DNA from: Selaginella moellendorffii
Lineage: Eukaryota; Plantae; Lycopodiophyta
DNA length: 64,000 nucleotides
Assembly (NCBI RefSeq): GCF_000143415.4
Contig: NW_003314360.1
Span: 550,595 to 614,594, forward strand
Reading direction: 5' to 3'
The position numbers and the translations under genes were made by a program. The notes beneath the pieces are model-generated. The model was not told where the DNA came from. It was given only the letters and a program-made list of their open reading frames with translations, and made no database searches. This document shows, piece after piece, positions 1 through 64,000 of the stretch. How positions within the stretch are numbered: the stretch's first letter is position 1; each line of letters begins with the position of its first letter.

Positions 1-956
1 CAGCTCAAGAAGCGTCTCAAGCTCATATCGGCGCCGGATTGCTTCACCCAGGCGGCGTTTGAATCCGGCGGTACCAGCCCCGTTCGGGAGGAGAGCGGGA
101 CATCTGCCGTGGATGTTGCCGTGGACGAGCTCAAGAGATCCGGAGGCGCTGCTGTTGCTGCCATCAAGAGCGAAGCCCTTGAACACGCGGAGGAGCAGCC
201 ACAGCAGCAGCAGCAGCAGCAACAAGAAGAGTCCGAGTTCACAAGCTTGCTGGAAGTGGAGCTGGACAAGTTCAACACCTTCTTCATGGAGAAGGAGGAG
301 GAGTATGTGATCCGGCTACAGGCAAGTCTCTCTTTCTTCTCGTCCAAGGATACCTTCATCTTGCTTATGCTTGACGTGATCGCTTCCAAGCAGGAGTTGA
401 AAGATCGCATCGAGAAGCTCAAGTCCAAGCCTGACGTGACGGGCCTCGATCTGGAGCAGCACGAGGAGCTCATCCAGATAAGGAAGGACATTGTTACGTT
501 CCATGGCGAGATGGTGCTGCTCTTTAACTACAGCTCGCTCAACTACACAGGTAAATCCATTCATACGCGAGTGACACTCGTAACACTTGCATGGACGCTA
601 TAGGCCTGGTGAAGATCCTAAAAAAGTATGACAAGCGGACGGGGATGTCTCTCCGCTTGCCCTTCATCCAGGGGGTGCTGCAACAGCCCTTTTTCACGAC
701 GGAGCTTCTGTCCAAGCTGGTGGAGGAGTGCGAGAGAAATCTGCAAAGCATCTTCCCAGCAGACGAACTCGCGGCCATTACCAAGGCTCCCGAGCAGCCG
801 GAGCTCACAACCGACGCCGAGGAATGCGATCCGGAGCAAGTGGAGGGCATCTACAGGAGCACCATGGCTGCGCTGCAAACCATCAAGGACTTGCGCAAGG
901 GAAGTTCCACCTACAGCGCCTTGTCCTTGCCACCGCTCGGCAACAGCGACTCGTGA
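1..956 (+). CDS. SPX-domain phosphate-signalling protein (SPX1/2/3-like), 5'-partial; exons 1-321, 394-550, 604-956
   Basis: SPX motifs QLKKRLK, ELDKFNTFFMEKEEEYVIRL, FHGEMVLLFNYSSLNYTG, LVKILKKYDKRTG, RLPFIQGVLQQPFFTT; GC-AG intron 322-393 and GT-AG intron 551-603 restore the frame. Confidence 0.93.
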
Positions 957-1081
957 CATAGACACATATATATCATATGATACTCTCCACACCTTGTGTG
1001 TGTGTGTGTGTATAACCATCTTACAATGTCGTCTAATCTAGAGCAAGTTCTCAAAAGCCACAGAATGTCTCTCGGAGCCAC

Positions 1082-1515
1082 TCAGCATTTAGCATCCATG
1101 AACTTCTGCAAAGCACCGCCCAACGTAGTAACACTCGCAGCTCACCATGTCTCCAACCTTGCAAGTCACGTTCCTGATGACAGGAATGGGGCACGGCGGC
1201 GGGCTTTGGCAAACTGGAACATATAGACTCAGTCACAAACCATGATCATTCCAGGAAAAACGATGACTTACACTCGGTAGATTGCAACAATTGCCTGCTC
1301 GTGGGAGCCTGCGCCAGGCGTGGAATCAGCGACAAGGAAATATATTATTCACTTCTAGTTACCTGTGCTGGATCGAGCTTACAGATTCTGCGTCCATGCT
1401 TGATCGTGAGCTTGCGATTTTTACTCACGCTTACTTAACCTGTCAACCCTGAGCAGCACAGTCCTACCAGATTTGCCGCAAGCAGCACTGCCATTGCCAC
1501 CCGCAGCAGTGCCAT
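1082..1515 (-). CDS. Putative small secreted Cys-rich peptide gene, about 5 tiny exons (phase ambiguous)
   Basis: Signal-peptide-like MALLRVAMAVLLAANLVGLCCSG followed by GT-AG introns of 40-60 nt at about 1439-1388, 1362-1309, 1273/1271-1214 and 1145-1106. Confidence 0.35.
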
Positions 1516-1932
1516 AACTCTAGATTGATTGAGTGCCCAACGTGGTTTCAATGCGGCCGAGTTTTTCAAGCATACTCGACCCCCCGGGTGCCTTGTGGAA
1601 GCGCAAACACCGTGCTCTTGACCTCTCAATCAGGCGTGGAGGCGAGTCCCGCGTATCTTTGGCCACTCACAGGCATTCTTCACTCCACCTGGGAAACATG
1701 ATATCCAAGAATCGAGTGAAATTATATTACCTCACGAATGAATGGTTTTAAACAGAGAGCAGTAGAAGCTAGGCTACAACATTCTCGTTCTTTCTTTTCG
1801 ATGTCTCTGACACTAGGAATGCCTCGCCCACATTGCTGTGATTCCAATCTACCATGAAGTTGTATATAGTCTAGTAGAGTAGAACACCACGAGACGAAAG
1901 AAGTGACGATGCCACAGCAATCACTTTGATGT

Positions 1933-2769
1933 TTACAAGCCAAGAGCACCAAGAGGTGTCAAGCCCTGTCCCGCCTCAAAGTAGAAGATAAGCATGGCGA
2001 CCATGGCGAGTCTGGCGTGCTTGATCTCGGCAAGCTGAAGCCTCTGGAGCTTGTCAAAGTCGGGAACGTAGTCCCCGCCCTTCATGCTCCCGGCTAGCCG
2101 CAGCGGATCAAAGAACTTGCCGCCGGGATAGCCTTGCAGCCCGGTCGAGTTTGCAAAGTTGACGGCCGTTCGCGACCAGGGCGTTGCCCACTCCACCGCC
2201 TGCGTGTTGGGCTCGAAGAAATCCACGTACCTCTTGGACTCCACCCAGCCCATGAGCAGGAGCTGCGTCCCCAGCAGGCTGCCAAACGAGAAGGGGGCCA
2301 CGGCACCCGGCGCAGCACCAGCCTCGAACCATGGGATTCCAGACCACGCCTGACCCACGAAGATGCCCACCACCGCCGCCATCGCCCACCTCCCGTGGAT
2401 GAGCTCCGCTTCTCTGTACCACTTGAGGAAGGCCGGGTCCTTGCCCAGCCCAAGGGGATCAAAACCATAGTCGCCAGGGAGCCTGCATTCATCACTCCTC
2501 AGAAACTCTACGAGACTAGAAAAGGATAACAAGACTTACGATCCATCCAGCCACTCGGGATCCACCAGGTCGCCACCTCCTCTCACCCCGGGAAGCCACG
2601 ACTTCTTGCCGGATGCCGGCTTGGCGGATATCTTCCTGGTGGCCATCGCCATGACTCGGGCTCCATTGCTGGGGCAGTGCGACAGGAGGGCGTTGCTCCC
2701 GCTCACAAACGAGGAGCTCGCGAGCTGCGAAATTGCGGCGCTGGCTGCGCTTGTGCTTGCCACGGCCAT
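1933..2769 (-). CDS. LHCB6: Light-harvesting chlorophyll a/b protein CP24; exons 2769-2540, 2482-1933
   Basis: Transit peptide, [63 protein letters not shown]; 57-nt intron 2483-2539. Confidence 0.96.
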
Positions 2770-2869
2770 CTCTCCTCTCACCTCTCTCCTCGGCTCTCCT
2801 AGCTTCGCAGGATTCTGATCGAAAAAAAGTAGGAAAAAAATGTGTGGTAGATAGAGGCCCCGGATCTGG

Positions 2870-4648
2870 TTAGCCAATGGGACGCATTCGCGGCAAAATA
2901 CCAGCCAATGGCTGCCGAGGAAACGGATTAAGCGTTGGAGGCTGGGCTTGAACCTTGGACCAGCCACTTGATTTTGCGCTGTTTAGCAAGCATCTCCATT
3001 GGAAGCCGTCCGGCTCAAATGGCATGCTTTGTATCAAATCCTTGGCGTCTTGGACATGCCCGGCACGCCCCAGCATGTCAACCAGGCAGCAGTAGTGCTC
3101 TCTCGTGGCCGCAATCCCGCAATCGCACACCATCACGTCGAAGCAGCGCCTTCCCGTGGTGGACTTCCCAGTGTGGCTGCAAGCAATGAACACGGAGACG
3201 AAGCACCCTTGATCCACAGCCATGCCGGCCGCCATCATCTCGTGAAGCACACGAAACGCTCCACTGGGCTGTCCATTGCGAGCATAAGCCGAGAGTGTCG
3301 CACTCCATGATGCAGCATTGCATTGAGGCATGGAATCAAACACACGGCGTGCCGTCTCCACTTGCCCGTTCTGGGCATGTGCAGCTAAGATAGAGTTCCA
3401 CGACACCACGTCCCTGTGGGGCATACTGCCGAACAGGGAAACAGCCTCCGCTAAATACCCACCCTGAAAGAAAGCAGCCAGCATTGCGTTCCAAGCCACC
3501 GCATCCCTCTGTGGCATTGTGTCAAACGTGAACTTTGCTGCCTCTACAAGACTTCTGGAACCATATGCTGCAAGCATGGTTGTCCACGATACCATGTCCC
3601 TCTCCGGCATCCCATGACTAAACAAGAGCTCAACAATGGTCACTCGTCGAGCTGCTGCCGCTCGCAACATTAACATTGCATTGAGTGATACCAAATTTGT
3701 CACTGGCATCTCCTCAAACAAGCGCTCGGCACAGTCAACATGCCCCGCCTGAGCGTAAGCTACTAGCATGGCAGTCCACGACACCACGTCTCGCTGAGGC
3801 ATCATATCGAACACCTTCCTGGCTTGTGAAATATCACCACTTTGGCTATATGCCACCAGTAGTGTCGTCCACGACACAAGATCCCTCTCGGGCATCTGCG
3901 GGAAGAGGATGGCGGGCTCTGAGGATGCCGTCAGCATTGCATTCCATGCAACCAGATTGGTTTGGGGCATGAGCCACTGAAAAAAGTGCGCCGCTTGGCT
4001 TGGTTCACCCAGATGCAAGTACGCGGACAACATTGTTGTCCACGATACAATGTCTCGCACTGGCGCTCCATCAAACACCGCCTTGGCTCGCTCCAACTCC
4101 CCGTTGCGGCCATACACATCCAACATGGAGTTCCAGGACACAAGGTCCGGCTCTGGCATGCAATCGAACAGCGTCGCAGCAGCCTGCACTAGCCCGCCGC
4201 GCGCAAGGGCCGTGAGCATTGTGTTCCAAGAGGTCTGGTTTCGCTGAGGCATGCTATCAAACAAGAGCTTTGCATCTGCAAGCCATCCATTCCTGGCGTA
4301 CGCTGCGAGCATTGCATTCCAGGAGACGACGTCCCGCTGCAGCATGGCATCAAAGAGCTGTTTTGCTTGATCCACAAGGCCATACTGGATGTAAATGCTC
4401 ATCATGGCGTTCCAAGCAACTACGTTCTTATCCGGCATTCTTTCAAACAGCTCTATCGCATGCTGCAGTTGCCCGTTCCGGGCAAACGCACACAACATCA
4501 ACACCCAGGTAAAGCAGTTCTTGTGCTTGGCGGCTTGAAATGTTTCTTGAGCATCCGCCAGCCTTCCAGACTTCCCATGCATTTCAATGAGCTTGTTGGT
4601 CACAAATGTAGATTCTGGTTCTCCGAGGTCCATATTGGCTGCAAGCAT
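2870..4648 (-). CDS. PLS-class PPR protein (short-motif array, E-like end, no DYW)
   Basis: Many ~31-aa MP.RD.VSWN.ML.AYA..G repeats; [14 protein letters not shown]...MPFEPD C-terminus. Confidence 0.9.
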
Positions 4649-4650
4649 GC

Positions 4651-5760
4651 CTACGATGATGCATCATCAAAGGCAAACTGCATGTAGAGAGTGGATAGCT
4701 GGACGTAAGGAAATGAGTCCTCCAGCGCTAGTGGATCGTCACTTTCCATAATGGCAGAGATGGTATAGTCCACCGCTCTGATAGCGTCGCCCTGCGTGTT
4801 ACTGGCCGCAAGCATCGCCTTCCACGCGACAACGTTGGGCTCAAATGGCATTGTGTGGAGCAGCTCCTGCGCATCTTTCAAGAGGCCGGCGCAGTTTAAA
4901 GCGTCAGCCACGCAGAAGTAGTGGGCTGCGGAAGGCACTATGGAAACAAACAGCTGCCGGGCAATCTCTGCGGCGCCCATTCGGCTGCATGTCATCATTG
5001 CGAAACCTCGTCGGTGATCCAGCCTTCCAGGCCCATCTCCCCAAACAACTACAACGCGTCCTCTCCATATACGTAGCCCAGTTCCTTGACATAACCCTGC
5101 CGGGCACACAGCACCGTGTTCCAGGACACTAGATCCATTTCTGGCATCGCAACAACCATGCTCTCCACAACAAGAACGCTGTTGAAACCATCCTCATTGC
5201 AGTGATAGTTTACATGTGGATTGAGAAGTGTATTGAAGCAGCACAAACTGTGCTGTGGCAAGCAGTCACAGAGGGCTTTAGTCGTTTGCAAGTCCCTAAC
5301 ACGGGCAAAAGCGGACAAGAGAACGATCCACCAACAATGTCCTTCTGCAGCATCTTGTTGAACAGCATACTCCTCTCACCAAGATCTTCATTCCGAGCAT
5401 GACAGTCTCACATTGTCGTCCATGAAACGGCCGTGGGGCACGGGAGCATGTCAAGCAAAGCTTGGGCGGCTTGCATTTGTCCGGCCTGGGCAAAATCTAA
5501 AAATTAAAATCATAGCGTTCCAGGGCATTTGCTCAAACGCCTTCTCTGCGTCCAGGACATGAGAAAATGCGCAAGCCAACGCAGTCTACGTCCATACATC
5601 TCTCTGAGACCAGCAATCAAACAGGTGTTGCAGGCATTTGCTTCCAGAAGAATGAGAAGACGTTGGGTTGTTGTATGGTTACATGCATGTGTTCTCCAAG
5701 CTGCCACTTGCCATACATGTCAACAAACACCAACAAGATGCACTAACATCATCTTCGTCA
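4651..5760 (-). pseudogene. Fragmented PPR pseudogene
   Basis: HYFCVADALNCAG...MPFEPNVVAW, MPEMDLVSWN and N-terminal PPR remnants spread over different frames. Confidence 0.7.
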
Positions 5761-6057
5761 AGATTCACAAAACAAAATATCAATCTTTGATAATATGTTA
5801 TCTATAGCTGAAAGATTGGTCTTGGCATATTCCACTAAGCCAGAATGGTTTAGATTGTCTTTCCATAATTCTCTCTTTCTGTTTCTCCCCGTTACTTCGT
5901 GTTTCTTCATCTCCCTCGTTTCTCCTCTTTCCTGGCGCAAATCAGTCGCGTTTCCCACATATCTTAATATTTGGCCTTTTCTCTAGGACTTCCTCGACAA
6001 ATGCAACTAACTCGGGTTGATGGTGTAGTAAAATTTTTAAGCATGAAGGTATTGATC

Positions 6058-6462
6058 TCTCATCATAACATTGAGTTGCAGGGTGTGTAATTTGTAATTT
6101 ATCTTATGAAACTAGGATGTGGAAAAAAAGTTATGATGGTGGAAACATTCCTTATATTAAAAGAAGAATTCAATTCCCATTTAGAGTCCATTGTTGGGAT
6201 TAGAGTGTACAACTGAAGAGATCTCGAAGGAAGTGTGGAGAAACAACATTCTCCAGCACTATTAATTTAGTTTTTGCACGTTGGCAATTTTAATGCCTGC
6301 TTTGATGTCTGCCCCCAGGGTCATCACCTTCTTCATCTAAGTGGGAGTTGAATTCTTCCTTTAAGATGAGCAATGCTTCCATCATCAAAACTTACTCTCA
6401 CATCTTAGTTTTGCAAGACAAATTATAAATTGCACATCTTGTAACTTAATGTTATCATGAGA
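6058..6462. repeat. Imperfect inverted repeat, arms 6058-6185 and 6336-6462, 150-nt spacer (hairpin RNA or MITE-like)
   Basis: Reverse complement of the right arm aligns over ~127 nt with the left arm, mostly transition differences. Confidence 0.9.
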
Positions 6463-6789
6463 AATATGTTTCAAGTCCATTCCTTCAATATCTTCATTTG
6501 CGATGATTTCATCATGTTCCGAGCCAGCTGTGTTCAACATGCTCGGTGATCTCATCCATACCTATAGCCATTGCCATTGCCATTAAAAACATTACCCTAA
6601 AATACAATCTGATCTTGGAGACAATATTCAAGATCAAATGCAACCACCTGAAACTGATGCTGTCATGCATTCCTCTTGCTGCTCATGAAGGCTAGCCTTC
6701 CATTTATTGATCAAGCCATTGAGCATTTCAAACAGAAGCTCATCCAAATGAAGGCATTAATGCAGCGTACACTGGGGTTATGAAGATGT

Positions 6790-7450
6790 CGATGCCCGTG
6801 GAACCTCGTGTCATGGAACACCTTGCTCCAGGCGGTGGTGGCGACGAAGATAATTGCCAGGAGCGAGATCGCGGTGGACTGGTAGCAGCACAGCGCCTGT
6901 TCGACGCAATGCCTGCCATGGATGCAGTGTCGTGCAAGGCCCTGGCTCGGTAGGCGACCTGGTACGCGCGCAAGCTGTGCTTGGTGCCATATGATCTTCA
7001 TTCCGATCGTAACAGTCTAACATTGTCGTCCATGAAACGCCCGTGGGGCATGTCAAGCAAAGCTTGGGCGGCTTGCACTAACAAAAGCTAAAATCATAAC
7101 ATTCCACAACACGGAATCCCTTTCGGGCATTTGCTCTCTGCGTCCAGGACATGGGACCCGGACTGAGAAAATGTGCAAACCAACGCGGTCCACGTCCATG
7201 CATCTCGCTCAGGCAAGCGATCAAACAGGAGCTTTGTCTCTTCAAGCTGCCCGTTGTGGGCATTTGCTTCCAAAAAAATGTTCCACGAGAAGACGTTGTA
7301 TGATTGCAGACACAGTGCGCACATTCTCCAAACTGCTGTACTTGCCATGCATGTCAACAAGGAGATTGGACAAATATCTGTCCAACAACACATTCCACCA
7401 AGCGCGATGGCATCTTCCGAGCTCTTGGTATTTCCAGCGGCGAGTTATGT
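6790..7450. pseudogene. Chimeric PPR debris: copy of ~9297-9515 (+) joined to a paralogue of ~5385-5730 (-)
   Basis: Shared sequences such as ggaacaccttgctccaggcggtggtggcg and acattgtcgtccatgaaacg...caagcaaagcttgggcggcttgca. Confidence 0.8.
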
Positions 7451-7499
7451 GACACATAAGATTCTGCTCTCATTTGATTATTTATTTATTACCATCTGC

Positions 7500-8550
7500 C
7501 TACTTAGTTGTACAGGCAATTCAATTTTATGTCGCTTTGATTGGTTTCAGGTCTGCTTCTACGAAGAACAAACACAAAGGCCTCAGTTGTTTCTCAATCA
7601 CCAGCAAGGTGAGAAGATTAAGATTGATTTGCAGTGATTACAACCCACCTGATTATAGCCCGGACTATTATAAAATTGTGCTACAGCATTCTCTGGAAAG
7701 TATTCAAGTTATGCTATAATGTGCAAGAAGATTTCTAGTTTACCTGATGCCAGGCGCGCAACAAACGCATGAGAATAAACAACGTCCCGGTCATAAAGAT
7801 TTTTGCCTAGACCAAATCCAAGATACCAGTGTTAGAACGACTACTTGTACGTAAGATTTTCTCAACTCACCAACTGTTGTTTGCAAGACAATTGAAGGCA
7901 TGGATACAGATAGACCCTTCAAGGATTCAAGCACACTTTGAATCTGTGCATGACTTACGCCCAGATTAAATCTGAACATAGCCATGTGGATGATCTCGTT
8001 TGGAAAGTTCTGCACAAATACAAATTGCATGTCAGATATTAATGACATTGAAAACCTTCCTGCCTGAGCTGAATCGCCATTTACAACCGTGTTGTAGTCC
8101 ACACTGTCTTCACCCTGCAAATATCACAAGTAAGGAACAAAACATGAGGCGCACAGCTAGCCTACCCGAAGATAAGGGATCTGAGGCAGCACGGCCAATG
8201 CGAACTGTTTCGAGAAGTAGTATTGCAGCAAGGTTCCTTGATCCGGGAAGCGAGCAAAGAGACCATGGGTGAACCCGTCGACATCTTTGAGCAGTCGGCC
8301 TGCAAAATAGAAGAAGAGAACTTAGTGGGGAGGAGCCGAAAGATGTGGGCCTCGAATTGCTACCTGTGAAGAGTGTAATCACCCCCGGAAATGTCCTGAG
8401 ACTGTCCAAACTGTTGAGCACCTTCGCCTCGGCAGAAGTGTTGGATTTGAGACCAGGCATCTTGAACAAGACAGGGTGGTCCAATAGGCCACTTGAACTC
8501 GTTGCAAAACCGATCAGCAACATAAGCAACGAAGCCAGGAGCTTAGCCAT
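7500..8550 (-). CDS. Stress-responsive A/B barrel (Dabb) double-domain protein with N-terminal signal peptide; multi-exon, 3' end approximate
   Basis: DHPVLFK...LNSLDSL..FPGV..LFTG, GFTHGLFARF; second repeat IIHMAMFRF...LESLKGL..MPSIV.QTTVG.N, YSHAFVARL. Confidence 0.75.
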
Positions 8551-8699
8551 GACAAGATCCTTTGTTGTGATAGCGCTGAGCTCCAAGTACCTACACAAGC
8601 AAGAAACGGGACGAGACACAGAAAAGTCGCCTTTCTGGCATTGTTAGGTGAGCACACACGTAGAACTCGGTAGAGAGATGGCTTGATGAGGCACGCCGA

Positions 8700-10463
8700 A
8701 TGTCGACGTTGTCCACAGTTGCACGTACTGCGCAGCTGCTCCGGAATGCGTCGAGTGTGTCAGAAGTGAAGCGCATTGCCGACATGGCGCAGAGCGGCGA
8801 CAATGCGTGGTCGGAGGAGAGTCGAACCTACCTGGCCAACCTCGCCGTCCACATGCACGCCAAGCTGGGAAGCACAGAGGATGCCGCGCAGGCATTTGCC
8901 GGAATCAGGCAGCCCAATGTCTTCTCCTGCAACATGATGCTCGCAGCATACGCCCGCAATGGCCAAGTTGAGCCCGCGCGGCAAATGTACGAGTGGATGC
9001 ATGAGAGAGGTGTTGCGCGGCTGAGGCCGGACGTGGTGTCCGGCTCCTGCCTGGTGCGTGCTGCTGCCCAGGCCGGGGATGTGGAGCAAGCCAAGCGCTT
9101 GTTTGACTCGTTGCCTGCTTGGGACATGGTCACCTGGAACGTCCTGCTTGCTGCATATGGCGACTGCGGCCACTGCAGCGACGCCAAGCTCCTCTTTGAC
9201 ACCATGCCCAGCCGCGACATTGTGTCGTGGACCACCCTCCTCCATGCTTTTGCCCAGCACGGGGACCTGGCGACAGCGCAGGCCCTGTTCGATGCCATGC
9301 CCGCGCGGAACCTCGTGTCGTGGAACACCTTGCTCCAGGCGGTGGTGGCGGCAACACTTGACGAAGATGATTGCGAGGAGCGAGATCGTGGTGGTGCTGC
9401 ACTGGTAGCAGCACAGCGCCTGTTCGACGCCATGCCTGCCATGGACGCAGTGTCCAGCACGGCCCTTATCTCGGCCTATGGCTCTGTAGGCGACCTGGCA
9501 AGCGCACGAGCTGTGTTCGATGCCATGCCCGTGTTGCACCGGGACGTGGTCTCCTGGAATGCCATCATTTCCGCGTATGCCCGCATTCACGACCTTCCCA
9601 CCGCCCGCCGTCTTTTTTATTCCATGCCACACCGCGACACTGCGTCTCACAACGCGATGGTGATGGCATATGCCGCAACCGGGCATGTGGAGGAGGCCAA
9701 GAACATGTTTGATACCGCTCCGCTTGTGAACATGGTATCATGGAACTCCATGCTGCAAACGTATGCAACGCACTTGGACCTCACGGACGTTCTCTCCCTC
9801 TTTAAACGCCTCCCCGACCGCGACATTGTGTCGTGGACCATACTGGTTGCAGCAATTGCCCGAAGTGGGGATATGCAGTGCTCGCAGGGCGTCGTGTTTA
9901 GCGCCATGCCCGCCCGAGCACTCGTGTCGTGGAACGCGTTGCTGGCGGGGTATGCGCAGGCGGGGCGCGTGGAGCGCGTGAATGCATTGTTTGCCACTTT
10001 GCCCGAAGCCGACGTTGTCACCTGGAGCGTGGCCATGGCCGCCAACGCAAACTCCCCAGACCACACTGGCGACTCGTGCCGGCTGCTGCACACCATGGCG
10101 TGCCACGGCCTGCAACCCAACGCTTGCAGCTTCCTGGCCCTCCTCACAGCCTACTCCAACCTCGCGCTCCTCCGCCCCGCCTGGAGGCTTTTCCTGTCCA
10201 TGGTGGCCGACTTCCGCGCCCCGGCGGCGAGGGAGCACTACTGCGCCATGGTGGCGCTCCTGGCGCGGGCGGGGCGGCTTGACCAGGCGGAAGAGTTGAT
10301 GGAGAGCATGCCGTTCGTGCCCGACGCGTCCGGGTGGGGCGCCCTGGTGTGGAGCTACAGGGCGGAGGCGAGGCGTGGCGCCGGTGGAGCAACGAAGGCT
10401 TTGCTGCTTGGCGAGGAGGCCGAAGCGCTGGCCCTCGCCTCGCAAATGCTGGCGCCGTGCTAG
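8700..10463 (+). CDS. PLS-class PPR protein (no DYW)
   Basis: Tandem MP.RD.VSW repeats, EHYCAMVALLARAG...MPFVPD. Confidence 0.9.
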   Translation: MSTLSTVARTAQLLRNASSVSEVKRIADMAQSGDNAWSEESRTYLANLAVHMHAKLGSTEDAAQAFAGIRQPNVFSCNMMLAAYARNGQVEPARQMYEWMHERGVARLRPDVVSGSCLVRAAAQAGDVEQAKRLFDSLPAWDMVTWNVLLAAYGDCGHCSDAKLLFDTMPSRDIVSWTTLLHAFAQHGDLATAQALFDAMPARNLVSWNTLLQAVVAATLDEDDCEERDRGGAALVAAQRLFDAMPAMDAVSSTALISAYGSVGDLASARAVFDAMPVLHRDVVSWNAIISAYARIHDLPTARRLFYSMPHRDTASHNAMVMAYAATGHVEEAKNMFDTAPLVNMVSWNSMLQTYATHLDLTDVLSLFKRLPDRDIVSWTILVAAIARSGDMQCSQGVVFSAMPARALVSWNALLAGYAQAGRVERVNALFATLPEADVVTWSVAMAANANSPDHTGDSCRLLHTMACHGLQPNACSFLALLTAYSNLALLRPAWRLFLSMVADFRAPAAREHYCAMVALLARAGRLDQAEELMESMPFVPDASGWGALVWSYRAEARRGAGGATKALLLGEEAEALALASQMLAPC

Positions 10464-10676
10464 AAATGACTGACTGACGGAGCGCCGTTAGGGTTTCCAG
10501 GCGGGAAGGGAAAGGGTTGGGCGACCTTGGCCCAGGGCGGCATTGGGTAGGGCGGCATCGCCATCGGCATTGTTGCCATCGTCAAGGGCTGTCGTGCGCA
10601 TCGCATCGCATCGCATCAGGTGCTTGTTGCTTGACCGAGCTTGGTTGCGAATCGGGATGCCCTGACTCTCTCCGAG

Positions 10677-13145
10677 ATGTGCATTCTGTGTGTGGCGTCG
10701 AGGTGGTCACGGCGCATCGTCACTATGCTGCCGTGGCTCATCTTCCCGCTCGTGCTGGTGTGGACGCTCTCGCAGCTCCTGCCACCCGGGCTGAGGTTCG
10801 AGATCACGTCCCCCCGGCTGGCGTGCGTGGGCGTGCTGCTGCTCAGCCTCGCCTGGTACGAGTTCTTCATGCCCCGGCTGTCCGAGTGGCGCACCCGCCG
10901 GAGCCTGGTGCTCCACGAGAAGAGGAAGATCGAGGCGCAGGAGGCGGCCAAGTGGAGGAAGGAGGCGGTGCGAAAGTGTAGGAACTGCTTCATGGCCTAC
11001 AAGGACCAGAAGCCACAGCTGGGCGGCAAGTTCATGTGTACCTTCTGCGGTCACCTCTCCAAGCGCCCCGCTCTCGACGTCCCCGCGGGGGGCATGCCCG
11101 TCAACCGCTACATTGGCAGCGGCAGGAAGGAGTTGAGGATGCAAGGGAGGCGGAGCTGGAGCCAGGACGTATGGCCCGGCGTGTGGATGTCCGCCAGCGA
11201 CAAGTGTGTCATCGGCGCCCAGACCTCGGGGCTGCTCATCGTCTTCCGCCTCGTCTCCTTCGTCGGCTACTGCCTGTGGTGGGCGCTTTCCAGGCTGTGG
11301 AGTGGGGGGATTATGTCCGACGCGGACAGCTCCCGGACGGACAGGAAAGCCGGGCACCGGAAAGGCGACGATGGGAGTGGCCAGGAGAGCAAAGTTGACA
11401 AGGTGAGGCGCAAGGCGGAAGAGAAGCGGCTGGCTAGGCTAGAGAAGGAACAGATGGAGGCCGAGGAGAGAATGCAACGGGAGGAAGTAGCCAGGCTTGT
11501 AGACGAGCGCAGAAGGCAGAGGGCCGATGCTCAGAAAGACAACAAGATGGCTGACGAGGTCGGGAGTAGTGACGAGCGGGCCCAACGTCGGAAGCAGGAG
11601 AAAGCCGGTGGCGACAGAGGCAAAGACTCGTGGAAGTCAAGGAGCGGGGCTGTTGCTCTCGAGGATCCAAGAAAGGCCATGGACAAGAACAAGAGAGACA
11701 AGAGGCCCGATGCTGCCAGGCCCGTCGTCGTCGTCGAGCCTGGGCTGGCCAAGACTGAGACGATCAAAGCAGCAAGCAACGTGAAGTCATCCGTGGCCGT
11801 AGCCAAGCCGGTTGTTGTTTGCCCGGTCACGAAGCAGCAGTTGATGAAAGTCAAGGCGTCGGTGTTGAAAAAGCAGGACAAGCATGTTGTGTCCACGACG
11901 GCAATAGCTGGTACCACCTCGTCAAGCAAAGCGAACGCAAATGAAGGAGTGGCGCGTAAGCCATCCGCGTGGAACCGGATCTCTTGGGCGTGGGGTAAAG
12001 GAAGTGGCACAAGGATGACCAAGCACCACCAGAGTATCAGTGAGGTTCGTAACTTGTTCTTCACTCCGTTGCTTTCAAGTGACACGGGTAATCGTTGTCT
12101 GCTCAGGTCCAAGGCTTGGATGCTTCAACTAGCACATCTCCTGACGTCGACGGCGTCCCGCCATCGCCATCACCATCACCTGCTCTAGTTGAGGCTGATC
12201 TGCAAGCGCTTCACGACAGCGCCTCCTTGGCTAGTCCCCGCGCGTGCAAGAACGAAACCGCCGGCCTGTCACCAGTCGACGATTGCCCTCCTCCTCCTTC
12301 CCCGTCCCAGTCCGTCTACTCGACGTTCATGGCCAGTGTTCCAGATGCACAACCGGCTTTTGACGGATGGGTGGCTAGTGACTTGGCTCCCAAGTCGACG
12401 TGGAAAATGTGGGAGGCACCCAACCTCGATCTTCCGAGGCTTACTCAGTGCATCAACGGCGTGGGTCCAGTGTCGTCCCAGCCCAGCGGTGACCTGGCAT
12501 CGTCATTCCTAACCAGCGGCCCGGTCGGCATCGTCCCGAGCGTCCCCATCACCAATAACCTGTGGTCCAACTATCATGCATTCGAGTCTGCAAGACGGAT
12601 ATGGGAGGATGACTTGCAGTCGGAGGTGACTCCGCCCGAGTTTGTGGATTGTATCACGCAAGAGGTTATGAAGGACCCAGTTATTGCGGCCGATGGGCAT
12701 TCTTACGAGCGCTCAGCGATCGAAGCGTGGCTCAAGTAAGTCTTGTTCTTTCTTTGTTGGTGCTGTACTAACGCTCCAAAGGGACGTCTTCTTTTGGTCG
12801 CCAGGACGCATGATACATCCCCCAAGACGGGAGAAGTGTTACCTTCTCTAGGCAGCAGCGGCGGCGGAGTTGATAAGTCATTGCGGCCGAACCACAACCT
12901 GAGGGGCCAAATCATCGAGTACAAAGAATGCATGCAACGAGGGTATGGTGCATTGTTTTGGTGATCTCAACTTGGCTTATTCGTGTCCTCCACCCAGGTT
13001 AGTGCCTGCCGCCAGTGGTGCTGCCGGGTGGCAGCAGCCGGCCGCCACAGAAGCGGTGAGAAAGGGTCATGTTGGGGGCCTCTACACACCTCCTCCTGGG
13101 CTGGGATCAGTGTGGGCATATAGCAGCACCACCAATATCTCCTAG
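10677..13145 (+). CDS. NST1-like (At3g51640/50-type) membrane/zinc-finger/coiled-coil protein with C-terminal U-box; exons 10677-12044, 12107-12735, 12805-12942, 12998-13145
   Basis: N-terminus [33 protein letters not shown]...FMCTFCGH; U-box [41 protein letters not shown]...LRPNHNLR; GT-AG introns keep the frame. Confidence 0.82.
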
Positions 13146-13247
13146 CCTGCTTTGGCCTGGCCTGGCCTGGCCGTAAACTCTTCTACCTAATAAGCTAAGT
13201 CTTTGTTTCCTCGTCTCTCCTTTGCTAGGCCTAGGTTGTGTCATGCC

Positions 13248-14938
13248 ATGCGGCTGCTTGGCTTCCTCGCGTCTGTTGCTGCTGCTGCGTCGTTCGGCCG
13301 AGGGCGAGGGCGAGGGCGATGGCAAGGAGGGGAATGTGGCTTGTATGTGCACGCCAGCACCCCGTCGCCCACGACCTGTTGGAGCCGGGGGATCAGCGTG
13401 CTCAACTACATCGTCCCCAAGAAGAAGAAAGGCGTCAGGCCTCGCTTCTGCCTCACGCGGCTCAAGAAGAGGAGGATCATCGGCAACCTGGTGAAGCGGT
13501 CCAAGAGGCATACATGGACGAGCAAGAGGAGGCTGGCGATGGAAGTGGATGCCGTCAAACAGGTGGAGGAGGAGGAGAAGAGGAGGAGGAGGGCCGTAGA
13601 GGACAGGCCCCTGCTGCTGCAGCTGAGAAGGCAGCAGCAGAGGGCGGGCCGGGTGCGGAGGATTCTGGGCGAGCAAAGGACCTTTGCAGACAAGGCCGCC
13701 GACGTGTATGCCGAGCTCATTCGCCTGAGAGCAGCAGGCAAGCCGTTGTCCCAGCTGAGCTACGACGGCATTGACAGGTGGTTCAAGAGTGACACCGCTG
13801 CTTTCGCGGGCCAGAGGAGTGCGGAACCCGGCAGGGCACAAGTTGCGTCGGCACTGGAATCCAACGGGAGCGTGTTTCATGGCCTGGGGTGGCTGGGCAG
13901 GGGAAGGTGGAACGTTCACACCACGACGATAGACGATGCTGGAGTGTGCCGGAGGTGTCACGAGCAGCTGTCCACGTACAAGACCGACGCACAAGAGGCG
14001 GACAAGTTCGCCCGTCACATGGTGAACCTCGCCTCCAAGAGCGTCCATCGCTTGCATTTCGACATGTTCTCGGTGAGCCAGCTTCCTCTCCCCACCCCTG
14101 TCTGTGAGTGACGACGCTCTTTTCCAAAGGATTGGATGCACCTCACCTCGTACGACGCCATCCTGGACGGTCTAAGCTTGCGACGCTGCAACGTTGACTC
14201 GCGCCTCAAGCTCGTCAGGAGCGCAACCTTCCACGACATTGTGCGTTACGTTACAGAAAGAGTGTCGCTCCTGCTGCTCACTGGCCCATGTCTGCCTTGC
14301 AGTTGAAATCAGCGGTGGAGGAGCTGCGAATGCGGTCCCTCAAGTTCTTGGTTGTGCTCGACACCGAGGGAGCTCATGCGAACGGGAACTCACCGGTGGC
14401 TGGGGATCCCAAGCTGTTTCTGTACCAGCTGAAACAAGACAAGGAGCTCTACACGGTGCCCAAGGGAGTGGACTCGACCTGGTAGTGGTACCTTCCAGCC
14501 TTTTATTTCAGTGGTTGTTATGTTCTTTGCTCCCCAAGGCTTGCCCTCTATGCTGCCATGAAGCACGGATGCATGCTGCTCACCAACGACACCCTGGAGA
14601 AGCCGAGAAAGCTATACCCAGGCATGTTCTTACCCAAGTGGATGGAGAGGCATCAGGTTTGTCTTTCATTCATGTTGAGTTTTTATCGTCTGCTTCATTT
14701 GCGCTTGCAGGTTCGTTTTGATCTTCCAATTCAGTTGTCATGGCCGCCAGCTTATTCGGTGGCGATCCAGGTTGGTTTGCCTGCAATTGTTTCATTTCAC
14801 CGCCATTTATCCGAGTCTGCTTTTTTCTTCCAGGAGTCTCTGGAGGGCTCGTGGCATGTTCCCAGCTACAGCGCTCATGATCTGACACAACCTAGGCCGT
14901 GGCTATGCATCACGCGGCCAAGAAAGCTGGTCTACTAA
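13248..14938 (+). CDS. PRORP-like (protein-only RNase P) paralogue, degenerate active site, PPR arm missing; exons 13248-14072, 14130-14240, 14303-14481, 14539-14656, 14711-14770, 14834-14938
   Basis: WFKS, FHGLGWLGRGRWNV, GVCRRCHEQL, YDAILDG, LYAA...LLTND, PKWMERHQV, PPAYSVAIQES..GSWHVP, WLC. Confidence 0.88.
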
Positions 14939-14996
14939 AATAACACAACGCGGACTCTCGCTTATGTGGTAACCATCTCCTAACCTTTGAAGCTAG

Positions 14997-16685
14997 ATGC
15001 TTGACAGGGCCAGCGAAGACAAGCTTGCTGTTGCGATTGCATCGTGCGTCCAAGTTGACACGCTGAAGCAAGTGCACTTGCGTATCTGCCAGGAGTTCCC
15101 TCGGACCCCTTACCTGTTGAACTTGGTCGTGCAAATGTACGCTAAGCTGGGCGATCTGGAGTCCGCGTACCAGACTTTTACATGTATCAAAGAGCCCAAC
15201 CTTTACTCCTGGAGCCTCATGTTAGCCGCATACACTCAGCACGGACAGATGCAGCAAGCAAGGCACCTGTTCGACAAAATGCCCGAGAGAAATGTCGTCG
15301 TGTGGACATCCATGATAACAGGATACTCTCAAGCCGGGAATGTTGAGGAGGCCCGGTGCATTTTCGACGTGATGCCTGAGAGGAATATCGTGTCTTGGAG
15401 TGCCATGCTGCAGGGATACGCCCAAAATGGGCACGTTGACGAAGCTAAAGACGTGTTTGACAGAATGCCTAGGGTGAACGTCGTGTCTTGGACTGCCATG
15501 GTTCAGACTTATGCTGAGAACGGGCATCTTGTAAAGGCCAAGGTAATGTTTGACCAAATGCCCGAGCGAAATCTCATAACCTGGACTGTGATGCTTTTGG
15601 CATATGCCAATGGTGGGCTTGTGCATGAGGCAAGGGTGACGCTGGAGAGGATGCCCGAGTTCTCGTTTCTCTCTTGGAACATCATGCTTTCGGCGTATGC
15701 ACAGCAAGGTGATCACAACAATGCAACGCGTACGTTTGATGCTATGCGAGAGAGGACTGTGACCAGCTGGAACGCTCTCATTTTCTCGTGTGCTCAGAAT
15801 GAGTCCATCAAGCAGGCCGAACACCTCTTCGAAACGATGCCCGAGAGAAGCCTGGTGTCTTGGACCTCAATGATTTCGGCATACGTAAGTGTTGGTTGCT
15901 TGGAGGGATCGAAGTGCGTCTTTGACCGTATGCCGGAGCGGGATATAGTCGCTTACAACACCATCCTGCAGGCGTATGTCCAGTCGGGGCATTTGGACTA
16001 TGCAGAGACATTGTGTGAGAAAATGGCGAGGCACGACGTTGTAACGTGGACAACTATGATGGTAGGCTACGTCAAAGACATGAACCTGTGTGCGTGCAAG
16101 GCTATGTTCTACCTCCTGCCAGACCGCAACTGCATGTCGTGGAACGCTGTTCTTGCAGCCATTGCCCAGAACGGGCATCTGGTAGCTGCGAGGCAAATGT
16201 TTCAAGAGATGCCAGAGCGTAACATTGCCTCCTGGAACACTATGATCGCCGCCTCCTCGCATGCTGGACAACCCGCCGCAGCAGTAATGCTCTTCCACTT
16301 TCTCCAAGCGGAAGGCCTTGCTCCTTCGGACATATCATTCACGAGCCTCTTGCATGCCACAAGCCACGGGGGTGACTTGTCCGAAGGCTTGCTATACTTC
16401 AGGTCGATGGTTGCTGATTATGGTCAATCGCCTCTGAGAGATCACTTTTGTAACGTGGTCGACATCCTTGGACGAGCCGGCTACACTCAAGAAGCCGAGG
16501 AACTTGTTAACTGCATGCCATTCCTTCCGAAAGAGGTGGAATGGGGAGCCTTGCTGGGTGCCTGTAGGATCCACATTGATGTCACCCCTGCCGCTCGAGC
16601 AGCCGAGCATATTCTCGAGCTGGATCCAGACCACGGCTCCGCGCGTCTCTTGCTGGAAAGCATCTACGCCGGTCTGCGAGATTAA
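14997..16685 (+). CDS. PLS-class PPR protein with E motifs (no DYW)
   Basis: MPERN.VSW repeats; HFCNVVDILGRAG, WGALLGACRIH, AAEHILELDP. Confidence 0.92.
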   Translation: MLDRASEDKLAVAIASCVQVDTLKQVHLRICQEFPRTPYLLNLVVQMYAKLGDLESAYQTFTCIKEPNLYSWSLMLAAYTQHGQMQQARHLFDKMPERNVVVWTSMITGYSQAGNVEEARCIFDVMPERNIVSWSAMLQGYAQNGHVDEAKDVFDRMPRVNVVSWTAMVQTYAENGHLVKAKVMFDQMPERNLITWTVMLLAYANGGLVHEARVTLERMPEFSFLSWNIMLSAYAQQGDHNNATRTFDAMRERTVTSWNALIFSCAQNESIKQAEHLFETMPERSLVSWTSMISAYVSVGCLEGSKCVFDRMPERDIVAYNTILQAYVQSGHLDYAETLCEKMARHDVVTWTTMMVGYVKDMNLCACKAMFYLLPDRNCMSWNAVLAAIAQNGHLVAARQMFQEMPERNIASWNTMIAASSHAGQPAAAVMLFHFLQAEGLAPSDISFTSLLHATSHGGDLSEGLLYFRSMVADYGQSPLRDHFCNVVDILGRAGYTQEAEELVNCMPFLPKEVEWGALLGACRIHIDVTPAARAAEHILELDPDHGSARLLLESIYAGLRD

Positions 16686-16885
16686 TGTACTCTACGTACC
16701 TACTGTACTGCACACTGTGCCCTGAATGGAAGGTGGCTCATGCCAGATGCATGGTGTTTGTGCGTCTCTTTCTTGTGCCAACGCAGGGCTTGCTCGAGTG
16801 TGCCTTTGTGTATATAAAGCTCACATTTGATCGCCATAAACATCCGCCCGTCTCGCTTTCTCTCCTGTGTCATCTTTTACCACCC

Positions 16886-17206
16886 ATGGAGGCGCCTCTC
16901 AAGTTTCTTAGCTTCGCTGCCATCGTAGCCTTTCTGGTGGCAACAACGGCACCAAGCGTCGTGGATGGTGCGACGTGCACCTTCGAGTCCACATTGCCCG
17001 ACCTTGCCGACTGCCGCCCCTACGTATCGACTGGGAGCACCCAGACCGATCCCACCGCCGCCTGCTGCTCCGAGCTCCGCAATGTCGGCCACTCCTGCCT
17101 CTGCGATCTTCTCAGAGACACCAAGGTTCCCTCGGACATTGATATCAACAGGGCCGTTGCACTGCCTGGCAAATGCAGCCTTCCCGGCGCCGATTCCTGC
17201 AGCTAA
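16886..17206 (+). CDS. Non-specific lipid-transfer protein (8-Cys motif)
   Basis: Signal peptide, then C..C..CC..CxC..C..C pattern with DINRAVALPGKC; TATA-like tatataa at ~16811. Confidence 0.9.
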   Translation: MEAPLKFLSFAAIVAFLVATTAPSVVDGATCTFESTLPDLADCRPYVSTGSTQTDPTAACCSELRNVGHSCLCDLLRDTKVPSDIDINRAVALPGKCSLPGADSCS

Positions 17207-17558
17207 GCATGGACGCTGACGACACGAGGTAAACTTCTCTGTGATCATACCTGGGTTACCTCACGCATTTCTTGCAGGGTGCCATGCGTCCCTTTTGTTT
17301 CAGAAAATAAGTCACAGTAGTTTTGCGTTCTCACAATAATTGTCTGGTGACCGTTGACACCGTATGTTTTTTTCCTTTAACTGAGGCGCTGATTATCAAG
17401 TTTTTATCATGTTTTTTTGAGCGTGGGGTGGGGATAAGATATGTAGGCTTTAAATTTAGCTCTCCCCTGTATTAAAACTCTCCGGCTCGCCCCTTTCGCC
17501 TTCCAGAAGGAACAAGCCACCAGGTACAGAGAACGACTAACTGTGTTCAGGTGCAGGG

Positions 17559-18937
17559 ATGGAGCGATCATCGTTGATTGTCGCGTTTGGCGAGATGTTG
17601 ATTGATTTTGTTCCCACTGTTGGTGGATTGTCGCTAGCGGATGCCCCGGCCTTCAAGAAGGCGCCAGGTGGCGCGCCAGCCAACGTTGCTGTGGCCGTGT
17701 CCCGCCTTGGTGGGCACTCGGCATTCATCGGGAAGGTGCTGCGCTCTCTCTCTCTCTCTCTGTCTGTGTGTGGTTGGTTCCTGTTTTCAACTCCCTTGCG
17801 GATCCTGAATCAGGTTGGCGAGGATGAGTTTGGGTATATGCTGGCCGAGATACTCAAGCAGAACAAGGTTGAGGACAGGGGCATGAGGTTCGACCCCCAC
17901 GCTCGCACGGCCCTCGCCTTCGTTACGCTGAAAGAAGATGGGGAGAGGGAGTTTATGTTCTACAGGAATCCAAGTGCTGATATGCTTCTCAGGCCTGATG
18001 AGCTCGACGAGGAGCTTATTAGCAAGGTGAGTGAGGCATGACTTCAGCTGGCTGACTATTTTGATGGCTAGGCGTCGGTGCTCCACTATGGGTCCATCAG
18101 CCTCATCTCGGAGCCATGCAGATCGGCACACCTGGCAGCCATGGACGTGGCAAGCAAAGCAGGCGTGCTACTGTCATACGATCCCAATTTGAGGCTGCCA
18201 CTGTGGCCTTCGGCTGAGGAAGCTCGCAAAGGAATCTTAAGCATATGGGACAGGGCCGATCTCATCAAGGTAAATCTAACAATTTCAAGTAAGCAAGTAT
18301 TACAAGTGTTACAGGTGAGTGAAGAGGAGCTCCAGTTTCTGACTGGCAAAGATCCATTTTCGGACGAAGCAGCCCTGTCCGTATGGCATTCAAACCTCAA
18401 GCTCTTACTCGTAACTGAGGGTCATCGGGGTTGCCGCTACTATACGAGCGTAAGCAGTTCCGTCCTGGGATCATACACTCATACATGTTTATAACAGGAT
18501 TTCCACGGGAGAGTGGACGGTATCAAAGTGCAAGCCGTAGACACCACCGGTGCTGGGGATGCCTTCGTGGGAGGCCTTCTGAGCCAGCTTGTGGGCGATT
18601 TGTCGCTCTACAAGGTATGCATATATGTAGCCTCAGGACATGCATGATGTGTGTGGGCTTTCCAACAGGACGAGCAGAGATTGAGAGCAGCTCTCAAGTT
18701 TGCCAATGCATGCGGAGCAATAACGACGACGGAAAGAGGTGCAATCCCTGCATTGCCTGACAGGGACACGGTGCTGCGGCTCATAGGTACGCTCTTTTTA
18801 TCATTCCCTGTAGTAACAAACAAATTGACGCAGACGAGATCCCCAAATCTCGGATACCCCGGGCGCCTTCGTGGTCCAACATCACGCGCTGGCGACTTGA
18901 AGATCACGAGCACGAGGGAGCTGTTCCAGCAGCGTGA
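17559..18937 (+). CDS. FRK: Fructokinase (pfkB family), multi-exon
   Basis: [60 protein letters not shown]. Confidence 0.95.
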
Positions 18938-19047
18938 ATCCAATCATATGATCACTATGCTCCAATTGTGAATAAACGGAGGATGAATCCCGTATCAAGA
19001 CTAATTCTTCTTTTCCAATCTGAGTAAAGCACACATATCACAAGAGA

Positions 19048-19278
19048 TCACACGAGCCTCGAGTACTCCCAAAGGATCTGGACTAGCCTCCGGAACTCGG
19101 CAATAACGAAGTCGAGCCTGTGGCGTCTCCACAGGCAGAAGAAGAGAATGCAGCCCAGGAGCAGGATGAGACAGACGGCAAGCACCACCGTCCCAACCCA
19201 GGCCGCTGTGGACGGGGCAGAGAGGGAGAGGAGCGAGGATCCTGCATTCTCGAGCCCCGGAAGCTCCCACATGACCAT
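19048..19278 (-). CDS. Hypothetical small single-pass membrane protein
   Basis: Hydrophobic WVGTVVLAVCLILLLGCILFFCLW followed by basic RRHR; no family recognised. Confidence 0.35.
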   Translation of the reverse strand: MVMWELPGLENAGSSLLSLSAPSTAAWVGTVVLAVCLILLLGCILFFCLWRRHRLDFVIAEFRRLVQILWEYSRLV

Positions 19279-19449
19279 GGCGCTGAAGGACATATATAAT
19301 TTTTAGGGCGGGGCGTACATTAGAATCGAACCTTGGCTTGAAATTGAGTGCCCTGGGTGGACTTTCCTTCCGACTTGTTCACTTTGTAGCTATGGTGGCT
19401 TTGTCCAGGAGCTGCTGGGAAATGCCCCAGGCTACCTAGGGTTTGCGCC

Positions 19450-21562
19450 ATGCCCAAAGGCGCAGCTCACTTGAGCTGCTACGAGGTAGGTAAAAGATTG
19501 ATTGCTTCTCTCCTTCGACGAGCCCCTCTTAGATTTGGCATTTTTGTCGTATTTCTTCACATCATTCATCCAGTGATTTTTAACTCTAGTTTGATGGCAA
19601 GGGATGAGACATGTCCACTAGGACAAGACACTGGGACTCCCTCCGGACAAAGCTCCATGCTGCTTGTTTGCTAGACGAGACGGGTCTCGATCCAAAGTCC
19701 CGTGAAGGCTTGCTTGCCAAGGTGAATCCAGATTTCTGACAAACACGGCCGCGATTCGATATATAATTGTAGCTGGCAGGATTGGTGCTGTTCCAGTGAA
19801 ATGGAGTGTGGACATACACAAGATACATCTCGGCTGGAAGCACGTAACAGATGGAGGCGGCTCAAGAACACAGTGGCTTTTGCGGCTGCCATCAAATCGT
19901 CTCTGGCCCATGATCTGCTCGAGGACAAACTTCACGTCGATCCCGTAAAAGGCAATGACAGTGTTGCTACCGGTGCAGCAGCTCAGGCTTCGATGCCAGT
20001 TAAAGCCAAAGGAAGGAAAGGAATGGAAGGCCTTGTGGTCCAGCAAGACAGAGGTTACATGTCTTGCTTCCAAGATTTTTATGTCGCCTGCCTCAAGGTA
20101 CTTCACTCGCGTAGCTTTTTTATCATAGCATGGTGCCGCACTCACCCGAAGCACGTTTTTGTCTTACGCAGCTGCCAGTCGTTCACTTCTTTATTGGAGT
20201 TTTCCTGGCTCCAGTTGCTTTGGCCTCGATCTTCACGCCACTCTATCTATCGGATGCCAAGGGGCTCAAGCTCGTCGAGTCGCAAGAAGCGGGTTCGTCG
20301 TGCGACTCATCCAAGATATGGAGCTGCTTGAATGTTTTTCTCTACTCGTACGTACGTACATCAGATGTGGCCATGCTACTTAGTGGCTCTTTGCAGGCTA
20401 TCCTTGTCAACAACCTTCGGTGGCTCGCCAATCTCTGCAATCTCGCCATTCTGTCTACTTGTTGCGAATCTTCACACGCTCATGGCTCAGTTCTTGTTTG
20501 TGTTTCTGAGTGGTGCCGGTAAGACGGTAGAGATGGCTGAAATTCGGTCTCGTAGCTCATGTCGTGAGAGGTTGCTGTTTGGTGCAGTTTTCGCTCGTAT
20601 GTCACAGCCAGCGCATCCCATAAGGTGCTCCAAGAAAGCCATAATAAAAAACAATGACTTCGGGACATCAGATGACGAAGATGGCAGATCCAAGTATAAA
20701 GGATTCATCTCTCCTGCGCCCTCTTGACTCACTCGTCGTGCGTTTTGTGTGTCACGCAGAGTCTTTGTTATACGGCTGGTACTGACGGGGCCTCCTCCCT
20801 GCGAGCTCGTGGATGCAAAGATACGCCTCACATTTCGCATTTATGTGAGGCTGCCGTCCGGGTCGATGTTCTGCTCGACACAGGATTTGGACCTGGTGCG
20901 TTCAGAAGTACGTACACACGCACATATATACGTTTGGACTTGGGTTACCTGAGCTTAGTAATCTCATCTAACATTGTCGTCTAAGCGGTGCAGGTTGCAT
21001 ACCTAAGATATGGACTGACAGTACGCCACGTAATAAACTCCAAGAGTCCGATTAGCGGGCACACTTTGGACACTCTTGCTCAGGGAGATGCGTCCTTCTC
21101 GCTGACGATAATGGGTGTGGAGCGCAGCTCCATGCAGCCCATCTTCCATGTGGAGGTGAGCCTTGACTTCTCCACACCAGTTTAATCCGAGGCCAAGTGT
21201 GGTGTGTGACAGGATTACTTCATATGTGATGGAGACGTGATATGGGATGGGGAGTACCTCGACTTCGTAGGAGTGAACGACAAGGGCCTGAGAGTACTAG
21301 ACCATTCCAAGATAGACATGTTGAAACCATTCAAGGTTCTCTATCCCTCTCTTGATAGTTTTCACTCCTGAAGAGATTTCCTTCTCAGGTGGCGGGAGTT
21401 GTAACACAAGCCATAGCAAGAATGGAAGGCGAAGTTGCAAGACACAAAGCTGAAGCGGATCTAAAGGAAGAGAAAAACCACGAACCACTTTCGGAATCAG
21501 ATTGGAAGACAAGCGGTGTGAGAATCAGGAAACTATGGAAAACAATATCTGGTTCGAAGTAA
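19450..21562 (+). CDS. KirBac/Kir-like two-TM inward-rectifier-family channel; exons 19450-19485, 19675-19721, 19773-20097, 20172-20347, 20397-20518, 20588-20693, 20760-20907, 20994-21155, 21213-21335, 21389-21562
   Basis: FQDFYV slide helix, TM1, FLYSLSLSTTFGGS pore, TM2 ending SGAVFARMSQP, cytoplasmic DLDLVRSE, TVRHVINSKSP, DVIWDGEYLD, LDHSK; all introns GT-AG; first two exons less certain. Confidence 0.85.
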
Positions 21563-21590
21563 AATAGAAAGTAATTTCTAGCAGCCTGGG

Positions 21591-21598
21591 TAGGGTTT
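21591..21598 (+). promoter_or_regulatory. Telo-box (TAGGGTTT) 5 nt before the ATG; further copies at 19437-19444, 10489-10496 and TAGGGTT at 22006-22012
   Basis: Exact motif seen; the AAACCCTA/TAGGGTTT telo-box is a known plant 5'-region element. Confidence 0.6.
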
Positions 21599-21603
21599 GG
21601 GCC

Positions 21604-21991
21604 ATGGGGAAGAGCAGGAAGCGGCAAGCGGCAAAGCGGATGATGGACATTGACCATGATCAAGGTAAACAAACATCCATCTATTTCTTCTCCCTTGTTC
21701 CGATGCTGCTCCTGAATAGAGGCACAGGGCATGGATGTAGACGAGCCCAAATCCACATCCAACCCACCCAATGGGTAGGTGTTATTTGTTTTCTTGAAGC
21801 TGCCCAATGCTCTCTTGCACGGCAGGCTGTCCAAGGAATCCAAATTGATCGCAAAGCGGCGTCGTGCCGTGAATGTACGCAAGAAGGCGGCGGCTGACAA
21901 GGCGCTGGCGATGCTGGAGAAGAAACAGCAAAAGGCTCAGACGGATCTGGCAAAGGTGTGTCGCAAGAATCTACTCAAGAAGCTGTACTAG
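21604..21991 (+). CDS. Small basic protein of unknown function; exons 21604-21664, 21720-21774, 21826-21991
   Basis: MGKSRKR, MDID/MDVD, K-rich helix ending KKLY; canonical short introns; resembles a small conserved plant family recalled from memory. Confidence 0.7.
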
Positions 21992-22015
21992 GTAGTGGAA
22001 AGAGGTAGGGTTGCA

Positions 22016-22387
22016 ATGGAGAGTCATCATGCCCGGCTGCTAGCCTTCGATTTTGTGAGGAAACAGGTTGGCCGTCGTGTAGAGATGGTGGGGGTGGCGG
22101 TGAGCGTGGAGCGCAAGCCCAAGTACGTGCGCTTTGCTGTGGACGACGGCACGGGCTGCATATCTTGCATCTTGTGGACCAACCAGAGTGGCGCCCCCCA
22201 GCAGCAGGCAGCGGCAGACATGGCGCGGCTTGTCACTCTGGGGGGCCTGCTCGCGGTGCACGGCCGCGTCTCCCGCTACCACCACCACCCGCAGCTCACC
22301 GTTTCGTCTCTCCTGCCACAGCCGGATGCCAATGCCGAGGTTTACCACTGGATGGAGTGTATCAAGCTTGCGCTAGATTGCTATTAG
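22016..22387 (+). CDS. STN1: CST complex subunit STN1 (single OB fold, 123 aa, intronless)
   Basis: HARLLAFDF, VEMVG, KYVRFAVDDGTGCISCILW, DANAEVYHWMEC. Confidence 0.88.
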   Translation: MESHHARLLAFDFVRKQVGRRVEMVGVAVSVERKPKYVRFAVDDGTGCISCILWTNQSGAPQQQAAADMARLVTLGGLLAVHGRVSRYHHHPQLTVSSLLPQPDANAEVYHWMECIKLALDCY

Positions 22388-22538
22388 TTCTCCAAATTGT
22401 GGCCCTCCCTGTTAAATACAAGTTAGCCTAAAGGGAAACGATAAAAAGGCGCTGCGCAGGGCAAGAGGGCGAGGGATTGATAGCCCTCTGAATCCCATGT
22501 CCAGTTGATCCATAGCATATAACAAGGTAGAGCAATCC

Positions 22539-24565
<2,027 letters not shown>

Positions 24566-25099
24566 AGTGAATTAAAACAAATTGCAACTCAAGTGATTTC
24601 TTGATATACCTTAGTGCTATGTTGAGAAGCATATTACATTGAATGTAACTACTAGAGTAGCCACTCATTCTCCACATAACACTTATATATGGGCTTGATA
24701 AGGTGGGGTTGCTAAGTTTTAATTTTCTTCTTTATTTTAAAAAATATTTTTGCTTTTGTTTGATATTTTAGAAATCTTGGAAATAATTAATTAGCCCAAA
24801 AATTTTAGTTTATATATAGGAGTGAGTGATCTAAATTGAAACTAATTTAATGATTATTAAAATTCCATTATGCTAATATTAGTATACAGCATCATAACTG
24901 TACACTTGAACCTCACACCATCCCTTCCTTTCAAAAGGATAGAATGCAGTTAAGGTTCTTTGGTTGATAGGATAAGATTTAATGGATTTGTAGGTGGTGT
25001 TAATTATTTTTAATCTCTTTGTATGAAGTGTTTTAGTTGCTGTATATGCACAAGTTTTGGAGGATTGATCTGTTGAATGTTATACTGAACCTCATAAAC

Positions 25100-27370
25100 T
25101 TGTGGTCTAACTTGTTATAACACCCAATATAGTCCCTTCCATTGAGCAAGGAGCCCTTTAAATAAACCATGTACCATAAAATTAAAAAAATAGATTAACA
25201 CTAAGTCATCTATTTTGTACTCCGTAAGTAGACGATGATAGGAGTTGTCGTATTGTTGTTGTCCCATTTATACGTTGCCCAAGTGTTTAGTAAACTCCAC
25301 TCAGACAAGTGGAAGAATATTTATTAAATATTGATCCCAAGACCTAGCATCGACAGTTCGTAGTAATTATGAAAGTAAACTTAACTTTGTTGGCAGTATC
25401 ATATCATGATAATATAAGAGTTTATATAGTGAAACACTAACTAGATTTAGTATCTTTATTACATATGCATACTGAAGAGATGACAAATAACCATCTTAAT
25501 CGAAATGCTGAAAATTCACGTAATTTGCAATCATTTCTGAATAAGCCATTCCACCAAGCCATTTATTTATGGATGATAAACACTCGTGAAAGTGTGGCAT
25601 ATCCCTTAACTGAAACATTAAAATATAAAATGCCTCAACTATAAATATAGGACCATTATCCAAAAGAATTTGCTCCAAACAAAAATGTTGACTAATGAGA
25701 ATTGCTTTGTAGCTAATCCTCCCTTTTGTTCTTTAGTTTTTGGTTTGAGGAGAAAGTACTTAATAGCACTTGCAAACACATTAACAAAAGCACAGACTTC
25801 CACCACACAAGTCAAATAGTCAAAGGCAATAATAATATATTAATTGTTAGTAGTTAACCATGGGAAATGCCCCATCAAATCAAATGCCACCAAACAAGAA
25901 ATTGCAATTGACTCCAATTGTCCTTCCATAACATGAGGGGAGTATTATGAGTTTAGCACTAAACACAACTATACAACAATTAAATATTATCACATTACAT
26001 CTTTAGCTAATAGAAAGACTTATACAACTTTTTAGTCATATATTGATGTCATATATGCCTACTTAGAATAAAAGAGTCATGATAAGTATGGAAAAAGCAT
26101 GCAATAAATATCAAAGGCACCACTAACTATAAATGATCATCCCTTGTTAGCACCTTCATCAACATGTTTGCTAACTTAAGGTTGAGATGTAGATTTGAGA
26201 GAACATTTTGAAGCGCTTGGAGTCTTTCCATCGAGCTGAGATACTCAACATCAGCTATAGAACTCCTTAAATGATGAACAATCTCAAAATCATATATCTA
26301 AAGCTTTAGAGCCTCATTGAATAGTATGACTAACTAAGTTCTTTTGCTTCAATAATGAAGTAATTGTAGCATGATCACCTTCTAGTAATATCTAAAAACC
26401 ATATAAATATGCATAAAACTTCTCAAAACCCCAAACTTTTACTAAACACTCCTCTATTCTGGAGTAATTTATCTTTGTTGGTTGTAATGTACGGTTGATG
26501 TATGCAATGAGATAACACTAACTAGGCACACTTAAGCTCTCTTACATCAATACACCTTCAAGATCGATATCAAAAGCATCCACGTGTAAAATGAAGGGTT
26601 AAATGTAATTAGGATACACCAAAATTAAAGGAGTTGTCAACAACTTTTTGAGATCTATAAATGCCTACTCATAGTCAATAGACTAGATGAAAGACAATGT
26701 TGATGACTTTAGCAATACTTATAATGGTGCAATATGAATAGAAAGATGATCAATGAAATAATTGAGATATTGCACTTTCCTTGTATTGCACATTATTCAC
26801 ACACTTCGGAGTAGGGAATTTTAAAACAATTATAAATTTGTTAAGATCAATTTGCAAACTTTTATGAGAAATATAATACCCAAGATAAGTTATGTTCTTG
26901 GACCCAAATATGCATTTTGACCACTTCAACTTTAAACCAACTTTCAGCAGCCGATCCAACTTCTTACAAATATTATAGATGTACTCTTCTAAGTGGATCA
27001 AGATATCATCAATGAAGTTAGTAATCATCTCCGACATATCACAAAAAACCTTGACCATTATCTATTGAAAAGTCATGGGAGCATTGTTTAAACCAAATGG
27101 CATCACCAAGAATTTGTACAAAAAAAATGGTATATGAAAAGGAGTCTTGGGAACATCTTCCTCAGCCATTGGCATTTGCCAGTACTCAAAAACAAGATTT
27201 AACTTGGTGAACTAATGACTTCTTCCCAAATTATGCAAGAGACCAACAATATGAAGAAAAGGGTGCATATCTGGAATAATCATTTTGTATAATGAATGAT
27301 AGTCAATATAGAAGTGAATACTTCTATTATGCTTCATTATAAGATAAAATTCATACACCCAAAGACTTTA
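25100..27370 (-). mobile_element. Highly degenerate Ty3/gypsy pol (RT-RNase H-integrase)
   Basis: MPFGLNNAP.TFQ, FIDDILI, LHVDA, integrase-like IIAFDYLT and LLDNGP, with many stops. Confidence 0.75.
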
Positions 27371-27371
27371 A

Positions 27372-28255
27372 TGTGATAGACAAATCCCAGAGCCCCAAAA
27401 GTGGAGTTGAAAGGGTGCCATGTGATAATGGCCGAAGTGGAAGCTAAATAAGAGTAACATGTTTGGATTTAAAGCTCTGACTTGAAAAGTCGAGAGCGGG
27501 AGTGAAACTGTCAACGAAGTGCTTAAGGAATGAGCACGAAGTGAGCAATAAGTGAGTCTCTAGAAAATGGATACAAAAAGACCAACACATGACACGTAGA
27601 AGTGTTAAGATAGACTTAAGATGGAATCTGAGATGGACCTGAAATGGAGTTTGAGATGGAGTCTGAGATGGACCCAAGATGGAGTCCTAGATGGAGTTTG
27701 AGATAAAGTCCGAGATGGACCTGAGATGGAGTTTGAGATGGACCTAAGATGGAATCCAAGATGGAACCAAAACCGAGACCAAGACTGAGATTGAGACTAA
27801 GATTGAAACTGAGACCAAGATCGAGACCAAGACCAAGTCCGAGTCCAAATCTGAATACTAATACAAGCTATTGGGTGAAAGCCCAAAGTGATCATCCCTT
27901 GGGGGGGGGGGGGGGGGGAATAGGGGGTTCCAAAAGTATAGTAAGGAGAGTGTGGGGGTTGGACTCTAGTGGAACCAATTTGGGTAGGAAAGGTCAATTT
28001 GGCCTAGGAAGGTTATACCCATGTGTTGAGTGATCATATAACCACTGGGAAGTCCAAAGCTAAAGTGAATATAGATAGACAAGTGGGGTAGCTTAGTGAA
28101 CTGTTCAAGAGGTAGCTTTAGCTCCCCTGAGAGATTAAATAGTCAATGCTCCCGGTCCAAGTGTGGGTGGCACTACCTATTTGGATATTTGGCGTGGCTC
28201 ATTGGAACCTCGTTCTAGCCACCTGGCTAGGGCACCCAAAGGCGGATGGCAGTAA
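27372..28255 (+). mobile_element. Old truncated copy of the family-A LTR
   Basis: Starts TGTGATAGACAAATCCC; contains decayed GAGATGGAGTCC array and poly-G; collinear with 41969-43025. Confidence 0.85.
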
Positions 28256-28739
28256 AAAGGCTCGCATTAAAACTCACATAGTCATGATCAGAAAAAAGAA
28301 TGGAATTCAATGGTATATGCCATTTTGACTCTATTAGATTGTACTTCTCTTGCTACAAAGCATAATGTTACCAAAAAAAGGCATAAAGTTCACCTTTCTA
28401 GAAAAGTGCAATAACTAGGACATCCTATTTAGGGTTTAGGATGTCCCCCAAGCTTGTGAAGCATGTAAGGCAACTTAAAAATGAGGGGGGCCCTTTGACA
28501 AGCATCACTGAAGCAGCACAAGTGTGCAAGGAGAGCTTGATGTCACTAGTAGTAGGAGATGCTGGAGAAGCAGTGTTGGAAGAATGAGATCAAGTATCCC
28601 CAGGCACAGAGGTGGTGCTAGAATAGCATGCATATGGTGTGGAATCACTCAGCCGTGCTTTGGACGTATCTCTGGAGCTTGCTGTGGATGTATGAGTTTC
28701 TGGGCCCATGGATTCTAGGTATGTCCCAGCCACCCCAAG

Positions 28740-29145
28740 TCACTGGTCAACGATCATACTGTAAAAATGGAACATTCCTGAATATTCTCTGAAAGTCAGA
28801 CCGTTGACCGAGTCAACTTCGCCTATACCATTCCATTCCACATCTCTTTCCGATTGGGACTACATTTATTTCATCTCCTAACACTAGACGTGACACCTTG
28901 GAAAACATGCGAATTGTTATAATGGTGCCATCGATGACACATGCACCAACATCTCAAGAGAATTTCTTGATGTGACTGAAGGACCTCAGGTATGCACCAG
29001 TCACTCCAGGCCACCTCCCTCTCGAGTCAACTATCGGTCAACGAGAAGTCAACGGTCAGAATAGAATATTCTTGAATATTCCCTAACAGTCAGATTGTTG
29101 ACGGAGTCAAAGCGGCATATACCATTGGATTCCACACTTTCTTCA
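28740..29145. repeat. Two diverged ~110-bp direct repeats (~28745-28850, ~29035-29145) rich in GTCAAC/GTTGAC and GAATATTC
   Basis: Shared gaatattc...agtcaga..gttgac.gagtcaa...tataccatt..attccaca. Confidence 0.6.
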
Positions 29146-29494
29146 GGTCATCACAGTTGTGGTGAATGAAAAGCCTTGACAGGAGGACTGCCCTCAAACA
29201 GGTCTTGAGGGATGAAACAGGAATTGATATAGCCTCTGCAGTGTGTCAGACACAACCAACAGGTCCCGGGAGCCATCAGCAGTAGGAGAATCGGAACAGA
29301 TGCCGAAAGACAGGTCCACTGCACCACAATCTCGTATAAGCAACACATCTTTCCGGATCCAGAGATGTCGAATAGAATCAAAAGACAGGGCTTGCTGATT
29401 CTCATCAATGAAAGAATCTCTCTAGAACCAAGAGACTGCTCTAGACCATGCCACAAAAGACTCGGTTGCCAACCTCTTGGAACTTGTAACTGGC

Positions 29495-30166
29495 AATACC
29501 ACATGGAAGAGGATGACGACAAGCCGATTCTGGAGCATGCAGTTGGGTACGTGGTTTCATTTCTTTACTATCTTACAATATATTTATTTTTCAGAACCAA
29601 AATCGGCTGGAAACCCAGGAAGGACCTGACTATCAAGCTGATGAAGAAGAAGCCTAAGAAGGTGCCAAGGACACCACCCCTCAGACAAAGTTGCAGGCAT
29701 GCGAGACGTTTTTTAACTTCTTTAACCCCCTTGAAATCCCAGAAAACGAGGAGGAGATTGATCCTGAAGAGGTACGATCTTTTATCATCTCTTCTAAAAG
29801 GTGTGCATAACTTCTTTCTTTAGGCCGAGGAGCTTCACATGGAACAAGACTATGACGTGGGGTAAGAACTATAGTCGGGATCAAAGTTTTGCAACCATGC
29901 TAACAACAACCTGAATTTGCAGTGCCACAATTTGCGACAAGATTGTTCCTCATGCCATCTCGTGGTTCACTGGCAAAGCAGTGGAATTTGATGATGAGGC
30001 GGGAGACGATGAGGAAGATGAAGATGAGGACGACAAGGTGACTGATGATAAGGAGGAATTTGATGCTAAGGTACGTCACTTGGGTTTTTCCCTTCCCTTA
30101 CTCATTACTTTAATTCGTTTCCTATCAGGAGGAAGCCAAGCAAACCATGCCAAAGTTGAGCAGTAA
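29495..30166 (+). pseudogene. NAP1: Nucleosome assembly protein 1 3'-half fragment with introns and a frameshift
   Basis: YHM.EDDDKPILEHAVG|TKIGWK...KKKPKK, FFNFFNP, MEQDYDVG, KIVPHAISWFTG, acidic tail; N-terminal half absent. Confidence 0.82.
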
Positions 30167-30414
30167 TCCTTTTTGATCCTGTCCTTGCTTCTGAACAGTT
30201 CCTTGTTTCTGGTCTTTGGCAGGAGTAGGCTACCTAGACTAGCTAGGAAGTTTTTGAGTATGTGAGAGGATTTTGGTTGGGTATACTATTTTCTGTTCGT
30301 CAGCAAAGCAAGTATTTTTGTTTAATCCCAAACACTAGAGTAAATCACTGTTAAAAAGTTTTGCCCTTCAAGGACAAATTGTAGTGCCCCTCACTTTCAC
30401 AAATGTGAGTGCTT

Positions 30415-31639
<1,225 letters not shown>

Positions 31640-31640
<1 letters not shown>

Positions 31641-32637
31641 TGAAGCTTGCTACTGCCTTGGCATCCAGATTGATTGCAAAAAAGATGGCTCCCTCTTTCT
31701 GCATCAAACTAAGTATGTGGAAGATGTCCTGCAACGATTCGGCATGGACTCTTGTGCACCTGCACCCACGCCAATGGTTGCTGGCTTAAGACTTTCAAAG
31801 GATATGTCTCCTTCTACAGACTCGGATAGGAGGAAAATGGCAAACGTTCCTTACCGAAGTGCCGTGGGCAGCTTGATGTACCTGGTGGTGTGCACGTGAC
31901 ATTGCCTTCTCAGTGAGCATGGTAGGTTTCTCGACAATCCAGGCCCTGCACATTGGCAAGCAGTAAAAAGAATTTTTCGGTACTTACGAGCTACCACTTC
32001 TTTTGGCTTACTTTACACGCCAAAAGCCACACGCTTACAGGGCTACTGTGATTCGGACTGGGCTGGCTGCCCAGATTCACGAAGATCACACACAGGCTAT
32101 TTTTTTAGCTTGCAACAAGCAGCTCTTTCTTGGAGCAGCAAGAAACAGAGTGTTGTGGCCTGCTCTAGCTGCGAAGCTGAGTATATGGCTGCTAGCGCTG
32201 CTTGCAAGGAGGCCATCTGGCTTTGTCGTCTTCTAACGGACATGGAACACTCTCTTCCAGGTTCAACAGCGATCTATTGCGACAATCAGGGCTGCATTGC
32301 CTTAAGCAAGAATCGCAAGATCAATTCAAGAACAAAGCACATGGACACAGTACACCATTTTCTTCGAGACCAATATGAAGATGGAATCGTCGAGCTTGTG
32401 TATTGTTCTACTCAGGACATGCCTGCTGACGTTCTGACCAAGGCACTCTCCCAGCCGAAATTTTCTCAGTTTTGGGCTGCACTTGGCGTCTGCCCGAGTG
32501 GGAGTGTTACGGTAGCAAACCGTACAATGTACGGACAGACACCAGTGCCAGCTAGGACGCCAGGAGACGCGTCGTTTTTGGTTGTATATTGACCAAAATC
32601 TCATGAATAAAAATTCATTCGATGGTCAAACACAACA
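31640..32637 (+). mobile_element. Ty1/copia 3' remnant: RT end, RNase H, PPT and short 3' LTR 32505-32637
   Basis: [43 protein letters not shown]; GAGTGGGAG then TGTT...AACA. Confidence 0.9.
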
Positions 32638-32660
32638 TTCCTCATGCTGCTTTTTTCCAG

Positions 32661-33730
32661 GTTTTGGTCATGTTATTGTGCAGTGGAAGAGGAGTGTCAT
32701 GATCTTAGTTGATTGTGGCTTTGCAACGCTGCTTGAGAGTGATGCCAATGCCGGACCTTTTGCACCGATTATTCCACACATAAGAGGGGTGAGGGGTGAT
32801 GAAGCCGGACCTGGTTCTTCAGGTCTGGCAAACGTGCGATACGTGATCCTTCAAGAGCCGATGATTGCAGAAGCACTCTGGGAACACATGCCTGCTGGTA
32901 CAGTAATGGAGCGAGTCATCAGCACAGCTGGAAACGCATCAGTCCTTGGCATTACCTTTGAGCGGTTTGCATGCATCGTGGGGGAGGCATTTGACAACAA
33001 GCTATCAGTTGAGGTTTTGGATTTGCAGGAAACAGATGTGGTCTACAAGGAGGAGTATGAAGTTGTAAAGCCAAGAGGGCACTCGGGGGTGCTGGTTCAG
33101 GAGATTTGGACTGAAGAACAGTTGAACCTGTGGCTTGAAGCTGTTGAGGCTGGTGCATCGTTTGCTACTTATGCAAGGCTTGGACCATTCCAAGAAGCTG
33201 GACCAGATGGGATGTTTCTTCTCAGAAGCAAAGAGTCACACAAGATGATGCCTGTGTTTCTACAGTTTAGGACTGGATCTGGGCTGGGTGTGACTCAAGC
33301 TTTTTCTTCACTGGACACCATGAAGATTGACAAGATGCTGCATTCAGGAGGAGCCTCTCGAAAACTAAAACAGTGGTGCTGGACTGGCTACCTTAGGCTG
33401 GTTGTTTCACCGAACCCACATCCAAGGGTAGGAAAGGTGGCCTTCGGGCGAGCGAGAAAGGGGCCCAAAGAAATCCCCCTGGTAAGGCATATTTCATTTG
33501 ATTTTTGACATGTTTATTTTGTCCTTCAGGTTTCACCTTTGTCGGCTGTTTGGGCTGGTCGGAAACTTCGGGGGATCGTCAACAAGGAATTGCTGGATGC
33601 TGTGGAAGAGGTGAAGAAAGGTTTGAAGAAGCGGAAAAGGGGTGAAGCGCTTTGCTCGTCTTCGGGCCACCGTCAAGTCGGAATCCCTGTCGCCGCCCTG
33701 CCCAAACTCCAAGATCAAGATCATGTGTAG
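32661..33730 (+). pseudogene. Gene fragment of unknown family, possible PD-(D/E)xK nuclease-like (Crinkler/CR-type); exon 32661-33481 spliced to 33530
   Basis: Long open frame bounded by splice sites; GITFERF and AGPDGMFLL...PVFLQFR motifs; 5' part replaced by copia. Confidence 0.4.
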
Positions 33731-34560
33731 CTATGGCGGGAGGATTTTGCCGCGGCCGCACGACGGTCAGCTCCGCTACGTGGGCGGCGAGACGAGGATC
33801 TTGCCGTGGCAGCGGAGCATTTCCTTTGGGGAGATGATGGCCAAGCTCGTGGCGATGGTGGGGAGGAGCGTGGCGGTTAAGTATCAGCTCCCAAACGAGG
33901 ATTTGGACGCGCTCATCTCGGTGGTCTGCGAGAAGGATTTTGGGAGTATGATCGACGAGTATCTCCGGATGGAGGGCCGAGATAGCAGCGCTCGTCCCAG
34001 GCTCTTGTTCTTCATTCCGGCACCGACTCCACCGTCATCGTCCTCTCCCAGACTGAGCGAATCGAGATCTCTGGACCAGCAGTTCATCAAAGCGCTGAAT
34101 GGAATGCCAGTGGCGAGCGGTGGAAACTCTGGTGCTGCTCCTTGGCCATCCAGAGCTCTCGACGAGGATCTCGAGTGTGGTCGTCCTGTGAAGCCGATCA
34201 AGATGCACAGGCAGCTCTCGGCCACGGACAGGATCGCGGAGACGGCTTCCGGCTCGCCTAGCAGCAGGAGAGTATCACCGCGGACGTCTCCGAGAGCTCC
34301 CGACAAGTGCCCCTCGGTGAGGAGCGCTAGATCATCACTCCTCCAGCAGCAGCTGCAGGACTCTCTCCACGAGCCGTGCAAGCAGCTAACAGTAGCGACG
34401 AGAGAGAATTCGGCTGGAAGGATCCCGCAGGAGATGATCGAGCCGGTGATGATACACCACTACTATCCAGGCACCGATCCTTGCTCAAGACAAGTCTTCA
34501 GCAATGAGCCACCGACACCTTCGGTATTTAAGTTTTTGCTTTATTGGGGTTCAAATTCAA
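33690..34560 (+). CDS. PB1 (octicosapeptide/Phox/Bem1p) domain protein, start unclear, possibly a pseudogene
   Basis: KIKIMCSYGGRILPRPHDGQLRYVGGETRI, KYQLPNEDLDALISV. Confidence 0.8.
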
Positions 34561-34949
34561 TTATGTCAATATTGATCTTTAAAAACTTTATTCCTTTACT
34601 TTTAGCACAATCCATCACTCTTAAGTTTAAACTTATAGAACATTTAATTTTTTCAGAACTTAAGTTCCTAGAATATTCAAAGTATATACTATGAACTTTA
34701 TAGATTTGCAAGCAAGAACGTGCTATTCACTGATTCTTTTACCATTCTTCATTTGCCAGGTGGTATCAACCAACCACTCTTTGAAAATCACCACCACCAC
34801 CAATTACTCCACACAATAGTTACACTGCACCTTCTATCTTTTGCTTTTTATTTGGGGGTAAAAACACACATACAAATAAGCAAGTTTTACCTTTGTAAGT
34901 GTTAAAATATGAAGTCTTGTTTATGAGGAAGGACAGCGAGTCTTAATAA

Positions 34950-36030
34950 ACCATTCTCTGAAGCCAAGGTTTGGAGCCTCTCCAAACCTGCATCCTCAAT
35001 TTCGAGTAGATCAGTAGAATCTAACGCATCAGTAATACCACCTTGAGTGCCAGGACGCCTTTTTTACTTCATTTGAACACACAAGGGATGAGCCGACGCT
35101 TCCGCCCAGAGTGATTGCCCAAGAAAAAGATGGCATCTGGTCGGAAGCCAGTCCAATGAGCATTACCTGCCAACCACAGTCAGAAAAGTGTTCACAAACC
35201 AGTGAATATTACCTGTCAGCAGAACAGTAGGAAAACTGCCATGCCATCCACATCGTTAATATATTTTTTCAAAGTGTAGCACCTGCTGTCGTGAGCATGC
35301 TTTTCCATGCAGATTGTCACCTCCATGTCTACACCAGTGCATGGTCTCTCAAGCTTTGCAGTCTCAAAGTACATGCCGGGAACTTTGAAAGTGTCGTTGC
35401 ATAACAGCACCTTGTTCTTTTGGTAAAGGAACTGCCTCACAAACTCTGCTGGCACCTTCCCATCTAGTTCCTGAGCAGCCAGCTTCTCAAACCCCAGATC
35501 GATCTTTGAGTGATCACCTTGTCCTTTGCTGATAAGCATGTCTTGGCAGGAGTCCAAGTCAGTCATAAAATGGTGATAGAGCACTCTGTGTACAGCAGGT
35601 TAAGCCTTATCCAGCATTCTTTGCGGCCTGAGAAGAAGTCCTCAATGTTCTTGAGTACCAATTGGCTTTTATTCGTCAACCAGGCTAAACCATATTCCAC
35701 CAACTGAAGCCTTGATGTTGATGAGAGTCGAAGAAGATCCAAAAATTTCGTTGTAAAGTATCACCTTCTGCGATCTCTCTCGAGAAAATGCCGCACATCA
35801 GTCCAAACGGTCCTGTCCATGTAGACCCCGCCTTTTGGTGAGCTGATAACACTGATGCCTGCTCCGAGAGAATCCGTAGTGCAAATTCTGTCGAAGAACT
35901 CCACAAAAAAGCCTGTTGCCTCCTCCATGGGTAGCTTTCTTGCAACAAAGTACTCTATCGCAGTCACAAAAACCCTGTACCTCCCTCTGTAGAGCCTGTT
36001 GAGCCTTGGGAAATCAATGGAGTCTACACT
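34950..36030 (-). pseudogene. Broken gene, distant relative of the 32661-33481 ORF
   Basis: Fragmented frames, intron ~35168-35214; FRPDAIFFL...LIPCV.QMK and GITDALDSTDL mirror the + strand ORF. Confidence 0.4.
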
Positions 36031-36269
36031 TGTAGTTGTAAGTTGACGTTTGCACTATGAGATCTGAGTATGTTGTGATCTTGCTCTCATGCTGTTGGAT
36101 TGTTGGTATGTCATAGTGTGCCATTTGTGCTCACTTGCTGGCATAATAGCCATGATTTTGGTTTTTTGTTCTAAACCTTTCTTTTGTTTTGCGGATGTAT
36201 ATTGTTCCCTCTGGGTAGGTCTTTAACTGGTTTCTTGCTATGGCATAAGGTTATGGTGTTTCAAAATGT

Positions 36270-39200
36270 CATCCTAAAGTCCCAGATTGTGGAAAGGAAG
36301 AGGAGTAGTCCAATTATGTGGTGACCAATGATGCAGTCACACAAGAAGGAAGTCCTAGAGGTCATTGGGATATAATGGTCAGGCCTATTGGCCTTAACCC
36401 AGTGGCAGTGTTGGTGAACATGACCGTAGGCAAAAAAGGATTTGGTGGGGATTGAAAAAGGGATATTGGGAAAGGCTATTTGTAAGCGACTAAATTTTCC
36501 ATTCTACTTTAGTCACTTAACCACACCTCCGACCACTTGGAGGAGTCTCATTCACAACCTCCATAAGCTTAACTCAGGACTTGGGGCTTGCTAGCCCCGA
36601 GAATGGCATCCATGCCACTCAACCTTAGCACTTGGTCCAAGTGCTCCACGTGTCTGATCCCATGATCAACACCCCAAGGTACCACTGACATATCGGCCCG
36701 TTACGCTAAGGCCATGCCCATTTACCTTGGTCACACTGGTGGTCCAACACCACCTACATTCCAATCCCGTCTCTCAAAGACTGGGTCATCCATCCATGAG
36801 TGGTCATCCCAGATCCACTCCATAACATCCTTAGGATGCCTACAGACATGGGGAATAGCCTTCCCCAATATCTCTGTTCCGGTCCCCACCAAGTCCCTTT
36901 CTGTCCTTGGCTGTGTTCGCCAACACTGCCACTGGATCGAGGCCCACCGGCCCGACCATTAAGTCCCACTATCCTCTAGGACTTCCTCACTGTGTGACTG
37001 TGTCCTTGGTCACCACACCGGAGGGCTACCCCTCTTCCTTTCCACAGTCTGGGACTTTGGGACACCATTTCGGAACACCGTGGCCTTACGCAAGCCTCAT
37101 GGGTACTCTCCCCGCCTTTCGTCTTTAGGTGCTCTAGCCATGGGCTTAGAGCGAGGTTCCGTTGAGCCACACCAGGTATCCAAGTAGGTAGTGCCACCCA
37201 CACTTGGACTGGGAGCATCGGCCAGTCGATCTTCCGGGGGAACTAGAGCCGGCTCTTGAACACTTCACCAAGCTACCCCGCTTGTCGGTCCGTGTTCACT
37301 CTAGTCTTGGACTTCCCAGTGGGCAGCTCATCACCCAACACTGGGTCCGGCCTTCCTGGGCCAAACTGGCCTTTCCTGGCCAAACTGGCTCCACTGCAGT
37401 CCTCCCCCTACTATACTTTTGGAGCTCACCAAACCCCCCAGGGTCTGGGAGACGAACGCTTTGGGCTTTCACCCTCTCAGGCTCCGGACTCGGACTCGGA
37501 CTCGGACTCGAACTCAGACTCGGACTCGGACTCGGACTCGGACTCGGACTCGGACTCGGGCTCGGGCTCGGTCTCGGCCTCGGCCTCGGTCTCGGTCTCG
37601 GTCCCGATCTCGGTCTCGGTCTCGGTCTCGATCTCGGTCCCGGTCTTGGTTTCGACTTCGGACTCCATCTCGGACTCCATCTCGGACTCCATCTCGGACT
37701 CCATCTCGGACTCCATCTCGGACTCCATCTCGGGTCCATCTCGGGTCCATCTCGGACTCCATCTCGGACTCCATTTCGGGTCCATCTCGGGTCCACCTCG
37801 GACTCCATCTCGGACTCCATCTCGGGTCCATCTCGGACTCCATCTCGGACTCCATTTCGGGTCCATCTCGGGTCCACCTCGGACTCCATCTTGGACTCCA
37901 TCTCGGGTCCATCTCGGACTCCACTTCGGACTCCAACTCGGGTCCATCTCGGGTCCACCTCGGACTCCACTTCGGACTCCTTCTCGGACTCCATCTCGGA
38001 CTCCACTTCGGACTCCAACTCGGGTCCATCTCGGACTCCACTTCGGACTCCAACTCGGGTCCATCTCGGACTCCACTTCGGACTCCAACTCGAGTCCATC
38101 TCGGACTCTCCCACGTGTCATGTGTTGGCCCTTTTGGGTCCCTTTTTGGAGCCTCGCCTTTTGCTCGCTTCGTGCTCGTTCCTCGAGCACTTCGTTGGGA
38201 GTTCCACTCCCGCTCTTGACTTTTCAAGTCGGAGCTTTTGGTCCAAACGTGTTACGCTCGTTTGGCTCTCGCTTCGGCCACTACCATGTGGCGCCCTTCC
38301 GGCTCCACTTTGGGGCCTAGGGATTTTGTGTCTCACACTATTCCCCATGTTTGCAAGTATCGTAAGGATGCTAAGGAGTGGATTTGGGATGATCACTCAT
38401 GGATGGATGGCTTAGAGAGATGAGACTGTGATATAGATGGTGTTGGACCACTAATGTAATAAAGGTGAATGGGCATGGCCTTGGTGTAGTGGGTTGATAT
38501 GTTGGTGGTACCTTTAGGTGTTGGTTATGGGATCGGACAAGTGAAGCACTTGGACCAAGTGCAAAGGTTAAATGGCATAGATGCCATTCTCGGGGCTAAA
38601 AAATGCTCAAGGCTAGAATAGAAGTTATGGAGGTTGAGAGTGAGATTGTTGTGAATGTGACTTTGGGTATCGAAAGTTACTTGTCGGCTAGTCCTTACAG
38701 ACACTCTTACCTTACTGCCACGATGGCAGGAAGTCGGTATTGCTAGACCTTTTATTAACCCCTCTTGTTCAAGTGTTAGTAAACTGGACTTTGCATCTGT
38801 ACTTGGCCGGATGAGCATAAGGACAGAATTCCTAAGTGTCTATTTAGCCAAACATACTTGGTCTGGCTTTTTAGTTCTCTTTTGCTCTGTCTTGCACTGG
38901 CTTGACAAGAACCCTCGCGTATTGAAATTAGTCCCTCAATATCGCTGGATGATAGCTTACCGTGTTTGCCAAACACCCTCGCTATCATGTCCTTTGTGTT
39001 AGTCTCATTTCGGTCCCAAATACTATTTATAGAAAGTGTCCAGATTTGCTCATTTGGCATATCTACAGAATGTAGAGATCAGCTTGAACACAATGGTGTT
39101 CGTCCCATGTCCAAATTCGCAATCTAGGGACATTCCATATTTAGTAAATTTCAAATTTGTCCCAGAGACTAACTCTTGATACTAAGGGAGGCTTGGGGTG

Positions 39201-41179
39201 AAAGCCCAAAGTGGGTGTTCCTTAAGGGGGGGGGGGGGTATAGGGGGTTCTAAATGTATAGTAGGGATAGTGGGTAGGTCGGGCATAGCCGACCAACCTG
39301 AGGCATAGTCTAGCTCCCGCTTGCGTGCCTATCTTTGTTCTGCGTCCGGCTTGGGTCTAAGCCCAAGTTCCATTCCATGCTAGCTGGTGGAGTATCCATG
39401 TCCTCACATTAGACCACCGGTATACCGAAATAGTGCCAGACTCCGTTTGGCTCCGTTTTGCATGCTGGTCCTAGAATTAGGATGCTGGTTACTCTAGGAC
39501 TGTTCCAAGTTGCTCCGGGCTCCTGTCCCTTCGCTCCTTGGGTTATATGCTTGGGAGTTGCTTCGTGGTTTGGTTTCACTCCTTGGTTCCATGCTTGGGA
39601 GTTTGGCACCGTTCCTTCATTCAGTGGCCTAAGGCCCTGAACCTCGGGTTCCACACCACGTTCCTTTGGACATGTGGCATGTGACATGTGGCATCTGTCA
39701 CATGGCACAAAGAAGGTTTAGGTTCCACTTCATGGTGTTATCCTATGGTAAATCACCATAGGATAAAGGGTCAAAACCACGTGCGCTATAGAGATTCTTC
39801 TATGTATTCAAAATTGTGGTTAAATGATTAAAGTAGAATGGAAAAATTAGTCACTTACAATTTGGTTTAGGAGCTGTTCCTTAATTCGACTCTTATTAGT
39901 GGTCAAGTATATCACCACATATTTTGACATTGGAAGGTCCCAGAGATGGATCTATCCTTGAGGAGTAACATGTTGAAAGGGCATGACTCTCCACCTTAAT
40001 TTCATAAGTGAATATATTGGTGGATAAAAAGGGGTTAATTTGGGAACGACTTTATGATCTTGGGAATAGTATAAGATTTTCTTTAGAGAGTTGAGGATGT
40101 GATCCAGATGAGCATTTGACTTAGTAAATTGACTAATATAATTGTGGTAAACAACTATAATTAGGATCACGGGAAATATATAGACTTTAAAACAATAAAA
40201 GAGTCACAAGATTATCCTTGGTGAGGCTGGTGCATATGAATTTGAAACCAGAATTAATGACCATGGGAAGTGAAATATGGATGAGAATACGAGTCTTTGA
40301 AATAGTAATTGGGGCTACCTTTTATAAATGCTAGAACAAACTTAAAGAGTTGGGGTAGGATAAATTCTCATCATATGGACAAATAGTACTAAGGGGCAAA
40401 GGTAGCCCATAGGGAATGGAAAATAATCATGTGTCAAAGTAATATTTGCAAAGGTAGTCCTTGTGAGTAAGACATGAATATAATAAAATGTATTTTAGTG
40501 AATTGACACCTAAAAAATGGCCAAGAGGCTAAGACCTTACGGGTTGTTAAATTAGTAAAGTCTAAAAAGTTGGATAACTTAAGTGGAATCAAGGAATGGC
40601 CCTCAAGGATTGATGAAAGCATTTAGACTAAGGTGTGTTATACCCTACAAAGGATGGGGAGGATCATAAGATCTAAGTATAAGAATAGTGGATATCTCAT
40701 TAATGGCAAAATGTGCTATATTAAAATTGTGAGAAAGGTGTTCTTAGAAGAAAACAACTTTGATGCAGAGTTATATATGAATAGTATGGTGTAATGCTAA
40801 TTGATAGTTGCCATAAGAAATGACTACTTTGGTCTTGGCAAAGACTTAGACACAAATGGGAAGTGTTGTAAAGGTAGATTTGTAGAGCTGATGGTGTGGA
40901 AACACCAAACATGCTAAGGTGTGATGCCTTGAGATCAAGTTAGTGGGTTCATGAGAACTTTTTGCCAAAGGAATCCCAATGGAAATGGGAATGGTATAGC
41001 ATAAAATAGAAGGCATATGGTTAGAGTGTGGTGACCCAAATAATGATGGAGGTGTGAAAGCATTAGCAATGAGTGTGGGGATGCCTCTGGAGTCATGGTC
41101 AACAAGTTAAAAGTCTAGAAAATTTAATATGTATTGGCAAATTTGTTAAGGTGTCAAGGTTAAATCATTAGGTGATTTT
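36270..41179 (+). mobile_element. Older degenerate family-A element (LTR 3' part ending ...CACTTACA at 39859, decayed PBS, deleted internal region) that hosts later insertions; resumes at 49965-50003
   Basis: 36270-36480 and 38338-38665 are collinear with the family-A LTR; 39860-41179 is the reverse complement of ~47210-48430 and ~45500-45605. Confidence 0.85.
36481..38337 (-). mobile_element. Family-A solo LTR with 5-bp TSD CTATT
   Basis: TGTAAG...CTCACA termini; CTATT at 36476-36480 and 38338-38342. Confidence 0.95.
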
Positions 41180-44100
41180 TGTAAGTGACTAATTTTTCCA
41201 TTCTACTTTAGTCACTTAACCACATCTCCGACCACTTAGAAGAGTCTCTTTCACAACCTTCGAAAGTCCAATTCGGGACTTGGGGCTTGATAGCCCCGAG
41301 AATGGCATCCATGCCACTCAACCTTAGCATTTGGTCCAAGTGCTCCACGTGTCTGATCCCATGACCGACACCCCAAGGTACCACTGACATATCGGCCCGT
41401 TACGCTAAGGCTATGCCCATTCACCTTGGTCACACCGGTAGTCTAACACCACCTACATCACAGTCCCATCTCTCAAAAACTGAGCCATCCGTCCATGAGT
41501 GATCATCCTAGATCCACTCCTTCGCATCCTTAGGATGCTCACAGACATGGGGAATAGCCTTCCCCAATATCTCTTTTCCAGTCCCCACCAAGTCCCTTTC
41601 TGTCCGTGGCCGTGTTCGCCAACACTGCCATTGGATCAAGGCCCACAGGCCCGACCACTCAGTCCAACTGTCCTCTGGGACTTCCTCACTGTGTGATTGT
41701 GTCCTTGGTCACCACACCAGAGGGCTACTCCTCTTCCTTTCCACAATCTGGGACTTTGGGGCAATATTTCGGAACACCGTGGCCCTACGCGGGCCTCGTG
41801 GGTACTCTTCTCACCTTCTGCCCTTGGGTGCTCTAGCCATGGGCTTAGAGCGAGGCTCCGTTGAGCCATGCCTGGTATCCAAGTAGGTAGTGCCACCCAC
41901 ACTTGGACTGGGAGCATCGACCATTCGATCTCCTAGGGGAACTAGAGCCGGCTCTTGAACACTTCACCTGTGAGACACAAAATCCCTAGGCCCCAAAGTG
42001 GAGCCGGAAGGGTGCCACGTGGTAGTGGCCGAAGGGAAAGCCAAACGAGTGTAGCACGTTTGGGCCAAAAGCTCCGACTTGAAAGGTCGAGAGCAGGAGT
42101 GGAACTCCTAACGAAGTGCTCGAGGAATGAGCACGAAGCGAGCAATAAGCGAGGCTCCAAAAAGGGACCCAAAAGGACCAACACATGACACGTGGAAGTG
42201 TCCGAAGTGGAGTCCGAGATGGACCCGAGATGGAGTCCGAGATGGACTCGAGATGGAGTCCGAGATGGACCCGAGATGGATTCCGAGATGGAGTCCGAGA
42301 TGGAGTTCGAGATGGAGTCCGAGATGGAGTCCGAGATGGAGTCCGAGATGGAGTCCGAGATGGACCCGAGATGGAGTCTGAGATGGAGTCCGAGATGGAG
42401 TCCGAGATGGACCCGAGATGGAGTCTGAGATCGAGTTCGAGATGGACCCGAGATGGAGTCCGAGATGGAGTCCGAGATGGACCCGAGATGGAGTCCGATA
42501 TGGAGTCCGAGATGGACTCGAGACCGAGACCGAGGCCGAGGCCGAGACTGAGACCGAGTCCGAGTCCGAAACCGGAAACCGGGACCGGGACCGAGTCCGA
42601 GTCTGAGTTCGAGCCCGAGTCCGAGTCCGAATATTAATACAGGCGGTTGGGTGAAAGCCCAAAGCGATCGTCCCCCAGGGGGGGGGGGGGGGCTGTAGGG
42701 GGTTCCAAAAGTATAGTAGGGAGAGTATGGGGGTTGGAGCCCAGTGGAGCCAGTTTGGCCAGGAAAGGCCAGTTTGGCCCAGGAAGGCCAGACCCAGTGT
42801 TGGGTGATGAGCTGACCACTGGGAAGTCCAAGACTAGAGTGAACACGGACCGACAAGCGGGGTAGCTTGGTGAAGTGTTTAAGAGCCGGCTCTAGTTCCC
42901 CCGGGAGATTGACTGGCCGATGCTCCCAGTCCAAGTGTGGGTGGCACTACCTACTTGGATACCAGGCGTGGCTCAACGGAACCTCGCTCTAAGCCCATGG
43001 CTAGAGCACCCAAGGGCGGAAGGCGGGGAGAGTACCCAGGTGGCTCGCGTAAGGCCACGGTATTCCGAAATGTTGTCCCAAAGGCCCAGACTGTGGAAAG
43101 GAAGAGGAGCAGTCCTCTGGGGCAGTGACCAAGGACGCAGTCGTGTGGTGAGGAAGTCCCAGAGGACCGTGGGACTTAGTGGTCGGGCCTGTGGGCCTCG
43201 ATCCAGTGGCAGTGTTGGCAAACACGGCCAAGGGCAGAAAGGGACTTAATGGGGACTGACAAAGGGATATTGGGGAAGGCTATTCCCCTTGTCGGTGGGC
43301 ATCCTAAGGATGCTAAGGAGTGGATTTGAGATGACCACTCACGGATGGTTTGCCTAGTCTTGGAGAGCCAAGACTGTGATGCAAGTGGTATTGGACTACC
43401 AGTGTGGCAAAGGTGATTGGGCATGGCCTTAGCGTAACAAGCTGCCATGTCGGTGGTACTTTTGAGTGTCGGTCATGGGATCGGACACGTGGAGCACTTG
43501 GACCAAGTGCAAATGTTGAGTGGCATGGATGCCATTCTCGGGGCTAGCAAGTCCCAAGTCCTGAATTGGACTTATGGAGGTTGTGAATGAGACTCCTCCA
43601 AGTGGTCGGAGGTGTGGTTAAGTGACTAAAGTAGAATGGAAAAATTTAGTCACTTACATCACCAAGCTACCCTGCTTGTCGGTCCGTATTCACTGTAGTC
43701 TTGGACTTCCCAGTGGTCAGCTCATCACCCAACACTGGGTATGGCGTTCCTGGGCCCAACTGGCCTTTCCTGGGCTAAACTGGCCTTTCCTGGCCCAACT
43801 GGCTCCACTGGGCTCCAACCCCCACACTCTCCCTACTATACTTTTGGAACCCCCTACAGCCCCCCCCTCTGGGGGACGATCGCTTTGGGCTTTCACCCAA
43901 CTGCCTGTATTAGTATTCGGACTCGGACTCGGGCTCGAACTCGGACTCGGACTCGGACTCGGTCTCGGTCCCGGTTTCGGACTTGGACTCGGTCTCGGTC
44001 TCGGCCTCGGTCTTGGTCTCGATCTTGGTTCCATCTCGGACTCCATCTTAGACTACATCTCGGACTCTGTCTCGGGTCCATCTCGGATTCCATCTCGGAC

Positions 44101-47100
44101 TCCATCTTGGGTCCATCTCGGACTCCACTTCGGGTCCATCTCATACTCCATCTCAGACTCCATCTTGGACTCCACTTCGGGTCCATCTCGGACTCCATCT
44201 CAGGTCCCTTTTTGGAGCCTTGCTTATTGGTTGCCTCGTGCTCACTCCTTGAGCACTTTGTTGGGAGTTCCACTCCCGCTCTCGACCTTCCAAGTTAGAG
44301 CTTTTAGTCCAAACGTGTTACGCTCGTTTGGCTTTCACTTCGGCCACTACCACGTGGCACCCTTTCCGGCTCCACTTTGGGACCTAGGGATTTTGTTTCT
44401 CACAACTCCACCACCCATAGACGAAGTTCGATGTCCTCATCGAACGGTAAACCCTTTCATAAAGTAACACCCACATGTGTTACCATTTCCATCGTTGGCA
44501 CCTAGCCAATATTTGTGTATGGTTTGACACCAAAGGCTCACCATGCCTTGTCCATCCTCTAAGGAGCATAGTCTCTCCAACTTAGAGACTCATTCGACTA
44601 TTTATGATGGTTCTCTCCTTCTATTGGTTCAGTTTTCGCTAAACCTATTAGAGACACCTTCTCTAACTCGATTCTCACTACTCATTCTCAAGTAGTCTCA
44701 GTGTCCATTGACATAACCTTTGCACTTTGGAACTTTTAATTTTGACTTCTCAGAGTCAATTTCCTAGGTGTCTCCGACACCTTACGTTGCACATGGTGCA
44801 ACTCCACTTCCCCATCCTAGGAAGTTCTTTACTTGAGGACACCTTCATCCTCTTTTCGATATCGTGCCACCTTTGGCACTAAGTTCCAGTTATTATAATT
44901 TGTGCTAGGGCTGCCCGCAGCCCTATTATTTGGCTACCTTACTGCTCCCCCCCTTGGAGCTTCCACTTTCGCCAAATCGGAGCAGTTGAGAATCCATCCT
45001 TGGGAAAACATTGCCTTTCCCACAATCCGTCAACACCCAACACATTAGTGTTCTCGGCCTGACTTTGCCATTTGGATTCTTTCCCCTGATTCCCATGGCT
45101 CTTTCTTAGCCACTAGTCTTTTGCTCTTATCCTTGATTGTTGCACCCAGCAACATAGGATCGCTACCTCCATTTTCGAGGTATCCTTTCTGTTCCATAGC
45201 AAAGACTCTCCTTTGCCAAGTCCGGAGGGTGTTCACCCCTAGCACGTTTCTTTAGCATTTTCTGCTGTGGGCTCTATCCATGGCCCAACTCTGTGACCCT
45301 CCCATGGGTCTCTTATAGAGACTACTTTCCTCGGACTCACTATGTCATTGTATTGACATATCTCATTTCCCTAAGGTGTCCTTCTCACTTGGTCACCTTG
45401 ACCAAGCCACACCATCATCAATAGTTCCAATCAACACTTTGAACTTGGAACTTTATCCCTTAACCTCACAAGGACCTTGTCCTTGTTTTGGCCATAAGAT
45501 CACATAGTGATCTAACCTTGGCATCTTAACAGGTTTGCCAATAGATACTAAGTCTTCTAGACCTTCAAGTTGTTGACCATGACCCCGGGGGCATCCCCCA
45601 CACTTGGCGGTGCACCCAAGCTAGCCCTTCCGGCCAAGGGTCCATAGCAACTGAGACTGGGTGTCCCCATCTCATTCACCCCGTCCTTGGTGCCACTCGC
45701 ACCAAGTGTTCAAGTTAGATATGCCGAGCCACACTAAGCAATCTAACCGTGCATCACGACTCCGGGGCATCCCCCACTTGGCGGTGTGCCCAAGCCAGTC
45801 TCCTTACCGAGAGTCCATGACCACCGAAAAATGAGTGTCCTCATATTTCAAACCATCACCGTGCCCTAGTGAGTTGGGACTTGAACCCAAGCACTAGAGG
45901 GTCGGGACACGAACCCAACCTCCATATATGCATCTACAAACGGCATCACACAAGATGCCTGGCGTAATTTATATTTAAAGCGCGCTATAAATCACAACTT
46001 AGGAACCTAGTTCCTCCGCACTGCCAAGTCCTCTCAGTTGACAAGTTTGTGATCATGCATGGACTCCTCCATGCTTGGCCCCATGGGCCACCCCTTTGCC
46101 TTCAACTAGGGTATCTGTTCCCCCGACTTGCCAATCTCACTTAGCAAGTTATCCGGCCACCATAACATAGTTCATGCATAAGCGTGAAAGTCCTCAATCA
46201 TTGACTTTCATTCAAAGCCCTCTCTTTGAACACTCGGGAACTACTTCCCCAACCATGATAGCCTCGCCTCATGGCAAGCTTCAAGACCACGCTTCTGCTG
46301 CGCCACTTTGATTTCGCGTGTTCTATGAACCATTTACACTTGGCTTTCTAGGTATCTAGTTACTCGGAACTGTCTTTGGGAACCTTTCGAAGGAACTCTG
46401 TCCCTTTAGCTTGCTAAGGCCTCTCCTTTCGCAAGCTTTCCAATTGCCATATAGTCTAACATGGATAATTCCACATTTTAGACTTTTCATAGCATCGCGG
46501 TTGTTAATAACAACATCCTCGAGCACCCTTTTGATTTTCCACTCCCAATTTGCATAACCACCATTGGTTATGCCCTTCGATTTCTATGGTTCAGTTCCAT
46601 CCCAATACTACTTGCCCTTTGGCCTCATGTGTTTCCTTTGGTTATTCTCCTCCAGACTAGGAGGATAGCTTTGCACATTCTACCATGCCTTAGCAAGTAT
46701 TCATAGGGATGAACCTACTTAATAGCTTAGGGAGTGGTTCCTCAATTTGGGCATGCTCACCTTATAATCCCACACACCGGGATTACCTTTGCTACTTATA
46801 GGCTTCCATATGCCCATCACTAACCTTGCCAAAATCCCATTTTTGGCTTTGTCCAAATCGGGTAGACGGATTCCTCCTGTCTCCACAACCTTGGACGTTT
46901 GGATAACACCTCCTATCTATCATTTGTTAGGGACTTTATCCCTTGGGCCTTATCTATTGCCCTCGCGACACTAAACACCACCTCTTGGTGTTCTAGAGTG
47001 TTTAGGTGTCCCAATGATGGCTTCTTTGGCAATGAGCATTCCCTTTACAACACTAACCTACTATTTCACAGCATAAGCAATTTATCCTTCATAAGGGTAT

Positions 47101-49964
47101 ATCTAACTTTTTTATCCCAATAAGAATTGTTAGGTAGTTGCCTTCTACTAGTTTAACGAATTATTTTACACTTTTTGCTTAGTTGCCTCATAGTTGTCAA
47201 GTCCTACAACTCATTGCTGGTGCTTCCACACTTCCATCATTATCTGGGTCACCACACTCTAACCACATGCTTTCTAGATTAGGCTATGCCATTCCCATTT
47301 CCATTGGGATTCCTTTGGACGGGGTTCTCATGAACCCGCCAACTTGACCTCAAGGCAGCACGCCTTGGCACCTTCGGTGTTTCTACACCATCGGCTCCAC
47401 GAGCCTACATTTATGACACTTCTTACTTGTGTCTAGGTCTTTTTGCCAAGACCAATATGGTTGTCTCTTATGCCAATTATTCATTAGCATTGCACCATAG
47501 TGTTTGCACCCAATTTTGGGCCAAAGTTGCTTTCTTCTGGGAACATCTTTCCCACAACTTTAGCATGGCACATTTTGCCATCAATGAGATACCTACTATT
47601 CTCATATATGGATCTTATGATCCTCCCCATACCTCATGGGGCACCATACACCTCAGTCCAAATGCTTCAACCAATCCCTTAGGACCATTCTTTGACTCCA
47701 CTTGAGTCATCCAGCATTTTAGACTTTGCTAATTCAACGACCTGCGAGGTCTTAGTCTTTGAGGTGCCAACTCGCTGAAATACAACTTCTTGTATTCAAG
47801 TCCTGCTCACAAAGACCATCTTTGCAAGTGTTCCACCGACACTTGATTTGTTCTCTTGGGGCAACCTTTTGCCCTTTAGGACCACTTGTCCATGTGATGA
47901 GAATACCAATTCATCCTCTAAGTACACCCCCAACTCCTTAGGTTGTTCCATCATTTATTAGAGGTAGCCTCGGCTACCATTTCAAGGACTTGTGTCCTCT
48001 TCCGTATTTGACCTCCCACGGTCATCAATTCCAGTCTCAAATTTATAAGCACTTGCCTCAACTATGTGAGGATAATCTTATGACTCCTTTATTGTTTTGG
48101 AGTTTCTATCTTTCCCGTGATCCCAACTATAGTTGTTTACCACAACTACCTTAGTCAATTTGATGAGCCAAATGCTCATCTGGATCACATCCTCAACTCA
48201 ATGAGGAAAACCTTGCACTGTTCCCAAGATCCCAAAGTCGTTCCATTATTGACCCTTTTCTATCCACCACCGTATCTACAAGTTCACACATAAACTGTAA
48301 TGAAGAGCCATGTCTTCCCGACCTGCTACTCCTTAAAGATAGGCCCACTCCTCGGACCTTCCGATGCCAACACCAATGGTGATATACTTGGCCACCAATA
48401 AGAGTCGGACTAAAGAACAGCTCTGATACCAAGTTGTAAGCGACTAATTTTTCCATTCTACTTTAGTCACTTAACCACATCTCCGACCACTTGGAAAAGT
48501 CTCTTTCACAACCTCCGAAAGTCCAATTCGGGACTTGGGGCTTGATAGCCCCGAGAATGGCATCCATGCCACTCAACCTTAGCACTTGGTCCAAGTGCTC
48601 CACGTGTCCGATCCCATGACCGACACCCCAAGGTACCACCGACATATCAGCCCGTTATGCTAAGGCCATGCCCATTTACCTTGGTCACACTGGTGGTCCA
48701 ACACCACCTACATTCCAATCCCGTCTCTCAAAGACTGGGTCATCCATCCATGAGTGGTCATCCCAGATCCACTCCATAACATCCTTAGGATGCCTACAGA
48801 CATGGGGAATAGCCTTCCCCAATATCTCTGTTCCAGTCCCCACCAAGTCCCTTTCTGTCCGTGGCCGTGTTCGCCAACACTGCCACTGGATCAAGGCCCA
48901 CAGGCCCGACCACTTAGTCCAACTGTCCTCTGGGACTTCCTCACTATGTGACTGTGTCCTTGGTCACCACACCAGAGGGCTACTCCTCTTCCTTTCCACA
49001 GTCTGGGACTTTGGGGCAACATTTCGGAACACCGTGGCCCTACGCGGGCCTCGTGGGTACTCTCCTCGCCTTCTACCCTTGGGTGCTCTAGCCATGGGCT
49101 TAGAGCGAGGTTCTGTTGAGCCACACCTGGTATCCAAGTAGGTAGTGCCACCCACACTTGGACTGGGAGCATCGACCATTCGATCTCCTAGGGGAACTAG
49201 AGCTGGCTCTTGAACGCTTCACCAAGCTACCCCGCTTGTCGGTCTGTATTCACTCTAGTCTTGGACTTCCCAGTGGTCAGCTCATCACCCAACACTGGGT
49301 ATGGCCTTCCTGGGCCCAACTGGCCTTTCCTGGGCCAAATTGGCCTTTCCTGGCCGGACTGGCTCCACTAGGCTCCAACCCCCACACTCTCCCTACTATA
49401 CTTTTGGAACCCCCCGCAGCCACCCCCCCCCCCCCCCCCTTGGGGGATGATCGCTTTGGGCTTTCACCCAATTGCCTGTATTAGTATTCGGACTCGGACT
49501 CGGGCTTGAACTCGGACTCGGACTCGGTCTTAGTCCCAGTTTCGGACTCGGACTCGGTCTCGGTCTCGGGCTCAAACTCGGACTTGGACTCGGTCTCGGT
49601 CCCGGTTTCGGACTCGGACTCGGTCTCGGTCTCGGTTCCATCTCGGACTCCATCTCGGACTCCGTCTCGGGTCCATCTCGGACTCCATCTCGGACTCCAT
49701 CTCGGGTCCATCTCGGACTCCATCTCGGACTCCACTTCGGGTCCATCTCGGACTCCATCTCGGGTCCCTTTTTGGAGCCTTGCTTATTGGTTGCCTCGTG
49801 CTTGCTCCTCGAGCACTTTGTTGGGAGTTCCACTCCCGCTCTCGACCTTCCAAGTCAGAGCTTTTAGTCCAAATGTGTTACGCTCGTTTGGCTTTCACTT
49901 CGGCCACTACCACATGGCACCCTTTCCGGCTCCACTTTGGGGCTTAGGGATTTTGTTTCTCACA
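41180..49964 (-). mobile_element. Complete non-coding (LARD-like) family-A LTR retroelement: 5' LTR 49964-48435, PBS(Met) 48431-48421, ~4-kb ORF-less interior, PPT ~44405-44417, 3' LTR 44404-41180
   Basis: TG...CA LTRs; TGGTATCAGAG; GGGTGGTGGAGT; TSD ATTTT/ATCTT (one mismatch); no interior ORF of 100 aa or more. Confidence 0.92.
41969..43658 (+). mobile_element. Family-A solo LTR nested antisense in the 3' LTR, TSD TCACC
   Basis: TGTGAG...CTTACA; TCACC at 41964-41968 and 43659-43663. Confidence 0.95.
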
Positions 49965-50049
49965 ATCTTATGGCTAAAATAAGGACAATGTTTTTGTGGG
50001 ATATGGGGAATATACATACATGTTCATTGATTTTCCCATCAATCTTCCC

Positions 50050-51060
50050 ATATGGCATAAGATGCCCTAGGCTATGGATCCACTAATCAAGCATGTAGTT
50101 AATAGTATCTAAAAGCTGCTTGCAATCCCCAATAAGAACAACAACTTCCCCAACACTGACCATTAGGGATAGAGGGCAAACCTGAAAAACAATTATTAAA
50201 ACTAGAAGTTAGAGATAAAATTCATGCTTACTAACCTGTTTGTGCATAGCTGTGAAGAAAAGCTCTTCCAGGTCATCATTTGTAGCTGTAGGGAGGGATG
50301 CAAAGAATGTCTTAGTCTGCCGAGAAGACTAGTGGCTGCTCTCTACAGTATGAGAAACTTATAGCTAGCAAAACCTTGGAAAAATTCAAAGATCCCAAAG
50401 CACTAAACTTACAAGAACACTAACACTGAAATGCTGGATCTTGCTTGTGTCAAGGAGTTTCACAACCTGGCTTTTGCAGGCCACTGTCTGCTATTCTCTT
50501 GGCCTCTCCAGACTAGAAAAATCAAAAGAAAGCATCACGAGTGATTAAACAACAAAGAACATATAAGCTTAAGAAAAGTGCTCACCAAGAAGCATTTGAT
50601 GATTTTGACTAATTGTTCTTGTCTCTCACGCATTGCAAAGCTGGCTGATGTCAAGGATTTGAGTGCAGTCAACGGTAATCTCATGTTGAATTATGGCCTG
50701 CAACCACGTGCAACTCCAGAGGGTCAAAAAACATCCACATGATTGAGAGAAACTCACCACTGTCGCAATCAAATATCTCCACACTCATATAAACTCACAG
50801 AACCGATGGGTGGTCGATAGAGTGAACAAAACACTGTCTATGTGCTACCCCTTGCATTTAAAGAGAATAGAAGGTTTGTTCCAAGTCAGCACGCAGCAAA
50901 GAACCATATGGATTCATACCTCTCACCTTGTGCTCCTTGGAAAACTTCTTATATTTCGTGAGGAGCTCTATGCTGTCATGCTAGAACCTATCCAGACATG
51001 ATCAAAGCAAAGTCAGCGACGAGATGTGGCATTTCATCCTGACACGTCAGCATGTTCTCT
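50050..51060 (-). pseudogene. Decayed intron-containing gene remnant, possibly SF1 (Upf1-like) helicase
   Basis: Splice-like signals and VVLIGDCKQL resembling helicase motif III; many stops. Confidence 0.25.
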
Positions 51061-51342
51061 GGAAAAGAAATAACAGAAGCGAGTCAAAGTTATGGTTATG
51101 TAGTTGATTTGAGGATTTAGGAGTTGTATACAAAGTTGCAATTGGTTCATTAAAGTTCTGTAGTTGGCTAATGCTTATGCCATGGCTTTGGATTTTATTT
51201 CAGTCATGATTATTAGCAAATTTGTTAGCAATTTTATGGGAGTTTTAGATTCTTGTGATAGTTTATAATCACTTAGTAGAAGCTTTAGATGTTCCACCTA
51301 ATTTATTATTATTACCTTTTCATCTTTCGGAAGGGAGGATAG

Positions 51343-51513
51343 TGTAAGGTTTGTAAATATATATATGTATATACATATATTACCTTAGCTAGGTAATACA
51401 CTAATTATACTACTATAGCATATGGATCATCTATTTAGGACTGAATTTAATCCATCCATTCTTGTATATAAACAGGGGCCTAAACCCCAATTAATATATT
51501 TATTCCTATATCA
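51343..51513 (+). mobile_element. Short (~170 bp) LTR preceded by a polypurine tract
   Basis: GGAAGGGAGGATAG then TGTAAGG...TATATCA; second copy inverted at 30415-30525. Confidence 0.65.
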
Positions 51514-51559
51514 TATTGTGAATTTTCAAGAATTTATAAATATTTTATTTGAATTTCAT

Positions 51560-54500
51560 TGATCACGAAATTCAAATTTTCTCTAGTGTTACAATGATCA
51601 CTAAGGAGTGTGTCCCAGCTTCTCAGAGAGGACAAGTGGCACCACCAGCGTGGCAATCAGGATTGGGAGATGAGTATGAAACAAGCAATGTGGATTCTCA
51701 TCTCTTTTTTCTTCCTTTTCTCTTGCTCAAGCATAGATTTGGTACCAAATGTGGCTATGGTGGGGGCAATTTGGTGTTCTTCCAAATAGGAGGAGCGTGC
51801 TACTTGACCATCTTGGCTGTGAGGAACACTTGTTCATCCTTTTTCTTTCCTGGTAAGGATCAAGGACTGTGTTCTTTGGATCTTCTCTTTGTTCTAGCAT
51901 CTTCTCCTTTGTTTTCTCTCTCATGTCATAGGCTGTTATGATCCGGTGCAAAAAGACAAAGATCTAGTTGCCCTAGACTATGCTATGCCACCTCTTGAGG
52001 TTCCTCACCACCCAACCACCCCCAAGCTACCTCAAAAGCTCCACTGCGCCGCCGCTCCACTGTGAGCCCTAGGGTAGGTTAAGTCCTTTACCCTAACATG
52101 CCTTAATATACCCTTGAGCCTCCCTTTGACCGACGTTGACCACGTAGTCAAAGCTGGTGCCTAACAATTCTTCCCCCCCAACAAAGTCTTTGTCCCAAGG
52201 ACGAGTTGTACTGGTGATCACCCTTTCTGGGGAATCCTGCTCAAGCTCCTGGTCCATCTTCCACAGCCATATACATCAAGGAGGCATTGGGCCCGTCACT
52301 CCGAGATAGTACACCTTTCAACTGGCTGACATAAAATACCGGATGAATTTTCACCCCAACTGGCAGCCGCACCCGATAAGCCGCTTTACCAATGCGCTCC
52401 AGCACTTCATATGGACCAACATATCGATGGGAAAGTTTATCACTCTTCCCTGTCCGTAAAGGCACCAAGGTGTTCCGCCGCTCACTTGACGGAAAGATCA
52501 CTCGCACAAAGACAAGATCACCCACCTTATATTCCCGGAATTGGCGATGCTCATTGGCAAACTTCTCTACTCTATCCTGAGCTGCTTGCAAATTCCATTT
52601 GCACACCATCAGAATCTCATCAAGTTCTGTGGCTAGATCAGTTGCCTCGGAATCAAGCTTTTCTTGAACGTTCTTACTCAAATGCAATCCCAACTCCACC
52701 GCTGTTCGAGGATGCCTTCCAAACATGGCAAAGTAAGGACTTAGCTTGGTTCCACTGTGTTGGCTATTGTTGTAAGCAAATTGCACTAACGGAAGATATA
52801 GATCCCACTGTTCTTGCCTTTGACCAATGCTACAACATAGCATATCCTCCACCACCTGATTCACACGCTCAGTTTGCCCATCCATCTGAGGATGATCTCC
52901 ACTCAAGAGTTTCAAAGTCACTTGCATAGCCTTTGCAAAGCTTTTCCAAAATCCACTAGTGAACTTTGAATCTCGATCACTAATGATGTCCTCCGGCAAA
53001 CCAAAATCAGGAAAAACCTTCTCCAAGTAAACCGCAGCCAAGTTTGAGGCAGTGACAGTCTTCCGAAGAGCCAACAACCGCACATACTTCGTCAACCGAT
53101 CCATTATGACCCATACTTGCTCCTTTTGCCTCTGTGTTCGTGGCAAACAAGTGATGAAGTCCATAGAGATACTACACCAACGGCTCTGAGGAATAGGTAA
53201 AGGTTGCAAAAGTCCCCCCGGCTTCTCCCGTGGCACCTTAACCCGCTGACAAAGCTCGCATGATTTACAATACTTGAGGATATCAACCTTCATATTCCTC
53301 CAATAAAAGTTGCGCTTAATCAACTCATACGTCTTCTTCCCCCCAAAATGACCGGCCTCTGGATGATCATGATAGTAGAATAAAACTTGAGTAATTAACG
53401 CATCCACCTGTGGCAAATATACACGGCCATTGTAGTAGAGAATCCCATCCACCAATGAAAAAGGGGCTTCCATCTGGGCTCGCAAAGAAGCCACCTCAGC
53501 ATCCTGAGCCTGAGCATGCTCAACCAACTGCCCAAACTCGCTGACCACCTTACTCAAATGATGACAAAATTGTGTTCGTAACGTCGTCACATGATGAACA
53601 CAAGATAAAGCATCCGCCACCACATTTGATTTTCCCGGACGATGCTCAATAGGAAACTCCCCAAACTCCATGAGTTTGACCATCTAACGAGCTTGCCTAG
53701 TGTTCAACTCCTTCTGTGTGAAAAGATACACAAGTGGTTTGTGATCTGTCAACACCACGAACACTGCACCATAAAGATAGTGCTGCCATGTCCGCAAAGC
53801 ATGAACAATAGAGAGTAACTCTTGCTCATATGTGGAATAGCGTTGCTCCGCAGAATTCAAAGTTCGACTCTCATATGCAATAGGCTGTCCCTCTTGCATG
53901 AGAACTCCTCCCAGTGCATAACCACTCGCATCGCATGTCACCTTGAGGTTTCGATGGATCAGCAATGCGAAGCACTGGAGCCTCGATCAACAATCGTTTC
54001 AGTGCCACAAAACTCTCCTCTTGTGGCATCTTCCACTCGAATGGCACATTCTTGCGTAACAACCGCGTCAACGGAATAGCCACCTCTGCAAACTTATGCT
54101 GGAAACGTCGGTAGTAACTAGCCATACCAAGAAAACTGCGCAACTCGGCCACTGTAGTCGGTGTAGGCCAGTTTTCCACCACAGCCACCTTCCTTGGATC
54201 CGTCTTGACACCCTTAGATGTCACAATATGGCCTAGATATTCCACCTCCGACTTTGCAAATTCACATTTGCTCTTCTTTGCATAAAGTTTACTGTCTCGA
54301 AGTAACAAAAGAACCTTGCGCAAATGCACCCTATGCTCCTCCATATTCTTGCTAAAAACAAGAATATCGTCCAAGAAAATCTCCACAAACTCATGAAGAT
54401 AATGCCCAAATACCTCCGTCATCAACCGAGTAAATGTGGCCAGTGCATTCGTCAAACCAAACGGCATAACGGTAAACTCAAAATGTCCGAAGCTTGTGTT

Positions 54501-57500
54501 GAATGCCGTCTTGGAGATAGATGCAGCATCCATTGCAATCTGATGATATCCACTCCTCAGATCAATCTTGGTAAACACTCGTGCTTCACCAAGCTTGTCT
54601 AGGATATCATCCACACGTGGCATCGGCATCTTGTCCTTCACTGTCTTCTTGTTTAAAGCACGGTAGTCAATACACATCCGCATTGAACCGTCCTTCTTCT
54701 TCACAAGCAAGACCGGAGCACCAAACGGAGACTTACTTGGCTGAATAAATCCAAACTCAAGTAACTCCTTGACTTGTCGTTGAACTTCTTGCTCCTCCGC
54801 ATAACTTAACCGAAATGGACGTCGGTAAATTGGCCGCGTCCCCGGCTCCAATGTAATCCCATGCTCCACACCTCGTAATGGAGGCAATCCATGAGGAAGT
54901 TCAGATGGAAAAACATCAGAAAACTCATCAAGTACATCCCGTACTGCTGCTTCTCCCCAACACGTGCCTTGGTCCCCCAAGTCACGAACAAACAGCAAGT
55001 AACTTGAAAGTGCTTTTCCATTACGACAAGCCTGCTTCAAAGATGTAGCAGAGAGCATAACAACTGGTGGTTGAATGCCCTCGCCAAACCACACATCTTT
55101 AACGCCACCATACTCCAGCGAATACGCTTAATGCTCCACTTTATCTCTGGATCCACCTTCACCAACCATGGCATCCCAAGAATGAAATCCACACGATGGA
55201 TATCCGCGAGATAAAAAGTCTCCACAAGTGTGGTTTTGCCAACCAACACTTCCAGCCCCTCAACACAAGCATCGAAATGCTGAGCAGAGGTAGCTGCACC
55301 TTCCACTGTGTATGGAAGAACTCCACGTGTGTTCAGGCGATGCTCCGCAACAAACTTTGCCGAAACAAAGTTGTCATCGCTCCCACTATCCAGTAAAATC
55401 CGCACTGGATCGCCACGGAACACGTCCTCCAGCATTAAAGCTGATTCATGCGTATCCTCGAGCTCCATCTTGTTCCACACATAGTTGAGTTGACGAGCAA
55501 CGATCGAAAGTCTCTTCCTCCGACCGGAATGGTCGTTCTCGTCATCCTCATGCTGTAAAGCTTGCAACTTTTTAGTATCTGACTTACCATGAGAAGATGA
55601 TTGGCCATTCTTCTTGTCCTGCTGCTTGTTCTTCAACTGCGGACAATTAGCCTTGTAGTGTCCAAGTTTGCCGCAATGATGACAACCCTGTCTATAATTC
55701 TTCACAAAGAACTTCTGCTTCTTGGACCCCTTTGCATCTGAAGTAGTCACCACCGACTTCAACTTGTGATTCTTGTTCCCATCCTTGTGTCCACGGCGAT
55801 CATCACGACGATTCTTGACAGAAGGACTCCGCGAACGCTTGCGAGACTTGTGCTTGTCATTGTCAAGGCGATGAGCCGCATCAAAGAGCTCCTCCAAACT
55901 CTTTGTAGGCTGAGAATGACGCAAGTGTTGCCGCATACTCTCACTATGTAAGCCATCAATGAAGTAGGACTTGTTCTGATCTGGATCCTTCGTTAGAACA
56001 CGACTAATCAAGCGAGTAAGCTTCTCAATATAGTCCCTGAGCGTCATTTTCCCTTGCTGGAAATGGCGAAGTTCTGTACGAGCATTCTCCACGTCGTAAT
56101 GAGGGGCAAAACGTAAATGGAAAGCAGCCTCAAACTCATCCAGGGTAGACACTGGTGGTTTCTTATCTGCAACACGGGACTCCTCAAGCCAATTCCACCA
56201 TCGAAGACCCGCATCACGCAAAACCATCGGAATAGCCACTAAAGCCTCTGCATCTGGAGTTCCTCTAGCAGCCAAAAACTTCTTCACATTGGCTAGCCAA
56301 GCGAGACACTCGTCCACACCACCATCACCGAAAAAGGTTTGAATCTTGAGTCGATCTACCAAAGAAGGCTTACTTGGAGCGCTACCCCGTCCAGCCTCGA
56401 GTGCCTCAACATGCCCACGCATGGTATCCATCATGCCATGCATCTCGTCTTGCATCTCTTGCTGATTTTTATTAAGGGCTCGCAGCTCATGAACCACATC
56501 TTGAATGGTCCAAATCTCCGCAGCTTTGTCGGCACCATCGTTGGCACCACCATCGATGATAGGATTCCAGCGTTCAGCTTGGTCGGCCATCGCAACCAAT
56601 CCTCCGATACCAATGTTATGATCCGGCGCAAAAAGACAAAGATCTAGTTGCCCTAGACTATGCTACGCCACCTCTTGAGGTTCCTCACCACCCAACCACC
56701 CCCGAGCTACCTCAAAAGCTCCACTGCGCCGCCGCTCCACTATGAGCCCTAGGGTAGGTTAAGTCCCTTACCCTAACATGCCTTAATATACCCTTGAGCC
56801 TCCCTTTGACCGACGTTGACCACGTAGTCAAAGCTGGCGCCTAACATAGGCCCTAATGTGGCAGCATTGTTGTGAGACACGCTGGTCATCCTTCCCATCC
56901 CTACATGGCTGCTTGTCGGCATAGTGTTGTGTTGGCTCGGACGTGCTCTCTTAGAGGTCGCTCTACGAGATGCAAGACGAGGCATGGCATGCTCACTGGC
57001 ATTTGAGAGCTGCTTTGCTGCCTTGGGTGATTGAGATACCTGTGAGTCACGAAAGAAAAATCGCTTTTTTTTTGTGTGCTCATCTAGTACTTGGTGAATG
57101 TATCTCCAGGACAACCATGGATGAAGATGAGGTTGATACAGTGGCAACACTTTTAGGCAATCTTGTTGCATACCGTGCTGCCGGTGCAAGCCAACTTGAG
57201 TTTCTCGCTGGTAAAGATTCATGGATAGAACTTGCAAGCAAGCGTTTTTATCTTTCTTTGTTTCTACAGGTGTTGCTCTTTTGAGAACTCACAAGTCCAA
57301 GCCTCCAGTTCCCAAAGATTTCCCTCCATCTCTCAGTTCGCTGGTCATAGAAGCTGCTCTTCTCCATCCATATGCCGCGGCCGCGTACACGGTAGCTTCA
57401 AAGAGTTCTCTTGCTGATCTTCCCAAGGTCCATTGCTGGACATTGGACGCACACTGCTGCTCTTTCCATGTGTACCAGCAAGGACTCCTCAGCTTATGGA

Positions 57501-58070
57501 ACTGCATAAGGTAGCTCGAGTTTTTCTTTCATCTCCAAGAAACAGCTAACTAAGCTTTGGCTTGTAGGAGCCTAAGTGTTGATGGTGATAATTGGTGGCA
57601 AGGCCATGCAACTGCATTTCTTTGTGCTGCTCACCTCCCAGCCGAGGTGCTCTTGAAAGGAAGGATTCACCAGGTTTGATGTTTGTACCATCACAAGCTT
57701 CCCACAAGCTGACTTGGTCACTCACTATTTCAGAGAAACCGAGAGACAGTCTACTTTGTGATTGAGTTGAAGGAACTCAAGTTGGTTGTTGTCGCTATTC
57801 GTGGGACTGAAACACTGGACAGATGGTCTGGGACGTGAATGCATCCTTGCTAATGCTGATTTTCAGGGATTGTTCAAGTAGTGCTCTGCTCTCATTCCCT
57901 TCTCGTTGTCAAATCCTCACTATGGCCATGCCGGTGTGGTGGTAGACAGCCCCAAAGATAATCCCACACTTTCAGGTTTGGAAAGAAAAAAGGGCTTGCT
58001 CTTTGGATCATCAAAATTTATCTTTTTGACTTATAAATCGGCTACTCATCAATCTCTTTTCATTCTGACA
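51560..58070 (+). pseudogene. Class-3 lipase (At1g05790-like) pseudogene split by the gypsy element
   Basis: WYQMWLWW...QIGGACYL before the element; GSDVL..RSLY..QDEAW.AH, VATLLGNLVAYRA, EAALLHPYAAAAYT, DGDNWWQGHA, VVAIRGTET after it; stops and deletions. Confidence 0.78.
51934..56846 (-). mobile_element. Full-length Ty3/gypsy retrotransposon: 233-bp LTRs (51934-52166, 56614-56846), TSD TAGGC, PBS(Met), PPT, gag-PR-RT-RH-INT with two frameshifts and one stop
   Basis: CHHCGKLGHYKANC knuckle, LLDSGS protease, FLDDIL RT, CDASG RNase H, HHCC and DDE integrase, GPY motif; TGGTATCGGAG at 56612-56602; 6 LTR differences, all transitions. Confidence 0.97.
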
Positions 58071-58079
58071 GGGTGCTTA

Positions 58080-58389
58080 TGAGTCTGTTCCTAACTACAT
58101 CACCCAGTTTCGAGCATACTGGAAGTAGTGTTGGGATTGCAGAGTGGTCCAAGATGAGCAACAAGGGATCACGGCATTCACAGCGGGTCTGCATGGAAAC
58201 TTGCAGCCAAGACTTCTTAAGAAGATATTTAGGTCTTGTCGTGAGGCATTTTCGTTTGCCACGAAGCTAGAAAGAGCGCTTCTTATCGACTTGGGGATTG
58301 CTAGAGTTGATTTCAACCAAGTCATCACCCTGTTAGAGTCACAACACTACTTCAAGCTTCACCCAGAGCTTCGACCTCCACCTTCTTAA
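58080..58389 (+). mobile_element. Retrotransposon gag-like fragment
   Basis: ITAFTAGL...EAFSFATKLE resembles the Ty3 capsid C-terminal motif. Confidence 0.4.
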
Positions 58390-58597
58390 CGTGTCCAGCA
58401 ACATCCCTTTGCTAACAATTCCACATCGTCTCAGGGTCCAGAGACATATCAAGAGTAGTTGGAGCAACAAGCAATTGAGGTAGCCCCTTTGTCAAGAAAA
58501 AGCAAGGCACCAGCTGTAAGGTACCAACTTCCCGAAGTGTCGAAGGCTAAAGGATCCCTAAAAGCACGACTAAAATGATGAAAAGTTCATCGGATGA

Positions 58598-58853
58598 AAC
58601 CGGGTCCGAGATCGAGTCCGAGATCGACTCTCAGACCGAGTTTGAGACCGAGTTCGAGACTGAGTTCGAGACCGAGTCCGAGATCCGATATCGGGTCCAA
58701 GACCGAGTCCAAGATCAAGTCCGAGACAGAGTTTGAGGTCGGGTCTGAGATCGAGTCTGAAGTCGAGTCCGAGATCAGGTCCAAGACCGAGTCCGAATAC
58801 TAATATTTAGGGTTTAGGGTTTAGGTTTAGGATTTAGGCGCATTTAGGCATTT
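58598..58853 (+). repeat. Family-A LTR hexamer-array remnant followed by degenerate TTTAGGG repeats
   Basis: gagtccgagatc array ending gagtccgaatactaata, then tttagggtttagggtttaggtttaggatttagg. Confidence 0.8.
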
Positions 58854-59699
58854 ATGAACCTGCTGCAATCCGGCGAGATCGCTAAACATGTATGTACAGT
58901 ACCCCAGTCCGAAAGGGATCAAAACAACATTGAGAGTGCACTTTCAGAGATACTAGCGAAGCTACGAGCACGAACGCCCAGCGTTACTCTTGGGCGATCT
59001 GCCTCCCAGGTGACTCCACCGCGAAGCTTGAAGCCACCTGCTACACTCCATGACCAGCACAACTTGTCACGGAGCGCTCCACCACCAACGTGCCTCCAGT
59101 GCCAAAACAACGTCCAAACGCGATAATACTCCAACACATAGCTCCATGCAAGGTGTGAACGTCCTCCAACTTGAAGTTGGAGTGTGCTACCTTGCCTCCC
59201 ACATGAGAAAAGTGCGCTACCTCATCTTCGCTAGAGTCCTAGCCCTGCAATAGGGACTAGGAAAGGGTATGAACCTCCTCCTAAGGGAGCAAAGCTCTAG
59301 AACAGGCGTTGGAGAAGAGATGTATGGATCCCATACGCGTGTACCATCGAATCAAATCCATTGGCTGCTGGTCCCAACTGTGGCAGCAGTCCTTGCCACT
59401 AGATCCAAAAATCCTCCCTTCCCAATTGTCCTAAAAGCGAGACACCATGCATGGTCTTCCAAAGAGAATCTAGAAAGCTGGGAACTTTTTCAAGTCCCAG
59501 CTACTCCAAGTCACCTCTAAAGTGACATCTAGCTCCACCAATCCTTGACATCTACCATCGCTGTCACGCATCAAGGCAAGCAAGATCACATATATCTTGG
59601 CAAAGAGCTCCATTTCCAGAGCTTTTGCTAAACATGTATGTACATTCCCCATGTCCCAAAGGGACTAATACAAAAACTGGGCGTGTTGCCCTCTCAATG

Positions 59700-62600
59700 A
59701 TCTACTCTATGTGATCCTCCTGTGGGCACCACTGCCAGCGAATCTCGCCACCTCCCAGTCTGCCGAAGCATGGGAGCCACTTGGATCTCCACTCCTCGAG
59801 CTGCCTCGGTTTCGCCTGCTCTTTCAGGATGGTGTAGTGAAGACATACCGCTGCAAGAGTGAGTCTCCACCACACTGCCACCACTACCAATATTCTCGCT
59901 TGTTGCCCATCAAAGCGACAATGGTTCCGTGCCTCCCAGAGTGCTTGCACTCCTGTTGCCCTCCAAATGGACCAGCGCTCATGGCCCATTGCCTCCCAAA
60001 TGGACATCCCAACTTCAGCCCCTATCACATCCCACTTGACTCGCATGTTCCATCCGTGTTGTCCGTAGCAACGAATACGCCTCCAAGCTGGACCAATGGC
60101 TGGACCTCTAACTCCCTCAAACTAGTGGAGGATATCCCCACACTAAGCCTCAAACTCTGGAATGTCTCCGAGTTCCTGCGTTGCCTTGAAGATCTGTTGC
60201 CATACTTCTCTCGCCACGTCATATTCCCATAGTGCATATCGCACTGTCTCCAGCTCGCCACACTCCTTGCATCGTTGGCATGCTTCTTCTTGGAACTGCT
60301 GTCCTACTGGCAACCCGTTATTTGCCACCAACCAAGAGGTGGCCTTGACTTTCTCCTGTACCGGTAATTTCCAGAACGCAAGCGTGTTGCCCACCACCTG
60401 ATTTGCTTCAACTCTTTGCTCGATCCATTTCTTCCAGAGCTTGGGGATCTCCCCTCGGGCCTCCTCCCTGCTAGTCAAGAGACCATCCCTTGCTTCCTTG
60501 ATGCCAAAGTAGAAGAAGCTCATCGCTCCTCGTTTCCATGCTGCGGGGTCCCAATCCAGATCCTTGATGAGCTGTTGTCACCACCATCTGAGAATGCCAT
60601 CCCCCTCTAGTGTGGCGAACGATTGAACCACCACCGATTGCTTCGGAGCCTGTCGTATTATTCGAATCCTGCCCTTGACTTCGTCGTCCATCACCATCGG
60701 CATGACTTGTTCATCCCAACATTTTGGTCTGGAGACACAACAAACCACACCTCCACATCTTTGTCCTCCCAAGCTGGTGTTGGGGCCATAAACGCACGTG
60801 TCCAACTGACTCATTCCCTGTCTGGCTCCACGTCCCATTTGCAGAGCCACAAAGTCTCCAGGTTTAAGACAACACCTAGGCCAAAGCTGCCCCTTCTTCG
60901 CCTCACTCACTGTTTTGATAATGCGAAGAAGATCAAGGTGGACTTTCCTTCACTGTCCCGGGTTAAGGACTTGCATATGTCTCATAGTTTTCCTCCTATC
61001 CTTGTCCAAAACCCGCACCAGTTGCTTGAGAGTTTGGAAGCCTGCGCTATGTAGCTTTCTCCAGATTGTGTAGTGGTCCTCTCTGCGTAACGTCCTGTCA
61101 TCCAGCTTGAAGAGGTCATTGAAGAATAGGGGCTGGTTCAACCAATCCTCCGCTCGCCCTGGCAATTCCCTACTGACTGGAAATGCTCTCCATAACCTGA
61201 GAAACCCCTGGACCAGAGTGCCACCCTTGACTACTTGCTTCGGTCCCTCGGCAAAGAGCCAACGTGGATCCTCCTCCCACGGTCTTGCAGTGTTGTGCTT
61301 GGGCCAGATTGCCAACAAGTTCTGCCTAAACATGCGTCTCTAAGGCTGGTTACCTAGTTGAAGGGCCATGAGGAGGATTTTGTACCGTAGCGCCTTCACC
61401 ATGTCACTCGGATCGATTACTCCAAGTCCCCCCAAGACTTGTGGACGTGTTGTAGATTGCCACGTGACCTTGGCCATGCTCCTCCCTGTGACCAGTGCGC
61501 CTTGCCACAAATACTGATGAACCATCATGCATACCTTTCTAAGAGTGCATTCTGGGACAAGCCAAATGGAGAGGTGGTACCAGATGCTGGGCAGAATGAT
61601 GCTCCTGGCTACTACCACTCTTGCTGGCAAGCCGAGTTTTCGGGGAGCCCACTTCTGGATTGACATTCGTACCCGTCGGAGCAAGGTGTCATCCTGGAGA
61701 GCTGCACTAAACGAAGTATCAACCTGAACCCCCAAGTACCTATCATCCTCTCCTGGTTTGAGCCACTGGAAGCCGATGCCCTGTCCCCAAGATTCAATGC
61801 TTGGCTGCCCCCAATTTATGCCCACTGATTTGTTCTAGTTAATTGTTGTGCCAGCCGTGAGGTTGAAAGTCTCCAACGCCTTCTTAGCTGCATCCAGGTT
61901 CTCTTTAGTCGCGAGTAGGAACAAGGCAGTGTCATCTACAAATGCTCCATCAAGGAGTTCCCGAGTCACCCTTGTGGTTCCTGGAAGTTGTTGTCTCGCA
62001 GCCAGTAGGGTGAGTCCTTTAATGCGCCTGCCTTCCGCTAGAAACGTGCCTAGGGCCTCAACCATAATCAGAAAAAGATAGGGTGCTAGTGGACACCCTT
62101 GGCGTACCAAACGTCCCAGCTAAAAACTCGGTCCCGTCTCGCCATTGATTGTGACTTTGCTTGTGGCTCCTCGGTACAGTAACGAGATCCTAGCAACCAT
62201 CTCTCCCAGGATGCCGATCATATGCATGCACTCCTCCAGGAACCTCCAGTCCACTCGATCGTAGGCCTTCTCAAAGTCCAACAGCCATGCTGCAGTTTGT
62301 TGGTCAGAGATCTCTGCCCATCTTTGAGCCAGCAAGTACGTCCAGATATTTTCTACGATTTGCCGCCCTGGAACAAACCCTATCTACTGCTCCCGGATGA
62401 TCAACGGCATGATAGCTTGGAGCTTGAGGGTCATTGCTTTGGCGTAGACCTTGTAGGACGTGTTCAGCATGGTGATCAGCCTCTAATTCCTCAGCTCCTG
62501 CAGGTCCCCGTTCTTTGGGATAAGCGCAATCTGGACCTCGAGGATCTCATGAGGCAAGGTCCCATCACGTTGAGCATCCCACCATGCTTGTAGCAGCAGT

Positions 62601-62735
62601 GGGCCTATGGTCTCCTAGTGCTTCTCAAAGAAAATGGGCAAGAGGCCATCGATACCTGGCTGCTTGTCGTTGTTGAGCTTCCTAAGTGCTTCCCGAAGCT
62701 CCTCCAGTGTGAAGTCTGTCTTCAGTGAGTCGTGA
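59700..62735 (-). mobile_element. L1/Tx1-clade LINE ORF2 (RT and zf-RVT), degenerate, begins just upstream of the RT domain
   Basis: KQPGIDG, LLDFEKAYDRVDW, RQGCPLAPYLF, FVDD, RYLG, GGLGV, C..C...ET. Confidence 0.9.
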
Positions 62736-62739
62736 AGGG

Positions 62740-64000
62740 GATGGCTTCCAGCCGGTCCTCCCTTGAACAGTAGGAATGGCAGTCAGGTGGATTCCGCCTA
62801 AGCGGGAATTAAGTTCCATAGAGGTGGGAGATTGGCTGATGTGCTGCGGGAACACAGCCTTCCCAGAGGTCGTCACCATTGGAGACTACCAAACATGCAT
62901 GGAGAGTGCTATCACTGAGTGGATGGGCTTTGTGAAATACACTGTCCAAGGCTTCTCCTGGACAAAGTACAGGGGGAAGATGACTACAGTGTGGACCATC
63001 TCCACAGAATGGAGGGCGAGACCCCGTAACTCCGCACTTTCTTGGAAGTACGTGGCTCCATGACAACACTCACGATCATCACCTGGAACTGCCAGGGACT
63101 CAGCTGGACCAGCAGTCAACTCAACAACAGGGCGCAGCTCAAGTCCCACATCCGTGAGATCAGCTTAGAAGGAGACATCGACATCCTGTGCCTACAAGAG
63201 CACAAAATGACAGTGGCCCCAAACTACACCTTTGGAATGAGGGGATGACTCTGGTTGAACCCGGCTATGCAAGTAGTGGCCAGACCAAGAGGTGGCACAG
63301 CAGTGGTAGTCTCAACCAAATGGTCTGCCCAGGTACGAAACCACCTTGTCTTGGTCCCAGGAAAGGCTCAGCTGCTCGTCCTGCACCTCCACTTTGGATG
63401 GGTGGGGATAATCAATGTTTATGCACCAACGAAGAAAGGGAGACATGCAGAATTTTGGCTGAGCATGTTACAGTCTGCCCAGGGGCAAGCAGATGAATGG
63501 CTGGTCCTGGGAGACTTCAACATGGTCGAGGACATCTGTGATCGCAGAGGAATGCAGGAAACAATTCAGCCAAGTGAGCAGGAGCAGTGGAGTCAGCTCA
63601 TGGATGTGTTGGGGCTCATGGACCTTCAACATGCTGCGGGATTCGCACCTCATGCTCACCCTTTTACAAGGCGGCAAACAGTTTCCTCCCAGTCGAGACT
63701 GGACCGGATTTACACCTCATCTCGCATACGGCAGGATGGGGGAAGCCTTAAAACATGGCTCGGATTTGCCTCCTCAGATCACGACCCCCTCAAATGTGTG
63801 ATCTAGCTCCAAAGGGACAAAGGGACAGCAGTCCAGCGATCAATCACTTGAGCCACGCTGCGAGACCCGGTGGCAATCGGGCTTATACATGACGCTCTTG
63901 TGCAGAGCAAGATGGGGCTGATCCCAATGCTCCTGTCTTGCTCACAGAAGCTCCGGGCACGCCAGAAGGATCTCAAAGAAGCGGCGATGAAGGACCTTAG
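62740..64000 (+). mobile_element. LINE putative ORF1 3' end plus ORF2 AP-endonuclease, opposite orientation to the RT part; runs off the window
   Basis: ITWNCQGL, LCLQEHK, NVYAP, LGDFN, SRLDRIY, SDHDP; ATGA stop/start overlap at 63060-63063. Confidence 0.9.

What the first reader, a model, noticed from the sequence alone, without database searches (positions are those of the whole stretch)
13248..14938. PRORP pseudo-enzyme: PPR arm replaced and catalytic aspartates lost, zinc site and gene structure intact
Seen: six clean exons with no stops. The four zinc ligands are retained (CRRC, WHVP, WLC). The NYN active-site segment TPQGSNDDWYWLYAA of AtPRORP1 (recalled) reads VPKGVDSTWLALYAA, so the DD pair becomes ST. 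DGAN becomes DGLS and TNDEMRDH becomes TNDTLEKP. The N-terminal PPR repeats that bind the tRNA elbow are replaced by an Arg/Lys-rich helical segment behind a mitochondrial-presequence-like start (MRLLGFLAS...). Known: these Asp residues are needed for cleavage, and S. moellendorffii mitochondria are reported to encode no tRNAs. Inference: an organellar RNase P freed from tRNA processing and repurposed as a non-catalytic RNA-binding or scaffold protein.
Basis: partly seen in the sequence, partly recalled or inferred. Interest (0 to 1): 0.82.

Follow-up and report, generated by a model that had tools for sequence, protein, structure and literature searches.

The report
Expressed PRORP paralog with eroded active site
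Selaginella moellendorffii expresses a fast-evolving duplicate of its protein-only RNase P gene that keeps the zinc-binding scaffold and nuclease fold but has lost the tRNA-binding PPR arm and two of the four essential catalytic aspartates, so it is probably no longer an RNase P and may be a natural "dead" PRORP.

Summary
Window 13248-14938 (+) is a six-exon, GT-AG gene encoding 465 aa. It equals RefSeq LOC112342118, annotated "proteinaceous RNase P 1-like" in S. moellendorffii. Spliced RNA contigs from four studies remove all five introns exactly as modelled.

Residues 150-460 align to AtPRORP1 (E 5e-50), and the predicted fold matches 4g23 (E 1e-26).
- All four zinc ligands are kept.
- D399 and D493 equivalents are kept; D474/D475 read S370/T371, and D497/H498 are lost.
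- Every other full-length PRORP I aligned keeps these residues, apart from one with N at 474.
- Residues 1-150 have no detectable PPR similarity. They are very basic (pI 11.8) and mostly predicted disordered.

A canonical PRORP (LOC9655352, 985 aa, active site intact) sits on another scaffold. All five introns of the window gene share its codons and phases, so this is a DNA-level duplicate. Its tree branch is about seven times the median, yet the frame stayed open (0/300 in neutral simulations).

Best reading: a selectively maintained, probably non-RNase-P derivative, either an RNA binder or adaptor or an altered nuclease. Mitochondrial targeting, the link to mitochondrial tRNA loss and complete catalytic death remain unproven.

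The parts
13248..14938 (+). Whole coding region of the PRORP-derived gene (LOC112342118 isoform X1, 465 aa, P0002). Exons: 13248-14072, 14130-14240, 14303-14481, 14539-14656, 14711-14770, 14834-14938.
   Evidence: Spliced translation is identical to P0002. All five introns are removed at GT..AG in RNA contigs of four runs.
13248..13694 (+). N-terminal 149 codons: a hydrophobic start (MRLLGFLASVAAAASF), GRGRGRGR, then a Lys/Arg-rich segment (pI 11.8, 39 K+R in residues 1-150) in place of the PPR array.
   Evidence: No Pfam PPR hit. hhalign against a canonical PRORP profile gives probability 0.2%. AF2 pLDDT is <50 for 18-37 and 57-116, with a long helix at 108-141. Composition. No relatives in the Atlas or in the exhaustive search, other than one weak colinear match.
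13695..14072 (+). Last PPR-like helices plus the first half of the zinc-binding central domain (residues 150-275). Includes the CxxC ligands C234 (13947-13949) and C237 (13956-13958).
   Evidence: phmmer to 4g23_A, residues 150-274 against chain 191-313, E 6e-19. Highly conserved columns kept: 5/5 in the last PPR and 23/26 in the central domain.
14166..14168 (+). Asp288, equivalent to AtPRORP1 D399 (retained metal ligand, DGLS motif).
14471..14479 (+). Asp369-Ser370-Thr371 (GAC TCG ACC) at the positions of AtPRORP1 N473-D474-D475. Both essential Asp are replaced.
   Evidence: Alignments. Codons. No RNA/DNA difference at these positions in four runs (table 3).
14588..14605 (+). Asp389 (equivalent to D493, retained) followed by T-L-E-K-P where canonical PRORPs have E-M-R-D-H. 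D497 and H498 are lost.
14855..14908 (+). Second half of the zinc site: His439 (14855-14857, WHVP) and Cys456 (14906-14908, WLC).

Best explanation
The locus is a DNA-level duplicate of the S. moellendorffii PRORP gene. It has diverged extremely fast but has been kept as an expressed, correctly spliced, open gene.

The product keeps the PRORP zinc-binding central domain and the NYN/PIN-like fold. The active-site pocket is eroded: D474 and D475 have become S and T, D497/H498 are lost, and A401, N402, H438 and R441 are changed. The PPR array that docks the tRNA elbow is gone, replaced by a highly basic, largely disordered N-terminal segment.

It therefore most likely no longer works as RNase P. 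Shown: homology, fold, residue changes, expression, shared intron positions, and the existence of an intact canonical paralog.

Inferred: it acts as a non-catalytic, or at most weakly and differently catalytic, RNA-binding or adaptor protein. In that reading the basic tail gives unspecific RNA affinity. The dead NYN groove or the zinc domain would hold an RNA or a partner, for example an active NYN nuclease, as PRORP1 pairs with MNU2 in Arabidopsis. Its compartment is unknown.
For: - Gene model and identity to P0002.
- Homology to AtPRORP1 at E 4.7e-50 over residues 150-460, and Pfam PF16953 at 83.6 bits against a cutoff of 39.1.
- AF2 pLDDT of 83-97 in most 10-residue blocks of ~140-465 (dips to 66-77 around residues 291-310, 331-350 and 441-450), and a Foldseek match to 4g23 at E 1.2e-26, rmsd 2.6 A over 323 columns.
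- In 283 aligned relatives, P0002 is the only full-length protein lacking both D474 and D475.
- Columns >=95% conserved that P0002 keeps: central/Zn domain 23/26, NYN 24/46. The canonical Sm PRORP keeps 42/46 in the NYN domain.
- The PPR domain is undetectable.
- Spliced contigs in four studies match the model.
- The canonical paralog P0293 has DGAN, GSNDDW and SNDEMRDH intact.
- Its five C-terminal introns sit at the same codons and phases as the five introns of the window gene.
- P0002 lies inside a starred clade of non-seed-plant PRORPs, with an end branch of 1.93 against a median of 0.28. Sister placement to the Sm canonical gene is not rejected (AU p 0.19).
- Neutral decay to the observed identity never leaves the ORF open (0/300).
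- Literature: each of the four Asp->Ala mutants and the PPR deletion (delta245) gives kobs <0.001/min (PMC5039416).
Against: - No ortholog was found in any other species, in 5.8 billion 90% clusters and 1.84 billion representatives. There is therefore no dN/dS and no evidence of long-term conservation.
- D399 and D493 are retained. D474A and D475A are rescued by high metal in vitro (PMC4919922). Asp369 and Glu392 lie beside the lost ligands, so a remodelled metal site is not excluded.
- No binding, localisation or partner data exist.
- Contig depth suggests only modest expression, and contigs cannot quantify it.
Confidence: 0.6

Rival explanations
1. It is still a metallonuclease, but with a rebuilt metal site (D288, D389, plus D369 and/or E392) and a new substrate chosen by the basic N-terminal segment rather than by a PPR/tRNA-elbow contact. 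That would make it a neofunctionalised endonuclease, not a dead one.
For: The two Asp whose mutants cannot be rescued by metal (D399, D493) are the ones retained, while D474A and D475A are metal-rescuable (PMC4919922). In non-RNase-P NYN proteins position 474 is often Ala (PMC5039416). Acidic residues flank the lost positions. The fold is confidently predicted, and the ORF is under selection.
Against: D475 is conserved across NYN nucleases generally and is Thr here (PMC5039416). D497/H498 and several other pocket residues (N402, H438, R441) are also changed. Asp at position 473 also occurs in 13 canonical sequences that keep DD, so D369 need not be compensatory.
Confidence: 0.22
2. It is a lineage-specific duplicate on its way out: transcribed and still open, but no longer doing anything useful (relaxed selection, an expressed near-pseudogene).
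For: The branch is very long at 1.93. Half of the conserved NYN columns are lost. No orthologs were detected elsewhere. The N-terminus is built partly of trinucleotide-repeat-like low complexity (GRGRGR, EEEEKRRRR). One allele has its stop codon changed (14936 T>G in run X10).
Against: In neutral simulations from the canonical CDS, 0 of 300 runs kept an open frame even at 60% identity. All ten splice sites are intact and used. The zinc ligands and 23/26 conserved central-domain columns are kept, whereas the erosion is concentrated in the catalytic pocket and the PPR arm. The only coding SNP seen between runs is synonymous (T89 ACA>ACG).
Confidence: 0.13
3. It works as a split enzyme or complex. 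The PPR protein encoded 59 bp downstream (14997-16685), or another PPR protein, would supply RNA recognition in trans to the PPR-less NYN protein.
For: The downstream gene is immediately adjacent on the same strand, and RNA contigs run across both genes. The downstream ORF is a 562-aa PPR protein.
Against: The neighbour is a PLS-type PPR with an E-like tail, unlike the P-type PRORP array. PPR genes are very abundant in this genome, and another lies at 8700-10463. A contig across two close genes does not show one transcript. The reading frames differ, so read-through cannot fuse them. The active-site problem remains.
Confidence: 0.05

Closest known systems
Plant single-polypeptide PRORP (AtPRORP1-3, PpPPR_63/67/104; Pfam PF16953; PDB 4g23, 5diz)
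   Same: Homologous central zinc domain (CxxC...H...C) and NYN fold. 31-38% identity over ~315 residues. It falls inside the non-seed land-plant PRORP clade. All five introns share codon and phase with the canonical S. moellendorffii PRORP gene. D399 and D493 equivalents are kept.
   Different: There is no PPR array. D474/D475 have become S/T and D497/H498 are lost, as are about half of the otherwise invariant NYN columns. The N-terminus is basic and disordered. The branch is about seven times longer than typical.
Canonical S. moellendorffii PRORP, LOC9655352 / SELMODRAFT_80247 (P0293, 985 aa; locus L001)
   Same: Same genome and the same C-terminal exon-intron layout. Sister placement is not rejected (AU p 0.19).
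   Different: The canonical copy has intact PPR_long and active-site motifs and a branch length of 0.64. Identity to the window protein is only 36%. It lies on a different scaffold.
Non-catalytic PIN/NYN domains used as partners (for example the SMG5 PIN domain pairing with SMG6, PMC12923823) and the PRORP1-MNU2 NYN-NYN complex in Arabidopsis (Bouchoucha 2019, cited in PMC10226603)
   Same: A PIN-like fold is retained without the full set of acidic ligands. There is precedent for NYN proteins working in pairs.
   Different: There is no sequence relationship beyond the superfamily, and no evidence here of any partner.
Human PRORP (MRPP3)
   Same: A PRORP that on its own is nearly inactive and depends on partner proteins. 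Foldseek matches 7onu_E at E 8e-15.
   Different: MRPP3 keeps all catalytic Asp and its PPR domain, and the 2024 review explicitly calls it 'not a defective pseudo-PRORP' (PMC10941002).

Membership tests
PRORP (eukaryotic protein-only RNase P, PF16953) | PRORP-type NYN metallonuclease domain, by sequence and fold | tested here: met
   PF16953 at 83.6 bits against a cutoff of 39.1, residues 228-456. phmmer to 4g23_A at E 4.7e-50. Foldseek to 4g23 at E 1.2e-26, rmsd 2.6 A.
PRORP (eukaryotic protein-only RNase P, PF16953) | Four strictly conserved catalytic Asp (AtPRORP1 D399, D474, D475, D493) | tested here: not met
   D288 and D389 are kept; S370 and T371 replace D474/D475. All other full-length relatives in a 283-sequence census keep them, apart from one with N at 474. 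Their essential role is documented in PMC5039416.
PRORP (eukaryotic protein-only RNase P, PF16953) | Split zinc-binding central domain (C344, C347, H548, C565) | tested here: met
   C234, C237, H439 and C456 align to the four ligands. 23/26 conserved central-domain columns are kept. Zinc binding itself was not measured.
PRORP (eukaryotic protein-only RNase P, PF16953) | N-terminal PPR domain (about five PPR motifs) that binds the tRNA elbow | tested here: not met
   No PPR or PPR_long hit at E<=0.1. hhalign of residues 1-160 against the canonical profile gives probability 0.2%. AF2 shows disorder plus single helices. Only the last PPR-like helices (residues 150-180) remain.
PRORP (eukaryotic protein-only RNase P, PF16953) | Descent from the land-plant PRORP gene lineage | tested here: met
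   It lies inside a clade with 96/95 support together with bryophyte, lycophyte and fern PRORPs. All five introns share codon and phase with the canonical Sm gene.
PRORP (eukaryotic protein-only RNase P, PF16953) | Pre-tRNA 5'-leader cleavage activity | not testable with these tools
   Needs an in vitro cleavage assay.
Organellar (mitochondrial) protein | N-terminal amphipathic presequence, or experimental localisation | tested here: inconclusive
   The first 30 residues are Arg-rich with one acidic residue. However, the helical hydrophobic moment of residues 1-18 is only 0.04-0.19 per residue. No predictor or experiment was available. The protein scores much higher against organellar AtPRORP1 than nuclear AtPRORP2 (E 5e-50 against 2e-35).

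The most novel reading that the evidence does not exclude
This is a natural 'dead PRORP'. One organellar RNase P copy lost its substrate when Selaginella mitochondria lost every tRNA gene. It was then kept by selection as a non-catalytic RNA-binding or adaptor protein, with the zinc scaffold and NYN groove retained and the PPR arm swapped for a basic tail. That would show how a protein-only RNase P is recycled once tRNA processing disappears from a compartment.
Probability: 0.3. Interest if true: 0.75.

Novelty: new variant of a known kind. Interest (0 to 1): 0.55.

Why it matters
Reviews describe the four PRORP active-site Asp as strictly conserved in all sequences. The library searches turned up no description of a degenerate PRORP paralog.

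Selaginella is the plant in which mitochondria have no tRNA genes and plastids import many tRNAs. The fate of organellar tRNA-processing enzymes there is therefore a real open question.

An expressed PRORP derivative with a selectively eroded catalytic pocket gives a concrete, testable handle on that question and on what the zinc/NYN scaffold can do without catalysis. The practical point is that the RefSeq name 'proteinaceous RNase P 1-like' should not be read as an active RNase P.

Tried and rejected
- **Alternative splicing or RNA-level change restoring DD or adding PPR exons.** Contigs of four runs show only the modelled junctions and no base differences at codons 369-371. The upstream U-box gene ends about 100 nt before the ATG, so there is no room for extra 5' exons.
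- **N-terminus as a collapsed PPR remnant.** MAFFT and one BLAST hit (Mesotaenium P0060) align it colinearly with PPR motifs, but profile comparison gives probability 0.2%. This is not supported, though not excluded.
- **Orthologs for dN/dS.** The word search and the exhaustive representative search found nothing closer than 38% identity, so no selection test was possible. Allelic variation is too sparse: one synonymous SNP and one stop-codon SNP.
- **Read-through fusion with the downstream PPR ORF in the stop-lost allele.** The frames differ, and the extension ends after 10-11 codons.
- **Other copies and look-alikes.** There is no second PRORP-like copy in the window. Atlas look-alikes for residues 1-150 gave nothing usable.

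Full report
**Observation**

Reading window 12800-15400 and splicing by eye gave six exons: 13248-14072, 14130-14240, 14303-14481, 14539-14656, 14711-14770 and 14834-14938. All have GT-AG borders. The CDS is 1398 nt and encodes 465 aa without an internal stop.

The product is letter-for-letter P0002. NCBI names it [quoted passage not shown] (LOC112342118). P0001 is a 417-aa isoform X3 with a frameshifted tail.

All quoted motifs are present.

**Expression and splicing**

Logan contigs of four runs from four studies hold the gene with all five introns removed at exactly the modelled GT..AG junctions. Those runs are therefore RNA. No alternative junction and no base difference appears at codons 369-371.

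Sixteen runs from several studies hold at least half of the sampled words. The only coding difference between runs is synonymous (13514 A>G, Thr89). One run carries 14936 T>G, changing TAA to GAA, plus a 12-nt deletion. That would add 10-11 residues to the C-terminus.

The upstream U-box gene ends near 13146-13150, so no extra 5' exons can be hidden there.

**Homology and fold**

Residues 150-460 align to AtPRORP1 (4g23_A) at E 4.7e-50 and to AtPRORP2 at E 1.8e-35. Pfam PF16953 scores 83.6 bits against a cutoff of 39.1.

An AlphaFold2 model built with a 42-sequence alignment has pLDDT of 83-97 in most 10-residue blocks of ~140-465, dipping to 66-77 around residues 291-310, 331-350 and 441-450. 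It matches 4g23 at E 1.2e-26, rmsd 2.6 A over 323 columns.

**Active site**

Positions were checked directly against AtPRORP1 (P0302):

| AtPRORP1 | Role | P0002 |
|---|---|---|
| C344, C347, H548, C565 | zinc ligands | C234, C237, H439, C456 (all kept) |
| D399 | catalytic Asp | D288 (kept) |
| N473 | adjacent to the DD pair | D369 |
| D474 | catalytic Asp | S370 (codon TCG) |
| D475 | catalytic Asp | T371 (codon ACC) |
| D493 | catalytic Asp | D389 (kept) |
| D497, H498 | D497: outer-sphere contact to metal 2 | lost (TNDTLEKP) |

P0002 is the only full-length sequence lacking both D474 and D475; a few fragments and one Drosera protein (N at 474) deviate singly. Asp at position 473 also occurs in 13 canonical sequences that keep DD, so D369 need not be compensatory.

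The literature bears on this in both directions:
[quoted passage not shown] Deleting the PPR region (delta245) does the same and raises KD to 24 uM (PMC5039416).
- D474A and D475A are rescued by high metal concentration, whereas D399A and D493A are not. D497 makes an outer-sphere contact to metal 2 (PMC4919922).

So two of four essential Asp plus D497/H498 are gone, and the two retained are the non-rescuable ones.

**Pattern of erosion**

I took alignment columns at least 95% conserved among 32 canonical land-plant PRORPs and counted how many are kept:

| Region (AtPRORP1 numbering) | Kept in P0002 | Kept in canonical Sm PRORP |
|---|---|---|
| Last PPR helices (262-292) | 5/5 | 5/5 |
| Central/Zn domain | 23/26 | 24/26 |
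| NYN domain | 24/46 | 42/46 |
| PPR region 1-261 | 5/22 | 21/22 |

The changed NYN positions cluster around the pocket: A401, N402, H438, R441, S472, D474, D475, W478 and M495-H498. The scaffold is conserved, while the catalytic pocket and the substrate-docking arm are not.

**N-terminus**

Residues 1-150 give no PPR hit in Pfam. They score probability 0.2% against a canonical PRORP profile and have no usable look-alike in the Atlas.

The segment has pI 11.8 with 39 Lys+Arg. It is predicted as helix 2-16, helix 41-55, a disordered stretch 57-116 and a long helix 108-141.

A weak colinear alignment to PPR motifs is not significant. Whether the segment is a collapsed PPR remnant or new sequence stays open.

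The first 18 residues are hydrophobic with a very low helical hydrophobic moment. The "mitochondrial presequence" reading is therefore a guess, and the KKKK/KRR clusters could serve nuclear or nucleolar targeting.

**Origin**

S. moellendorffii has a canonical PRORP (P0293, LOC9655352, 985 aa; the older model is SELMODRAFT_80247). It sits on a different scaffold and has its PPR_long domain, DGAN, GSNDDWYWLYAA and SNDEMRDH intact. It is 36% identical to P0002.

Mapping its exons shows that its five C-terminal introns fall at the same codons and phases as all five introns of the window gene: S|D, x|L, Trp split TG|G, Q|V and Q|E. This is a DNA-level duplication, not a retrocopy.

In an IQ-TREE analysis (LG+C20, 36 rows, 314 columns), P0002 lies inside a 96/95-supported clade of bryophyte, lycophyte and fern PRORPs that includes the Sm canonical copy. 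Its end branch is 1.93, against a median of 0.28 and 0.64 for the Sm canonical copy. Its exact place is unsure because of that long branch. AU tests do not reject it as sister to the Sm canonical gene (p 0.19) or a lycophyte clade (p 0.15).

**Selection**

No ortholog exists in the collections searched. The best hits are canonical PRORPs at 38% identity or less, from Diphasiastrum, Psilotum, Riccia and others. dN/dS therefore cannot be computed.

As a substitute, I mutated the canonical Sm coding sequence at random until protein identity fell to 60% or 37%. This left 0 of 300 open frames, with a mean of 8-11 stop codons.

The frame is open, all ten splice sites are intact and used, and the central domain is conserved. 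This indicates that most of the divergence happened under selection for a protein product.

**Interpretation**

The most likely reading (about 0.6) is a maintained, PRORP-derived protein that no longer acts as RNase P and serves as an RNA-binding or adaptor protein.

The rivals are:
- a remodelled but active nuclease (about 0.22);
- a decaying duplicate (about 0.13);
- a trans-complemented split enzyme using a neighbouring PPR protein (about 0.05).

The mtDNA of S. moellendorffii lacks any tRNA gene (PMC5654404), and Selaginella plastids import many tRNAs (PMC11573648). The causal link and the compartment are untested.

**Novelty**

The gene is annotated, but as an RNase P-like enzyme. Library searches for PRORP with Selaginella, for protein-only RNase P, and for pseudo- or inactive-paralog terms found no description of a degenerate PRORP. 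The 2024 review uses "pseudo-PRORP" only to say that human PRORP is not one.

I did not test it and it did not change my reading.

Noticed in passing
window 14997-16685 (+): An intronless 562-aa PLS-type PPR gene starts 59 bp after the stop of the PRORP-like gene on the same strand. RNA contigs run across both genes. Many contigs from paralogous PPR genes attach here with loose ends and odd joints (15293-16180).
   Followed up: partly
window 8700-10463 (+): A second intronless PPR ORF (587 aa) lies two genes upstream. PPR genes are therefore locally dense around the locus.
   Followed up: no
window 10641-13146 (+): The upstream gene has a C-terminal U-box-like segment ([31 protein letters not shown]). 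Its introns 12736-12804 and 12942-12996 are confirmed by RNA contigs, and its contig depth is about six times that of the PRORP-like gene. It ends within about 100 nt of the PRORP-like ATG.
   Followed up: partly
window 13150-13175: A (CCTGG/GGCCT)n microsatellite lies in the short intergenic spacer. One run has a 5-nt insertion (TGGCC after 13152) and a T>C change at 13151.
   Followed up: no
window 14936 and 14954: In run X10 the stop codon TAA reads GAA and 12 nt are missing downstream, which would extend the protein by 10-11 residues (ENNTTR.VTIS). This is an allelic or strain variant of the C-terminus.
   Followed up: partly
window 13557-13597: A purine-rich GAG/GAA/AGG trinucleotide-like repeat encodes EEEEKRRRR inside exon 1. 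Read laying skipped it as a repeat, so the N-terminal segment is partly built of low-complexity repeats.
   Followed up: no
P0036, P0038, P0271, P0312 and relatives (not in the window): A subset of canonical PRORPs, including those of the ferns Ceratopteris and Adiantum, has Asp instead of Asn at AtPRORP1 position 473 (GSDDDW). P0002 groups weakly with these in the tree.
   Followed up: partly

What the first reader, a model, noticed from the sequence alone, without database searches (positions are those of the whole stretch)
19450..21562. Intact 10-exon KirBac-like channel in a land plant with a non-canonical selectivity filter (TFGGS)
Seen: the spliced protein has slide helix, TM1, pore, TM2 and a full Kir cytoplasmic domain, and the ORF track shows it only as fragments. 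From memory it lines up closely with bacterial KirBac1.1: GAVFARMSQP vs GLVFARFARP, DLDLVRSE vs DLKLVRNE, HVINSKSPISGHTLDTLAQG vs HVIDESSPLFGETPESLAEG. The pore reads FLYSLSLSTTFGGS against FFFSVETLATVGYG, so GYG becomes GGS and the pore-helix Glu becomes Ser. Known: angiosperm K+ channels are Shaker and TPK/KCO types, not true Kir, and GYG changes abolish K+ selectivity (e.g. GIRK2 weaver). Inference: a bacterial-type Kir lineage kept in non-seed plants, possibly conducting other ions. I know of no functional study of it.
Basis: partly seen in the sequence, partly recalled or inferred. Interest (0 to 1): 0.85.

Follow-up and report, generated by a model that had tools for sequence, protein, structure and literature searches.

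The report
Spikemoss Kir-fold channel lacking potassium filter
This Selaginella gene is intact and expressed, and it encodes a protein built like a bacterial inward-rectifier potassium channel but with a different, very old and strictly conserved pore motif (TTFGGS in place of TxGYG), from a plant family that nobody seems to have studied.

Summary
Window 19450-21562 (+) carries a 10-exon gene of Selaginella moellendorffii (scaffold GL377664.1). All nine GT-AG introns appear as spliced joints in transcript contigs; seven in four studies, the two upstream ones in three.

The annotated 435-aa product (SELMODRAFT_123397) matches my 8-exon core model exactly. Its AlphaFold model has the Kir fold (Foldseek, KirBac3.1 E 5e-23). 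It aligns without gaps to KirBac across the pore, with TTFGGS opposite T[IV]GYG.

- **Start codon.** The ATG at 19450 opens only a 13-codon upstream ORF. The coding start is ATG 19611 (479 aa, supported by a conserved N-terminal motif) or the annotated ATG 19801.
- **Filter.** TTFGG is not local decay. It is nearly invariant across Chlorokybus, Klebsormidium, Closterium, bryophytes, lycophytes, ferns and gymnosperms. No member found has GYG.
- **Range.** The family reaches seed plants (Ginkgo, Taxus, Cryptomeria). No named hit is an angiosperm.

This copy is a shortened, moderately fast-evolving paralogue, but still constrained: the two haplotypes differ by 0 non-synonymous changes in 1308 coding bases.

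Function is inferred, not shown. The most likely reading is a tetrameric cation channel with altered selectivity. I found no paper on the family. The scan had already noted this family on other DNA of the same genome.

The parts
19450..19485 (+). 3' part of exon 1 (5' leader; transcription start not determined). It holds the ATG of an upstream ORF that continues in exon 2 to TGA 19605-19607 (MPKGAAHLSCYEG*).
   Evidence: Joint 19485|19602 in runs X2, X3, X4. Translation across the joint.
19602..19721 (+). Exon 2. ATG 19611 opens the longest in-frame ORF (479 aa). It encodes a degenerate copy of the family's N-terminal motif (HWDSLRTKLHAACLLDETGLDP).
   Evidence: Joints. Frame and translation. 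Match to the extreme N-termini of P0080, P0078, P0081, P0079 and P0091.
19780..20097 (+). Exon 3. It holds the annotated start ATG 19801, the variable N-terminal region, the conserved KGRKGMEG strand and the start of the slide helix (QDFYVACLK).
20172..20347 (+). Exon 4: TM1 (residues 102-125 of P0104, about 20178-20249), the turret, and most of the pore helix.
   Evidence: Helices in the AF2 model.
20397..20518 (+). Exon 5: end of the pore helix, the filter, and most of TM2.
   Evidence: Filter and TM2 are the most conserved regions of clade A, 0.93 and 0.92.
20410..20427 (+). Filter codons ACA ACC TTC GGT GGC TCG = T163 T164 F165 G166 G167 S168. T164-S168 (TFGGS) lies opposite KirBac TVGYG.
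   Evidence: Sequence. Gap-free alignments. Model pLDDT for residues 161-170 is 91.
20588..20693 (+). Exon 6: end of TM2 (VFARMSQP, including invariant F200, R202, P206), and the linker into the cytoplasmic domain.
20760..20907 (+). Exon 7: cytoplasmic beta-sandwich, first part (up to DLDLVRSE).
20908..20993 (+). Intron 7, retained in a minority of contigs in runs X1 and X3. A retained form would end the frame early.
   Evidence: Depth and letter differences inside the intron (tables 2 and 3). The ORF 20749..20952 ends inside it.
20994..21155 (+). Exon 8: cytoplasmic domain (RHVINSKSPISGHTLDTLAQGD). This is the stretch that on its own hits KirBac1.1.
21213..21335 (+). Exon 9: end of the cytoplasmic domain.
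21389..21562 (+). Exon 10: C-terminal helix (model residues 378-408), a tail with the RKLWK motif, and the stop TAA at 21560-21562.

Best explanation
Shown:
- The gene is intact, transcribed and correctly spliced in Selaginella moellendorffii.
- It encodes a subunit with the full inward-rectifier (Kir/KirBac) fold.
- It belongs to an ancient streptophyte family in which the K+ signature T-x-G-Y-G is replaced by a strictly conserved T-T-F-G-G-(S/A)-P.

Inferred:
- Four subunits assemble around a central pore through pore helix, filter and TM2, as in Kir channels.
- The inner half of the filter (Thr-Thr-Phe-Gly) can still offer hydroxyl and carbonyl oxygens like sites S4 and S3.
- The outer half is rebuilt. 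Tyr becomes Gly, the second Gly becomes Ser or Ala followed by Pro, and the pore-helix Glu becomes Ser.
- The pore is therefore most likely cation-conducting with weak or altered selectivity, like NaK or CNG, rather than K+-selective.
- The Kir-type cytoplasmic domain, with the invariant bundle-crossing Phe (F200), would do the gating in response to an unknown ligand.

This copy. It is a shortened, somewhat faster-evolving paralogue of the canonical lycophyte gene (P0091). Its leader holds a short upstream ORF that stops 3 bases before the first candidate start codon.
For: Gene and expression:
- The model and its identity to the annotated protein.
- Nine spliced joints: the seven core introns in four studies, the two upstream introns in three.

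Fold and homology:
- AF2 mean pLDDT 81.3, above 90 over most of the core from residue 70 to 410.
- Foldseek: KirBac3.1 E 4.7e-23, KirBac1.1 TM-score 0.84 by target.
- Sequence: KirBac3.1 E 1.3e-12, family profile against KirBac1.1 E 1.1e-22.
- The Atlas structure search has bacterial Kir clusters first.

Filter:
- Gap-free alignment of TFGGS with T[IV]GYG.
- TTFGG is conserved in dozens of clusters that are under 50% identical to each other, from Chlorokybus to gymnosperms.
- Filter and TM2 are the most conserved segments of clade A, 0.93 and 0.92.

Constraint on this copy:
- It keeps 169 of 191 highly conserved clade-A positions.
- Between the two haplotype scaffolds the core CDS has 1 synonymous and 0 non-synonymous differences in 1308 nt. 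The surrounding non-coding sequence has 7 in 961 nt. Fisher p = 0.012, and P(0 non-synonymous) is about 7e-4.

Assembly:
- Four copies of residues 64-210 scored ipSAE 0.45, against 0.00 for the best of 3 controls. The runs agree in at least 52% of their contacts and the partner's pLDDT is at least 57.
- That mark was reached by 21 of 30 proteins solved as pairs of one chain and 0 of 23 solved as single chains.
- The interface lies on pore helix, filter and TM2.
Against: - No electrophysiology, flux or localisation data exist for any member. Selectivity and even conduction are inferred from analogy with GYG mutants and the NaK and CNG filters, which is established knowledge and was not tested here.
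- Pfam does not recognise the membrane part at all. IRK_C scores below its cut-off, 15.2 against 22.5 bits.
- The tetramer score may come from the model's memory of solved Kir tetramers. The tool itself warns of this, and it was calibrated on two copies, not four.
- This copy has the longest branch in clade A, 0.85 against a median of 0.12. It has lost the long N-terminal spacer, carries N184H in the otherwise near-invariant ANxNT motif of TM2, and shows some intron retention.
- Which membrane holds it is unknown.
Confidence: 0.6

Rival explanations
1. It is still a K+-selective inward rectifier. The TTFGG loop forms enough carbonyl sites for K+ selectivity and the family does ordinary K+ transport.
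For: - The fold, the pore-helix length and the filter length are unchanged relative to KirBac in clades A and C.
- The inner Thr and the first Gly of the signature are kept.
Against: - From established knowledge, the Tyr and both Gly residues of GYG are needed for the four-site filter. Single changes, such as GIRK2 weaver or the NaK TVGDG filter, give non-selective pores.
- Here Tyr, the second Gly and the pore-helix Glu are all replaced, in every member.
Confidence: 0.12
2. It is a non-conducting Kir-fold protein. It could be a regulatory or scaffolding subunit, or a subunit that works only in heteromers with paralogues of clades A, B or C, rather than forming a pore by itself.
For: - S. moellendorffii has at least four family genes in two clades: P0104 and P0091 in clade A, P0056 and P0057 in clade B.
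- This copy is the shorter, faster-evolving one.
- Heteromeric Kir channels are known, for example Kir4.1/Kir5.1, which appear in the PDB hit list.
Against: - The pore loop and TM2 are the most conserved part of the family. That is hard to explain without a pore-related function.
- The bundle-crossing Phe and the TM2 Gly are kept.
- The homotetramer prediction passes its controls.
Confidence: 0.18
3. It is a decaying duplicate (an expressed pseudogene in the making) with no function of its own.
For: - Longest branch in clade A.
- 22 deviations at conserved columns, the most of any clade-A member.
- The N-terminal motif is degenerate, and both allelic differences in the 132-nt N-terminal extension are non-synonymous.
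- Partial retention of one intron.
- Earlier scan notes call two other Selaginella paralogues decaying.
Against: - The open frame runs through 10 exons with all splice sites canonical and in use.
- 88% of conserved positions are kept, and the changes are mostly conservative.
- There are 0 non-synonymous differences between haplotypes in the core, where about 7 would be expected under neutrality.
- The same protein is encoded on both haplotype scaffolds.
Confidence: 0.05
4. The model is an artefact or a contaminant: a mis-spliced pore exon, or bacterial DNA in the assembly.
For: Nothing beyond the general risk. Pfam misses the gene.
Against: - The filter lies inside one exon, and both of that exon's junctions are seen in RNA of four studies.
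- The gene has nine spliceosomal introns and plant genes on both sides (LTP, PfkB, an OB-fold protein, a CIPK-type kinase) on two haplotype scaffolds.
- Orthologues are present in many plant genomes.
Confidence: 0.01

Closest known systems
KirBac1.1 / KirBac3.1 (prokaryotic inward rectifiers; PDB 1p7b, 2wll, 1xl4, 4lp8)
   Same: - Same architecture end to end: slide helix, TM1, pore helix, filter loop of equal length, TM2, and the beta-sandwich cytoplasmic domain.
- Best sequence and fold matches.
- Shared motifs: VFAR..P after TM2, DL.LVR.E, and HVI(D/N)..SP..G.T...L. The bundle-crossing Phe is also shared; its numbering as KirBac1.1 F146 is from memory.
   Different: - TTFGGS in place of TVGYG, and the pore-helix Glu is Ser.
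- Eukaryotic gene with nine introns.
- About 65 to 110 extra N-terminal residues, 200 to 400 in most homologues, with their own conserved N-terminal motif.
- A C-terminal helix and tail.
- About 20% identity.
Animal Kir1-Kir7 channels (Pfam IRK + IRK_C)
   Same: Same superfamily and fold. Foldseek E is about 1e-17 to 1e-18 and the family profile E about 1e-8.
   Different: - More distant than KirBac.
- No Pfam IRK hit, and IRK_C is below threshold.
- No GYG.
- The TM2 position that I map, from memory of the numbering, to the rectification controller (Kir2.1 D172 / KirBac1.1 I138) is Phe192. Strong polyamine or Mg2+ block through that site is therefore not expected.
Non-selective tetrameric cation channels with altered filters (NaK TVGDG; CNG; the GIRK2 weaver mutant)
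   Same: The proposed way of working. The inner part of a K-channel filter is kept and the outer part is altered, which in those cases gives Na+/K+ (and Ca2+) permeation. This is established knowledge and was not tested here.
   Different: Not relatives beyond the common pore module. The plant motif TTFGG(S/A)P matches none of their filters. No permeation data exist.
Plant 'Kir-like' KCO3 and TPK channels
   Same: Only the label. KCO3 is called a one-pore Kir-like channel in the plant literature (PMC8619664).
   Different: KCO3 derives from two-pore TPK channels. By my own knowledge it has a GYG filter and EF hands, and no Kir cytoplasmic domain. The gene here has the Kir cytoplasmic domain and no hit to Pfam's Ion_trans_2 (pore-domain) or EF-hand models.

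Membership tests
Kir / IRK superfamily (inward-rectifier fold) | Two TM helices with slide helix and re-entrant pore helix | tested here: met
   AF2 model helices 71-76/86-98, 102-125, 147-163 and 175-203, with pLDDT mostly above 90. Foldseek best hits are KirBac3.1 and KirBac1.1 over about 297 columns.
Kir / IRK superfamily (inward-rectifier fold) | Beta-rich cytoplasmic C-terminal domain (IRK_C) | tested here: met
   The fold and the PDB sequence matches cover query residues 70-392 against KirBac1.1 27-326. Pfam IRK_C alone is under its cut-off for this protein (15.2 against 22.5 bits). It passes for clade-B and algal members, P0056 at 30.3 and P0107 at 24.6.
Kir / IRK superfamily (inward-rectifier fold) | K+ selectivity signature T-x-G-Y/F-G | tested here: not met
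   TTFGGS lies at the aligned position in this protein. No GYG or GFG occurs in any of about 90 full-length family members.
Kir / IRK superfamily (inward-rectifier fold) | Homotetramer around a central pore | tested here: inconclusive
   ipSAE 0.45 against 0.00 for the best of 3 controls. The mark was reached by 21 of 30 proteins solved as pairs of one chain and 0 of 23 solved as single chains. The runs agree in at least 52% of their contacts and the partner's pLDDT is at least 57. The interface lies on pore helix, filter and TM2. This is a prediction only and may come from memory of solved Kir tetramers.
Kir / IRK superfamily (inward-rectifier fold) | Inward rectification by Mg2+ or polyamine block; lipid (PIP2) regulation | not testable with these tools
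   This needs electrophysiology. The sequence shows only Phe192 at the position mapped to the TM2 rectification site, and that mapping is from memory.
Pfam IRK (PF01007) / IRK_C (PF17655) as curated | Score at or above the gathering threshold | tested here: not met
   No IRK hit. IRK_C scores 15.2 bits against a cut-off of 22.5 for P0104. The precomputed Pfam field is '-' for nearly all clade-A proteins.
KirBac (prokaryotic Kir) family | Encoded in a prokaryote; about 300-333 aa; GYG filter | tested here: not met
   The gene has nine spliceosomal introns and sits on two S. moellendorffii haplotype scaffolds among plant genes. No prokaryote genome carries the family motifs. There is no GYG.
Streptophyte TTFGG Kir-like family, clade A (defined here) | LSLSTTFGG(S/A)P filter, ANxNT and FVFLSGAVFARMSQP in TM2, ERSSMQP and RH(I/V)I(D/N) in the cytoplasmic domain | tested here: met
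   All are present in P0104, with N184H in ANxNT. It falls in the clade of 43 embryophyte rows with SH-aLRT support 97.
Plant TPK/KCO3 'Kir-like' channels | Ion_trans_2 pore domain(s) with GYG, and EF hands | tested here: not met
   No Ion_trans_2 or EF-hand hit, and no GYG.

The most novel reading that the evidence does not exclude
The TTFGG Kir-fold proteins are a distinct, ancient class of plant cation channel, non-selective or Ca2+-permeable and gated through a Kir-type cytoplasmic domain. The class arose before the streptophyte radiation, split into three clades with different pore loops (TTFGG[SA]P, TTFGG[TA]R, STGL[QE]PE), and was lost in flowering plants. Because standard surveys rely on GYG and Pfam IRK, the class has been missed. 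The window's gene would be an expressed short isoform-type paralogue whose translation is tuned by upstream ORFs.
Probability: 0.4. Interest if true: 0.8.

Novelty: new variant of a known kind. Interest (0 to 1): 0.62.

Why it matters
Textbook lists of plant K+ channels hold Shaker, TPK/KCO and, in non-flowering plants, BK/SLO types. A true Kir-fold family is not among them.

Here is such a family, conserved from early streptophyte algae to gymnosperms. Its pore loop is more conserved than the rest of the protein, yet it is not a K+ filter.

If it conducts, it is a new kind of plant cation channel. It would also be a natural experiment on what a K-channel scaffold does with Tyr changed to Gly and Gly changed to Ser in the filter.

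Its apparent loss in angiosperms parallels that of BK channels (bioRxiv 10.1101/2021.06.01.446568) and bears on what changed in ion signalling on the way to flowering plants.

Marchantia and Physcomitrium have orthologues, so the question can be tested directly by knockout and electrophysiology.

Tried and rejected
- **Pfam on single exons.** The pieces are too short and gave only a 14-bit IRK_C hint. It was replaced by finding the annotated protein through an exhaustive search with the pore and TM2 exons read through their in-frame intron.
- **Start at ATG 19450.** Rejected because the frame stops right after the first RNA-supported joint.
- **Looking for prokaryotic or GYG-bearing close relatives.** The family profile against the 5.8-billion-protein index gave only streptophyte proteins, though that search is limited by its word index. 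The scan of 185,579 prokaryote genomes with family motifs confirmed no relative. tblastn against plasmids found only an ordinary GYG KirBac in Caballeronia at 24% identity, which I used as outgroup.
- **A full phylogeny with animal, chlorophyte, oomycete and diatom Kir.** Not possible, because no such sequences could be obtained. The Atlas only hints at chlorophyte clusters without Pfam hits.
- **Pseudogene, contamination and mis-splicing readings.** Considered and rejected.
- **An N-terminal organelle transit peptide.** The N-terminus of the long ORF has several acidic residues within the first 30. By eye it does not look like one, but no predictor was available.
- **dN/dS against the paralogue P0091.** Not attempted. 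At 59% amino-acid identity synonymous sites would be saturated.
Full report
**What is in the sequence**

I read 18800-22400. Joining the open pieces at GT-AG sites gives an 8-exon model from ATG 19801 to TAA 21562, encoding 435 aa.

The exons are 19801-20097, 20172-20347, 20397-20518, 20588-20693, 20760-20907, 20994-21155, 21213-21335 and 21389-21562.

To get a protein the tools would accept, I searched 1.84 billion cluster representatives with the pore and TM2 exons. The 69-base intron between them, 20519-20587, reads through in frame. I then searched the named index with the best full-length hit. One hit, P0104 = SELMODRAFT_123397 of Selaginella moellendorffii, is identical to my model over all 435 residues.

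The window is scaffold GL377664.1 of assembly GCA_000143415.2. The same protein is also encoded on the second haplotype scaffold, GL377636.1.

**Expression and gene structure**

I laid contigs of four runs from four different studies on 18900-22100.

- All seven introns of the core model appear as GT..AG joints in all four runs.
- Three runs also show two upstream introns, 19486-19601 and 19722-19779.
The frame of ATG 19450 crosses the first joint and meets TGA at 19605-19607. It is a 13-codon upstream ORF.
- Three bases later, ATG 19611 opens a frame that runs through exon 2 and into exon 3, in phase with the annotated ATG 19801. That adds 44 residues, for 479 aa.

These 44 residues begin with HWDSLRTKLHAACLLDETGLDP. 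This matches a motif at the very N-terminus of many clade-A homologues, W[KR]R[DE]xLRxRLxxARSIEETGLD[PS]. Identity is 46-50% over 28 residues with several of them, and the match always lies at their positions 4-34 or so.

ATG 19611 is therefore probably the ancestral start. However, the two haplotypes differ by two non-synonymous changes in this 132-nt stretch (T13A, W39C). That part looks weakly constrained, and the annotated start stays possible.

The transcription start is not resolved. The contigs merge with a minus-strand transcript upstream and with the next gene downstream. Intron 20908-20993 is retained in a minority of contigs in two runs.

**Is it a Kir?**

Single exons are too short for Pfam. 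One exon alone already finds KirBac1.1 in the PDB.

| Test | Result |
|---|---|
| P0104 vs PDB, KirBac3.1 | E 1.3e-12 |
| P0104 vs PDB, KirBac1.1 | E 1e-11, query 70-392 on chain 27-326 |
| 80-member family profile (A1) vs KirBac1.1 | E 1.1e-22 |
| Same profile vs KirBac3.1 | E about 2e-20 |
| Same profile vs animal Kir2, Kir4 and Kir6 | E about 1e-8 to 1e-6 |
| AlphaFold2 model built on that alignment | mean pLDDT 81.3; blocks above 90 over most of residues 70-410 |
| Foldseek vs PDB, KirBac3.1 | E 4.7e-23 |
| Foldseek vs PDB, KirBac1.1 | TM-score 0.84 by target |
| Foldseek vs PDB, animal Kir | E about 1e-17 to 1e-18 |

The model shows a slide helix, TM1 (102-125), a pore helix (147-163), TM2 (175-203), a beta-rich domain (210-366) and a C-terminal helix (378-408). 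The ESM Atlas look-up agrees with the Kir fold.

Pfam itself does not file the protein. There is no IRK hit, and IRK_C scores 15.2 bits against a cut-off of 22.5. That is probably why the family is absent from surveys.

**The filter**

HMMER aligns the stretch from pore helix to the VFAR..P motif without a gap against KirBac. T163-T164-F165-G166-G167-S168-P169 (codons 20410-20430) lies opposite A-T-V-G-Y-G-D. The pore-helix Glu of KirBac lies opposite a Ser.

So the inner Thr and the first Gly are kept. Tyr becomes Gly, and the second Gly becomes Ser.

**Not a local accident**

The exhaustive search found 65 clusters, each under 50% identical to the others. Most of them carry LSLSTTFGG followed by S, A or T.

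Named members come from these groups:
- gymnosperms: Ginkgo, Taxus, Cryptomeria
- ferns: Adiantum, Ceratopteris
- lycophytes: Selaginella, Diphasiastrum
- mosses: Physcomitrium, Ceratodon, Sphagnum
- liverworts: Marchantia, Riccia, Calypogeia
- streptophyte algae: Klebsormidium, Chlorokybus, Mesotaenium, Spirogloea, Closterium

No named hit is an angiosperm. A second Chlorokybus paralogue has TSFGG.

A tree of 80 members plus one bacterial KirBac shows three groups (IQ-TREE, quick search, SH-aLRT support):
- Clade A, embryophytes with TTFGG[SA]P: 43 rows, support 97. It includes this gene.
- A clade of short proteins from Klebsormidium, Mesotaenium and mosses, with TTFGG[TA]R.
- Clade B, whose loop is one residue shorter, STGL[QE]PE.

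None of about 90 full-length members has GYG.

Within clade A, the filter and TM2 are the most conserved segments. Mean frequency of the commonest residue is 0.93 and 0.92, against 0.84 for the cytoplasmic domain and 0.32 for the tail.

The scan of 185,579 prokaryote genomes for the family's own motifs confirmed no relative.

**This particular copy**

S. moellendorffii has at least four family genes: P0104 and P0091 in clade A, and P0056 and P0057 in clade B.

- P0104 lacks the 200-400-residue spacer that most clade-A proteins have between the N-terminal motif and the channel core.
- Its end branch is 0.85, against 0.37 for P0091 and a median of 0.12.
- It is about 7 points less identical to other clade-A proteins than P0091 is.
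- It deviates at 22 of 191 highly conserved columns, the most in the clade. The changes are mostly conservative, but they include N184H in the ANxNT motif of TM2.

It is nevertheless constrained. Between the two haplotypes the 1308-nt core CDS has one synonymous and no non-synonymous difference. The surrounding 961 nt of introns and untranslated sequence have seven (Fisher p = 0.012). About seven non-synonymous changes would be expected under neutrality, so P(0) is about 7e-4.

**How it probably works**

Shown: the fold, the conserved pore module, expression, and constraint.

Inferred: four subunits form a pore.
- A complex prediction for four copies of residues 64-210 scored ipSAE 0.45, against 0.00 for the best of three controls.
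- That mark was reached by 21 of 30 proteins solved as pairs of one chain and 0 of 23 solved as single chains.
- The runs agree in at least 52% of their contacts, and the partner's pLDDT is at least 57.
- The confident contacts lie on pore helix 152-163, filter 163-169 and TM2 171-200.
- The tool warns that such a pass may come from memory of solved Kir tetramers, and that it was calibrated on two copies.
- In that model the invariant N182 touches the neighbour's residues 159, 160 and 163. This may be a family-specific way of propping up the loop.

From established knowledge of K-channel filters (NaK TVGDG, CNG channels, GIRK2 weaver), loss of the Tyr and of one Gly should remove the outer K+ sites. 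That would give a weakly selective cation pore.

The Phe that I map to the KirBac1.1 bundle-crossing gate (F146 by my memory of the numbering) is invariant, as F200. The position I map to the rectification controller is Phe192. Gating at the bundle crossing is therefore plausible, and strong rectification through that site is not.

The ligand, the membrane and the ions are unknown.

**Literature and earlier notes**

Seven full-text searches found no paper on this family. One of them searched by gene identifiers. In plant papers 'Kir-like' means KCO3, a TPK derivative (PMC8619664).

A K+ transporter survey that covered Selaginella and Physcomitrella does not mention Kir (PMC3410407).

The scan had already noted this family on other DNA of the same genome: notes s1-344396, s1-363746, s1-430262, s1-419138, s1-432148 and s1-358662. 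Their follow-ups reached the same general reading. I used them as leads only and re-derived everything here.

**Verdict**

This is a real, expressed and constrained member of an ancient, unstudied Kir-fold family without GYG. That makes it a new variant of a known kind. It is of real interest to plant ion-channel biology, but its function is still only inferred.

Noticed in passing
window 19611-19721, and the N-termini of P0080, P0078, P0081, P0079, P0091, P0073, P0003, P0102: Clade-A proteins share a motif at their extreme N-terminus, W[KR]R[DE]xLRxRLxxARSIEETGLD[PS]. Its role is unknown; the S-x-x-E pattern could be a kinase site. The annotated model P0104 lacks the motif because it starts 44 residues later. 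The window's copy has a degenerate version (ACLLDETGLDP).
   Followed up: partly
window 19450-19485 + 19602-19607; also 19603 and about 19656: A 13-codon upstream ORF ends 3 bases before ATG 19611. Exon 2 also holds two more short out-of-frame ATG-started ORFs. This arrangement could shift initiation between ATG 19611 and ATG 19801.
   Followed up: partly
window 19048-19293 (-) with a CT..AC joint at 19283-19331: A minus-strand gene for an 81-aa protein with a hydrophobic stretch has no Pfam hit and an intron in its leader. One contig carries this minus-strand intron together with the plus-strand introns of the channel gene. The two genes therefore seem to be transcribed head to head with overlapping 5' ends.
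   Followed up: partly
window 21604-21991 (+) and 21995-22387 (+): Two small genes lie directly downstream. One is a spliced lysine- and arginine-rich protein, with introns about 21665-21719 and 21775-21825 seen in RNA. The other is a 130-aa OB-fold protein (tRNA_anti-codon 30 bits; Stn1 16 bits, below its cut-off). Transcript contigs run from the channel gene into them.
   Followed up: partly
window 21389-21562; P0091, P0138: The C-terminal tails of clade-A proteins share an R.RKLWK motif after a long predicted helix, although the tail as a whole is poorly conserved.
   Followed up: no
P0013-P0019 and other short hits: Many short predicted proteins from other species start just before LSLSTTFGG. 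This suggests that the intron in front of the filter and TM2 exon (20348-20396 here) sits at a conserved position across the family.
   Followed up: no
L002 / L003 (scaffolds GL377664.1 and GL377636.1): The two haplotype scaffolds are collinear around the gene: LTP-like, PfkB kinase, a small minus-strand gene, the channel, the OB-fold gene, and a CIPK-type kinase with a NAF domain. Over 19300-21700 they differ at about 0.4% of positions.
   Followed up: partly
window 13248-14938: An earlier first-reader note (s1-433210) calls this a PRORP pseudo-enzyme. I did not look at it.
   Followed up: no
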